Positions 1-64,000 of a DNA stretch of 64,000 bases are shown here, piece after piece. Numbering within the stretch: position 1 is the stretch's first letter; every line of letters begins with the position of its first letter. Below the pieces are notes generated by a model, which was given only the letters and a program-made list of their open reading frames with translations, made no database searches and was not told the origin of the DNA. The stretch is from contig OX597821.1 in NCBI GenBank assembly GCA_951406725.2, positions 52,018,001 through 52,082,000 on the forward strand, given 5' to 3'. This DNA is from Octopus vulgaris. Lineage: Eukaryota. The position numbers were made by a program, and so were the translations under genes.

Positions 1-3000
1 GAGTAAAAGATGTTTTATATGACACATTCTAACAGTGTCTGAAGTTTGAAAGTGTTTAGTTACAAAAAATTAATTTCTCGATCTGCCGTTCAATGAGTAA
101 AGATCCTAGATTCGTTAAAAACACAATACCAGAGTGAGAGGAACATCAGTGATGCCGGGCTCATGAGAATGACAAGTGTCAATGCTATGCATCTGTATTT
201 ATGAAAACACACTCATAACAGGCTTCTTAATCATGCACCCATATATCAACTTGGAAGGCAGCAAGGCAAATTTCATGTCGGTAGAATTTCAACTCATATT
301 GTAAATGTTTAGAACTAACTATTGCAAGGCATTTTATCTGAAGTTTTAGTAATTAGACCAATCACTTCGCCACCCCAGAGAAGGAAATATTAATAAAACT
401 GCAAGAAATTAGAGAAAACACAAATATTTATTTTATTATTGTTTACAGGAATATAAAAATAATTTGCTGTCTATTGCAAATTATCAACGAGTTATTAATG
501 ATGTAATTAGCTATATGAAGATAACGAGCCAATGTGGAAGCTGCTACATAAACACTCAACCTATTATTAGATATTGCAACCAAACCTTCATTATAGTCAA
601 CTAAGTTAAATAAAAAAGGATACATTTGAATAATGTAGTCCCAGATGCATTATTCTTGAAATCAATATAAGATGGTCACAAATGGAACATTTATGATTAT
701 AGGCTTGGAAACAACTGCTGGTTGTCTTTTAGAGTCTAAGAAAGACAGTTCTGCAATTTCTTGCTGAATAAGCTGCACAAATGATTTGTTTATTGAGATC
801 AAATGTATGTGCTGAACATTGGGTCACTCCCTTCAACAAATTGACATTGCTTGAACAGGTGCACTGTGTACTCCATGTCAGGTGCCAAAGTGATCGCAAA
901 GCAAAGTGGGATGAAGTGTTTTGGTCAAGAATACAATGCAAAACCCAGTCTAGGAATTGAAACCACAATCTTGTAATAATTGTGAGTGCAACACCCTAAC
1001 AACTAGGTCATGTGTCTTCACTACCTGCCAACAACTACAACCATTTGTATTAATTTCAAGTTTTGGCATGAGGCCAGCAATTTTGAAGGAGGTGGGAGTA
1101 GGTCAATTACATTGAGCCTGTTGCTAAACTGGCACTTATTTTATTGACCATGAAAAGATAAAAGGCAAAGCTGACCTCGACAAAATTTGAACTCTGAATG
1201 TTAAAACAGATGAAATACCTATTTCTTTACTACCCACAAGGGGCTAAACACAGAGGGGACAAACAAGGACAGACAAACGGATTAACTCAATTACATCGAC
1301 CCAGTGTGTAACTGGTACTTATTTAATTGACCCCGAAAGGATGAATGGCAAAGTCGACCTCGGCAGAAACAGATGAAATATCACTAAGCATTTCGTCCAG
1401 CATGCTAATGATTCTGCCTGCTCACTGCCTTACTAAGCTACTAGTATTTACTACTGCACAATGTAGTCCTAGAAACACTTTGTCTGAATAAGAGATGGAA
1501 TAGTACAGCTGGGATATCTTTTATCGAAAGCCTACTGGATCGGAACTCACTTAGGGTTAATCAATAACTATAACCACAAATGTTTACCACTATACTATAC
1601 ATGAGATAATGTACTCTTAGATACACTGAATGAATGATAGGATGGTCATGGTTGGATCAGAGATGACCCCAGGGTTCATAGACAACAATAGCAGCCAATC
1701 TGCAGATTGATGACACTAGTCATATGTTATGGTCTTTAAATCTAATTGAAGATTATTTCTGATGATTTTTGTCTGTTATGTGTACTTATTTTTTGTCTTC
1801 CTATTAAGTATTATTGATCTTTACTGAAATATAATGTTAACTTATCTGATCTGTTGACTTAATTGATCCGTTGACTTAATTGATCTGTTGAACAGGGACT
1901 TAACATGGAATTTTTCCCAAACAAACATTTACATTCCATACAAATATATTTTCTTTCAACAAGACACAAGGCCACATTGTTGTTGTTATATAACCATAGG
2001 TTAAACTTGATTGTGCAGACCTCCATCGTAGAGGAAGACAGATAAACTATTTGGAATACAGGCATATCTCAACTTACTTTGTTCCAAATTACATCTTTTT
2101 TGACTTTACATTGTTTTCTTTTTTACTTTTTATGAAATGAAAGGGAAAATACACCTCAGCACTTCAATTGATTTATCTGACTTTACGTTGGTCTCAGCAA
2201 ACATATTTAAAAGGATAAAAATAAAAATAAAAAAAATCTAAAAATTAATACTGAAGTGAAAAATCAAATAAAAATGCTTGTGAAAATAGGTACAAATGGT
2301 TTATTAATACAAATATTAGCTTGTAAATTTTTTTTAATGTTATGTAATTTTTTCGAGTAAAATAACATGTCCTGGAACCAGTTAAGGTATGCCTCTATTT
2401 GCCTACTGTTTCCTGAAAGTCAGCCTACTGCATAGAGGTTCCCTTGTTGGCTCAACAAAGCAGCATTTTATAGTGAGGTACAGAGGGCTAGAATCAACTT
2501 CTTTATATTATTTATTTCTTTAGAGGCCACAGGAGGCTAAACATAGATGGGATAAACAAGGACAGACAAAGGATTAAGTCGATTACATCAACCTCAGTGC
2601 ATAATGTGTACTTATTTAATCAACTCTGAAAGGATGAAAGGCAAAGTCGACCTCAGCAGAATCTGAACTCAGAATGAAATACCGTCAGACGAAATACCTA
2701 TTTCTTTACTACCCACAAGGGGCTAAACACAGATGGGACAAACAAGGACAGACAAATGGATTAAGTCGATTACATCGATCCCAGTACATAACTGGTACTT
2801 AATTTATCAACCCTGAAAGGATGAAAGGCAAAGTCAACCTCGGCAGAATTTGAACTCAGAACGTTGCGGCAGACGAAATACCGCTAAGCATTTCGCCCGG
2901 CGTGCTAACATTTCTGTCAGCTCACCACCCCTCTTTATATTATTGGCACTTATTTAAGGATACAGAAGTTCCCTTTCTAGCCAAGCTGTTTCAAGTTGTA

Positions 3001-3138
3001 TATTGAAATATTTGTGTATTGTTCTCGTTTATGCCTCATGACTTAGCTGTTCAACAAAAAGACATGAAGATATGTTCAAGACTTAAATAAATACTAGGGC
3101 ATCAGCATGAATAGAAGAATGAATGCATCTCTGCTTAC

Positions 3139-3207
3139 CTTATAGACATCAAACTGTTCGATTGTTGAATCAAACATTGTGTATAGATCATTTAGGAGAG
3201 CCACAAC
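3139..3207 (-). CDS. Receptor guanylyl cyclase exon, cyclase catalytic domain
   Basis: ctccag| acceptor and |gtaagc donor; 69 nt; VVALLNDLYTMFDSTIEQFDVYK. The next expected exon (VETIGDAYM) was not found in 1-3138. Confidence 0.95.
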
Positions 3208-3639
3208 CTGGAGATGAAAAACAAAAGAGAGTGAGACATGTATTCATTATGAGAGAGAGAGGGAATGAGACTGAGAGAGAGAGAAAAGAAACGTGAGGGA
3301 GAGAGAGAGGGAAAGTTAGGGATAGATGGATATTAATCTGCATACATGTATATATCATCATTTAACATATGTTTTCCATGCTGGTATTGGTTGGATGGTT
3401 TGGCAGGAGCTGGCCAGCCGGCGAGCTGTCCAGACTCCAATTGTCTGTTGTGGCGTAGTATCTATGGCTGGGTGCTCTTCTTAATGCCAACCACTTTACA
3501 GAGTGTGCTGGGTGCTTTTTATGTGGTAAAATGTTTATTAAAAGTTTGTATAAGCATCCAGCTAAATTATTCTTAATTTGCTTGGCGAATGAAATAATCA
3601 TCCAAATAATGTTGTTCTTATCAGAAGATACATTATAAT

Positions 3640-4350
3640 TTTCAAATTTTCAAATCTTATAATACATATGAAGGGTTTGTCCTAACTTTAAGATAACTAT
3701 TCGATGAACAAGGCAATGAATTGGTTTCCATATTCTGTATATCATTGTTATTTATTGGACATTTACCCTTATTATTTCTACCCTTATTTCTATTTCTACC
3801 TTGTCCTTTAAAATAATTGCTATCATGAGTAACATCCATGCCATCAGAGCAACTATGGTCCATATTTTGCACATAATACTTTAATTTCTGTCAATACCCA
3901 GCTTTGCTGAGTGCTATATTATAATAGTCAGCGTTTCTATTAAAAATATCCTTAGGAGGTGATAAATCAGGAATTCTGCTAGAAATATTGTATATCAAAA
4001 AGTTTTCTACAGAACTGGGATGATTACTTCCAATATTTATATACTTAAGATTGGAGTTAGGTTTGTGGTATAGTTCATAGTTGTCAGTAATGAGATTTAG
4101 GTTAACATCCAAGAAGTTAACTGACTCATGTATATTTTCAATTGTTATGGGGAGTCCAAAATTTTTTTAAAAACTATAAAATTCCTTCTTATGTAATTCA
4201 AATTTTCTACTAGATAGATTTCTGATTGCAAAAAGGGCAATCATCCATATAAAGACCTACTGCAAGTTCAGCAAAATCCCTTCTTAAGATAAAAATAATA
4301 TAAATACTTACTAAATCTGTAACTTGGGCAGAATCTGCAGAACCCTGTTT
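3640..4350 (-). mobile_element. Penelope-like element RT/linker fragment
   Basis: NFLDVNLNL...YHKPNSNLKYINIGSNHPSS...ISSRIPDLS...IF...YNIALSKAGY, typical of the PLE RT C-terminus. Confidence 0.75.
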
Positions 4351-4707
4351 TGATTCGTCATCATTTTGTAGCTTTCAACACTTTAACACACACACACACA
4401 CAAGTACATAGGAATAGTAACGGTTTTTTAAATACACCTGTTGCTAAAACACACATATCTAAGTCTATGAAAGGTTAACCAATACGTTGAAATGTAGCTT
4501 CTTTCTAAAAATTCTGTCCCCAGATGAAATACCAAACCTACGATATCCAATATGAAAATTTAAATAAATTTAATTTAATTTGATTCTTTAAATTGAATTG
4601 TGTATCGAAACAGCTGTAGGTGTAAAGAATTTGATGTTATACTGAATGGAATTTGTTCAAATAAATTGATGTCTATATATTAATTTCTCCATTTTCTTTT
4701 TCTCATA

Positions 4708-4751
<44 letters not shown>

Positions 4752-6465
4752 AACTATACGTGCAACTACATTTACTCTGTGCAGTAGAAACATGTGTTGG
4801 TCATTGTAACCAACTAATTATGCTGTATGACCAACTGTAAAATTAAAAGACAAAATTTTGCTGATGTACCTGTCTCTGTATTCTTTGTAATTGTTTGAAA
4901 TCTAATCCTGATAATATTCATAATCCAGAGAAGCAAAGTGAGAGTTACCAATCAGAAGAATTACAGTGAGATTGCTAATACTTGGCAATCATTGATACTT
5001 AGTACTGAGAATTTTATATTAACATTATATATATAAAAGCATCTGTATGTAGCGCTACAGAAAAGTGCCTGTGTGGTGCCATATAAAAGCACCTGTGCAG
5101 TGTCATGTAAAAGCATCCAGTACACTCTGAAAAGTGGTTGCTGTTAGGAAGGGCATCTAACCATAGAAACCATGCCAAATCAGACTGGAGTCTGGTGCAG
5201 CCCCACTGACTTGCCAGCTCTGGTCAAACCATCCAACCCATGCTAGCACGAACAACAAGCATTAAATAATGATGATGATGATATATAATAGCATGGGTAC
5301 ATGGTCAAGTGTCCAGGCAAATAACCTGATTTTCAGCCATGACTATTTAAGAGTAAATTTAAGCCATGTTAAGTAAATGAATTTTACTAATAAATTAAAT
5401 CTGATATTTTCACTATTAAATTGGCTCCCATACTAACTTGACCCTGGTTTATGTCATGCAGAAATGCATCATAAGGAGTACATAGAATATTTCAAAATCG
5501 AGAAGCTTCTCTTTCTAGGAACAATAGCTGAAGATAGAATAAAAAAATATTCAAAAAGATTTATCTTATTTCCAGATTCTAAATTTGTGGCAGTCTGTTT
5601 GTCAAGTTTTTGAGTGGATATTTATTTGTGGTAATAGGTAAACGCTCATCACTGTTTCATAATATTGAAGAAGAATCTGAAATTTTTTTATATATCTAAT
5701 ATAGATTGATTATCCGTCAGTTTGTATATTGAACATTAAAACAAACTTTACACAAATTGAATTTACTTGAAAAAAAAAAAAAATTCACAAAAACCCCATC
5801 AAAACCGATAATAAAGAAGATAATGTATTGGGAATAAAAAATAATTTTACTAGAAAAATATTGCCTTTATTTGAAAAACAGTAAAATCTTTACATAAGAT
5901 TATAAAATTAATTGAATGAAACATCAACATTCACATAAATCAATAACTTCATTTGCACTATTAATATCAAAATATTATTTCTTTATACATATAAAATTTT
6001 AATTTAAAACTCTTCTGGTACTTATAAAAATTTTCTAATCCTCATAAAAATTTTGTCTTCTTAAAAAGATTCTGCTTTTTGTAGAACTTGTTTCTACATT
6101 AAAATGATTTGAACCCTATAAAAATTTTGAACTCCTAACATTTTCTGCTTCACCTAAAAATTCTTTATCTCCTAAAACTTTTGTGCCCTCTTAAAAATGA
6201 TTTGTTTCTTTCCAAAATTTTGTACCTCTTGTAAAATAGAACAACTACACAGCTAATAAAAGTCATCAAATTAGCAGAAAAATTAGAAATAATTAGAAAT
6301 AAATTTTAAGGAGGGTTGGGGAACAATTTTCTGGACATCAATGACTGAAAGGGGTATTTAGTTTTGTTTATTTTTTCTATGTGATTCTGAATCTGACCTT
6401 AGTTTTCCTTTAGATGCTCTGTTCCAAAAGCACACATGATACAAATATACACTCCCAACTACTTC

Positions 6466-6498
<33 letters not shown>

Positions 6499-6501
6499 AA
6501 C

Positions 6502-6564
<63 letters not shown>

Positions 6565-6615
6565 AACACATATATATATGCATACATATATAAACATATA
6601 TACATATATATTTGT

Positions 6616-6670
<55 letters not shown>

Positions 6671-6719
6671 CATACATATATAAACATATATATACATAAA
6701 CATTTATATATACATATAA

Positions 6720-6756
<37 letters not shown>

Positions 6757-6768
6757 TATATATATATA

Positions 6769-8059
6769 CGAGGGACGTTCAATAAGTAATGCCTCTGACC
6801 CACTTGCAATTGTTTGATCTAGCTGAAATTTTGCATGTGCAATCATTTATATCTCTATAGAGTAAGTGCCAAATTACAGCTCTGAATTAATTGTGGTTTC
6901 TGATTTACAGGTGTATGAACCGAGTCATGTGTGAAATGGAGCCTGTTGAGTGTCGAGCAGTGATCCGGTTTTTGTATTTGAAAGGACACACACCACGGGA
7001 GACTTTTGATGAAATGAAAGTAACTTATGGTGATGATGCCCCATCATATGACCTTGTAAAACGCTGGCATCGTGAATTCAAACATGGTCGGAACTCTGTG
7101 GAAACAGCTCCCAGATCTGGTTGCCCCCTTCTGCCATTGATGAGGCATCTGCCCGTCAAGTTGAGACTGCCATTTTGGAAGATTGATGCATAATTATTCG
7201 CCAAATAGCCCATGAGGTCAAGATTAGTACCGGGTCTGTGGAAACTATCATTCATGACCATTTGCATATGCAAAAGGTGTCTGCCAGATGGATTCCCAGG
7301 TTGCTCACGCCTTTCCAGAAGCAAGAACGCGTCGAGTGCTCGAGGGTGAATTTGGAGATGTGCCAAGAAGATGAGTCAAAATTTTTCAAAAGACTGATTA
7401 CACAGGTTGAAACCTGGGTCCATCACGATGATCCAGAGACCAAAGCCCAGTCAATGCAGTGGAAGCACCGTGACTCACCCCCTCCAAAGAAGGCAAGGGT
7501 GCAGCCCTCCGCTGGCAAAGTCGTGCTCACAGTCTTCTGGGACCAGGACGGAGTAGTGATGACAGATTTCCTGGCAAAGGGTACTACAATTGCAGGAGCC
7601 TATTATGCTTCACTTTTGAGGAAATTAAGAGAAGTTATCAAAATCAAGAGGCGGGGCAAGATCAGCAAAGGCATCCTCCTCCTGCAGGACAACGCTCCGG
7701 TCCTCAACTCGCTTGTCGCCAGATCAGAAGCACAGGCGTATGGCTATGAACTCCTCCCCATCCCCCCTACTTTCCTGACCTTGCACCCTCTGATTTTCAC
7801 CTCTTCCCAATCAGGAAATTGTTTTTGAAAGGAAAGCGTTTCCCAGATGATGCAGCCTTGATTTATGAAGTCACGTTGAGGTTGGAGGACCAAGCTGGGT
7901 TCTTCTACAAAAACGGTCTCCAGAGCCACATCAAACGATGGGAGAAACGCGTAACTCTGGGTGGTTCCTATGTAGAAAAAGACTAATAACTGTGCCAAGT
8001 TTCGTTGCTCTACTGCTATGGGAAGTGGGTCAGGGGCATTACTTATTGAACGCCCCTCG
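6769..8059 (+). mobile_element. Full-length mariner transposon (irritans-like), inactivated
   Basis: 1291 bp; TIRs cgaggg(a/g)cgttcaataagtaatgcc(t/c)ctgacccactt; TA on both sides within (TA)n. Transposase from ATG 6936 to stop ~7986 has WIPRLL, ITQVETW (first catalytic D reads V), LQDNAP and frameshifted PYFPDLAPSDFHLF motifs, with two frameshifts. Confidence 0.93.
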
Positions 8060-8283
8060 TATATATATATAAACATATATACTCTTTTACTTGTTTCAGT
8101 CATTTGCCTGTGTCCATGCTGGAGCACCGCCTTTAGTCGGGCAAATTGACCCCCAGGACTTATTCTTTGTAAGCCTAGTACTTATTTTATTGGTCCTTTT
8201 TGCTGAACTGCTAACTTACGGGGACATAAAAACACCAGCATCCGTTGTCAAGTGGGGGGGGGATAATCACAGACACACAAGCA

Positions 8284-8349
<66 letters not shown>

Positions 8350-8705
8350 CGATGGGCTTCTTTCAGTTTCTGTCTACCAAATCCACTCACAACGCTTTGG
8401 TTAGCCTGAGGCTATAGTAGAAGACACTTGCCCAAGTTTCCACGCAGTGGGACTGAACCTGGAACCATGTGGTTAGTACGCATACACACACACATATATT
8501 TAGATGCAGTTAAATATATGTCCACTTCATAGAGTAACCAATAGTTTCGCATCCATAAAGCACTTAGCTTTTTTAGACAACTCATTAGACACTAATGGTA
8601 GAGGGCATATCAATCTATGACTGGACATATATTTAACTGCATGTAAATACATTACTGTTCTATCCTTTAGAGTGTGCTTCATTTTCAGATATGTGATCCA
8701 CTGAT

Positions 8706-8757
<52 letters not shown>

Positions 8758-9589
8758 TACAAGCAAAGTGCTCCCCATCCAATGGACGGTGGTGCGTTGT
8801 CAAAATTTTAAACAAAATTTTCTCAAAACAACTTGTCTGACCGTCTCATAGGCCTCCCCTTTGAGAAACACTGATTTAACCTAAATTTGAGACACAAGCA
8901 AAAGAAGAAATAAAGATAGAATTTTTGTCTATTCCAAAGAAAAACGATTTTATTCACACAAATATGCAACTGAAGAGTTTAAAGTACCAGTAATGATAAG
9001 GCTGTTGACAGGGAGAACACAAACATGGTTTAAACAGTAAGCTTGGCAGGAAAGACACGTGCCTTTAAGTAGTACAAAACCAACAAAAAATGGAAGGTGC
9101 AGTTATGTACAGGTTGACGGAAGAAAAGCAGGACAAAAACGGCTTTATCAATCGCATTCTCACCTGAAATCGATTTTTGTAATTTTTTCAAGACTTATAC
9201 ATGCTCTGATACTGTTAGTATCTACATATCAAGTTTGAGTGGAATCAGATGGAGGATGCCTGAGATCCGAGAAGACACACACACACAGACAGACAGACAG
9301 AACGATTTTATATAATATAGTTAAAATTTACAGAAAACAAAAGATGAGGACTGGTGACGGAATAACAAGCAGGTGTATTAGTTTGATGTTCAGGAAGAAT
9401 GGAAAAGTCTTTGACATTTTAATCCCACAGTCTTTGTCAGAAAGGGTTGAGAGGAAAAAAAAGAGAGAGAACAAGAAAAAAATAAAACTGAGAGATAAAA
9501 ACTGTGTAGGGATTAATGATTCAACATGATGAAATGACTGGAAGAAAGAGGCTGAGTGACAGGCAGATAATAACGGTGCCCAGGAAGAA

Positions 9590-10560
9590 TTAGGGTGTGC
9601 AAGGACATGTGTGTATGTGAGAATGGTGTGTGTGTGAATGTGGGTGTGTGGAAGGGAGTGAACATGTGTGAATGTATGTGTGGGTGAGCTTAAGATTATG
9701 TGGGCTTGTATGCATATGGGAGTGTGTGTATGTGTAAAAGTAACCTAGTGTCTGCATTGCAAGGAGTGATGTGTGTTTCATGTATCTGTGAGTGTGTGTG
9801 TGTGTATGGATGTGTGTATATGTGTGAGGGTGTGTATAGTATGTGTGAAGCTATTGTGTGTGTGCATGTGCAAACACTTGTGTGTAGCAGCTAATATGTG
9901 CTTGTTCAAGTGGTGTGTATATGTGTGTGGGTGAGACACTATAGCGTGTGTGTGTGTGTTATGTATGTTTATTTGTGTATATTGTCTGTGTCCAGGTGTA
10001 TTGTGTGCATGTGCAATGTATGCTTTTAGGAGTGAATAGTGTGTTGTGGGGGAATGCATGGAAGTGTGAGGTGGAATAGGGGCGACAAAAGTCAGGGTGG
10101 GAGGTATTGGATGCTTGTGTGTATGGATGGGAAGATATGTGTGAATGCATGTGTGTGAGTGAAAGTATGCATAATGGTCTGTGGTGTAGGTACTGAGTTG
10201 AACAGTGTGCAGGGGAGTTTGTATAATGGCGTGTGTAGTGAGGGTACCGGTGAGTGTGTGGGTATGAGCAGCATAATGGTGTGTAGTGTGGGTAATGGAA
10301 GGTGTTGGGTGCTGGTGTGTATGTGGAGTAGGAATGTGTGTGTGAGTGCATGTTTGTATGAATGTGTGTGCATGTGTGGTGTGAGTACTGAGTTGAGCAG
10401 TGTGTATGAGTGTTATAATGATGTAAAGTGGGGTGTGGTGAGGGTACTGAGCCAGGCATAGTACGGGTGTGTGGGTGGAGGGGATGGACAGTTAAAGGTG
10501 GGAGGTGTTTAGAAATATGTGTGGGGTAAGTTTCAGATGAAGAGAGGTGGTGAATTAAGG
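9590..10560. repeat. ~1 kb degenerate GT-rich low-complexity tract
   Basis: Strong G+T strand bias with internal repeats such as gtactgagttga.cagtgtg and gcataatggt. Confidence 0.8.
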
Positions 10561-10800
10561 CCATAAGGAGCAAAGTAACATATGTTTCTGTCCCAGCTTT
10601 AAGTTGCTGAGTTCTTTCAAATTATTATACAGTTGAATACTGTTCAGCAACAGCCATGAGTAAGTGCTTCATCGAGTGGAATACGATTAATGGAATATAC
10701 CTAAATGTAGGATATGATGTGGTAGCCAAATAGGGCCATAAGAACTTTTAAATGTACATTACGAGGTTTTCACCCAAATTATTCTAAATAAATAAGACTA

Positions 10801-10877
<77 letters not shown>

Positions 10878-11139
10878 GAGGATAGATAGAGAGAGAGAGA
10901 TAAGTACAGGTATGGCTATATAGAAAACAAGTTTGCCTCTCAGGCATGTAGTTTTGGGTTCAGCCTCACTGCATGCCACCTTAGGCATGTGTCTTCTGCT
11001 ACAGCCTGACACCAGCCAATGCCTTCTGCTACAGCCTGACACCAGCCAATGCCTTCTGCTATATTTGGCACATACATTCATAAACATCGGCTTGTTATTG
11101 CACTAATTATAAAACTCAATGTAACATATGTAAAATATA

Positions 11140-11537
11140 TTCTTTTCTACTCTAGGCACAAGGCCCGAAATTTTTGAGAAGAGACCAGTCAATTAGATCG
11201 CCCCCAGTACGCAACTGGTACTTAATTTATCAACTCCAAAAGGATGAAAGGCAAAATCGACCTTGGCAGAATTTGAACTCAGAATGTAAATACAGACAAA
11301 ATACCTATTTCTTTACTACCCACAAGGAGCTAAACACAGAGAGGACAAACAAGGACAGACAAATGTATTAAGTCGATTATATTGACCCCAGTGCATAACT
11401 GGTCCTTAATTTATCGACCCCGAAAGGATGAAAGGCAAAGTCGACCTCGGCGGAATTTGAACTCAGAACATAACGGCAGACGAAATACGGCTACGCATTT
11501 CGCCCGGCGTGCTAACGTTTCTGCCAGCTCGCCACCT
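11140..11537 (-). mobile_element. SINE family B (tRNA-like head plus Deu/Nin-like core), tandem dimer
   Basis: Minus strand ggcgagctggcagaaacgttagcacg...gagttcaaattcc...gtcgactttgcctttcatcctttcggggtcgataaa; the core assignment is from memory of Deu/Nin SINEs. Other clusters: 1050-1430, 2515-2930, 17310-17510, 20580-21100, 22985-23340, 23965-24312, 28800-29218. Confidence 0.8.
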
Positions 11538-11717
11538 TATAATGTAAAATATATTATATAATATAAAACAATGTAATATGGCAATTGAAATGAAATTATC
11601 TATTAAAGAAAAAATGAAGATGACAGACATTAACACTCTCCTCTCTGAAAATTTCTCCAGACAGATCAGAATGGAAGGAACAGAAAGAAAATAGGACACT
11701 TGGTATGGTATACTTAC

Positions 11718-11841
11718 TTGATGGGGAGTGCTTTCTGCAGACATTGCAGTAAAACCGCAAATGTCACTGAAGAAAAGGGTTACGCTTTCAAACTCTTCAG
11801 CTTGAATAGTTTCACCCCGAATTAATGCCCCGGCGACAGAC
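11718..11841 (-). CDS. Receptor guanylyl cyclase exon, start of cyclase catalytic domain
   Basis: cttttcaag| acceptor (uncommon AAG) and |gtaagt donor; 124 nt; [41 protein letters not shown], containing the first metal-binding Asp (FSDI.GFT). Confidence 0.95.
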
Positions 11842-12799
11842 CTTGAAAAGGAAATGTTGAGAAGTTGGTTTAATGCTAGTAGTCATAGACATTTGAAAAC
11901 ACATGAGAATAGAGAAATGATTTACAAAGTTTTAAAGACTAAAAAAAAAACAACAAAATAACTACAACAAAAGACACTCCAGAACCATTTGGTTTGCTAT
12001 TACTGATTTAACCGTTTAATGTAAAATTAAATTTCATAATTATTTTAGTAATGATGTTAAATATCTTCCAAAAAATAGAATTGGTGGGAAAATTTGATTA
12101 GAGGCTGTTGCTGCAGCCATCTATAGTAGCTTTTGGAGTAAAAGAGAGTGAGAGAGAAAGAATGAGAGGGAGGGAGAGAGTGAGAATTTACTTAGAAATA
12201 GAAGAGGGGATGAAAATTCCTTTTAAGGGGAGAGAACTGCTCCAGGGTTTATATTTTTTAAATAATTATAGGAAATCCTTTTCTTCTGAGTGAGAGAGCA
12301 TATGAAATATTTTCCCATATAACCCATTTTCTTTTCTTTCTAAGAGTCCTTGTAGTTGTAGATAGTGCCATTTCACCCTTCTTATGAGCTTCTCAGTACA
12401 ACATGGCTGGAGTCATGAAATTAGTATTTTTTCTTAAATTAGTTAGTATTTTAACCATGACATTCCTCATCAAAAGATAAATTGGTCTATAAAACTAGAT
12501 AAATATCTGATTTCTGCAGTAAAATGCTTAAGAAAGCATAAACTTTTGGTAGTGGATCTCACAATGTGCTTTTTTGCTCCTCAATTGTAGCCATTTCACT
12601 TTAATTATGACATGATTTCTTGAGTCTGCATGAGGTATAACACATTTATACCAGAAATAACATTATTACTACTGTTGTTGTTGTTGCTTTTGTTGTTGAT
12701 GTTGACGATGTTATTACTGCTGTTGTTGTGTTTTCACCTCTTCAGACATGCTTCTGTTTGCTCCCGTGGAATTCAAACCTTTTACTATGCATGCCAGCT

Positions 12800-13010
12800 C
12801 TGTCTGGCACCTGTGCGGGTGGCACGTAAAAAGCACCCACTACACTCACGGAGTGGTTGGCGTTAGGAAGGGCATCCAGCCGTAGAAACACTGCCAGATT
12901 TGACTGGGCCTGATGAAGCCTTCTGGCTTCACAGACCCCAGTAGAACCGTCCAACCCATGCTAGCATAGAAAACGGACACTAAACGATGATGATGATGAT
13001 GATGATGATG
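12800..13010 (+). mobile_element. SINE family D 3' portion (ggaagggcatcc core, (GAT)n tail)
   Basis: Related copies at 5040-5283(+), 3362-3525(-) and 22005-22045(+). Confidence 0.7.
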
Positions 13011-14058
13011 AACTGAAGGATAAAATAAAAAGGATCCTTCCCTAGAATTTTCTTCAGAGGATTCTTTTGAAATATTTTGTATATCTCTCCAAACTAATGA
13101 TGACATAAGGTCTTTGAATTTAGAACATTTTTAATGCAATTTATTCTGTTTACAACTTAAGATGTTATCTCTAGAAAAACAATATTCAGCACAAAGAGAT
13201 ATGTTCCCCCAGAAAAAACAAAAAACAAAACAAAACAATATTCACCACAAAATAGTACAGAAAGAAAACAAAAATAAAACCTCAAAAGAAAAAGAAATTT
13301 AATTATGCAACAGAATATTTGCATTCAATGTGACAAAAATTACTGATTTTTGACAGATAACAATATTAATTTGAACAATTCCAATGCTAGTATGGCGACG
13401 CTAGTTGAACTATAATAACAATAACAACACATAGATAGATACATGTATGTGCATTCTTTACCAGATAAAAAGAAGAGTGCAAAAGCTACATTGAATAACA
13501 ATAATTGGAATGTTACTTTTTGTTTTGCTAACACAATCAATAACAAACAGGTGGTAATGGGTATGAAACATCTGGCTGAGATATAAATTCACTTGGGTTG
13601 AGTTATGTGAGCTGGGAGAGTATTTTGTGTATTTCTGCCAGAGCAGTTTATCCAAAGAATGAGAGATATAAGTCACCTATATCTATATCACAAAAATGGA
13701 AGCAGTTTTCTTATAGAACAGTTGAAGATAACCTTGACTGAATTGTTGTTGATGTTAAGTCTCCCTGTCTCCTACTTCCTGCTGGTCTTCTTACCTGCCC
13801 AGCTACCTATCTATCATGTGAACTATGTGTGTGTTTCTGTTTTTATACAGAACCCTCTCCATTGAAACATTACCCTTGTGTATGTGTCTTATATATCACT
13901 GATGTGGGATACATTTAAATTTATGATGTACTTATGCAATGTATATGTCTGATAAATTGATTCAGATTTTGATACAAGGCAAACAAGTTTAGAGAGAGAT
14001 GGGGGATAATCAATTACATTGACACCAGTACTTATTGACTCTGAAAGAAGGCAAAATA

Positions 14059-14302
14059 CAGAGCAAAAGATAAATTGAAACCAGCATTCCAGCTTACATT
14101 GGTCAATTCTGAATGTTCATCTGAAAATCTGAAGATCCAAATGATAGACTGGATAAGCAGAGCGTCAGACAACAAATCAAAATAATGAAAAAGTAAATCT
14201 TATCATAGTAGTTTAATTCATATTTTATGTACATCACTGCTTAAAGTCAACCAATAGCTGTAAGTTAAGGGGCTGGACTCCAGACATTGACTACAGATCA
14301 TG
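14059..14302 (+). pseudogene. Inverted, diverged duplicate of cyclase exon 19735-19906 plus ~85 nt of its downstream intron (antisense pseudo-exon / candidate editing-complementary sequence)
   Basis: The plus strand here (ttgaaaccagcattcc...gaagatccaaatgatagac...aagtaa...gtagtttaatt...ctacagatcatg) matches the minus-strand sense sequence of 19896-19649; ~83% identity over 138 aligned positions covering the exon and its donor, with one 28-nt deletion. Confidence 0.9.
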
Positions 14303-15639
14303 ATGTGAAATATCTACCAAATATCAACAGAATTGGTATTTTCTGCAAATCAATTTGCTTCAGTGAACTTGACAATTTCATGAGATAAATAGTTTTAATA
14401 ATGACATTTCTCAACTAAAGATAATTTGGTATATATGAAAAAAAAAACAAAAAAAAAACTGGATATATTTCAGATTTCTGAAGTAAACTGTTGCAGAAAA
14501 CAAACTCTTATTAGTTGATCCCATGATATATCTTTTGTTCTTCTTAGAACTTGGAAGACCATGAGTAGTATGAAATGTTGCAAAACCATTTTAGCTATGT
14601 TATAATAACTCTGCTAGGTCACTATCTTATATGTCTGATTTACTGATGTAGAATATATGTTAGTTTATATGAAACACTTGACATGCCTCAGCTAGTTCTT
14701 CTTCTCCAGAATGTTGGTTTTCCAGAATTCTCTCCTTAGCCAAGTTATTCCTACTGTCATCAGCTTACAACTACTAAGAAAGACATTAACAACATTGTTC
14801 CCACTTGTCTCCACGAACCTGAGATGCTATGGGCACAACTCATTCCACAAAAGTGCAAATCATAACTTCTGATATAGGTACATGACTGAAGATATCTAGG
14901 CTCAGATATCTGCACATGTATGTGTGTGCATGCACATTTGCTGGGTAACACAGTCTATAGTCTTCATATGTGATGGTAAGACAACTCTTCCCACTTACTC
15001 TATTCATACTTCAACAATAACTAAACTGAATTCTGTAGAAAGATGACATCAATGAATGTGACACTCTGTCGATTACAACAATGAGGGTTCCAACTGATCC
15101 AATTAATGGAACAGCCTGCTCATGAAATTAACATGCAAGTGGCTGAGAATTCCATAGACATGTGTACCCTTAACATGATTCTAAGGGAGATTCAGCAAGA
15201 CACAGAGTGTGACAAGGCTGGTCCTTTGAAATACAGATACAACTCACTTTTGTCTGCTCAGTGGACTGGAGCAATGTAAAATAAATTATCTTGCTCAAGG
15301 ACACAACACATCACTGGGAATTGAACTGATGACCTTACGACTGTGAGCTGAACACCCTAACCACTAAGCCATGTGCTTTCACTTACAAATGATATAACAC
15401 CTCCCAAATGTTACACACATATACATACATGTATATTATATCTGTATGAGTAATTCAAACCGTGATATGAATTGTGTTGTCAATAACAGATTAATTCAGT
15501 TTTTTCTGTAATTACAGAAAAAACGGAATCCAACAAATCACTAGACTTTGATGAAATCTTAGAAAAATACTTTTTCAAACAATTTAAATAAAATAATTCA
15601 GTGGCTTTGTTTAATTCTATTGACATTATTTTTTTAAAC

Positions 15640-15872
15640 CTCATCATCGTTGTCCTCATCATCATCACCATCATCATCATTACCTTCATTGTCATCATCA
15701 TCATCATCATTGCTATCATCATTATTATCATCATTGCCATCATCATTATTATCATCATTGCCATCATCATTACCATCGCCATCATCATCATCATCATCAT
15801 CATTGCCATCGTCATCATCATCATCATCGTTGTCATCATCATCATCACCACCACTGCCACCACCATTACCAT
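15640..15872. repeat. Imperfect (CAT)n trinucleotide repeat
   Basis: Visible directly; explains the poly-M, poly-I and poly-S ORFs. Confidence 0.95.
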
Positions 15873-16175
15873 TCTTGGTTTGAGAAATATACCAAGAGTT
15901 TTTTTATTCATTTTAACAAAGGAAATATATTTTGCATTTCTATATCTCAGTGATCACATATGTCTATCTGGCTCCTGCCCATCTCTCTGTGAATCTTCAA
16001 GAAACATCTGGCTACCTGTCTCTTTGTCTCTACAGAATATAGATTATTTACAATCTATATTTATAGTCATTCTGTAACACAGTCTACTCAGATGGTCACA
16101 TACTGCCCTGAAACGAAATCTGTCAGAAGACAGCCAATCTATCCTCATGTACTGCTAGTTGAAAAACTTACTCAC

Positions 16176-16325
16176 TTTGGTAACATACTGTAAAGAAGGT
16201 CTTCTGCTCGTTTCTTCTGTTCCAGAAAGTCCCCAGTTCGCTCTTCCACTAATGCCTCTAAATTGTTGGCATATTGTTCCATACGGGACAAAAGGTTATC
16301 CAAAAGGTTTCCTTTGTCCCCGTCT
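16176..16325 (-). CDS. Receptor guanylyl cyclase exon, coiled-coil hinge / signalling helix
   Basis: atcag| acceptor and |gtgagt donor; 150 nt, phase 2-2; [49 protein letters not shown](K), matching the conserved NPR hinge motif [16 protein letters not shown]. Confidence 0.96.
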
Positions 16326-16721
16326 CTGATGATAAAAGAAAATTAATAATTTTAGTAAAGGAAAATATAAATATTTAACAATTAACTGATATATAATTAT
16401 TCTTAATATATTTCAGCAGATTATAATGCAAATATGCTAATCACTGTTGTTTATGTCACAGGAGATCATCTTCCTCTTTTGACAATGATAATGTTTTCAA
16501 GACTACTCAGCTTATTGATGAGTATTTTATGACACTGGTGTTTGACAAGTGGCTCATTTGCCAGAAGTATCCAACCCTTTGAATCTAAATGAACTGATGA
16601 TTGTTTATAACTTCAGTGACCAGACTGTTTGCTGATTAGTGTTGATGTCTGCCAACTGATAATAATAGTTTAAAATAATAATGATAATAATAATAATAAT
16701 AATGATAATAATAATAATAAT

Positions 16722-17280
16722 AAATGCCCTGATGCAGTACCAGACAATGGCTTGCATGGCTTCTGATCTTAACTGATTGGAAGTGTTATCATGTACATTG
16801 TTTTGTCTTGGTATAAAAGATGGGCTACAGCAAATATTCTGCTCAATACCACAGATTTGCTTGTCAGTTGTTTCACCTTAACCAGTTGAGCATGTCCCTT
16901 GGTGGCTGACGATATGTGCATATCTGATCATGAGCAGAGGTAATGGGGAGCATCATAGCCGTGTGTTGAAAGGAATTCTAAGAGGTTTTGATAATTCAAC
17001 TTTGGAAACATGGGTGGTTCGTCCAACATCCTTAAACAATCCTTATTCAGGGACCTTTTGAGTGGGATGGGCTACTTGACCAGAAGAAAATTCTAACTGG
17101 GCCCCACCTGCAAGGTCATGAGCTGTTTATCTTGATATGAGATCCCCATGTTGCGCACATATGGTTGTGATGCATGTGCCTAGTGTATCCTTATCAGATG
17201 GATAGTCATGATGGGTATACTGGGCTTCGTATATTTTACCCCAGTGTCACTATGATGGCATGCACTGCTCTCTCACTCAA
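16722..17280. repeat. Unclassified ~560-bp interspersed repeat bounded by (TAA)n
   Basis: aaatgccctgatgcagtacc...gcactgctctctcactca; two further tandem copies at 27216-27764 and 27778-28345. Confidence 0.85.
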
Positions 17281-17828
17281 TAATAATAATAATAATAATA
17301 ATAATAACCCTTTCTGCTATAGGCACAAGGCCTGAAATTTGGAAGAGGTTGGGTTAAGTTAATTACATTAACCCCAATACTCAACTGGTACATTGACCCC
17401 CAAAAGGTTGAAAGGCAAAGTTGACCTCAGCTGAATTTGAACTCAGAACGTAAAGATGGATAAAATGCTGCTAAACATTTTGCCTGGTGCCTTAATGATT
17501 CTGCCAGCTAATAATAGTAATAATAATATTTAATACAAACACATAATTTTCTTATGGTTTCTTAAACATTCTCTAGAACAACACTATGTAAAAAACCAAA
17601 TATATGGCACCGTAGGCATAACACCAACATGAACTTCTAACTTGTTGTCTCTGGGTGAGACTTGGAGCCAACTTGTACAAATGTAAAGCAAAAGTCAAAC
17701 ATATAATAATAATAATAATAATAATTTCAGATCTCACTGTTCCCTGTGCAAATAACAGTTTATTATGATACTTATTCATTTAATGCAAACCCATGGAATA
17801 CAACTTAGAACTTTTATCGTTTTATTGA

Positions 17829-17868
<40 letters not shown>

Positions 17869-17879
17869 TAATAATAATA

Positions 17880-18965
17880 ATGAAATTATTGTATACAGTG
17901 CTCAGGTGCACCACAACTTGTCAAAGTGCGTATAAAGCATATGCAGTAATGTACAAATGTCTGGGAAGTGAACAGTATATGAGTCAGATACATGCTTGCG
18001 TGTGTATGGAGGGGAGAAAATCAGGTGTAGTGTTGGCAAATCTCAGGAAGCATGGAAGTTTTGAAGGATGCAGTGCTCTGACAACTAACAACTGATGCCG
18101 GCAGTTTGTTCTATGCTTCAGCAACTCTCAGCGTGAAAAAAGTCATGGAAGCTGTGCTGTTTTCTGACTTTCTAGACATGTCTATGGGTGTTAGACAGGT
18201 GGAGTTTGAAAAGGTGCTCAGAGTTATTGTTAGCAAGATGGTCAATAATTTTAATGGGTGGCTGCCAAGCCAGCTGCCAGACGTCGGAGTTTCAATGTAT
18301 CCATGCCCAGGGAAGTAAGGCATTCAGAATATGGCAAATGCCTGACTGAAGGTATTCTCTTGGTTGCACGCCGCTGAACGGCTTCCAGACGATTAATATC
18401 CTGGGCAAGATAGGGGTTCCAGACCGGTGATGCAAATTGCAGGTGAGGTTGCACCATAGCTATATAAAGCCGCAGATAGATAGCCGGAGAGCGGCTCACA
18501 AAGGACTTGGTGAGTGATGCCAAGACACCCTCAGCCTTCTTAGCAATGTGTTTTGACCAATGCAAATCGCTGTCAAAAATGATGCCCAGGTCACGTTCAC
18601 AAGAAGACTTTTTGAGATTAGTGTTGTGGAGGGAGTAAGTAGACACTGGGTTTTTCCTCCCAAAATGCATGGTGGTACATTTGTCCACAGCCAGCTTGAG
18701 TTGCCAGTCCATGATCCACCGCTGCATTGTGTTCAGGTCTGATTGCAATAAAGAGCTATAGTGTACAGGATCTGTCTTCTTTATTTCGAGGTACAGCTTG
18801 ATGTCATCTGCATATTTCAGCACTGTGGCATTCTTTAAGTTGGCATCTATGTCATTAACATATGCAACAAATAAAAGGGGGCCAAGAACAGATCCCTGTG
18901 GTACACTAGATGCCATCTCATTGGGTGAAGAGTTGTTGTCCTAGAACTGTGACAACCTCTTTGTT
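17880..18965 (-). mobile_element. 5'-truncated CR1/L2-group LINE (reverse transcriptase) with (ATT)n tail
   Basis: ORF 18251-18916 has VPQGSVLGPLLF, YADDIKLY, ERDLG, WNPY and LEAVQRRATK motifs; the 3' end runs into (ATT)n at 17831-17880. Confidence 0.9.
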
Positions 18966-18969
18966 ACTT

Positions 18970-19260
18970 CAATAATAATGTGTATGAAGTTGAACGTGAG
19001 TCTTGAGTACTGAATTTGCAAACTCCTTATCTATGGTCCATAGATGTCCTCTTTCTCTTGTATTTTGCTAACCATGTTCATGTTTTGGGAGGGCAGCTGA
19101 TTTCCACAATGGAATATACCTTTTCTTTGTGGTCCTACACAACAATATCTGGCCAGTTGTGTTTCAACTTGGTGGCTGTTTTAATTTTCTAGTTCTACCA
19201 ATATTCTTTTGACCCACAGGTTTTAATATGGTCAGCTTGATCTGTTTGGATTCCCCTTTG
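18970..19260 (-). mobile_element. RLE endonuclease-domain fragment
   Basis: Minus-strand KTATKLKHNWPDIVV*DHKEKVYSIVEISCP, related to 60190-60300. Confidence 0.65.
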
Positions 19261-19734
19261 TATGTGTGTATGTGTGTGTGTGTATGTACATGTGTATGTA
19301 TGTATGTATGTATGTATGTATGTATGTATGTATGTATGTATGTATGTGTCTATGTACTCCAAGGTAGCTATCTGTTATATTGCAATACTACACAGTGGTT
19401 GTGTGAGCTACGAAATCCTCGTCGCCACTGTTATGTTGCACGTTCGGATGACCTCTAATCAACTCAACTCCTCGATGTCTAGACCTCTCCCTCTATATCT
19501 ACATATTGGGCTAGCCTACATCATCGTCTGAGGGTGTCCCCACAACACTATCAAAATATTCTTTTCAAACAGCAATGGTATTGTAGTATTGTGATCGTTT
19601 AACCTGCAACTTAACACTTATTGACTAAAATTGAACTTCTTAAGAGCCCATGATCTGTAGTCTAGCACCTTAAATCATAGCTATGAGTAAGAAGTCTTGT
19701 GCATAAGATATAAATTAAACTACATAAATCTTAC

Positions 19735-19906
19735 TTGTTCATTTTCTTGATATGTTGTTTGATGCTCTGCATATCTGGTCTATCATTTGGATCTTCAGAC
19801 CAGCATTTCTTTATCAAGTTAACGAGATCCTCAGATGGACATTCGGAATAGTCCAATGTTGGTCGGAATGCTGGTTTCAATCCATCTTTTACTTTTTGGT
19901 AAATTT
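19735..19906 (-). CDS. Receptor guanylyl cyclase exon, end of kinase-homology domain (subdomains X-XI)
   Basis: Branch-point-like TGACTAAC at 19928-19935, cttcctttcag| acceptor, |gtaag donor; 172 nt; (E)IYQKVKDGLKPAFRPTLDYSECPSEDLVNLIKKCWSEDPNDRPDMQSIKQHIKKMN(K). Not in the supplied ORF track. Confidence 0.93.
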
Positions 19907-21104
19907 CTGAAAGGAAGAAGTTTCACAGTTAGTCAGTCAACTGTAATGTTACTACAGCCATATGCCATCATCAATATCTATAAAGATGAAATGCGAAAAA
20001 GTTGTTTGATTTCTTGGTTATTTGTCTCATTTTGGGATGGGGTCGAATTGGTGCCAAAATTTACACTGGGGGTAAAATGGGGTGGGCAATGGTGTGAGGA
20101 GGGTTGCAAGTTGCTTGGGGCTACCGTTTGGTTGCCATGGTGAGGAATATGGGAAAAATTGAGTTTTATGGGATAGAGAGATTGCACTGTTTGAATAACG
20201 GTGGCTTTTGTGTTGCTGCAGGGGCTAGAGGCGGTTATCTTTAATTGTGGGTGTAAAAATTTGTTGGATTTTGGAAAGTGGGGTAAAGAAGAGGGCAATA
20301 AAAAGAACCAGGGAAAGAAGATGAACAAAAGAAGAAAGCACGGGTCAAAATAGCTAGTCAGAATATACATAATAATCAGTCAACTGTAACTATGGGCATA
20401 AATATGTTGTCACTAGAAAATACTCCAGTTAGTCAGTGAACTGTAACATTAGAACAGTGATTCTTAACTGGGGTCCATAATGCCCCTGAGGGTCTGTATA
20501 AGGTTTTTAGGGGTCCACATAAGAAAATAGTAAATTGGGAGTCTACAAAAAATTTTGCATTAGATGTATGTAATTGGTATGTATTGGTGGTGGTGGTGGG
20601 GTAAGTCAATGGCATTGATTCCAAAAGGATAAAAGGCAAAGTTGACCGTGGCAGAATTTGAACTCTGAACATAAAGACAGATGAAATACCACTAAGCATT
20701 TTGCCTTGCATACCAATGATTCTATCAGATTGCTGCGATAATAATTAAAATGTTATTAGTTTCAAATTTTGGCACAAAGCCAGCAATTTGGGGGTAGGGT
20801 GTAAGTCAATTACATCAACCCTGGTCCTTAACCTGTACTCATTTTATTGACCCTGAAAGGATGAAAGGTTAAGTTGACCTTGGTGGAATTTGAACTTAGA
20901 ACATAAAGATGGACAAAATGCTCTTCAGCATTTTGCCCAGCATGCTAACAATTCTGCCAGCTTTCTAAATATTGGTTTCAAATTTTGGCACAAGGCCAGC
21001 AAGTTTAGTGGAGTGACTAAGTTGATTATATCGACCCCAGTGCTGAACATAATTTATTGACTGTGAAAGAATGAAAGGCAAAGTTGAAAGGATGAAAGGC
21101 AAAG

Positions 21105-21297
21105 AGAAATTGACCGGCAAATTCGTACATTATAAGTGCAATCTGTGAGTGGGACAGTAAAAATATGCAAGATTTTTCTCAAGTTCCAAATGTGAATTTG
21201 TCTATTAACTACATCCCAAAGATGGAGCCTTGTATCTTTGTTGGAAAGTGGCTCCCTCGTCAGTGGAAGATTTATAATAATTAAAAAATAGAAGAGA
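21105..21297 (+). mobile_element. RLE-type non-LTR retrotransposon 3' end with (CATA)n tail
   Basis: Homologous to the reverse complement of 32235-32430 (gtgagtgg.acagtaaaaatatgcaaga.tttt); followed by (CATA)n. Confidence 0.75.
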
Positions 21298-22343
21298 CAT
21301 ACATACATACATACATACATACATACATACATACATAAATGCATGCATGCATACATACATATACACTGCAGGTGCATGGACTGAGTGATGTGTTGTATTC
21401 TTGAGCAAAACACTGCATTTCATGTCACTCTAGTCTACTCAGTTAGCAAATGGGATTAATCCTATGATGGACTGGTGTCCCATCCAGAGGTAAAGGAAAT
21501 ATATAGACCACAGAACCTGGGATACTGGCCTCATAAATTAATGGCTTAAGAAGGACCTTTGGTCTATCTCTTCTTTTTTTAAATATATACATGACGGTTT
21601 CCGTTCACCAAATTCATTCAGAAGACATTGGTCAGCCCTAGGCTATAGCAGAAAACATTTGCCCAATATGCAGTGCAGTAAGACTGAACCTGAAACTTCG
21701 GGATTGCAAAGCAAGCTTCTCAACGACACCACTATGTTAATATCTTTCTATTCCTGTTTCTGTCTCGCCACTTATTTATTCCTTGTCACTGTTTAAATGT
21801 TTCCTGTATTAAATGTGTTGATACAAACTTAAATAATTGTCTAACTTACAACCTAATTATTTCTCTCCATTTAATATGTCCACAATTAAAAATGCTGATT
21901 CAATTTCTCTCTTTAGATAGCTTTCCATTGACATTCCCATTAGCTCACATTATTTATACATTGGTGTTTGTAATCTGTCAGGTATTTGGTAGATATTCAA
22001 AATGTCCAACCCATGCTAGCACGGAAAACGGACGTTAAACGATGAACGATATCCACAATAAACATTTAGAACTGATATCTAAAAAACAAAAAAAAAAAAA
22101 CGTCGAACCAAGTGCAATCTAAAATTTCGATAACAATGTAAGGGAAATAACTCTTGCTTATACTTGGATGTTACTTCCAAGAAGTTAATCATTTGGCAAT
22201 GATTTGTGTTTCTATTGTTAAATCTCTTTGTGTGTGTGTGTTCGCATCTGTATGTATATCTATGTGTGCGCGTGTGTTCATGCATAGACCTGTACACACA
22301 CACACATGTGAAGGGGATAATTCTGATGAAATACTTTCCAACT

Positions 22344-22760
22344 GGGATCTTTTCGGTTTGAACGGCAGTTTTTAACATAATTTCTAGGTAACTAAAAAAT
22401 TTTAAACTTCGTATACTGGTAGAATGTGTTTATAAAACATCTTTTTCTCTTGGCTTTCTTGAGAAAATTCTATAGTTTGTAAGATATTTGTTGTTTTTTT
22501 CCTTCAATTTCTGCAATTTCAACCAATCAGTGACGTCTATTGAGGTAAAAAAAAACATTCTGTGCCGTATGAATATGTCCCTCGTTTAAGAAACAGATTG
22601 GGTTTATTTACATTTCTGAAGAAAAAAAAGATACCCTTCCCCCCACCCCTAACCATAAAATAGATTGAAATGTAATAGATCGATACTAGGGTCATAATTA
22701 TGGGTGACAATTTCATATGAAACCGCTAGAAAAAACTGCTGTTCAAACCGAAGAATTCCT
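22344..22760. mobile_element. 417-bp non-autonomous TIR element with 6-bp TSD
   Basis: TIRs gggatcttttcggtttgaacggcagttttt / aaaaactgctgttcaaaccgaagaattcct, flanked by direct CCAACT at 22338-22343 and 22761-22766. Confidence 0.85.
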
Positions 22761-24664
22761 CCAACTGTAACTAGTTTATCATAATTTTTAAGACTCTGCA
22801 GTAAGATGGTAGTGCAGAAGTGTAGTACTGTGGTAGCGGTGCTGTTGTGTGGTAGTGACCCACTGGTGCGGTAGAATCATCGTCACTAAGTTATGTAGTG
22901 TGGGAGAGTCATAGTAAAACATTACCAAGGATACACTACGATGTGGTATCTATCCATACCATACACCATATTGGGAGTTAATACTGATATCAAATTTTGG
23001 CAAAGTCCACCTCGGTGGGATCTGAACTCAGAGCACAAAGACGGATGAAATGCTGCTTAACATTTTGCCCGGCCTGCTAACGATTTTGCCAGCTCACCGC
23101 CTTCTAAATAACAAGCGATGTTAATTCCAGTAAGACGGTGAGATGGCAGAATCGTTACCACGCCGGGCATAAATGCTCACCGGCATCTCGTCCGTCTTTA
23201 TGTTCTGAGTTCAAATTCCACCGAGGTTGACTTTGACTTTGCATTCCATCCTTTCAGAGTCGAACATTGGGGTCGATGTACTAACTTACCAGCTCCCCTA
23301 AAATTGCTGGCCTTGTGTCAAAATCAGAAACCAATATTAATGTTATTCAAATCTGCAATATCTAACGTGCAAATCTACATTATCTATGATATGGCAACGC
23401 TAATGCCCCATCTTTAAAATCCCGATGTCATTTCCGTAGCTGTCATTGCTTCGCTAATGATCAGAGAGTCACGATTGACACCACCCGAGACACTTTCACT
23501 TTGTACTCTCGTACGCGGAAAAGCCGCTGAAGTGGCGGTATTTCGTTTCTGCAGAAAAGTGTAATAAAGCAGCCACAGTAACAACAACAATTATACTTGA
23601 GTGCTAAGATTCATCATCCACATTGCAGGAGACACTCGCACCTTTGCAGTAAAACTTTAGGGCAGAGTTGGGTGTACGTATTTCCCAGTATTACAATTTT
23701 TCCCTCTAAAGAAGATAGTTTCATTGATCAGATCGACTCAAGACGAATTGTACGTCCTCCCAGCTGTAGGAAATACAGTGGTTAACAAACCTCATTTCCT
23801 GATTGCTCTGATAGAATAGCAAGTTCAGTTGTCGACGATCTGATCATATGATACACACATGAACATTCATACATGAACATGCATACGCACGCTTGCACAG
23901 ACGCATGCACAGACGCACACAAACATACTTGCATACATGGGAAGCCCCTCTGTTGTCACAACATCTTATTTCTTTACTGACCACAAGGGGCTACACACAG
24001 AAGGGACAAACAAGGACACACAAACGGATTAAGTCGATTATATCGACCCCAGTGCGTAACTGGTACTTATTTAATCGACCCCGAAAGGATGAAAGGCAAA
24101 GTCGACCTCGGCGGAATTTGAACTCAGAGCATAAAGACAGACGAAATACATATTTTTTTTACTACCCACAAAAGGCTAAACACAGAGAGGACAAACAAGG
24201 ACAGACAAACGAATTAAGTCGATTATATTGACCCCAGTGCGTAACTGGTAACAGACGAAATACCGCTAAGCATTTCGCCCGGCGTGCTAACGTTTCTGCC
24301 AGTTCGCCGCCTTCTGTTGTCACAACATCTCTCTAGAAGAGGGAAATTGAGTGGCACCCTGCGGTAAAAAGTAAGACCCATCACAAAAATGGCTGGTTGT
24401 AGTCCTCTCATTTGTGGGACTTTCGATCAGGCGATGGCAATATTCGAACACGAGTTTGCAGTTATCATGTATGTATGTATGTATGTATGTATGTATGTAT
24501 GTATGTATGTATGTATGTGGTGTATGTATGTGGTATATGTATGTGGTGTGTGTGTGTGTATGTATGTATGTATGTATGTATGTATGTATGTACACACGCT
24601 GTCCTTCTCCATACGCTCTATGGTGCAACACTTTCACAGTTTACAAATATACGTAAGATAACAC

Positions 24665-24946
24665 AAATACAGTGTAATACCAGACTTCCTGTAGGCAAAA
24701 TCGTGTCCTTTCCATTAATATATTCTTAACTTTTAAGATACTATTCAATTTCTATTTTTATTCGCGTATATATTATGTTCCTTACCTCTTCCCCGTCCCA
24801 CAACACCATTACAATGCAGTACCAGTCTTTCTGTAGGCAAAATCGTGTCCTTTCTATTAATATATTCTTAACTTTTTAGGCACTATTCAATTTCTATTTT
24901 TATTCGCGTATATATTATGTTCCTTACCACTTCTCCGTCCCACAAC
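24665..24946. repeat. Intronic tandem duplication, period ~143 bp
   Basis: ctgtaggcaaaatcgtgtccttt...ttccttacc.ct...ccgtcccacaac occurs at 24689-24804 and 24831-24945. Confidence 0.9.
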
Positions 24947-25010
24947 TCTTACAGTTTATAGACAACAAAGAAATATTTCAAAAGACATATACAAATATCT
25001 TCGTGTTCAC

Positions 25011-25166
25011 CTTGAGCGCTTAAATCCACGCCATTGAGATAGAAGACTCCGTTCCGATAGATTATCTCTTGACACATAATAGAGAAGCTGTAAACGTCAC
25101 TTTTCTGTGATCCTCCTTCCGGCGGATTATGGAGACGAAGCAATTCGGGCGAAGTCCAGAGCTTAC
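25011..25166 (-). CDS. Receptor guanylyl cyclase exon, kinase-homology domain (subdomains VIII-IX)
   Basis: ttttag| acceptor and G|gtgaac donor; 156 nt, phase 1-1; (R)[51 protein letters not shown]. Confidence 0.93.
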
Positions 25167-25390
25167 CTAAAATTAAAAATAGAACATGTTATATATAAAC
25201 AAAGAAACAACAACAACAACAACAACAGAGAGAGAGAGAGAGAGAGAGAGAGTGACAGAGTAGAAATTATGTGTTTGAACTGCTACTGTTACGCTTAGAG
25301 ATCTACATAGATTTTTCATAACCCAGTCTGTTTTCTGTCTAGTTGTTTAGTAAATACTATACTGAGCAGATTTACTAGTTATGAGAAATA

Positions 25391-25956
25391 TTGGGTTGTC
25401 CGGAAAGTTCGTGCCGATTTATAGTAGCTTACCTGTCATCTTATTTTAGAACATGGTTGAGTCCATAAAATAGGATTTGACTACACCTCCATTTAGAGCA
25501 CAGTTTAAGCTATCTTTTCGTGGAAGAAGGTTTATGATCCTATAACCTGCGTTAATTCTGTAACCCTTTAAAATGGAAGATAAGAAAGTTCATTTTCGGC
25601 ATTTGATGCTTTGAGAACCAGACAAAAATTTCTGCAGTTCGGCTGGGATGTGTTACCCCACCCTCCATATTCACCAGATATTGCTCCTTCGGATTTCCAC
25701 TTATTCAGGTCTCTGCAGAATAGTCTTAATGGTAAAAATTTCAATTCCTTGGATGACGTAAAAAGATACCTTGAGGAATTCTTTGCCATGAAACCACCTC
25801 AATTCTTGGAAGAGGGTATTTTCAAGTTAAGGGAAAGATAGAGACGCATTGTGCAACAAAATGGTTCATATTTGGTTGATTAAAAATGTAACGGCAAGTA
25901 TTTATTGACCTTTTTCTTTCCTTTAAAAATCGGCACGAACTTTCCGGACAACCCAA
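25391..25956 (+). mobile_element. Internally deleted mariner (mellifera-like), non-autonomous
   Basis: Perfect TIRs ttgggttgtccggaaagttcgtgccgattt; TA TSD; N-terminal MEDKKVHFRHLML joined to C-terminal GWDVLPHPPYSPDIAPSDFHLFRSLQNSL. Confidence 0.92.
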
Positions 25957-26031
25957 TAGAACAAATGTAGGAGAAATATGGATAAACACAAGTTAATATC
26001 AAAGTTCTTACACGGTTTCATCGTTACTGTA

Positions 26032-26254
26032 CCGTAATCCTTCGACTATCGCGGGTGTTACGTTCCAAAACCCACAGCGATATGTGAAAATCCGCGAAGT
26101 AGAAACAGTGATGTACTGTATATATATAATTTTAAAAATTATTTTTATAATTTATATATATTTATTTTATTATAAATGCAAAACAACACCACGGAGGAAT
26201 TAACATAAGCTTAAATAAACTGCAATAGGTGAACCGTGATATGGCGAGAGATTA

Positions 26255-26257
<3 letters not shown>
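26032..26257. mobile_element. pogo/Tigger-like MITE
   Basis: Ends ta|ccgtaatccttcgactatcgcgg ... ccgtgatatggcgagagattactg|ta are imperfect TIRs with TA flanks. Confidence 0.7.
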
Positions 26258-26299
<42 letters not shown>

Positions 26300-26338
26300 C
26301 ACACACACATGTATGCACATATACATTTACAAATAAAA

Positions 26339-26378
<40 letters not shown>

Positions 26379-26380
<2 letters not shown>

Positions 26381-26786
26381 CGCAGGAGTGGCTGTGCGGT
26401 AAGTAGCTTGCTAACCAACCACATGTTTCCGGGTTCAGTCCCACTGCGTGGCATCTTGGGCAAGTGTCTTCTGCTATAGCCCCGGGCCGACCAATGCCTT
26501 GTGAGTGGATTTGGTAGACGGAAACTGAAAGAAGCCTGTCGTATATATGTATATATATATATGTATGTGTGTTTGTTTGTGTGTCTGTGTTTGTCCCCCT
26601 AGCATTGCTTGACAACCGATGCTGGTGTGTTTATGTCCCCGTAACTTAGCGGTTCAGCAAAAGAGACCGATAGAATAAGTACTGGGCTTACAAAAAGAAT
26701 AAGTCCCGGGGTCGAGTTGCTCGAATAAAGGCGGTGCTCCAGCATGGCCGCAGTCAAATGACTGAAACAAGTAAAAGAGTAAGAGT
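26379..26786 (+). mobile_element. tRNA-derived SINE family A, full copy
   Basis: Head ggcgcaggagtggctgtg.ggtaag (A box) ... gggttcagtccc (B box), internal (TA)/(TG) microsatellite, tail gactgaaacaagtaaaagag. Other copies: 8080-8478(-), 29740-30178(-), 35453-35877(-), 41945-42362(-), 47648-48040(+), 49330-49703(-), 57453-57918(+). Confidence 0.9.
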
Positions 26787-26896
26787 ATATCTGTGTCTCC
26801 ACGCTTCTAATTTGTTAGACAGTAAAATATACTAGTATAAGCAGAGTTATGTCCCTTACTATAGTAACTGCCTGTTGTGTTTCCAACATTGTACCG

Positions 26897-27150
26897 TTTC
26901 CAGAAAGGTTGTGCTCATGGGAACTACCCACATCCTACGTAAAAGACTGTTTATGTAATCCCAAATTTTAAAACAGACTTATAATTTTCTTGTTTTCTTA
27001 GATATTTTCTTGAGCAATATTCTGTGCAAAACCAATTATATGGCACCCTAGTCATAACACGAACTTCTAACTTGTTGTCTCTTGAGGTCTCTGAGTGAGA
27101 CTTGGAGCCAACTTGTACAAATACAAAGCAAAAGTCAAACATATAATAAT
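26897..27150 (+). mobile_element. Dong/R4-like LINE 3' end with (TAA)n tail (second copy at ~17540-17710)
   Basis: QKVVLMGTTHILRKRLFM* resembles the typical R4/Dong C-terminus; the 3' UTR ends in (TAA)n. Confidence 0.7.
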
Positions 27151-27179
27151 AATAATTAAAAAAAAAAAAAAATAATGAC

Positions 27180-27215
<36 letters not shown>

Positions 27216-27219
<4 letters not shown>

Positions 27220-28345
27220 TCCCTGATGCAGTACCAAACAGTGGTTCTCATGGCTTCTGATCTTAACTGATTGGAAGTGCTATCATGTACATTGTTTTGT
27301 CTTGGTGTAAAAGATGGGCTACAGCAAATATTCTGCTCAATACCACAGATTTGCTTGTCAGTTGTTTCACCTTAACCAGTTGACCACGTAAATTAGTGGC
27401 TGACGATATGTGCATATCTGATCACAAGCAGAAGTAGTGGGAGAGCATCATAACCATGTGTTGAGAGGAATTCTTTGGGGTTTGGATTATTCACCTTTGG
27501 TAAAATGGGTGTTTCATTCAACATCCTTAAACAACCCTTATTCAGGGATCTTTTGAGCGGGATGGGCTACTCTACCTGAAGAAAATTTTAATTGGGCTCC
27601 ACCCGCAAGGTCATGCGCTGTTAATCTTGATATGAGATCACCATATGGTTGTAATGCATGTGCCTGATGTACCCTTATCAGACAGGTAGTCATGATGGGT
27701 ATACTGGGCTTCGCATATTTGTACCCCAGTGTCACTTTGATGGCATGCACTGCTCTCTCACTCAGTAATGATAATAATAAATGCCCTGATGCAGTGCCAG
27801 GCATTGGCTCTCATGATTTCTGATCTGAACTGATTGGAAGTGTTATCATGTACATGTTGTATCTTGTAAGAAGACAGGCTACAGCAGACATTCTACTCAG
27901 TACCACAGATTTGCTTGTCAGTTGTTTGATCTTAGCCAGTTGAGCATGTCTCTTGGTGGCTGACAATATGTGCATCTCTGATCACAAGCAGAAGTAGTGG
28001 GGGAGCATCATAGCCATGTATTGAGAGGAATTCTTTGGGGTTTGAAAAATTCACCTCTGGAAACATGAGTGTTTCTTTCTTCATTCTTAAAGAACCCTTA
28101 TTCAGAGACCTATTCAGGGCTATTTGAACAGAAGAAAATTTTAACAAGGCCTCACCTATGGGGGTCATGTGCTGTTTATCTTGACAAGAGATCACCATAT
28201 CGCGCATGTATGGTTGTGATACGTGTGCCTAGTGTACCATTATCAGATGGGTAATCATGATGTGTATATTGGGTTTCGTATATTTGTACCCCTGTGTCAC
28301 TTTGATGACGTGCACTGCTCTCTCATTCACTCACTCACTCACTCA
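27216..28345. repeat. Two tandem copies of the ~560-bp (TAA)n-bounded repeat
   Basis: Direct similarity to 16722-17280, separated by a short taatgataataat spacer. Confidence 0.85.
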
Positions 28346-28430
28346 ATCAATAATAATAATATTAATAATGTGATACCAACAGAGAACCAACTAGAAAGTA
28401 AGATTCTAAGAGAGAAGAGAATGTTCTTAC

Positions 28431-28596
28431 GGTGATAGTAAGCAAATGTATTTTCTTCTTCCAGATCAGGGTTCCCTCTCAGAGAATGTAAACCAAAATC
28501 TGTAATCTTTAAAACAAACCGACTGTCCACAACACAATTTGAACTCTTCAAGTTTCCATGACTTTTTATTTCACTGCCGTGAAGATAGGCTAGGCC
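28431..28596 (-). CDS. Receptor guanylyl cyclase exon, kinase-homology domain (subdomains VIb-VII)
   Basis: ttccctccag| acceptor and |gtaag donor; 166 nt; [58 protein letters not shown] in place of HRD is typical of the guanylyl cyclase pseudokinase. Confidence 0.95.
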
Positions 28597-29280
28597 CTGG
28601 AGGGAAAGAGAGAAAGAAAAAACATTGGAGATATTTCATTAGTTTGAAAAAAAAAAAAAAAAAGCAAAAAACACAAGAAAAGAAATTCTTATAGAGGTAT
28701 AAAACCAATTTTCTGAAACCTTTGGTTCCAAAACCATTCTAGGTTACTGAACCAGAGTTCGTCACCTTGGTCAACACAGTCTAAATTAAACAAACGCTGA
28801 TTTCAAATTTTGGCACAAGGCCAGTAATTTTGGGGGAGGGTGTAACTCAGTTGTTTATTTTATCGACCCCGAACAGATGAAAGGCAAAGTTGACCTCGGC
28901 GTAATTTGAATTGAGGGACACAACGCGTCACTGGAAATCGAACTGACGACCTTACGATCGTGAGCCGAATACCCTAACCACTAAGCTACGCGACTTCACA
29001 CAACAGGAATAAAAATAGTTTCAAATTTTGACACAAGGCCAGCAATTATAGGGGGAGGGAATAAGTCGATTACATCGACCCCAGTGCTCAGCTGGTACTT
29101 ATTCGACTCTGAAAGGATGAATGGTAAAATTGGCCTCAATGGAAAAGGTATGGAAGGACGAAATGTTGCTAAGCATTTTACCCGGCGTGCTAACGTTTCT
29201 GTCAGCTCGCAGCCTTAAATTAAACAAATATTAATTAACTAATTAAATGGAATACAGGTACATAAAAAAAAAAAAAAAAA

Positions 29281-29728
29281 ATGAAATTATTGTATACAGT
29301 GCTCAGGTGCACCACAACTTGTCAGAAAGTGCATATAAAGTACATGCAATAATGTAGAAATGTCTGGAAAGCGAACAATGTATGAATCAGATACATGCTT
29401 GTGTGTGTATGGAGGGGAGAAAATCAAGTGTAGTGTTGGCGAATCTCAGGAAGCATGGAAGTTTTGAAGGATGCAGTGCTCCGACAACTAATAACTGATG
29501 CCGGCAGTTTGTTCCATGCTTCAGCAACTCTCAGCGTGAAAAAATGTTTCCTGAAGTCATGGGAGCTGTGCTGTTTTCTTACTTTGTAAATATGTCCACG
29601 GGTGTTAGATGGGTGGAGCTTGAAAAGGTGCTCAGAGTTATTGTTTGTACGATGGTTGATAATTTTATGGGTGTCTGCCAAGACAGCTGCCAGACGTCGG
29701 AGTTTCAATGTATCCATGCCCAGGGAAG
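29281..29728 (-). mobile_element. 3' fragment of the same CR1-like LINE
   Basis: MDTLKLRRL...TRGHIYK...RKHFFTLRVAEAWNKLP; near-identical to 17880-18316. Confidence 0.88.
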
Positions 29729-29961
29729 TATGTATATATCTTTTATCTTTTACTTGTTCCAGTTATTTGACTGCGGCCATGCTAGAGCACCGCCTTGAAG
29801 AGTTTTAGTCGGACAAAAACGATCTCGGGACTGATTATTAAAAAAAAAACCTATTACTTATTCTATCAGATCTCTTTTGTCGAACAGCTAAGTAACGGAG
29901 AAGTAAACGCACCAACACCATTGTGTGGTAGGTGACAAATACAGACAGACGGAACCCCATC

Positions 29962-30019
<58 letters not shown>

Positions 30020-30947
30020 GACGGATTTCTTCGAGTTTCCGCCTTCCAGATTCACTCATAAAGATTTAATCGGCCCAAGGCTATAGGTAGAAGGCACTGG
30101 CTCAAAGTGCTACGCAGTAGGACTGAACCCGAAACCATGTGGTTGAGAAGCAAACTTCTTAGCACACAGCCACTCCTGGTTTATTTATTTATTTATGTTT
30201 TTAATAATTAATGATTCAGTCAGAGGAAAGGGAGCAGAATCGATAACTTTTTAAAAGACCTCTGAGACTGAAGAATAGGGAAGGGAAGGAGGGAGTTATA
30301 CTCAGACACAAGACGAGCCCCTTATGCTTACAATTCGCACACGGTGGCACTCCAACAGTTACGACGACAGGGGTTCTAGTCGATCCGATCAACAGAACAG
30401 CCTGTTCGTGGAACTAACGTGGAAATGGTTGAGCTCTCCACAGGCACGTGTACCCTTAACGCAGTTCTCAGGGGGATTCAGCGTGATACAGAATGTGATA
30501 AAGTTAGCCCTTTGAAATACAGGTACTACTCATTTTTGCCAGCTGAATGAACTGAAGTAACACGAAATAAAGTGTCTTGCTCAAGGACACAACTCGTCGC
30601 CGGGAATTGAACTTATGACCTTAAGATCGTGAACCGAATATCCTAACCACTTAGCAACGCGCCTTCACAATAACATGTGCATAAATTTATATAAATGTCA
30701 TGAAGTGGTTTGAACTTGGGCGAAGTTTTAGTGGGATTTGAAACTACGTCTCAATCAAATAACGTCGATATGCATGTATATATAGCTGCATCGACAGACC
30801 GAATAGCGGCAGGAATATTACAGCAGAAATAATAAATATGGTGAGGAAAAGAGATGAAGAGTCTTGTCCAAGGGCTATTCATAATGTTAGTATAACGAGG
30901 AATTTAAATTACTTAAAATGATAGGCAAATTATTCTTTTCTTTTCTT

Positions 30948-31352
30948 TTATCTTTTACTTGTTTCGATCATTTGACTGTGGCCATGCTGGAGCACCGCCT
31001 TTAGTCGAGCAAATCGACCCCGGGACTTATTCTTTGTAAGCCCAGTACTTATTCTATCGGTCTCTTTTGCCGAACTGCTAAGTGACGGGGACGTAAACAC
31101 ACCAGCATCGGTTGTCAAGCAATGCTAGGGGGACAAACACACAAACACACACACATACACACACACACATATATATATATACATATATACGACAGGCTTC
31201 TTTCAGTTTCCGTCTACCAAATCCACTCACAAGGCATTGGTCGGCCCGGGGCTATAGCAGAAGACACTTGCCCAAGATGCCACGCAGTGGGACTGAACCC
31301 GGAGCCATGTGGTTGGTTAGCAAGCTACTTACCACACAGCCACTCCTGCGCC
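30948..31352 (-). mobile_element. tRNA-derived SINE family A, full copy inverted relative to 26379-26786
   Basis: Shares subfamily-diagnostic bases with 26379-26786 (gcattgg, cccgggg, gcagaag, gatgcc, ttagc). Confidence 0.9.
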
Positions 31353-31638
31353 TATTATTGTTCATAATTCATTATAAACGTGTTTCCGTGCAGGCTAAAT
31401 TTGATTTGAAACTGAAAATTGAAAAAAAAAATTTTGCTTTTCACAACGAGACATTAAATATCCCCAGGAAATATTTATTACCTATAAGACCTGTGGGGAC
31501 ATGGTGTGTAATAGCTGTAGCTACTACTTGGCTAAATTTGAAAAGAGTTATTTCCCTTGTCACGTAAAGTCGTGCTACGGCCTCCAACTAAACTATCTCA
31601 GTGTGTGTATATGTGTAGGTTTATATCTATCTATCTAT

Positions 31639-31681
<43 letters not shown>

Positions 31682-31835
31682 AATACAGAGTACATTTAAA
31701 CACATAAGAGGTATCCGTCATAGGATTCTTTTCATGCTAGAAGGATATATAATGGCTGAGTTCTCCACAGATATATACAAATATACATACGTACATATAT
31801 GTATATATATACACACACACGCACACACACACACT

Positions 31836-31889
<54 letters not shown>

Positions 31890-32146
31890 TATATATATAT
31901 ATACACACACACACATATATAATGGCTGAGCTCTCCACAGATTATATATATCTATATCTATCTATCTATATATATATAAATACACACACGCATATATATA
32001 TAATGGCTGAGCTCTCCACAAATTTTATATATATATATATATATATATATTTATACACACACACAGATAAATAGATAGGTACATACATACACGCATATAT
32101 TTATTATACATACTTATATACACATACACAAGTATTATATATATGC

Positions 32147-32182
<36 letters not shown>

Positions 32183-32234
32183 AAGCAGGTGTACATATGT
32201 ATGTATGAGTGTGTATGAATATGTATATAAGTAA

Positions 32235-32553
32235 TTATGTCTTCTATTTCTTAATTATTATAGATAATCCACTGAGTAGGGAGCCAGGTTCCAATACAGA
32301 TGCAAGGCCCTGGGATATAGTTAACACAGACAAATTTACATTTAGAACTTGAGAAAAGTCTTGCATATTTTTACTGTTCCACTCACAGACTGTACTTGTT
32401 ACGTACGAATTAGCCGGTCGATTTCTCTTTCTGAAAATCCCAGTTTATCCAGATTCTCTTTTACGCATTTACTAATAAAACCTAGTGCTCCAATTATTAA
32501 CGGTATGAATATGAATTCACAGTCTGAATATAGAAGCTGGAGGTTTCGAAGCA
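32235..32553 (-). mobile_element. RLE-type non-LTR retrotransposon 3' fragment
   Basis: LRNLQLLY..FIFIPLIIGALGFISK...SVSGTVKICKTFLKF* plus 3' UTR. Confidence 0.75.
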
Positions 32554-32970
32554 GTTGTGTGTGTGTGTGTGTGTGTATGTATGTGGTAGAACAAACAAGA
32601 GAAATTTTAATCTTTAATTGATAGAAAGTTATAAAAGCTGCTGAGTGACCGACAGTTTCATGCATAGCGCTTATCAGACTGACTCGAAATGCGAAAGTGC
32701 GATTCTTATACAGAGCGCATTACTTCTAGACTAGTCATTAAAAATTAAAAATTGTTGGGTCCTACGAGAATCGCAAATTTTCGCATAGTCTACCTATTAA
32801 ACAGATTGTAATCTAAAGAGGTGATAAAATGAAGTTAAAAACAGAGGCACGCACGCACGCACACACACACACACACACACACGTATATATATGAATATAT
32901 AAACACATACGCGTGCACACATATGTATATATAATATGTGCATAGGTACATATGTGTGAGTGTGTGTGTG

Positions 32971-33008
<38 letters not shown>

Positions 33009-33229
33009 CATATATATACATATATGTGTGTGTGCGTGTATGTGTATGTATATATATACACACACATACACACACACATATACATATATATATGTGTGTG
33101 TCTATGTGTATGAATACACACACACACACACAAAATTATAAATACACACCTTTATACAACTTGACATTCAGGTTTATATATAAGCAGGAATTTGTGCCTA
33201 TAAATATATTCACATATCAACATATAAAT

Positions 33230-33612
33230 ATACATAAGTGTTGTTTAATGTGCCGAAGTTACCCTCTGTGTTACTTACAACGATAACAATAGTGACAGAA
33301 AATGGTATTCAGGCATCAGACACAATTCATATTCAGTGATACTCAGCATACATGCACGTTTAGACTTGAAGATAAGAGACCAGCCATAACATTTACCAAA
33401 TACATCTGCAGTTTGAATAACAAAAGCATTTCCATCCACAAAATTAAATGGTCTATTATCAAATACGCTCCTGCCAACATCACTAGCCTCAAGTGCTCCT
33501 TCTGCTTATCCGAAAAGTTTAATATTCTTACAAATCTCATTCTATTAAATTATAAATCGGAACTTATTTCTTTATATCCCCTCCAAAGAAAATTTATCCT
33601 ACAATTCTTCAA
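33230..33612 (+). mobile_element. Penelope-like element GIY-YIG endonuclease fragment
   Basis: HTCTFR.EDKR....TKYI..L...IKWSIIK.A......CSFCLSEKFNIL...LLNYKSELIS, matching the PLE endonuclease C-terminal pattern. Confidence 0.7.
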
Positions 33613-34552
33613 GCTACCACTAGATGATATTGTACATGACTTTCGTAACGTTTGTCTTATAAGCTTCCCTTACATACACACACACGTATATGTGTATATT
33701 CATCATTTTGCCTATAATGTCCCACTCTTTCACATCACATCGCCCTATACATTCGCCAATTACAAGCTGGTTTCAATTTACGCCACGTAATCTGCTTATG
33801 CATCCCACATTTCTTTACAGCATCCGCATTTAAATGGGAGATAAATATTATCTCTCGGTATTAATATTGCCTCTGTCGCTAATATATATATATTTTGAAG
33901 AAGCTAACTGGCTAATCGTGACACTAGCACCTGTTGTGGCACTGTCAGTCTATATATCGCTGGGGGTGGGTGGGTGTGAATCGTTGCTGCCTCTGGCGAT
34001 CAGGTGTCCATCGTCAACAAGACCAAAACAAGGTCGAAATTACGTGATTTGGTGGTCTTAGCGCCGAAGAAAACGAGGATTTATCTCCCTGATGGCAATA
34101 TAAACTATAATGCATTTTGTACAAAAAAAAAAAAAAGCCAGTTTCTCTCTTGTTAACTACCGCAGTATATCTTGTTCCAATAGAACATCAACGTTTGAAT
34201 GGGGATAGATATTACTTCATGGGTTACATGCTTCTATTGTGCTTCATGTAGTTTTATATGTACGACGTTTTCTTGCATGTATATCGTGTTTTTATACAGA
34301 CCTCTTTTTATATGAATAAACGTATTTCGTATCATATTCTTTCATGTGTATGCACTTACGTATATGTGTAAGCGATTGTTAAAACTAATGCCCAGCTTGA
34401 AATTTTGTTTGAATGAATCGACCCCAGTATTTATTTTTAAAACCTGGTACTTATTCTATCGCTCTGTTTTGCCGAGCCGCTAAGTTACAGGGCCGTAAAC
34501 ACAACAACATTGGTTGTCAAATGGTGGTGGGAATACAAACACAGACACAAAG

Positions 34553-34586
<34 letters not shown>

Positions 34587-35670
34587 GGCTCGAGGCAATA
34601 GTAGAAGACACTTTCCCAAGGTGCCATGTGGTTAGGAAGCAAGTTTTTTTTTACCACACAGCCACGCCAGCGCCTATGTATGTATGTCCTTGTTATGTTT
34701 TCAAAATCGACGCGCCATGTTGTATACTTGAGTCCGAAAGAGCGCTTGAAAACACAGGGCATGCCATACAAGCTTGTGGTGTTATTGCGTTTTCAGAGTA
34801 TAAGACTAATTGTTGCTCGAATTTAAATATACCGAACACATTAAATGATACTTATCTCTCACTGGATGGAGTACTGTCTTATGGATTTCACCAATAACGG
34901 AACACACACCCACGCCCGTTCGCGCGCACACACGCACATATATGAGAGAGAAGGATGGAGAGAGGGGGAGAGGTAGGATATATATGGTGATAGGACATAC
35001 ACAGATACAGTTTCTAGCCTTAAATTCGTAATAAAGACGTGAGAACATAGTCGGACATAGTTTGGACACTTTACTTATCAGTCGCTGAAATGAAAGGCAA
35101 TGTTATCCTAAGAGTGTCTGAACCAAGAGTTCAGAAAATCAGCATGAATACTTAATGCAGTGATTCTCAATTAAGGTCCGCATGATCTTTAGGGGTTGCA
35201 TATAAGATTTACCGGTAAAAATTATGGGCGGTAAAAATTATGGGCAATAAGTCAGTTACACTTCTGCACTACACAAAATATTCTAACAATATTTTGATAT
35301 TTACGCCGTTTTTGTATCTGGTTTGGTACAATGACTCTACCCAGATACAATAAAATAATAAAATTTAATTATAAAAATATAACGGGATCTTTTGAAAACT
35401 TTAAAATGGCTATGGGGATTCACTAGAGTAAACTAGGAATAGGAGGGGTCCATACTCTTTTACTCGTTTCAGTCATTTGACTGTGGCCATGCTGGAGCAC
35501 CGCCTTAAGTCGAGCAAATCAACTCCAGGACTTATTCTTTGTAAGGCTAGTACTTATTCTATCGGTCTCTTTTGCCGAACCGCTAAGTTACGGGGACGTA
35601 AACACATCAGCATCGGTTGTCAAGCGATGCTGGGGGGGGGGACAGACACACAAACATACACGCACGCACG

Positions 35671-35708
<38 letters not shown>

Positions 35709-35990
35709 TATATACGACGGGCTTCTTTCAGTTTCCGTCTACCAAATCCACTCACAAGGCTTTGGTCGGCCCGAGGCTATAGTAGAAGTCACTTGCCCAA
35801 GGTGCCACGCAGTGGGACTGAACCCAGAACCATGTGGCTGTTAAGCAAGCTAGTTACCACACAGCCACTCCTGCGCCTATATGCCTACCACACAGCCTCT
35901 CCTGCGCGCTAAAAATGGTTGAGAAGCATTGACTTAAAGCATTTTATCCGACACACGAACACTTTGCTGACTCGCTGCTCGTGCATGTGC

Positions 35991-36067
<77 letters not shown>

Positions 36068-36371
36068 CGCGGGCGTGTGTGTGTGTGTGTGTGTGCGCGT
36101 TGTATAACCAACAGAAAAAAATGAAGCTCAAGTCATGACTATATGCATGCATAGTTCTAAGCGGCAGAATTACAAAACGTGATTCAGGGGCGAGAGTTTT
36201 GCGCATGGTTTTTACCACAGTAGTGTTTATAGATGTTTGCGTGTATATGAATATGTATATGTACAAGGTTGTTCTTATATCTGTGTGTATATATATATAT
36301 ATATATGTGTGCGCATGTGTATATGTATATTGGTGCGTGTGTGTATGTATGTATATATATATGTGTGTGTG

Positions 36372-36414
<43 letters not shown>

Positions 36415-36626
36415 ATGGTTAAATATGTGTGCGTGTGTATGCCTGTATGTATTCTCTAACGACCTTTTCCGATAGTTATTGTCATCGCTAAGATAGTGGA
36501 ACTGTCCTAAGGCGTCAAAACCGCAGAGATCCCTAGAGACAGGTATTGAAGGGAATTAATCCATCCATTACGCTTCTGTACGTTTTCGTCTGTGCATAAT
36601 TTATTCCAGACAACACACACACATGC

Positions 36627-36669
<43 letters not shown>

Positions 36670-37614
36670 TTTTTCTCTCCTAACACACACAAATACATAT
36701 ATACGCATATATATGTACACACACGCACACACACACAGATACACATATACATACCCCATACATAGATTACTATCACCATAGCAGCATCACCTCAATGAAC
36801 ACAAGCACCACTTTAACTACCACCTACGCTATTTCTATTGTCAAAAGTATCAGAAACACTTCTCAGTGCCACAAACCACTCCCGACACGATCACCACTAC
36901 CGCTTCTGGCATCACACTCTTCACTGCAGACGACGACCACGACAACGACATGACGGCCACGACGACCACGACGACGACGACCATGACCACGACCATGACC
37001 ACCACCACCGCCGCCTGCCGCCACTTCTACCGCCTTTATTATCCTCATCATTGATGCGTTCAACACCAGAACCACCACCGAACCCAACCCCCCCACCTAC
37101 TATAATATTTCTGTTCCGTTCGTTTGGCACCAATGTTAATTACTGTTGTAATTAGAATGTAATTAGAATCTATCAATTATGGCGCGCGCGCGTATGGGCC
37201 TGTGTGCGTGTATTGTGTATGCATGTGTGCGTATGCGTGTATATATTGTGTGTGCATGCGTGTATATTTTGTGTGCGTATGTCGGTGTATGTACGTGTTG
37301 TGTGTGTGTATATATATGTGTGTGTGTGTATTAGTGTGTGTATGTGTGCGTGTGTATGTGTGCGTGTGTATGTGTATGCTTGTTGGTGTGTGTATGTGTT
37401 ATATGTATGTGTGTCCATATGTTTCTACTGAATGTACAAGCAGGATGTATACATATGTGTGTTTATGTGTGTGTTTGTGTGTGTGTGTGTCTGTGCATAT
37501 GTAATACGTAAGTGTATATGCGTTTATTCCGTGCATGTGTGTGTATTCTTGTGGTATGTGTGCGCGTGTTTGTGTGTGTGTGTGTGCGTGCGTACGTGTA
37601 GATATTCTTTTACA

Positions 37615-37829
37615 GTGGTGTTGACGATGATGGTGATGATGGTCATCATGTTGGTGGTGATGATGATGGGGATGATGACAGTATAATGATAAAGTCGGCG
37701 ACAGTTAAAAGCGACAATCTTCATCATAATGATGACGATGGTGTTGATGATGATGATGATGATGATGATGACGATGATGATGGCGATGATGATGATGATG
37801 ATGATGACGATGATGATGACGATGATGAC

Positions 37830-37889
<60 letters not shown>

Positions 37890-38195
37890 GATGATGATGA
37901 CGATGATGATGGTGATGTTGATGATGATGATGATGATGGTTATGATGGTGATGATGATGGTGATGGTGATGATAGGAATGACGACGACGATGACGTTGAT
38001 GAAGATGATGATGTCGACGATGATAAAGATGTTGATGATGATGATGCCAATGAAGATAAAGTCGAAGAAGAAGAAAAAAGAAATAGAATCAGATGATGAT
38101 GATGATGATGATGATGGCAGTGATAAGAGTGTTGATGGTAGTGACAGGGATTATGATGGTAATGATGACGACGACGACGATGATGGTGATGATGA
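37615..38195. repeat. Imperfect (GAT)n trinucleotide repeat
   Basis: Visible directly; explains the poly-D and poly-M ORFs. Confidence 0.95.
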
Positions 38196-39901
38196 TACTG
38201 GTTATAATAACAGTAAAGCTAGACTGACTAATTATCGCAGACTTTACATAATTAAAATTTTGTGATATTTGCAGGAGATGATTAGGTTAATTCAAACGTC
38301 TGTGTCTTGTTGCTGTTGCTGTATGTCCCTAGGTAAACATTGGTCCACCACCAGCAGCAGACATAGAAGAAATAGAGAGAAGAACATGATGTTTGATTGA
38401 TCCACACTTCCGTTGTTCCAGATACACTACTAACTCCACTTGGTGGTGGAAGACCATACTATGTACCCTGATATAGCAGTCTGTCCAATTTAGTTTTCTA
38501 TACCACTTGTTGATTAAGCCAAAGGCAAAGGCTTACAATCTGTGACCATCTCATCTCTTCCCTTTTAGTTATATTGTATCTGAGGATATCATCCAATATT
38601 TTTTCCCGATTTAAGACGAGAGTGTGTGATTGGGGAGAGATTTGGTTTCTATTTCTAACTGGACATGCGACCACATTAAGACATTTTTTATTGGTTCACT
38701 GTAGTTCTTGTTGAAGTTTTCAGATAAGTCTGGTCGATTAAAACTGTTCCAGCCAGGATTATCTTTCTCTTTTTGAATGTTTTTAAGACAACATTATAAA
38801 AAGCATCTTTCAAGTGAATTTGTGGTGTGTTGTGGGAATAAGTGCGGCGAAATGTTAATTGAAATGGTTTTGAATTTTGTTAGGTGATTTATTGACGCAT
38901 GAAGAATTAGTCAGAAAAATTCCTTCATTTCACTCAAGTAGCCCATTTCAATATCTTCAATACAAACTCTGTATCCCATACGTCTCACTTTCGCCCAACC
39001 CCTCTCAAGCTTCAGTCAAAGAAAGTTCATTAAGTGCCACAGAAATCTGAGCGTAACTTCTCGCAACAACCGAAACCAGAAACCAAAGAACCTAAATGTT
39101 GTTTATCTAGCGATGTCAGCTATAAATCCTTCATTTAGATATTACATAGGCCAAACTTTAAATGTGTTCGAATTTTAATTCACCCTGTGCCAACAACACT
39201 CGTTCAGAATATCAATAAAATATATCAACCACCCCACTGTCTAACTATACGGGGAACTTCAAAGACTTTAACACATCTTTCCCTCTTTCTTTGGAGCATA
39301 CTACATAGAGAAAAGTTGTACTGCTTAGCTTAAAATTCTGCCCTCTGCGTTTTCGGAAAGCAAGCAATCATTTTTAGCATCCACAATTTATATTCAACCT
39401 CAAAAAAAAAAAAAAAAAAGAAATTGTAGGTATAGGGACTCCTCATGCACCAGAAACTTCAAAGTAAACCATCAATAATATATAGATACGTTTACAACTA
39501 AGTACCCACGTTTATGCATATCTATGCATACCTATGTAAATGTATCTCATTTTGTACTCATATTTACTAAGATACTTTTAAACTTTTTTTGTCAATTATA
39601 TTTCCTTATTTCTCATCTATCAAAGCACATTCATTTTAATATATGAAACACACACACACACATATATCCATGTGTACATGTGCGTGTATATACGTGTATG
39701 CAACATATCTTTCCATAGATATTTGCGCACACTTTTACGAGTATATGTATCCACTTTTACAGACTTGATTGTAAGCCTCTATATGCACCTTCAGGCACAT
39801 ACCACTGTATGCCTCCAAATATACTTACGTCTATATCTACATCTATCTATCTATGTGCATAGCTCAGGCTGCTTGTGGATATGTATGTATGTATGTATTC
39901 A

Positions 39902-39948
<47 letters not shown>

Positions 39949-39984
39949 TTGTTGATTACTCCTTATGCAGAGTTTGACCACCTC

Positions 39985-40118
39985 CTGTATCTACACCTCA
40001 GAGCCATCATGGCATTTGATGTGGCTATTTAAACCAGTTAATGTTTTGAAGAGACACCCACATAGACTGCATATCCGATTTGGACTACCAAGAGCTGCAG
40101 TTAACATTCTCTCCTGAG
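39985..40118 (-). mobile_element. 3' end of an RTE-type LINE (C-terminal zinc finger)
   Basis: ICSLCGCLFKTLTGLNSHIKCH resembles the CxxC...GLxSHxRxH terminus of RTE ORFs. Confidence 0.5.
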
Positions 40119-40122
40119 TGTA

Positions 40123-40162
<40 letters not shown>

Positions 40163-40172
40163 CACACATACA

Positions 40173-40485
40173 CAGTCATCCTCAAAATTATTCATGCCCT
40201 TGTTATTTGCTGTGAAATGAATGCATTTTGTTAAATTTGCTTATGAGTTATATGTGACCAACAAGGGAAAGAATAACATTACACAATTCAAGAATTTCTT
40301 CATTTCAGGATTTTCAAAAATTGAATAAAATACCCCTGAAATGAAGAATTTCTTGAATTGTGTATTGTAGTTATTCTTTGGTCACATATAAGCTCATAAA
40401 CAAACTTGAGAAAATCCATTAATTTCATCACAAAAATTAAAAAAAACACAAAAATTAACAACAGTATGAATAATTTTAGGGAGGA

Positions 40486-40488
<3 letters not shown>
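40173..40488. mobile_element. Tc1-like MITE
   Basis: TIRs cagtcatcctcaaaattattcat / atgaataattttagggaggactg|ta. Confidence 0.7.
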
Positions 40489-40552
<64 letters not shown>

Positions 40553-41339
40553 CACACACATATGTATATACACATATATACACATGCACATTCATAATAC
40601 ATACATACATACAATTATACTAAGGGAAACTACTGAGTAGAGCTGCATGCTAGAAGTATTTAATATTGCATGAAGTTGCATAAATATTGTTTATATTTAT
40701 AAACTTATATGCTTGGTATTAATTTTTACCTAAATGGTTTATTACATGCTAGCTATTTGTTAAAATACAATATAGATTTCAACCTTGATTATAATGATAT
40801 ATATGTGTGTGTGTGTGTGTATGTGTGTGTGTGTGTGTATGAATGAATGCAAACCTCCGTATATCTACATATATCGGTTATAGTGCATCTGTATTCCTAT
40901 TCATGTATGAATGCATGTGTATGTGTGCAATAAATACAGTGATATTTACAGAAACGTCTTTATTGGGCAGAATGGGTGTCCCAGTTGTATAGCAGGAAAA
41001 CAAGAGATAGAAGAAAAAAGAAGGGAATGAAGGAAAGAAAAGGAGATAAAAGGCTGCAAAAAGAGTGTTATGAAGAATATGACGGAATAAAAGAAAACTA
41101 GAAATAGAGTCTCCCCACTCATTGCATTTATAGCTCTGAATGTCCATATATAAACGTATTGAATTATTTGACGGTCACGATGAAATGACCGGTTGGGTTT
41201 TATTTAATATTGTATGAAGTTGCATAAATATTGTATATATTTGTTCCATTGTGTTGAATGATTTATCTACATTGCCTCTTATTGAAACGGTCGTAACCGA
41301 TTAATAAACGCGAAACTAATATCTTCGTTCTTTTATTCG

Positions 41340-41378
<39 letters not shown>

Positions 41379-42165
41379 CACAGGCGCACGTATACACGCA
41401 CATATATCAATCTATTTATTTGTACATATCATCCTACAGGCCATTGTGCGCTTCCCGTCCAGCACCCCGCCCCGTGTCTTTATTAATTACCACTCAACTA
41501 TGGTTGTATTTTCCCTTTCTTGTATCCTTCCCCTAACACCCAATTCCCAGTCCCATAATCTAATTTATCTGCTTAAAACATTTAATACCAAAACTGAAAT
41601 CTCACCTCTATGAAAAAATGAAGAAAAAGTAATAGAATTCTTCATGCATCAATGACTATCACTTTCACTATCGAAATTCAAAGTTATCTCAATTAAACAT
41701 TCCACCATACCCATTTATACCACACAACACAAACCAGAATTTTAACTTCCCCAACTCTTTTCAATTTAGATATGTTTTCTAATTACTCAGCCAGACACTT
41801 GACTTCACTTATCCAATTCACTTAGCAACTTAAGCCCATACTCTCCGCACTAAGGCTAACATTTTCAAATAATTACAAATAAAAACGAGAACCAACTCAT
41901 TCCTGCAACGCATAGACAACGTCATTCATTCAAGATATATTCCTTTATTCTTTTAAACGTTTCAGTTATTTGACTGCGGCCATGCTGGAGAACCGCCTTG
42001 AAGGGTTTTAGTCAAAGAAATCGAATCCAGGACTTATTCCTAGTAAGCCTCGTACTTATTTTATCGGTCTCTTTTGCCGAATCGTTAAGTTACGAGGGCA
42101 TTAACATACCGACATCGGTTGTCAAGCGATGGTGGGGGGGAGGGGACAAACAATGACACACGTGA

Positions 42166-42212
<47 letters not shown>

Positions 42213-42599
42213 CATGAGACAGGCTTCTTTCAGTTTCCGTCTACCAAATCTGCTCACAAGACTTTGGTCGGCCCGAGGCTATAGCAGAAGATACATGCCC
42301 AAGATGTCACACAGTGGGACCGAACCCGAAATCATGTGGTTGGGAAGCAAGCTTCTTACCATAGAGCTTGTCTGAATTTAACAAGACGCTAACTGTCCAA
42401 AGATTCTTGCAAGAGATGAAGTTATGAGCCACTGCAAGGCATTGGATTTTCCAAAGCTCACTATAAAATCCTTACTATACAAACGTATTGAGTTCTTTCT
42501 TTTGAAGTAAACTACACATACAAATCCATCTATCCATCATTATACAGATATTGATATAGTCACACACATAAGTATCTATCTATCTATCTATCGACTGAC

Positions 42600-43890
42600 G
42601 TGATGTCGCATCGGCTCCGCAGGTAATCTCTTTTTTCGACCTTTTATTGCACACATCTTGTTTCAATTTTTGCACACAAGGTGTGTAAAGCACCCAGTTT
42701 TCGTTTGAGTGTGTTTAAAGGGAGGAATTGACCCCTAGGGGCAGTTTCAAACGTATTTACACTTCTATTTTCTTCGATTTCCTTGCCATATTTCTAAACA
42801 AATGTGGCTAAGCGAAACCACGAGGCCGTCTTCCCGCCTCTACCAATGCTAGAGGCGAAGATAGCTGAAAGCAAAGCCGTTCCGCGTGAACGCACGCCTT
42901 AGAAAGCACGAATGCTTCTGCTACTATAATCACTGCTTCCACCACTGCCACCATTATCACCACCACAACCAACACGAATACCGATAACAATTTTGCTGCG
43001 GCTTTGAAGCCAAAGAAACGAATAATGCATTTTTCCAAGGAAGATTTACTTGCTTGCAAATAAATGTTTACAAAAAATGAAGTCACCATTCAATTACAGA
43101 CGCTTGAAAACAATTACAAAAAATATCTAAAAAACAAAACCAAAAAACCACAAAACAATCATTTACAAGACAACGCGAAAACAAACGTACTGATACAGCC
43201 ATTCATGAAAATGTGGAAAAATGTTTAAGGCCCACACGGGCCTTTAAAGACTACATAACGAGGGGAAACAAGTTTGCGACGATCGAAGTAAAATTGGACA
43301 GCGAAGAGCGAGCCAAGGACCTCTCCACAAGGTCCTTTCAACAAAAATTTAAATAAAAAATGTACCACCTGAAATTGAAATTAAATGGCTCGTGTCTGCC
43401 ATTTGCTAAGACATCGCAAACAAAATCTATATATTGGAAACCGCTGCCCAGAAGCAGCAAAACTGGATTGACCAAGAAGTCGAGATTCTTGCTCAGATTG
43501 ATCCAGTGAATTTTGAAAAATTCTCCACCGAATCCAATTGACAGAGGATTCGATCTTGCATGTAGCCATCGAAGGCAGAAAGCCAAGTTGCTACGTTTGT
43601 GGTAGCAAAACACTTTTAAAAACTACTAGTCATTGGTACTTGGAGGCTGTCCTTAGAGCGGCTGGTTTCGGTCTCATCTTCCGCGGTTGGATCGCTGCCT
43701 TATACAGCGGCTTCCGCTCGGTAGTTTACATAAATGGTCATCTATCCAGTCCATTTAACAGCATGCGTTCGGTTCGTCAAGGATGCCCCCTCTCGCCGCT
43801 TCTGTATGTATTGACTCCTGAGCCACTACTGAGGAAGCTGTCGACGCTGAGGGGCATCCCACGAGAGCTGGGATGTGGGAGGAGCGTGTC
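42600..43890 (+). mobile_element. Degraded Tx1/L1-clade LINE (ORF1 zinc-knuckle remnant plus RT fragment)
   Basis: KPSCYVCGSK followed by GFGLIFRGWIAALYSG...INGHLS...VRQGCPLSPLLY..EPLL; the 5' boundary is approximate. Confidence 0.75.
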
Positions 43891-43924
43891 TGTCTGCCTG
43901 TATGTATGTATGCATGTATGTATG

Positions 43925-43980
<56 letters not shown>

Positions 43981-43986
<6 letters not shown>

Positions 43987-44222
43987 ATTAATTAGAGACA
44001 AAACCACTATTTTGTCAAACAAGGAAAGACTTAATCAATACATAAAAAATTTTAATATAAAGTAAATAAATCTCCACTACAATTGTTTCCTGTCTTCAAA
44101 TGACATTCATCAGGTGGATTTCGTATCTTCTATTCAATTTTAAAGTTATATTTTTTTAATATATTGATTAAGTCTTTCCTTGTTTGATTTGCAAAATGTG
44201 GTTTTGTCTAATTAATATTATA
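43981..44222. repeat. Fold-back inverted repeat (~65-70 nt arms) enclosing the hammerhead, in a unit flanked by (TA)n
   Basis: 43981-44047 (tatgatattaattagagacaaaaccac...caaacaaggaaagacttaatcaata) is reverse-complementary to ~44150-44222 with a few indels. Confidence 0.85.
44073..44118 (-). ncRNA. Minimal type I hammerhead ribozyme (Penelope-type)
   Basis: UCCAC-CUGAUGA-A-UGUC-auuugaa-GACA-G-GAAA-CAAUUG-UA-GUGGA: intact core boxes, 5-bp stem I, 4-bp stem II, palindromic stem III, GUA cleavage triplet; the first stem II pair is an A-G mismatch. Confidence 0.75.
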
Positions 44223-44296
44223 TAATATTTTACTATAAAATTGATTCAATCCTAAATCTGATTTTTCCCTGTATATTTATTCCTAATATTTATTAT

Positions 44297-44331
<35 letters not shown>

Positions 44332-45169
44332 GTATCTTACTGGATACGACCACTTCGAAAGATGGAAGAAGTTTGTAGAGAAACGATTATACTTTGAATA
44401 TTGGCAAATTCAATCCCTCGTATTTTAATTTTTAAGAGTTAAAAATTTAAGTGCCGTAATTATTACATCCTTGTAAGTTGCTTCTATAGATATATTTCAA
44501 TGGTTTCAATGGTGAATGAATTGCTAAAGGGGATCAGCGATTAGTGGTTAAGTTAAACAACATGATTATTGATACAATATAGTTGATCTGGTGAATAGAT
44601 CTTATAAATTTACAAAGAATCTACCATATTAGTTTAATTGGATGTAAACCATACCTTGAAAGTTCTTTATAAGAACAGAATAACGGTGAATATAAACATT
44701 TCAGGTAATACACACATAATGAGTGATATGTATCCATTATATTCGTTTTAAAAAGAAAATATAAAATATAGTATGTAATGAATTAAATTACTGTATTAAA
44801 TTCCTTGCAAAATTATATGAAGCAAGTATTCATTAGATCTGCTGTAGTTTGTCGATAATCATTTTGTTTAACTTAATCTGCTAACCACAAATCACGTCTT
44901 GCAATGTTTTATCAATTCTGTCATAGAAAATATATCCTGAAGTAATGCATGAGGATGTAATAATTATAACTGTTCAATCATAGGCTTAGAAATATCTGTT
45001 CCATAACAAAATTGCTATTACGTATCTACTTAAATGTTATTTAAATTTTTCAACGAAAGGAGTATTGCGTATATAAAAGAAATGACAGCAAAAACATGAT
45101 CCAAGTTAGCAAACTATATCTACAGTGCATAGATTTTTAGAATAAATCTACTTGCATAGTTGATACGTA

Positions 45170-45850
45170 AAGTACTTATCTAGGCTTACAGCAGAACTAG
45201 AACAGAATACTGGAGAGACTGGTTTGAGGATCAGTGTAGAGAAGACCAAAACAATGACCATTACAATTGATGACTGTGATGAACCACAACCAGAAGATCG
45301 ATCAGCAAAATATCGAGGCTGTTGTCATTAATCTGGTTAGCGTCATAGAATTGACAAAGCCGCGACCCTATTCCAGAGAATGTGTGCTATCTGGTTCTCT
45401 AATATCGTCAGCTTACACACAAAAATCCGGCTCTATAATTGTATAGTTCAACCAACAATAGTCTGTGCTAGAGAGACATGGAAGAGCATTATCAAAATTG
45501 ACGGGGAGTTAGATGTGTTCCGCCAAAGATGGTTAAAAAAAGATTCTGAGAACCTACTGGCAAGACCACGTAACAAATGAAAGCATTAAAAAAAAAGCCA
45601 ACGCAAAATCACTTAGTGGAATCATTACATAGTCCAGCCATCAGAACAATGTCGTTCTACAACAGTTCTCAAATGGACATCCTTAGAGAGGAAAAGAAAG
45701 TTAAGAAGATCACAACCGACAAGGCGCATAACATTCATAATCTACATGAGAGAGGCCAATATCACAAGGCCAGATATAGAGAAAACCACGGTCAGCAGAA
45801 ACCAGTGGCATCATCTTGCTGCTGCCCAAGATGCTCGAAAGCATAGGAGT
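45170..45850 (+). mobile_element. Degraded RTE-clade LINE fragment
   Basis: GLRISVEKTKTM, RIDKA, TKIRLYNCIVQPTIVCARETW and LDVFRQRWLKK..YWQDHVTNE motifs across frames. Confidence 0.75.
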
Positions 45851-46320
45851 AATTGATATTAATATTTGTGTGATAGATTGGTGGAAATGTTAGATTATCG
45901 GAGGAGATGCCTCGTCGTATTTGTTCTGGTTCTTTACGTTCTGAATTCAAATCCCGCCACATATTTGGGACACCTGGTTTAACAACACAACCTGTCTTTT
46001 TGATACCTTTAGTAGAGCCCATTCTGTTGCAAGCATTTAGACCAGACCCCTGGTTTGAGGATATCTTCCTAACCCATCCATCTCAGAGGTAAAAAAAAAA
46101 ACAAAAACATGCTCATGGGTATTGTCCTTCCCTCATTACTAAAAGAGGAGAAGAATATTGTTGGTTGACAAATTTCTTGAATGTGCACTTCAAATTATTA
46201 CTATGTTTCAATAATCCTCATTAGAATCAAAACCAGATAAAATATATTAGATACAAAACTGTAAAGAAGTCTGTACAAGAAACCTGTAAGGAATATCTAG
46301 GGAGAGATATGTAGTAAAAG

Positions 46321-46378
<58 letters not shown>

Positions 46379-48239
46379 ATTATTAATTTAGACGAAAGGA
46401 TTATTGTTACATTAATTAAGGCATTAATTAAGGTATATTTAAATCCATCTGCTTATAAACGATCACTTTCATAAGACCTCAATATTCATAATTTATATCT
46501 AGTTAATAAACAGTATTCTCATAGGATATTATCATCTAATTATTAATACGCAAAAGCAGAAAAGAATATTTAATAGCATGAGATCAAAAGGAGGTAATTA
46601 GATCTGATATTCTTGGAAATATAAACTTATAGTAAAGCCCTATTCGAAAGCGGATTTTAAACAATGTGCGGACAAAATTAGATTAAGTTAATAACTTAAT
46701 GGGTGCAATCGGAATTATACATTTACGTGAGCAAAAATATAGAACTGGTTTATAATTACAGTGTAACTCCCTAAAATTTGATTATTCAGTATAGTTACTG
46801 GTTTAGGATAAGTGAAAATTACATACGTGTGTGCATGCGCACACACATATGCTTATACATTCGTACACAATCACTTTCAAATTTAATGGTAGAATTACTA
46901 CCTAAAGCAGTGTAAGGTAACGAGATCTATGTTTTTAGGACAAAGCTACACGCACACTACGCAGAGACAAACTCACATACACACACAGTCACATACAATT
47001 TCGAGTTCTATTTTGGAAAGTAATGGACAAAGATAATCAATGATGAAGGAAATACATGGAAAGCATCAATATAAACATTCGATATTGAATTATTTGAGAA
47101 GTGTTTATCGACATCGGAGAAGGATCCATCTAGGTTCAAAAGAAACCTGTCTAGATAAGAGGTAAGTTGATAGAGTAGGCATCTTTAAAAAAGAAATTTG
47201 TTACGTGATGTTATTCTCTCCGACTTCTTTTGAATAGTTCCATGGCAAAAAGAGTACGAACGGTTCTGGTGTGGTAAGAAAACTTATTATTTATTTAACT
47301 ACGATTGGTTTAGCTTTTTAAACATACTCGAACACAGTTCAAAGGGTTCATAGTTCGTAAGTTTCCACATGTACTCAGACAACACCGTTGTGTTTCTTTT
47401 CTCAGTATATAAGAATTGAATTGTGTTTTAAAGTTAGCAGTGAATCCTGTTTATGCCTTATGAGAATAAAGTATATTCTACTGAGCATTTATACACTATG
47501 TACTTTGGAAGTAGGAATCAAAAGGGCAAACTTTGGGGTTGGTACCATTACAAAAGTTGGTGGTTAGTAATATATATTCGTTTTGATAAGTCACAAGATA
47601 CAATCAAGTTTAAAAAAGTATAATATTATAAAGTATATATACGTATAGGCACAGGTGTGAATGTGTGATAAGAAGCTTGCTTATCAGTCACATGATTCTG
47701 GGCTCGATCCCACTGCACGGCACCTCGGGCAAGTGTCTTCTACTATAGCCTAGGGTTATAGTAGAAGACACTTGTGAATGGATTTGGTAGAAGGAAACTG
47801 AAAGAAGCTCGTCGTATATATGTATATATATGTATTTATGTGTGTTTGTGTCTGTCAACCGGTGTTGGTGTGTTTACGTTCCCGTAACTTAGTCGTTCAG
47901 CAAAAGAAACCGATAGAATAACTACCAGTCTTTTAAAAAAGAAAACAAAAAGGATTGGTGTCGATTCATTCGGCTAAAAATTCTTCAAAGCAGTGTCCCA
48001 GCATGGCCGCATTCTAATGACTGAAACAAGTAAAAGATAAAATACATACATATAATATCTGTCTGTCTATCTATCTGTCTATCTGCCTACCCAAACAAAT
48101 ACAGACACGTAGTTTATACTTTCATGAAAAAAAACCGCAAACCAGTCAGTACATTAAAAGAGATAGAAACGTGGAGAATCATAAGGTTTCGTACTGTTGA
48201 AGCAGATCAAACATTATCTCTAGCCGTCGTTGTCGTCTC

Positions 48240-48320
48240 CCTCTCTCTCTCTGGCTCTCTCTCTCTGGCTCTCTCTCTCTGGCTCTCTCTCTCTGGCTCT
48301 CTCTCTGGCTCTCTCTCTGG

Positions 48321-48351
<31 letters not shown>

Positions 48352-48552
48352 TCTCTCTCTCTCTGGCTCTCTCTCTCTGTCTCTCCCTCTCTCTGTCTCT
48401 CTCTCTCTCTAGCTCTCTCTCTCTAGCTCTCTCTCTCTGGCTCTCTCTCTCTGGCTCTCTCTCTCTGTCTCTCTCTCTCTGTCTCTCTCTCTCTCTCTGT
48501 CTGTCTCTCTCTCTCTGTCTCTCTCTCTCTCTCTCTCTGGCTCTCTCTCTCT

Positions 48553-48589
<37 letters not shown>

Positions 48590-48651
48590 CCTCTCTCTCT
48601 TTCTGGCTCTCTCTGGCTTTCTCTCTCTGGCTCTCTCTCTTTCTCTCTCTG

Positions 48652-48686
<35 letters not shown>

Positions 48687-48760
48687 GTCTCTCTCTCTCT
48701 CTGTCTCTCTCTCTCTCTCTGGCCCTCTCCCTCTCTTTCTGGCTCTCTCTCTCTCTCTGT
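48240..48760. repeat. (CT)n array with periodic ctgg/ctgt interruptions
   Basis: Visible directly; explains the ER- and SL-rich ORFs. Confidence 0.95.
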
Positions 48761-49201
48761 CTTTATACGCATATACGCATTTATATTTATATCTCTCTCT
48801 ATATATATATCCCTTTAGACACACACACACAATTGTATGTATTTATGCATATATGTGAATTTCTCTGTATATACGTATATCTGAATATATATTTATATGC
48901 ACCTACATTTGTATGTTCATGTAGATATATATAAGTATATATGTGTGTGTGTGTGTCTCTATGTATCTGTGTACATTTAAATACGCACTCATCTCCAACC
49001 CCACATTCCAGATATTCTTTAATATTCCACATTTCTTTCTGTGGTATATTTGAGATCTGTTCTTTCCGTCTGTTTAATTCACAGAGACGCAAAGTGACAG
49101 CACGGACTGTGTTGAGTCATTGTGCACTTTCGGTGATTAAATATCTTTTTCACTTAGATGAACTGACATTGTGCTGACTAAGTACGTGTGCATCGGTCTA
49201 G

Positions 49202-49281
<80 letters not shown>

Positions 49282-49543
49282 CACCTATCAATCCACCCAA
49301 CCATCTATCTATCTATCTATGAATATATTCTCTTTTCTCTTTTACTTGTTTCAGTCATTTGACTGTAGCCATGCTGGAGCACCGCCTTTAGTCGAGCAAA
49401 TCGACCCCAGGACTTATTCTTTGTAAGCCTAGTACTTATTCTATCGGAGTCTTTTGCCGAACCGCTAAGTTACGGGGATGTAAACACACCAGCATCGGTT
49501 GTTAAGTGATGTTGGGGGGACAAACACAGACACACAAACATAT

Positions 49544-49582
<39 letters not shown>

Positions 49583-50154
49583 CGACGGGCTTCTTTTCAG
49601 TTTCCATCTACCAAATCCACTCACAAGGCTTTGGTCGGCCCGATGCTATAGTAGAAGACACTTGCCCAAGATGCCATGCAGTGGGACTGAACCCAGAACT
49701 ATGTGATGGAGATTATTTAGCTGCTGTTTCTACCAGGTTCATTAATCATACTGTGTCTATGTACAAAAAGAGGAATTGAAGTGGTTACTGCTGACCGACT
49801 AGTCACATACTTCTCTTTCTCCCTTACTAAACGATACAAAGTTGTCAGTTGGCTGCTAGGCGTAGTTACCAAATCTTCACAACACCCATTAGAAAGTAGA
49901 AAATTTCATAAAAAAATGAAGTTCTCAATACATAAAAGTCAAGATGGTCATGGCCAGAACATCTTTAATTATAAAACAAGGTCTGTTGGATCACGGCTGA
50001 TTTGGGGGTAAAACAACAACAACAATAATAGTTCTACGACTTTGAATTCTCTTAGCGGACTGTATCGAAGAGATATAGGCTGGCAAATAATAAAATAACT
50101 CTTGTTGAGTTGACATTCCAGCTACGGCCATCCCATTTTTTTCTTGAGGTAATA

Positions 50155-50750
50155 TTGGGTTGTCCGGAAAGTCCGTGCCGATTTTTAAAGGAAAGAAAAA
50201 GGTCAATAGATACTTGCCATTACATTTATAATCAACCAAATATGAACCATTTTGTTGCACAATGCGTCTCCATCTTTCCCTTAACTTGAAAATACCCTCT
50301 TCCCAGAATTGAGGTGGTTTCATGGCAAAGAATTAATGAAGGTATCTTTTTACGTCATCCAAGGAATTGAAATTTTTACCATTAAGACTATTCTGCAGAG
50401 ACCTGAATAAGTATAAATCTGAAGGAGCAACACCTGGTGAATATGGAGGGTGGAGTAACACATCCCAGCCGAGCTGCAGAAATTTTTGTCTGGTTCCCAA
50501 AGCATCAAGTGCCGAAAATGAACTTTCTTATCTTCCATTTTAGAGGGTTACAGGTTATAGGAGCATAAACAGGTTATAGGAGCATGAACACAGGTTATAG
50601 GAGCATAAACCTTCTTCCACGAAATGATAGCTTAAACAGTGCTCTAAATGGAGGTGTAGGTCAAATCCTATCTTATGGCCTCAACCATGTCCTAAAATAT
50701 ATCGAAAGGTAAGCTACTATAAATCGGCACGAACTTTCCGGACAACCCAA
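50155..50750 (-). mobile_element. Second copy of the internally deleted mellifera-like mariner
   Basis: Same TIRs, TA TSD and deletion junction as 25391-25956; local triplication of acaggttataggagcat. Confidence 0.92.
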
Positions 50751-50952
50751 TATATTTGTTTCTTAGGCAAAGTCAGTACGCAACTACATTATCATAGGCG
50801 ATCTCTCCGTCTATAAAACGTGAACACGTCTGATTTGAGGTATATTTGACTGCTTGTTCTAGCAGGCCGAATGGACCATGTAGAGGGACAGACTATTTAT
50901 ATGGACAACGTGATAGAATATAAATTGGTACCCTGTGATGCTTTATATATGA

Positions 50953-51338
50953 CTAGCAGTATCGCCCGGCGTTGCTCGGGTTTGTAAGGGAAATAACTAT
51001 AAAGCATTTTTAGAGAGTTATAGCCAAAAAATAGCAAAAAAAATGGAAAAAAATTATGGTAAATTTATTTTTGAGAGTTAAAAAGGTGGAGTTGCGTCCC
51101 CTAGACAGTCTGTGGTTTGTGTTTCTGATTCTCGACTCCATGTCGAATTTATCGATTTTTTCAGAACTGGGGGAACTTTTCAAAATTTTCGCTGCGTTAG
51201 TTTTGAATTATGACATTGGGCTATGTGTGTGTCAAGTTTCATCCGAATCGGTTGAAAGCCGTGGTCAGGGTGAGGGTACAACCTAACAGACACACAGAAA
51301 CACACACAGACAAACTGCCGTTTATATATAGAGAGAGA
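50953..51338 (-). mobile_element. Non-autonomous Helitron
   Basis: On the minus strand: A|TC 5' end, 3' hairpin CCCGAGCAACGCCGGG about 8 nt before the terminal CTAG|T; no TSD. Confidence 0.8.
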
Positions 51339-51781
51339 TGTTTGATTACTTCCAGCATACATCGTGTCTACGGTTAGTTGGAGAAAGAGGTGTGGACAGA
51401 AAAGCAAAGTATGATGGAGATTTTCAGGAATGAAGCATTTTCAAGCAGGTGTGTTGACAGGAAAGCATGAAGTGAACGTTGCAGAAGCATTACAATAGAT
51501 TCTTGGAATTGCAAATATGTCTTTGAGAAGGGAAGAAATAGAACAGTACTAAGCACATACACGAAACACGCAAACAGACAGATGGATGTATATATGTGTG
51601 TGTGTGTGTTTATATATATATATATATATGTATGTGCATATGCATATATGTATATATATTTATATGAATATATATATATATATGTATGTATGTGCATATG
51701 CATATACCCACACACATGTGCATATATACATATATATACATTTATATTATACGTATACATATATATACATATATATATATA

Positions 51782-51827
<46 letters not shown>

Positions 51828-51842
51828 AATATACGTATAAAA

Positions 51843-51873
<31 letters not shown>

Positions 51874-52142
51874 TAGATACACTCATATAGATATAAGTAT
51901 ACATATGCACATACATACATACATACATGCTTACAACAGCAACAGTTCGTATACGCACTCACACACATAACTGTATATATACACACATATCCTCTGTCTA
52001 TCTTACATAAATGCATGCATGTATATTACGAACATTATTTTATTACGTATGTCTGTCTATCTATCTAATCTATCTATCTATCTGTCTATACATCTGTCTG
52101 ACTGTCTGTCTATCTATCTATCCATCTGTCTGACTGTGTCTG

Positions 52143-52209
<67 letters not shown>

Positions 52210-52412
52210 GTCTATCTGTCTATCTATCTATCTATCTATCTATACATGTGTATGTCAGTCTATCTATCTATACATGTGTCGGTCTGTCTGTCTATCTATA
52301 CATGTGTCTGTCTGTCTATCTATCTATACATGTGTCGGTCTGTCTGTCTATCTATACATGTGTCTGTCTGTCTGTCTATCTATACATGTGTCTGTCTGTC
52401 TGTCTATACATG

Positions 52413-52443
<31 letters not shown>

Positions 52444-53123
52444 ATCTGTGTGTGCATGTGTATGTGCGCGCGTGTGTCTGAGTGTGCGTGTGTGTGAGGA
52501 CTATATGTGAGAGTGTTTGAGCGTGGGCATGCATGCCTGTACACGTGTCGGTGCATGTACGGATGCACGTACGTGTACGTATGCGTGTCTCTATGTGATT
52601 GCTTTGCAATATATCTTTCCTTGTCGTTCGGTGCTGAAATAATCTCCGCCGCCGCCGCCGCCGTCACCACCACCACCGCCACCATTGTTGTTGTTGCAGC
52701 AGCCGTTGCTGCTGTTATTGTTGTTTCTGTCGCTAATGTCGTTGTCATTACAGTTTCTTTGGTTGTTGTTGTTGTTGTTTTTCAATTACCAAGTTAAAGC
52801 GCTATGCATTGCTAGTTATTCCTTGTTGCTGCTAAGTAAATAAGGAAGCACAGTGGTAATGTAATCTGATGGTTTGTAAATCTGGCAGAAATGCAATCTC
52901 CCGACTTTTAAGGGAAGGTGATGGTGAGATTTTGTAATCTGGCTTTCTTTGTTTATCATGCACTCATCTAACACTGGCCGCATCACACAACTGATATTTC
53001 ATAGCGAAGAAGACACACGCACACACACACAAACATAGTTACCCAAACACAGACCTGTGTGTATGTATATATATATATGTGTGTGTGTTTGTGTATATAT
53101 ATATATATATATATATATACATA

Positions 53124-53362
53124 CAGGGAAGGCCAAAAGTTATCCGACAGTAAATCAAAACTCCATAAATACTTAATATTCTATTTTATTTATTCATTCG
53201 GATTATGAATGTTTAATCATTGAATGCTGTGAGTTAAAATGAACGTTTTTCTTTCAACAATTGTCTATTTATCAGAGACGTCTCATATAAAATATTTTTT
53301 TTTGTTCTAATCTTGGAATTAAATGGGTTTTGATTTACTGTTAAATGACTTTTGGCCAACCC

Positions 53363-53364
<2 letters not shown>
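53124..53364. mobile_element. Tc1/mariner-type MITE
   Basis: TIRs ta|cagggaaggccaaaagt...acagtaaatcaaaac / gttttgatttactgt...acttttggccaaccctt|ta. Confidence 0.75.
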
Positions 53365-53439
<75 letters not shown>

Positions 53440-53454
53440 GCACGCACGCACGCA

Positions 53455-53535
<81 letters not shown>

Positions 53536-53561
53536 ATTATATGCGTATGATTATGTATGTA

Positions 53562-54398
53562 CAGAGAGCGGTAAATAAACTGTCGTTTAAATTCCGAAAA
53601 GATAAACTGACCTTACAAAAAGTTAACACTGACATCTTATTTTAACATTTTTACCAAAATTACATAAAAATATCTTGAAATACTAAATAGTAAAATTTTT
53701 CAATAAAATCGCCATTGGCTATAACTACGGTCTCCAGATAACTTCAGAATCTCTTGCAACTCTTCTGGACGGTCTCCTTGTTTAAGTTGGAGAATGCTGC
53801 CATAACCGTTGCCTTCAGTTCATCTTTGGTGTTGCAAGGTGTTTCGTTGGTCTCTCGCTCAACTGCGTCCCACACATAATAATCAAGTCTAAGGAGTTAG
53901 ATGGCCAGATGTTAGTGGTGATGTGGTCGCAGAAATTATCTGACAGCCATGACTGGGTTCTTCTGCTTGCGTGGTATGGTGCAGAGTCCAGTTGCCAGAC
54001 ATTGGGTCTTCCAGCAACCACCCCCTTGACCCAGGGCAGAGCTACCTCCTCCAGGTACTTGATGTGGGTCACCGTGTTGAGTCTGAGGCCGTGTGGGAAG
54101 ATGAATAGAGGCATAACGTCACCATCACTAGTGATCACTCCAAAGAACTATCATGTTGATTGGATGTTTGATTGTTATCAGATTGATACCCAAACATTCT
54201 GAAATGTTCGGATTGGAGCTTCCGGCACAAATGCCATGCAGTACAGCATGTCGTTTCAAAATTTCTGGCCGAGTGAATTGCGTCATGGTTCTGTATTTCT
54301 CACAGACGGTGCCCAACAGACCCTACTATACAAAATCAAAAACAATGTGCGTGTGCGATTTTAAACATATAAAATGGCGACAATTTACCCATCGCACC

Positions 54399-54401
<3 letters not shown>
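53562..54401 (-). mobile_element. Deleted Tc1/mariner element, maT (DD37D)-like
   Basis: Imperfect TIRs (ca..g.gcg.t...taaa.tgtcg) with TA flanks; remnant protein ITSDGDVMPLFIFPHGLRLN...WQLDSAPYH...WPSNS resembles Bmmar1/maT transposases. The D37D spacing cannot be confirmed because of deletions. Confidence 0.8.
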
Positions 54402-54449
<48 letters not shown>

Positions 54450-54583
54450 CATGCTTATATCTATATAAATATACATATTTTACATGTGTGAATATATATG
54501 TATGTATATACAATATATATAACATATACTCATATATACACACATTTATATCTATACATGTAGATAAATACACACATCTACAC

Positions 54584-54633
<50 letters not shown>

Positions 54634-55155
54634 GGTGAGTCAAAAGTAACTCCCAACTAATCGCTTAATGAAAAATACATCTTTCAGAATTCCTAATAAT
54701 TCTGCCACCCACAAAAGAACCCCCCCCCACAAAAAACAAAAACAAAACAAACAAACAAACATTTCTTTTAATCATTTGCCTAACATTTAACCTAAGGTAT
54801 ACTTAAGAATAAGAAAAATCAGTGAAACAACGATTGATTATATATATTGCAGAATTTAATTGTGAATCTATGAGTTCGAATCTCACAGTAGTCGTCGCTT
54901 TCTTATTTTTTTAATTTTAATGCTACCAATATCAATATATACAATATATATTACTCGCATTCTCTTCAATTGATTATATAATTTCAATGGGAAGATTATC
55001 AGCAACAGTAGAGCGCATTAACATCTTGTTATCGATTGTCTCGTGTCTGTCCACACACTCAACGTATATTGAACTTTCGCTTTGTGATGAGAAATCGAAG
55101 AATTTAAGGAACGTGACTCAACAGAAGAGCATAAGGGAAAAATTATCAATAATTG

Positions 55156-55213
<58 letters not shown>

Positions 55214-55336
55214 CTGTATGTGTATGTGTATGCATGTAGGCATGTGTGTATATACATACATTTATGTGTATATACATATGTATATCAATAAATATAGATA
55301 TAAAATACATGCACATATGTAATACACACGCATATG

Positions 55337-55404
<68 letters not shown>

Positions 55405-56149
55405 TAATACATATACTCACATACACGCACACATATGTCCACATTAAGTAAGATACACAGAATGCTAGTTTGAACGAATGCAGCTTTCGTCGTTAATAAC
55501 GAATGTGTGTGTGTATGTGTGTGTGTATGAGTGTGTGTGTATGTGTGTGTCGTGTGTATACATATATGAAAGTACGTATGTATGCATGCATGTATGTAAA
55601 ATAGATACATTCACAGGTGTTCACTCGTGTACATAAACATACACTTGACTGTGCTCCTATTGTCCGTGGGAGGCCATCAGTGAATGAAGGCAGCGATGTC
55701 CATGAAGAATTTGCCCAATAATAACAAAATGCACAACACCTCATAGACCCTCGCCACCCTTTCAGATGATTCGTGACTAGTCTTAGTTAAATATCTGGTG
55801 ACAATAAAAATCGAAAGATTGGGAATATGGGAGAATCATATTCGTCCGCGGTCTCTGAAAATTTCTCAAATTGCTCAAGACTTTTGTTTGCTCAACATGT
55901 TTTAACCCTCTTGGAACACCCAGGCCGATTGATCGGCCCAAGTGATACAAGCTGATAGGACTTTGAAGTCGATCCATCGGCCCGATGGGACAAATATTGT
56001 GAATAGTTGGGTTTGAAGTGTAATAGCTAATCAGAGATGGTCTTACAGTAAATGTTTCTCCATAGAAGAAAAAAATTTGGTCTTTTTGGTCTTTTTGGTT
56101 ATGCATACCAAAACACCGAGTGTCACAAGCGTCTTAATGCAGAATTGGG

Positions 56150-56528
56150 AAGCACTCCGCCGGTTACGACGATGAGGGTTCCGGTTGATCTGAATCAACG
56201 GAACAGCCTGCTCGTGAAATTAACGTGTAAGTGGCTGAGCACTCCACTGATACGTGCACCCTTAACGTAGTTCTCGGGGATATTCAGCGTGACACAGAGA
56301 GTGACAAGGCCGGCCCCTTGAAAAACAGGTACAACAGAAATAGGAAGTAAGAGTGAGAGAAAGTTGTGGTGAAAGAGTACAGCAGGGATCACCACCCCTG
56401 CCGGAGCCTCGTGGAGCTTTTAGGTGTTTTCGCTCAATAAACACTCACAACGCCCGGTCTGGGAATCGAAATCGCGATCCTATGACCGCGAGTCCGCTGC
56501 CCTAACCACTGGGCCATTGCGCCTCCAC
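56150..56528 (-). mobile_element. tRNA-derived SINE family C
   Basis: Head gtggaggcgcaatggcccagtggttagggcagcggactcgcgg...ttcgattccc; 3' part shared with copies at 15061-15381 and 30345-30668. Confidence 0.8.
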
Positions 56529-57186
56529 TTAATGCAGAATAACCTTCTCCCGAAGATATGCTTTGAAGAAAGCTTAAGTGCCTTCCTTTCAATCATTTAT
56601 AATGTGCCAGACTCATACACACGCACGGCCCCATACACATGCTCACACAAACATACGCTCGCGCGCGCTCGCACGCGTATACAAATGCATACTCTTACAC
56701 TGACACACATACTCACACACGTCCACTGGATGTACGTAGCAGTACTCCTATGTGGGTTTTGCTTGTCCTAGAAGGTAAGCAACTGAGTATTAATGAAGTA
56801 TTCTCTAAAACCCTTTGTGATGCAGCATCGGTAATGTTATATTAGATGCAGAGTGGTACTTGTGGAGACCGTAGATCCGTATATGAAAATATAAAACCAA
56901 ACAAATGGTTATATGAGAGACGATGAAACACCATGAGTTTAAAACCTGTTTCCTATACTTTCTTTGTCAGCATGCCATTATCAACAACTGAAGAGTTATT
57001 TATATTGCTTAGTGGAGAAATAAAATATAAGATATACATATATTTAACCTTCCTGTTTCCCTCTCTGTCTCTCAGTCTCTCTCTGTGTCGCTGTATGTCT
57101 TTCTGTCTCTCTCTCTCTATGTGTGTGTTTGCCTGTACACACATACCTACCTACCTACATACACACACATATATTCATGCAAACAC

Positions 57187-57221
<35 letters not shown>

Positions 57222-57353
57222 CATATATACATACATGCATGTATGCTAATGTGCGTGTACTGAATAACTGTTTAACTTAGCTCCCTATGACATAAGTTTT
57301 CTTGTGCACGTAGGAAGGATACATCTCATCAGATATCTAAAGCAGGAGGGTTG

Positions 57354-57399
<46 letters not shown>

Positions 57400-57452
57400 G
57401 TGCATATATATGTATATGTTTGTGTGTGTGTGTTTATGTATATATACATATA

Positions 57453-57918
<466 letters not shown>

Positions 57919-58916
57919 AGTGTATATATATATATATATATGTAAGTGTGCACAAATATTCATATATTCATATATTCATACAAACATGCGTACACACGCA
58001 TAAACACACACAGACGTACGTAAAACATGCCTTATATGCCTATGTATATCCTGAAAACTACATTCGTATCATAAGACCTCAAATCACACCATACTACAGT
58101 CACGATCCCCAACAGAGCAACTGTTAACCATTTCAAGTAAGATCCAGAGAGAAATCAATAATGTATGGTTACCCCACCACTTTTCACTATTTTCACTGCA
58201 ACTATAACAACAAAAATTAAAGACGATCTACTCTCAAGAAACACAATTATCTCCAGAACAGACGACAGACAAATCTTGCTTCCCCTGAGCACTCACACAA
58301 GTCATCTCCGAGTTTTTTCATTACGTTTTCTAATATCAACCCACCCAATGCCGCCTCTGCTTCTCTGATGCAAACTTCGTTATTAAAGTGATCTAAATTA
58401 AAACTTTTCTTCAAAATTTTATGTTATGTTCCAAACACAAGGTTGATAAAGACAAATTGCTTTGATAAATTCTTTATTATTTTCAAAATGAAATGAAACA
58501 AAGATACATCAGTGTTACGTATTTCTCAGGAAAACCATTTGTAACAGATCCTGTCTGACTTCATGTGTATACAGGAAACTTGGACAATCATTTCAAAGAT
58601 GACCCAGGTCATCTGCCAACCATTACCAACCGACACAAACCAGACAGTGTCATTAATTCAACTTCGCGTTACAAACCCGGAAAACGGAGGCCAAATTCCG
58701 TGTCTTCGAAGTCATTTCACTATCTATGCTGATGACGAAATTGAATATTGTCTTAAATACGCTAGGAAAACTTTAGATATCTCCAAATAAGAGTATTTCA
58801 CGTTTGCGACAATCGAGCTGGCATCAAAATGTTAGTGTACAGAACAATAGTCTTTTTACATACCTATTTACATATCAGTCTTAATAGTCACATCTGTTTG
58901 TCTATGTATGTATACA

Positions 58917-58973
<57 letters not shown>

Positions 58974-59303
58974 GTACATACACACATATATATATATACG
59001 TACATACATACATATATGTACATACATATATATACGTACATACATATATATACGTACATACATATATATATGTACATATATATATATATGTACATACATA
59101 TATATATGTACATACATATATGTATGTACATACATATATGTACATATATATATATATATATACACATACGCATATATATACATACATATATATGTACATA
59201 CATATATATATGTACATACATATATATATATATATATATACATACATATATACATATATATACATATATACACATATACATATATATATCATAATATACA
59301 TGT

Positions 59304-59372
<69 letters not shown>

Positions 59373-59884
59373 CATTTTATCTTTGCTTTCTACTTTACTC
59401 ACACACATACCTGCAACGTCTATTTCAGTCTCTTCCTCTTTACTTTGCCTTACTTTTGCCTTCTTCCCAATATCTTTCTCTCTCGTTCCCTCCTTAATAT
59501 TTTACTTCTTCCTTCGTTCTGACTTTCTGTCTGTTCTTCTCTCGTCTCCATTCCTACAGTACATTTTCATTTTCCCCTGCGTTACCCATATCTACCTATC
59601 TTGCAGCCGCACTGCTTTTTTCGTTGTATATGTATATTTTATTTTGTTGTGTTTGCTTTCGTCATTGTCCTGTACATTCGTTAGTTATTCCCAATTACTT
59701 TTCGCTACTGGCACCACCAAAAGCGAACAATATCAACGCTAAAGGCGTGAAATTTTAATGATCTCTTGAACGTTGACTAATAAGGAATAAGCTACTGATT
59801 TTCTGTTTGTTAGGTTTTGTAAAATTTTTCGTTTGTTGTGTTTTTGTTAAATTTTTGACATACATACATACATACATACGTATA

Positions 59885-60772
59885 TTGCAATCCGGAAAAA
59901 AAATGAAATATCAACCAAATACCTAATGCGCAAAAGGGACAGAATCATGGGAAAAACAGTAAAATGTAACAACCGATCCGGACTTTGTGGAGATAACACC
60001 GTAGATATCACCCACATCATATGCAGAAATGTCATCACGGTATTATCTACCGAAGCGATATGATGTTGCAGCTAGGATACTGTATAGCGAGATACGTCGA
60101 AAGGATAACTCCGAGGGAAAAGAAATAAGAAGCCACAGTATGGTAGAAGCCATAGTCACTCATAATAAAGAGGAGTACTTGGTGGAATGTCCCAGTGAAA
60201 ACCTCAATAAAATATAAACACAATAGAACTGATATAATGATTTGGGACAGAGAAGAGAAACTGTGTACAATTGTGGAAATCAGCTACCCAGGAGATGTTA
60301 ACATAAAACTGAAGATCAGTGTAAAAGAGAATACCTACGCTGAACTATTGAGAAATCTTTCCAGATTACAAGTTCAGGTTTATACCTGTAATCATTGGGG
60401 CACTGGGATATGTAATACACTGCCTAAATACTAATCGTGAGAAATTGGGCTTCTCAAAACCAGAAAAGAGAAAGCTGATCACCAGAACTGTAAAAACCTG
60501 TGAAACTTTCCAAAAGTTTATCATTTAAGTATATATGAACATGTCTAGATATGCAAGTATATGCATGAGAAGTTATACATAAAACAAAACATACAAATCT
60601 GCACGTGTACATACATACACACAAACATACATACAAACATACATACATACGTAAGTACATACATACATACCCATTCGTTGATGTTGAAATTCCAATGAAT
60701 GAGCCTTCGATCTAGGTTAGAAACCGACTCTTTCTCTATTAGCAAGAAATCTTGAATGAAACAGAATGATGA
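59885..60772 (+). mobile_element. RLE-type (R4/NeSL-like) non-LTR retrotransposon 3' fragment
   Basis: Degenerate zinc knuckle (LCGDNTVDITHII), RYDVAAR, HNRTDIMIWDREEKLCTIVEISYP (PD..D/E.K region) and IPVIIGALG; (CATA)n on both sides. Confidence 0.8.
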
Positions 60773-61219
60773 CATGCATTCATACATACATACAAACACA
60801 CACACACGTAATACATACAAACATACACACACACGCACATACATACATGCATGTATGCGTACATACATACATACATATGGATATGATTTTATACCCTCAC
60901 TTTATATATTTGTTTACCGACACACGTGTTAACACAACTCTCTATGAACAGTAGACTATTGTTCCATCTTTGATGAAGATCTAGCAGGAGTACATCGCCT
61001 AATCATGTTGATCTAAATGTTTCTGTCAACAGAGAGATATAACGTATGATATAATCACTTGATTACTTTTCATTGCGTTGCTAATTGTACGTTTATTAAA
61101 TACGTAATTTACGTTTTAAATTATGCAAGAAATATACTTAATGGGTTACGAATAAATTACTGAGTATATTCGAGCTATTCATATAAATACACACACACGC
61201 ACACACTGGCGTTTATATT

Positions 61220-61329
<110 letters not shown>

Positions 61330-61472
61330 GTCCTCTCTCCCTCCCCTCCCCCCTCATTCTATGTATGGATTTATATTCGTATATATTATAAACGTTATGT
61401 GTATTGTATACGTCTTTGTGTCTGTGTGTATGTGCATGGATGTTCAGATGCATAAATTGATACGCGGATATA

Positions 61473-62283
61473 CAGCGTGCGATGGGTAAATTGTCGTGTA
61501 TTTTATATTTTTAATTTCGCGCATTCGCATCATTTTTTATTTATTTCGTTGACTACACAGTATAGTAGGGTCAGTTGGGCACCGTCTATGAGAAAAAAAG
61601 TATCATGACGCAACTCACTCGGCCAGAAATTTTGAAACCACATGCTGTAGTGCATGGGATTCGCACCGGAAGCTCCAATACGAACATTTCAGAGTGTCTC
61701 AGGACATGTACCAAGAGTGGTAAAAATCAAACATCCAATAAACATCATAGTGTTTGGAGTGATCACTTGTGATGGTGACGTTATGCCTCCTTTCATCTTC
61801 CCAAACGGCCTCAGACTCAACATGGAGGCCCACATCAAGTGCCTAGAGGAGATAGTGCTGCCCTGGGTCGAGAGGGTGGCTGCTGGAAGACCCTATGTTT
61901 AGCAGAAGAACCCAGTCATGACTGTTAGAAAATTTCTGCGAGCACATCACCCATAACATCTGGCCATCTAACTCTCCAGAATGCACTTCTTTTATTATGT
62001 GTGGGGCGCAGTTGAGCGAGAGACCAACAAATCTTGTAACACCAAATATGAACTGAAGGCAAGGGCTATTCTCCAACTTAAACAAGGTGACCGTCCAGAA
62101 GAGTTGCAAGAGATTGTGAAGTCGTCTGAAGGCGTGGTTGAGGCCAGTGGCGATTTTATTGACTAAATTTACTCTTTATTATTTCAAGATATTTTTATAT
62201 AATTTTGGTAAAAATGTTAAAATGAGATGTGAGTCTTATTTTCATATTTGCGTAATTGAGACGACAGTTTATTCATCGCACTC

Positions 62284-62285
<2 letters not shown>
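61473..62285 (+). mobile_element. Second copy of the maT-like element
   Basis: TIRs cagcgtgcgatgggtaaattgtcg / cgacagtttattcatcgcactctg; KHPINIIVFGVITCDGDVMPPFIFPNGLRLN...YYVWGAVERETNK. Confidence 0.8.
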
Positions 62286-62319
<34 letters not shown>

Positions 62320-62320
<1 letters not shown>

Positions 62321-62695
62321 CTCTATATATAAACCGCAGTTTGTCTGTGCGTGTTTCTGTGCGTCTGTTTGCTTGTACCCTCACCCTGACCACGGCTTTC
62401 AACCGATTCTGATGAAACTTGACACACACATAGCCCAATGTCATAATTCAAAACTAACGCAGCGAAAATTTTGAAAAGTTCCCCCAGTTCTGAAAAAAAT
62501 CGATAAATTCGACATGGGGTCGAGAATCAGAAACACAAACCGCAAACTAGGGGACGCAACTCCACCTTTTTAACTAAAAAAAAAATTTACCATCATTTTT
62601 TTCCATTTTTTTGCTATTTTTTGGCTATAACTCTCTAAAAATGCTTTATAGTTATTTCCCTTACAAACCTGAGCAACGCCGGGCGATACTGCTAG
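62320..62695 (+). mobile_element. Non-autonomous Helitron, second copy
   Basis: A|TC...cctgagcaacgccgggcgatactgCTAG|T; highly similar to the reverse complement of 50953-51338. Confidence 0.8.
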
Positions 62696-63235
62696 TATAT
62701 ATATATATATATGAGTATATACCCAAACACACACTGACATATATATATGTTCATCTATGTATACAGGTACACATAAAAATGTACATGCATAAATGTATAC
62801 ATGCAAATACATAATATTTATATTACATACATATAAGAGGGGATTGACCACTACGTGGACATCCATATGCTAGAAGTAGATCCGCTATGGTCTTACCACT
62901 AAGAAATATATATTGTAAATATATATATATATATATATACGCACTTGTAACCCGCCCCCATACATCCAAATACACACATATCTACAAATATATAAGTACA
63001 TACACAGGCGTAGATAAACTTCGATACGCACACAACCGTACATACCTGTGTGCAGAAAGCGTACAATGGAGTAATTTATTTTTCAGATTGTATTCTTACT
63101 TAATTAAAGATCTTTGTTCTCTCTGTTATATTTATCACGAAACGGCAGGATGTTAGTTTCTATTATAAAAGTTAATTGAAACTTGACATGCGCATGTACT
63201 AGCACACTATACGCTATCCCTTGCATGTCTATAGA

Positions 63236-63266
<31 letters not shown>

Positions 63267-63271
63267 CATAC

Positions 63272-63314
<43 letters not shown>

Positions 63315-63409
63315 ATGTATCTGTGTGTATGTGCACGCGTGTGTACATATACATACATATATATATATATACATGACTGTACTATATATATATATATACA
63401 TATATATAA

Positions 63410-63440
<31 letters not shown>

Positions 63441-63471
63441 CACACATAGACAGACACATACACATACAGAC

Positions 63472-63504
<33 letters not shown>

Positions 63505-63644
63505 GTATCTGTGTGTATGTACGCGCGTGTGTACATATACATACATATATATATATATATACATGACTATACTATATATATATATACATATATATAAACA
63601 CATATATATATATATACACACATAGACAGACACATACACATACA

Positions 63645-63678
<34 letters not shown>

Positions 63679-64000
63679 AGTGTGTATGTGTGTGAATGCG
63701 TGTGAATGTATGTCTATATATGTGTGTGTGTATGTGTAGCTATATATGTGTGTGTTGTCTGTGAGTGTGTGTATATGCGTATCTATATGTGTCTATGCAT
63801 ATGCATGTACGTTTATGTGCGTGTCTGTATACGTGTGTGTGTATGTATAAGAATCGAAGTATGTAGATATATTCGTGAAGTATATATACCGTTTATACGG
63901 TCATTGTTCACATAATACATGTTATATATACATACATGCATAAACATGCAGGAACATTCATATACATACATCGCACACTCAAGTAACCCCCTCCTACAGA

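What the first reader, a model, noticed from the sequence alone, without database searches (positions are those of the whole stretch)
14059..19906. Inverted copy of a coding exon inside the same gene: candidate ADAR editing guide (ECS) and splicing loop
Seen: 14059-14302 is an antisense copy of exon 19735-19906, its 5' splice site and ~85 nt of following intron (source 19896-19649). I count 24 differences in 138 aligned positions (exon plus donor), and a 28-nt deletion between tct microhomologies. In the pre-mRNA duplex, 7 differences would be G-U wobbles and 5 would place an exonic A opposite C. Known: ADAR favours A-C mismatches, intronic ECS elements direct recoding (e.g. GRIA2 Q/R), and coleoids recode heavily. 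Inference: editing at 19894 (AAA>AGA, K>R), 19763 (ATC>GTC, I>V) and 19759 (K>R) would recode the pseudokinase C-lobe; the two other A-C sites are synonymous. The ~5.3-kb loop contains the 150-nt phase 2-2 hinge exon, so pairing could also mask the donor or promote in-frame skipping or circularisation of the dimerisation helix. This would be an editing/splicing guide born by local inverted exon duplication rather than from a TE. The mismatch classes are also what neutral transitions would produce.
Basis: partly seen in the sequence, partly recalled or inferred. Interest (0 to 1): 0.85.

Follow-up and report, generated by a model that had tools for sequence, protein, structure and literature searches.

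The report
Decayed inverted exon copy in intron
An octopus hormone-receptor gene carries an old, decayed, back-to-front copy of one of its exons in a nearby intron; the two are predicted to be able to pair as RNA, but the main transcripts in the RNA data checked are unchanged, so it is likely a harmless duplication relic rather than an RNA-editing guide.

Summary
Window 14059-14302 is a single-copy inverted duplicate of exon 19735-19906 plus 86 nt of intron in an octopus ANP-receptor-like guanylyl cyclase gene. It differs at 24 of 134 exon columns, 7 giving wobbles and 5 giving A:C, and has a 28-nt deletion. A duplex is predicted (-227 kcal/mol against -77±7 for shuffles).

The guide reading has no positive support. 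Pair-keeping and pair-breaking transitions are equal, 12 and 12. Site 19894 lies outside the predicted helix. In 4 of 4 RNA-like runs one spliced contig covers the exon with no changed letter, and it joins the hinge exon in the 2 runs whose junction is listed. Contigs hide minority editing, tissues are unknown, and other species' introns could not be read, so low-level neural editing remains open.

Best reading: a neutral relic of a local inverted duplication between two truncated mobile elements, with at most incidental editing. It is uncommon: 1 of 30 exons over 764 kb. The scan noted a similar case in an insect gene (e1-7594545, not checked here).

The parts
14059..14192 (+). Exon-derived part of the inverted copy (antisense in the minus-strand pre-mRNA); matches 19896-19825 and 19796-19735; frameshifted by a 28-nt deletion
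   Evidence: 24 differences in 134 columns
14193..14302 (+). Intron-derived part of the copy: decayed donor plus intron matching 19734-19649, with three insertions
   Evidence: 16 differences in 86 columns
19735..19906 (-). Source coding exon, 172 nt, end of the kinase-homology (pseudokinase) domain of an ANP-receptor-1-like membrane guanylyl cyclase (aa 755-810 of P0006)
   Evidence: covered by spliced contigs with 0 other letters in 4 of 4 runs
19649..19734 (-). Source 5' splice site and first 86 nt of the following intron
16176..16325 (-). 150-nt phase 2-2 hinge/dimerisation exon lying between the two arms
   Evidence: joined to exon 19735 in the loose ends listed for X3 and X14
13954..14056 (+). 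Fragment of a dispersed SINE-like repeat that abuts the left end of the copy and stops short of the part other copies carry
   Evidence: (family D19); the label SINE is recalled
14298..14435 (+). Member of a dispersed repeat of about 230 nt that abuts the right end of the copy and lacks the roughly 40 left-end bases most relatives carry; junction at a shared CATG
   Evidence: (40 scored of 634 candidates); the MITE-like label is my inference from terminal motifs
25011..25166 (-). Upstream exon of the same gene
   Evidence: joined to 19906 in X3 and X14
11718..11841 (-). Downstream exon (start of the cyclase domain); the copy lies in the intron between 16176 and this exon

Best explanation
Window 14059-14302 is a decayed inverted duplicate of one coding exon and its donor-side intron flank, lying 5.3 kb downstream in the same guanylyl cyclase gene; it likely arose once as a templated insertion between two mobile-element remnants and has likely drifted neutrally since. 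Shown: the copy, its single-copy status, the frameshift, the unbiased substitution pattern, and an unedited majority mRNA in four runs. Predicted: in the nascent pre-mRNA the two arms can form an interrupted duplex of about 200 bp (about 115 of 172 exon bases paired). Inferred: when it forms, ADAR would treat it like any diverged inverted repeat and edit a few of the 56 exon adenosines in the aligned blocks at low frequency, mostly in neural tissue, with no selected target and little effect on splicing.
For: Over 220 columns there are 12 wobble-making transitions, 12 A:C or C:A-making transitions and 16 transversions; G>A 8/38 against C>T 6/38 (p=0.77) and A>G 6/85 against T>C 4/59 (p=1.0). 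Differences fall on codon positions 5:10:9, so the copy shows no coding constraint. A model with both arms drifting at one rate is not rejected (p=0.13). In X3, X8, X14 and X6 (4 studies) a single contig of 2.55-2.59 kb covers 19735-19908 with 0 other letters and 0 gaps, and its depth (83, 32, 270, 21) equals the total depth over the exon. All 16 sampled words of the unedited exon are held by 20 of the 24 runs listed, from 9 studies. Both flanks are truncated dispersed repeats. The 764 kb examined holds 81 inverted matches of 200 nt or more within 10 kb, and several repeat pairs in the window are predicted to be more stable, down to -945 kcal/mol. The proposed recodings are mild: R occurs in 10 of 90 and 15 of 90 homologs at the two K sites, and the I site holds L/I/M/V. 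In human Alu pairs editing falls with distance and divergence (PMC526178, passages).
Against: The predicted duplex is strong and survives competition with local folding (about -104 kcal/mol net). Octopus edits heavily, and edited sites favour A:C mismatches (PMC8891338, passages). The RNA test sees only the majority letter, in tissues that are not on record. The intron arm has diverged somewhat less than two drifting arms predict (14 against 18 expected of 80; not significant). Such copies are uncommon: 1 of 30 exons, and 2 of the 3 background inverted pairs tested were dispersed repeats, only 1 a true local duplication. With 24 transitions the bias test detects only a strong skew.
Confidence: 0.68

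Rival explanations
1. The copy works as an editing-complementary sequence: the duplex forms often enough in neurons to give substantial (10% or more) recoding at 19763 (I>V), 19759 (K>R) or other paired adenosines, whether or not this is selected.
For: Predicted duplex of -227 kcal/mol against -77±7 for 60 shuffles. 19763 and 19759 sit as 1x1 A:C mismatches between short helices. Once intron 16326-19734 is spliced the arms are about 2.0 kb apart (arithmetic from coordinates). Neural coding edits in squid are common and 70% recoding (PMC9068888, passages). An unnamed Logan-derived relative, P0008, has V at the I site, which may be genomic or edited.
Against: No changed letter in 4 of 4 majority contigs. 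No enrichment of A:C or wobble changes. 19894 lies outside the helix. Neighbour contexts of 19763 (CAT) and 19863 (GAC) are poor for ADAR by recalled preferences (contexts). The copy carries a 28-nt deletion and three insertions, unlike the conserved guides I recall.
Confidence: 0.2
2. The duplex regulates splicing: it masks the donor at 19734 or promotes in-frame skipping or circularisation of the 150-nt hinge exon, giving a receptor without its dimerisation helix.
For: Donor bases 19734-19730 are paired with probability 0.89-1.0 in the two-strand model. The hinge exon is phase 2-2 and lies between the arms.
Against: Listed junctions in X3 and X14 are canonical, and the 3' lengths of all 4 contigs (825-864 nt) fit the 811 nt of coding sequence with the hinge included. 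The 3.4-kb intron is complete about 2 kb before the copy is transcribed. Skipping the hinge needs the same donor that the duplex would hide. Circular RNAs are reported at low levels in octopus (PMC9699675, passages).
Confidence: 0.05
3. The copy is the last remnant of a larger inverted partial gene duplicate, or of a copy made from a partly spliced RNA, in a cluster of related cyclase genes; it never was a small local insertion.
For: A convergent paralog lies on the + strand, ending about 45 kb from the host's last exon. The copy begins within about 10 nt of the exon's 5' end and keeps no upstream intron.
Against: No decayed copy of any other of the 30 exons was found in 764 kb. The copy shares the host's intron, not the paralog's, and carries no upstream-exon sequence that I could align by eye.
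Confidence: 0.07

Closest known systems
Inverted duplicated sequences in pre-mRNA (Barak et al. 2020, PMC7006430) and inverted Alu pairs (Athanasiadis et al. 2004, PMC526178)
   Same: Two diverged, oppositely oriented copies in one pre-mRNA that are predicted to pair; such pairs are common in pre-mRNA and mostly edited at low levels.
   Different: Here the arms are unique sequence, not a mobile element, and one arm is a coding exon with its donor, so any editing could recode.
Intronic editing-complementary sequences (GRIA2 Q/R type, recalled; insect nAChR alpha6, PMC1919356)
   Same: A downstream intronic stretch complementary to an exon.
   Different: Known guides direct shown editing and are conserved. 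Here no editing was seen in majority contigs, substitutions show no pairing bias, and conservation is untested. The PMC1919356 passages read mention ECS but not an origin by inverted duplication.
Lymnaea antiNOS-2 (PMC3537157)
   Same: Molluscan antisense sequence made from a duplicated piece of a signalling gene by DNA inversion.
   Different: antiNOS-2 is a separately transcribed pseudogene acting in trans; this copy is intronic, would act in cis, and has no known transcript of its own.
Scan finding e1-7594545 (insect nAChR gene, inverted exon copy in an intron)
   Same: Same kind of arrangement, noted before by this scan on other DNA.
   Different: That note reports a conserved stretch beside known edited sites; neither is shown here. 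It is an unchecked AI note.

Membership tests
Editing-complementary sequence (ECS) | Intronic sequence of the same pre-mRNA able to base-pair with the exon | tested here: met
   (predicted only)
Editing-complementary sequence (ECS) | A-to-I editing at paired exon adenosines | tested here: inconclusive
   0 changed letters in majority contigs of 4 of 4 runs; contigs drop minority variants and tissues are not on record
Editing-complementary sequence (ECS) | Substitutions that keep pairing (wobble or compensatory excess) | tested here: not met
   12 pair-keeping against 12 pair-breaking transitions and 16 transversions in 220 columns; low power
Editing-complementary sequence (ECS) | Conservation across species above intron background | not testable with these tools
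   no related genome is held for G000; only proteins of other cephalopods were available
Editing-complementary sequence (ECS) | Editing lost when the element is deleted | not testable with these tools
   needs a minigene
Transposon-derived inverted repeat pair | Both arms belong to a dispersed repeat family | tested here: not met
   source has 3 genome matches only; dispersed repeats flank the copy but are not part of it
Pre-mRNA inverted duplicated sequence | Over 40 bp of reverse-complement similarity within one pre-mRNA | tested here: met
   220 aligned columns at 82%; definition from PMC7006430
Splicing loop / circRNA-promoting complementary flanks | Skipped or circular product of the enclosed exon | tested here: inconclusive
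   only canonical junctions listed (X3, X14); the loose-end table was cut and the hinge exon was outside the stretch laid
Alternative duplicated exon | Same orientation, intact frame and splice sites | tested here: not met
   inverted, 28-nt frameshift, decayed donor, no acceptor

The most novel reading that the evidence does not exclude
An editing guide born in one step by inverted duplication of the exon it targets, now recoding the pseudokinase domain of an octopus guanylyl cyclase in neurons and kept by selection; one of perhaps tens to a couple of hundred such exon-derived guides in this genome (rough scaling), which would be a way for new recoding sites to arise in coleoids.
Probability: 0.08. 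Interest if true: 0.75.

Novelty: new member of a known kind. Interest (0 to 1): 0.27.

Why it matters
How new recoding sites arise in coleoids is open, and published structure work on them largely ignores introns (PMC8891338 says so). A young exon-derived inverted copy is a natural test: if the exon is edited more than its neighbours, inverted duplication makes editing guides in one step. On present evidence it is more likely an inert relic. It also carries a practical warning: intronic or genomic reads from the copy that are mis-mapped to the exon would give false A>G calls at the five predicted sites.

Tried and rejected
No RNA holder is on record as RNA and no raw-read run was listed, so editing levels could not be measured; the contigs laid are taken as mRNA because they join exon to exon. 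No contig from the copy and none from intron 19560-19734 was laid at 80% likeness; that blank is no evidence.

Published editing tables could not be reached. Liscovitch-Brauer 2017 is not held. The spreadsheets of PMC9068888 and PMC6881472 are too large. PMC7703385 lists one PDF, not opened. Searches for the gene in the supplements of PMC8382921, PMC9699675 (file 2 not searched) and PMC4384741 gave 0 hits; I did not show that these files hold site lists, so the blanks say nothing. The unseen tables may settle whether this exon is edited.

My idea that unique-sequence inverted duplications are commonplace was weakened: 2 of 3 background pairs tested, out of 6, were dispersed repeats. Origin from the neighbouring paralog was rejected. 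An assembly artefact was rejected at 18% divergence. Origin from an edited RNA was rejected because A>G is not in excess. Earlier scan notes by place and by sequence returned nothing.
Full report
Host gene. The window holds six exons of a minus-strand membrane guanylyl cyclase. The source exon's 56-aa peptide is identical to proteins named atrial natriuretic peptide receptor 1(-like) from Octopus vulgaris and O. sinensis, 96% identical to O. bimaculoides and 73% to a cuttlefish. P0006 has ANF_receptor, kinase and cyclase Pfam domains; the source exon is aa 755-810, the end of the kinase-homology domain. That domain reads HGN where active kinases have HRD, consistent with a pseudokinase (the rule is recalled). 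The gene spans about 0.9 Mb of G000:C8.

Observation. The copy is there as described: 24 differences in 134 exon columns, 7 wobble-type, 5 exonic A:C, a 28-nt deletion between TCT repeats, and 86 columns of intron with 16 differences and three insertions. A genome search gives 3 matches: the source, the copy and a 68% paralog exon. The copy follows the host, including its intron, and not the paralog.

Origin and age. The left flank is a fragment of a dispersed SINE-like repeat. The right flank, from 14298, belongs to a repeat family with many genomic matches (40 scored of 634 candidates) and lacks the left end that most relatives carry, with a CATG shared at the junction. Two truncated elements with short shared words at the joins fit a templated insertion at a break. 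This is an inference; later deletions would look the same. Corrected divergence is about 0.21 per site. The copy has a Q codon where O. bimaculoides has Q and the host has H, a hint from one site that it predates that change in the host.

Can it pair? RNAduplex gives -227 kcal/mol against -77±7 for 60 dinucleotide shuffles. With flanks and local folding allowed, the net gain is about -104 kcal/mol, about 115 of 172 exon bases pair with the copy, and the donor's first five bases are paired. This two-strand model ignores the 5.3-kb loop and co-transcriptional splicing, so it shows possibility only. Position 19894 falls outside the helix. The exon has 56 adenosines in the aligned blocks, 36 of them non-synonymous if edited, so a real duplex of this length would not single out the three named sites.

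Is it shaped by selection for pairing? Not detectably. Over 220 columns there are 12 wobble-making transitions, 12 mismatch-making transitions and 16 transversions, and the strand-symmetric comparisons give p=0.77 and p=1.0. Codon positions are hit 5:10:9. The intron arm is a little less diverged than two drifting arms predict (14 against 18 of 80, p=0.13); gap placement and donor-side constraint could explain that. These tests have little power with 24 transitions.

RNA evidence. Twenty of the 24 runs listed hold all 16 sampled words of the unedited exon. I laid 4 of those 20, from 4 studies, on 19380-20440 at 80% likeness. In each, one contig of 2.55-2.59 kb covers 19735-19908 with 0 other letters and 0 gaps, and it accounts for all depth over the exon. 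Loose ends listed for X3 and X14 continue into the hinge exon and the upstream exon. So the majority transcript is unedited in 4 of 4 runs and canonically spliced in at least 2 of 4. Contigs drop minority variants and no tissue is on record, so editing below roughly half, or in an unsampled neural tissue, is untested. Published levels are mostly under 10% (PMC8891338), which is the range this test misses.

Would recoding matter? Among 90 of 91 homologs that aligned (paralogs and near-duplicates included), the K at 19894 is K 46, N 24, R 10; the I at 19763 is L 80, I 6, M 3, V 1; the K at 19759 is K 75, R 15. The proposed changes are conservative.

Background. In 764 kb around the window, 30 exons (20 host, 10 paralog) were searched and only this one has a local copy. 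Pairs that look two-copy within that region and lie under 20 kb apart number 7 inverted (including this one) and 17 direct. Of the 6 other inverted pairs I tested 3 against the genome: 2 are dispersed repeats and 1 is a true local duplication. Scaling 1 to 6 events per 764 kb gives about 30 to 200 exon-overlapping inverted copies genome-wide by chance, a rough figure. Inverted matches of any kind are dense, 81 of 200 nt or more within 10 kb. The arrangement is therefore uncommon per exon but expected somewhere in a 2.8-Gb genome, and potential dsRNA is routine in this pre-mRNA.

Literature, with what I saw. PMC7006430: first of five parts of the text; inverted duplicates are tolerated in pre-mRNA and Alu editing is mostly under 1% per site. 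PMC526178: passages; editing falls with distance and divergence to a plateau near 1%. PMC9068888, PMC8891338, PMC9699675, PMC1919356 and PMC3537157: passages. PMC4053975: abstract. PMC8382921 and PMC4384741: listing and supplement search only. PMC7703385 and PMC6881472: supplement lists only. GRIA2 details and ADAR neighbour preferences are recalled. Four searches for an editing guide born by inverted exon duplication returned 0, 0, 18 and 8 papers; none of the titles or abstract openings describes one, and I opened only two of them. That is weak evidence of absence from print.

Verdict. A real, old, single-copy inverted exon relic that could pair with its source. Likely neutral with at most incidental editing (0.68); a working guide with substantial neural recoding 0.2, of which selected about 0.08; splicing regulator 0.05. 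Worth one cheap read-level check, not more at present.

Noticed in passing
G000:C12:28.43-28.61 Mb; also C18:66.71 Mb and C4:58.52 Mb: A tandem cluster of about ten intronless receptor-guanylyl-cyclase-like reading frames, several in open frames of 1682-1759 aa, some with a stop inside; possibly a retrogene expansion.
   Followed up: no
G000:C8:51.82-51.93 Mb (L021-L032): A paralogous guanylyl cyclase on the + strand converges on the host gene, ending about 45 kb from its last exon; further receptor-domain first exons lie at C8:50.68-55.12 Mb, suggesting a gene cluster.
   Followed up: partly
window 23001-23235: A 235-nt near-palindrome of two inverted repeat halves in the intron upstream of the source exon, predicted hairpin -155 kcal/mol; a closer-range dsRNA than the exon copy.
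   Followed up: no
P0008 (unnamed Logan-derived protein): Has V at the position where editing at 19763 would give I>V; genomic or edited state unknown.
   Followed up: no
mRNA contigs: All four contigs end 1548-1550 nt upstream of the exon, near aa 237, close to where the first exon match ends (aa 239); a shared branch point such as an alternative first exon or splice.
   Followed up: no
G000:C8:52229519-52229881 (L055): A true unique-sequence inverted duplication, 134 nt at 87%, 96 nt apart, in an intron of the same gene.
   Followed up: partly
window 24660-24946: Two tandem copies of a 142-nt unit (91%) just downstream of exon 25011-25166.
   Followed up: no
G000:C8:52432274-52449864: A 4.2-kb direct duplication at 96.6% identity inside an intron of the host gene; a recent duplication or an assembly duplicate.
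   Followed up: no
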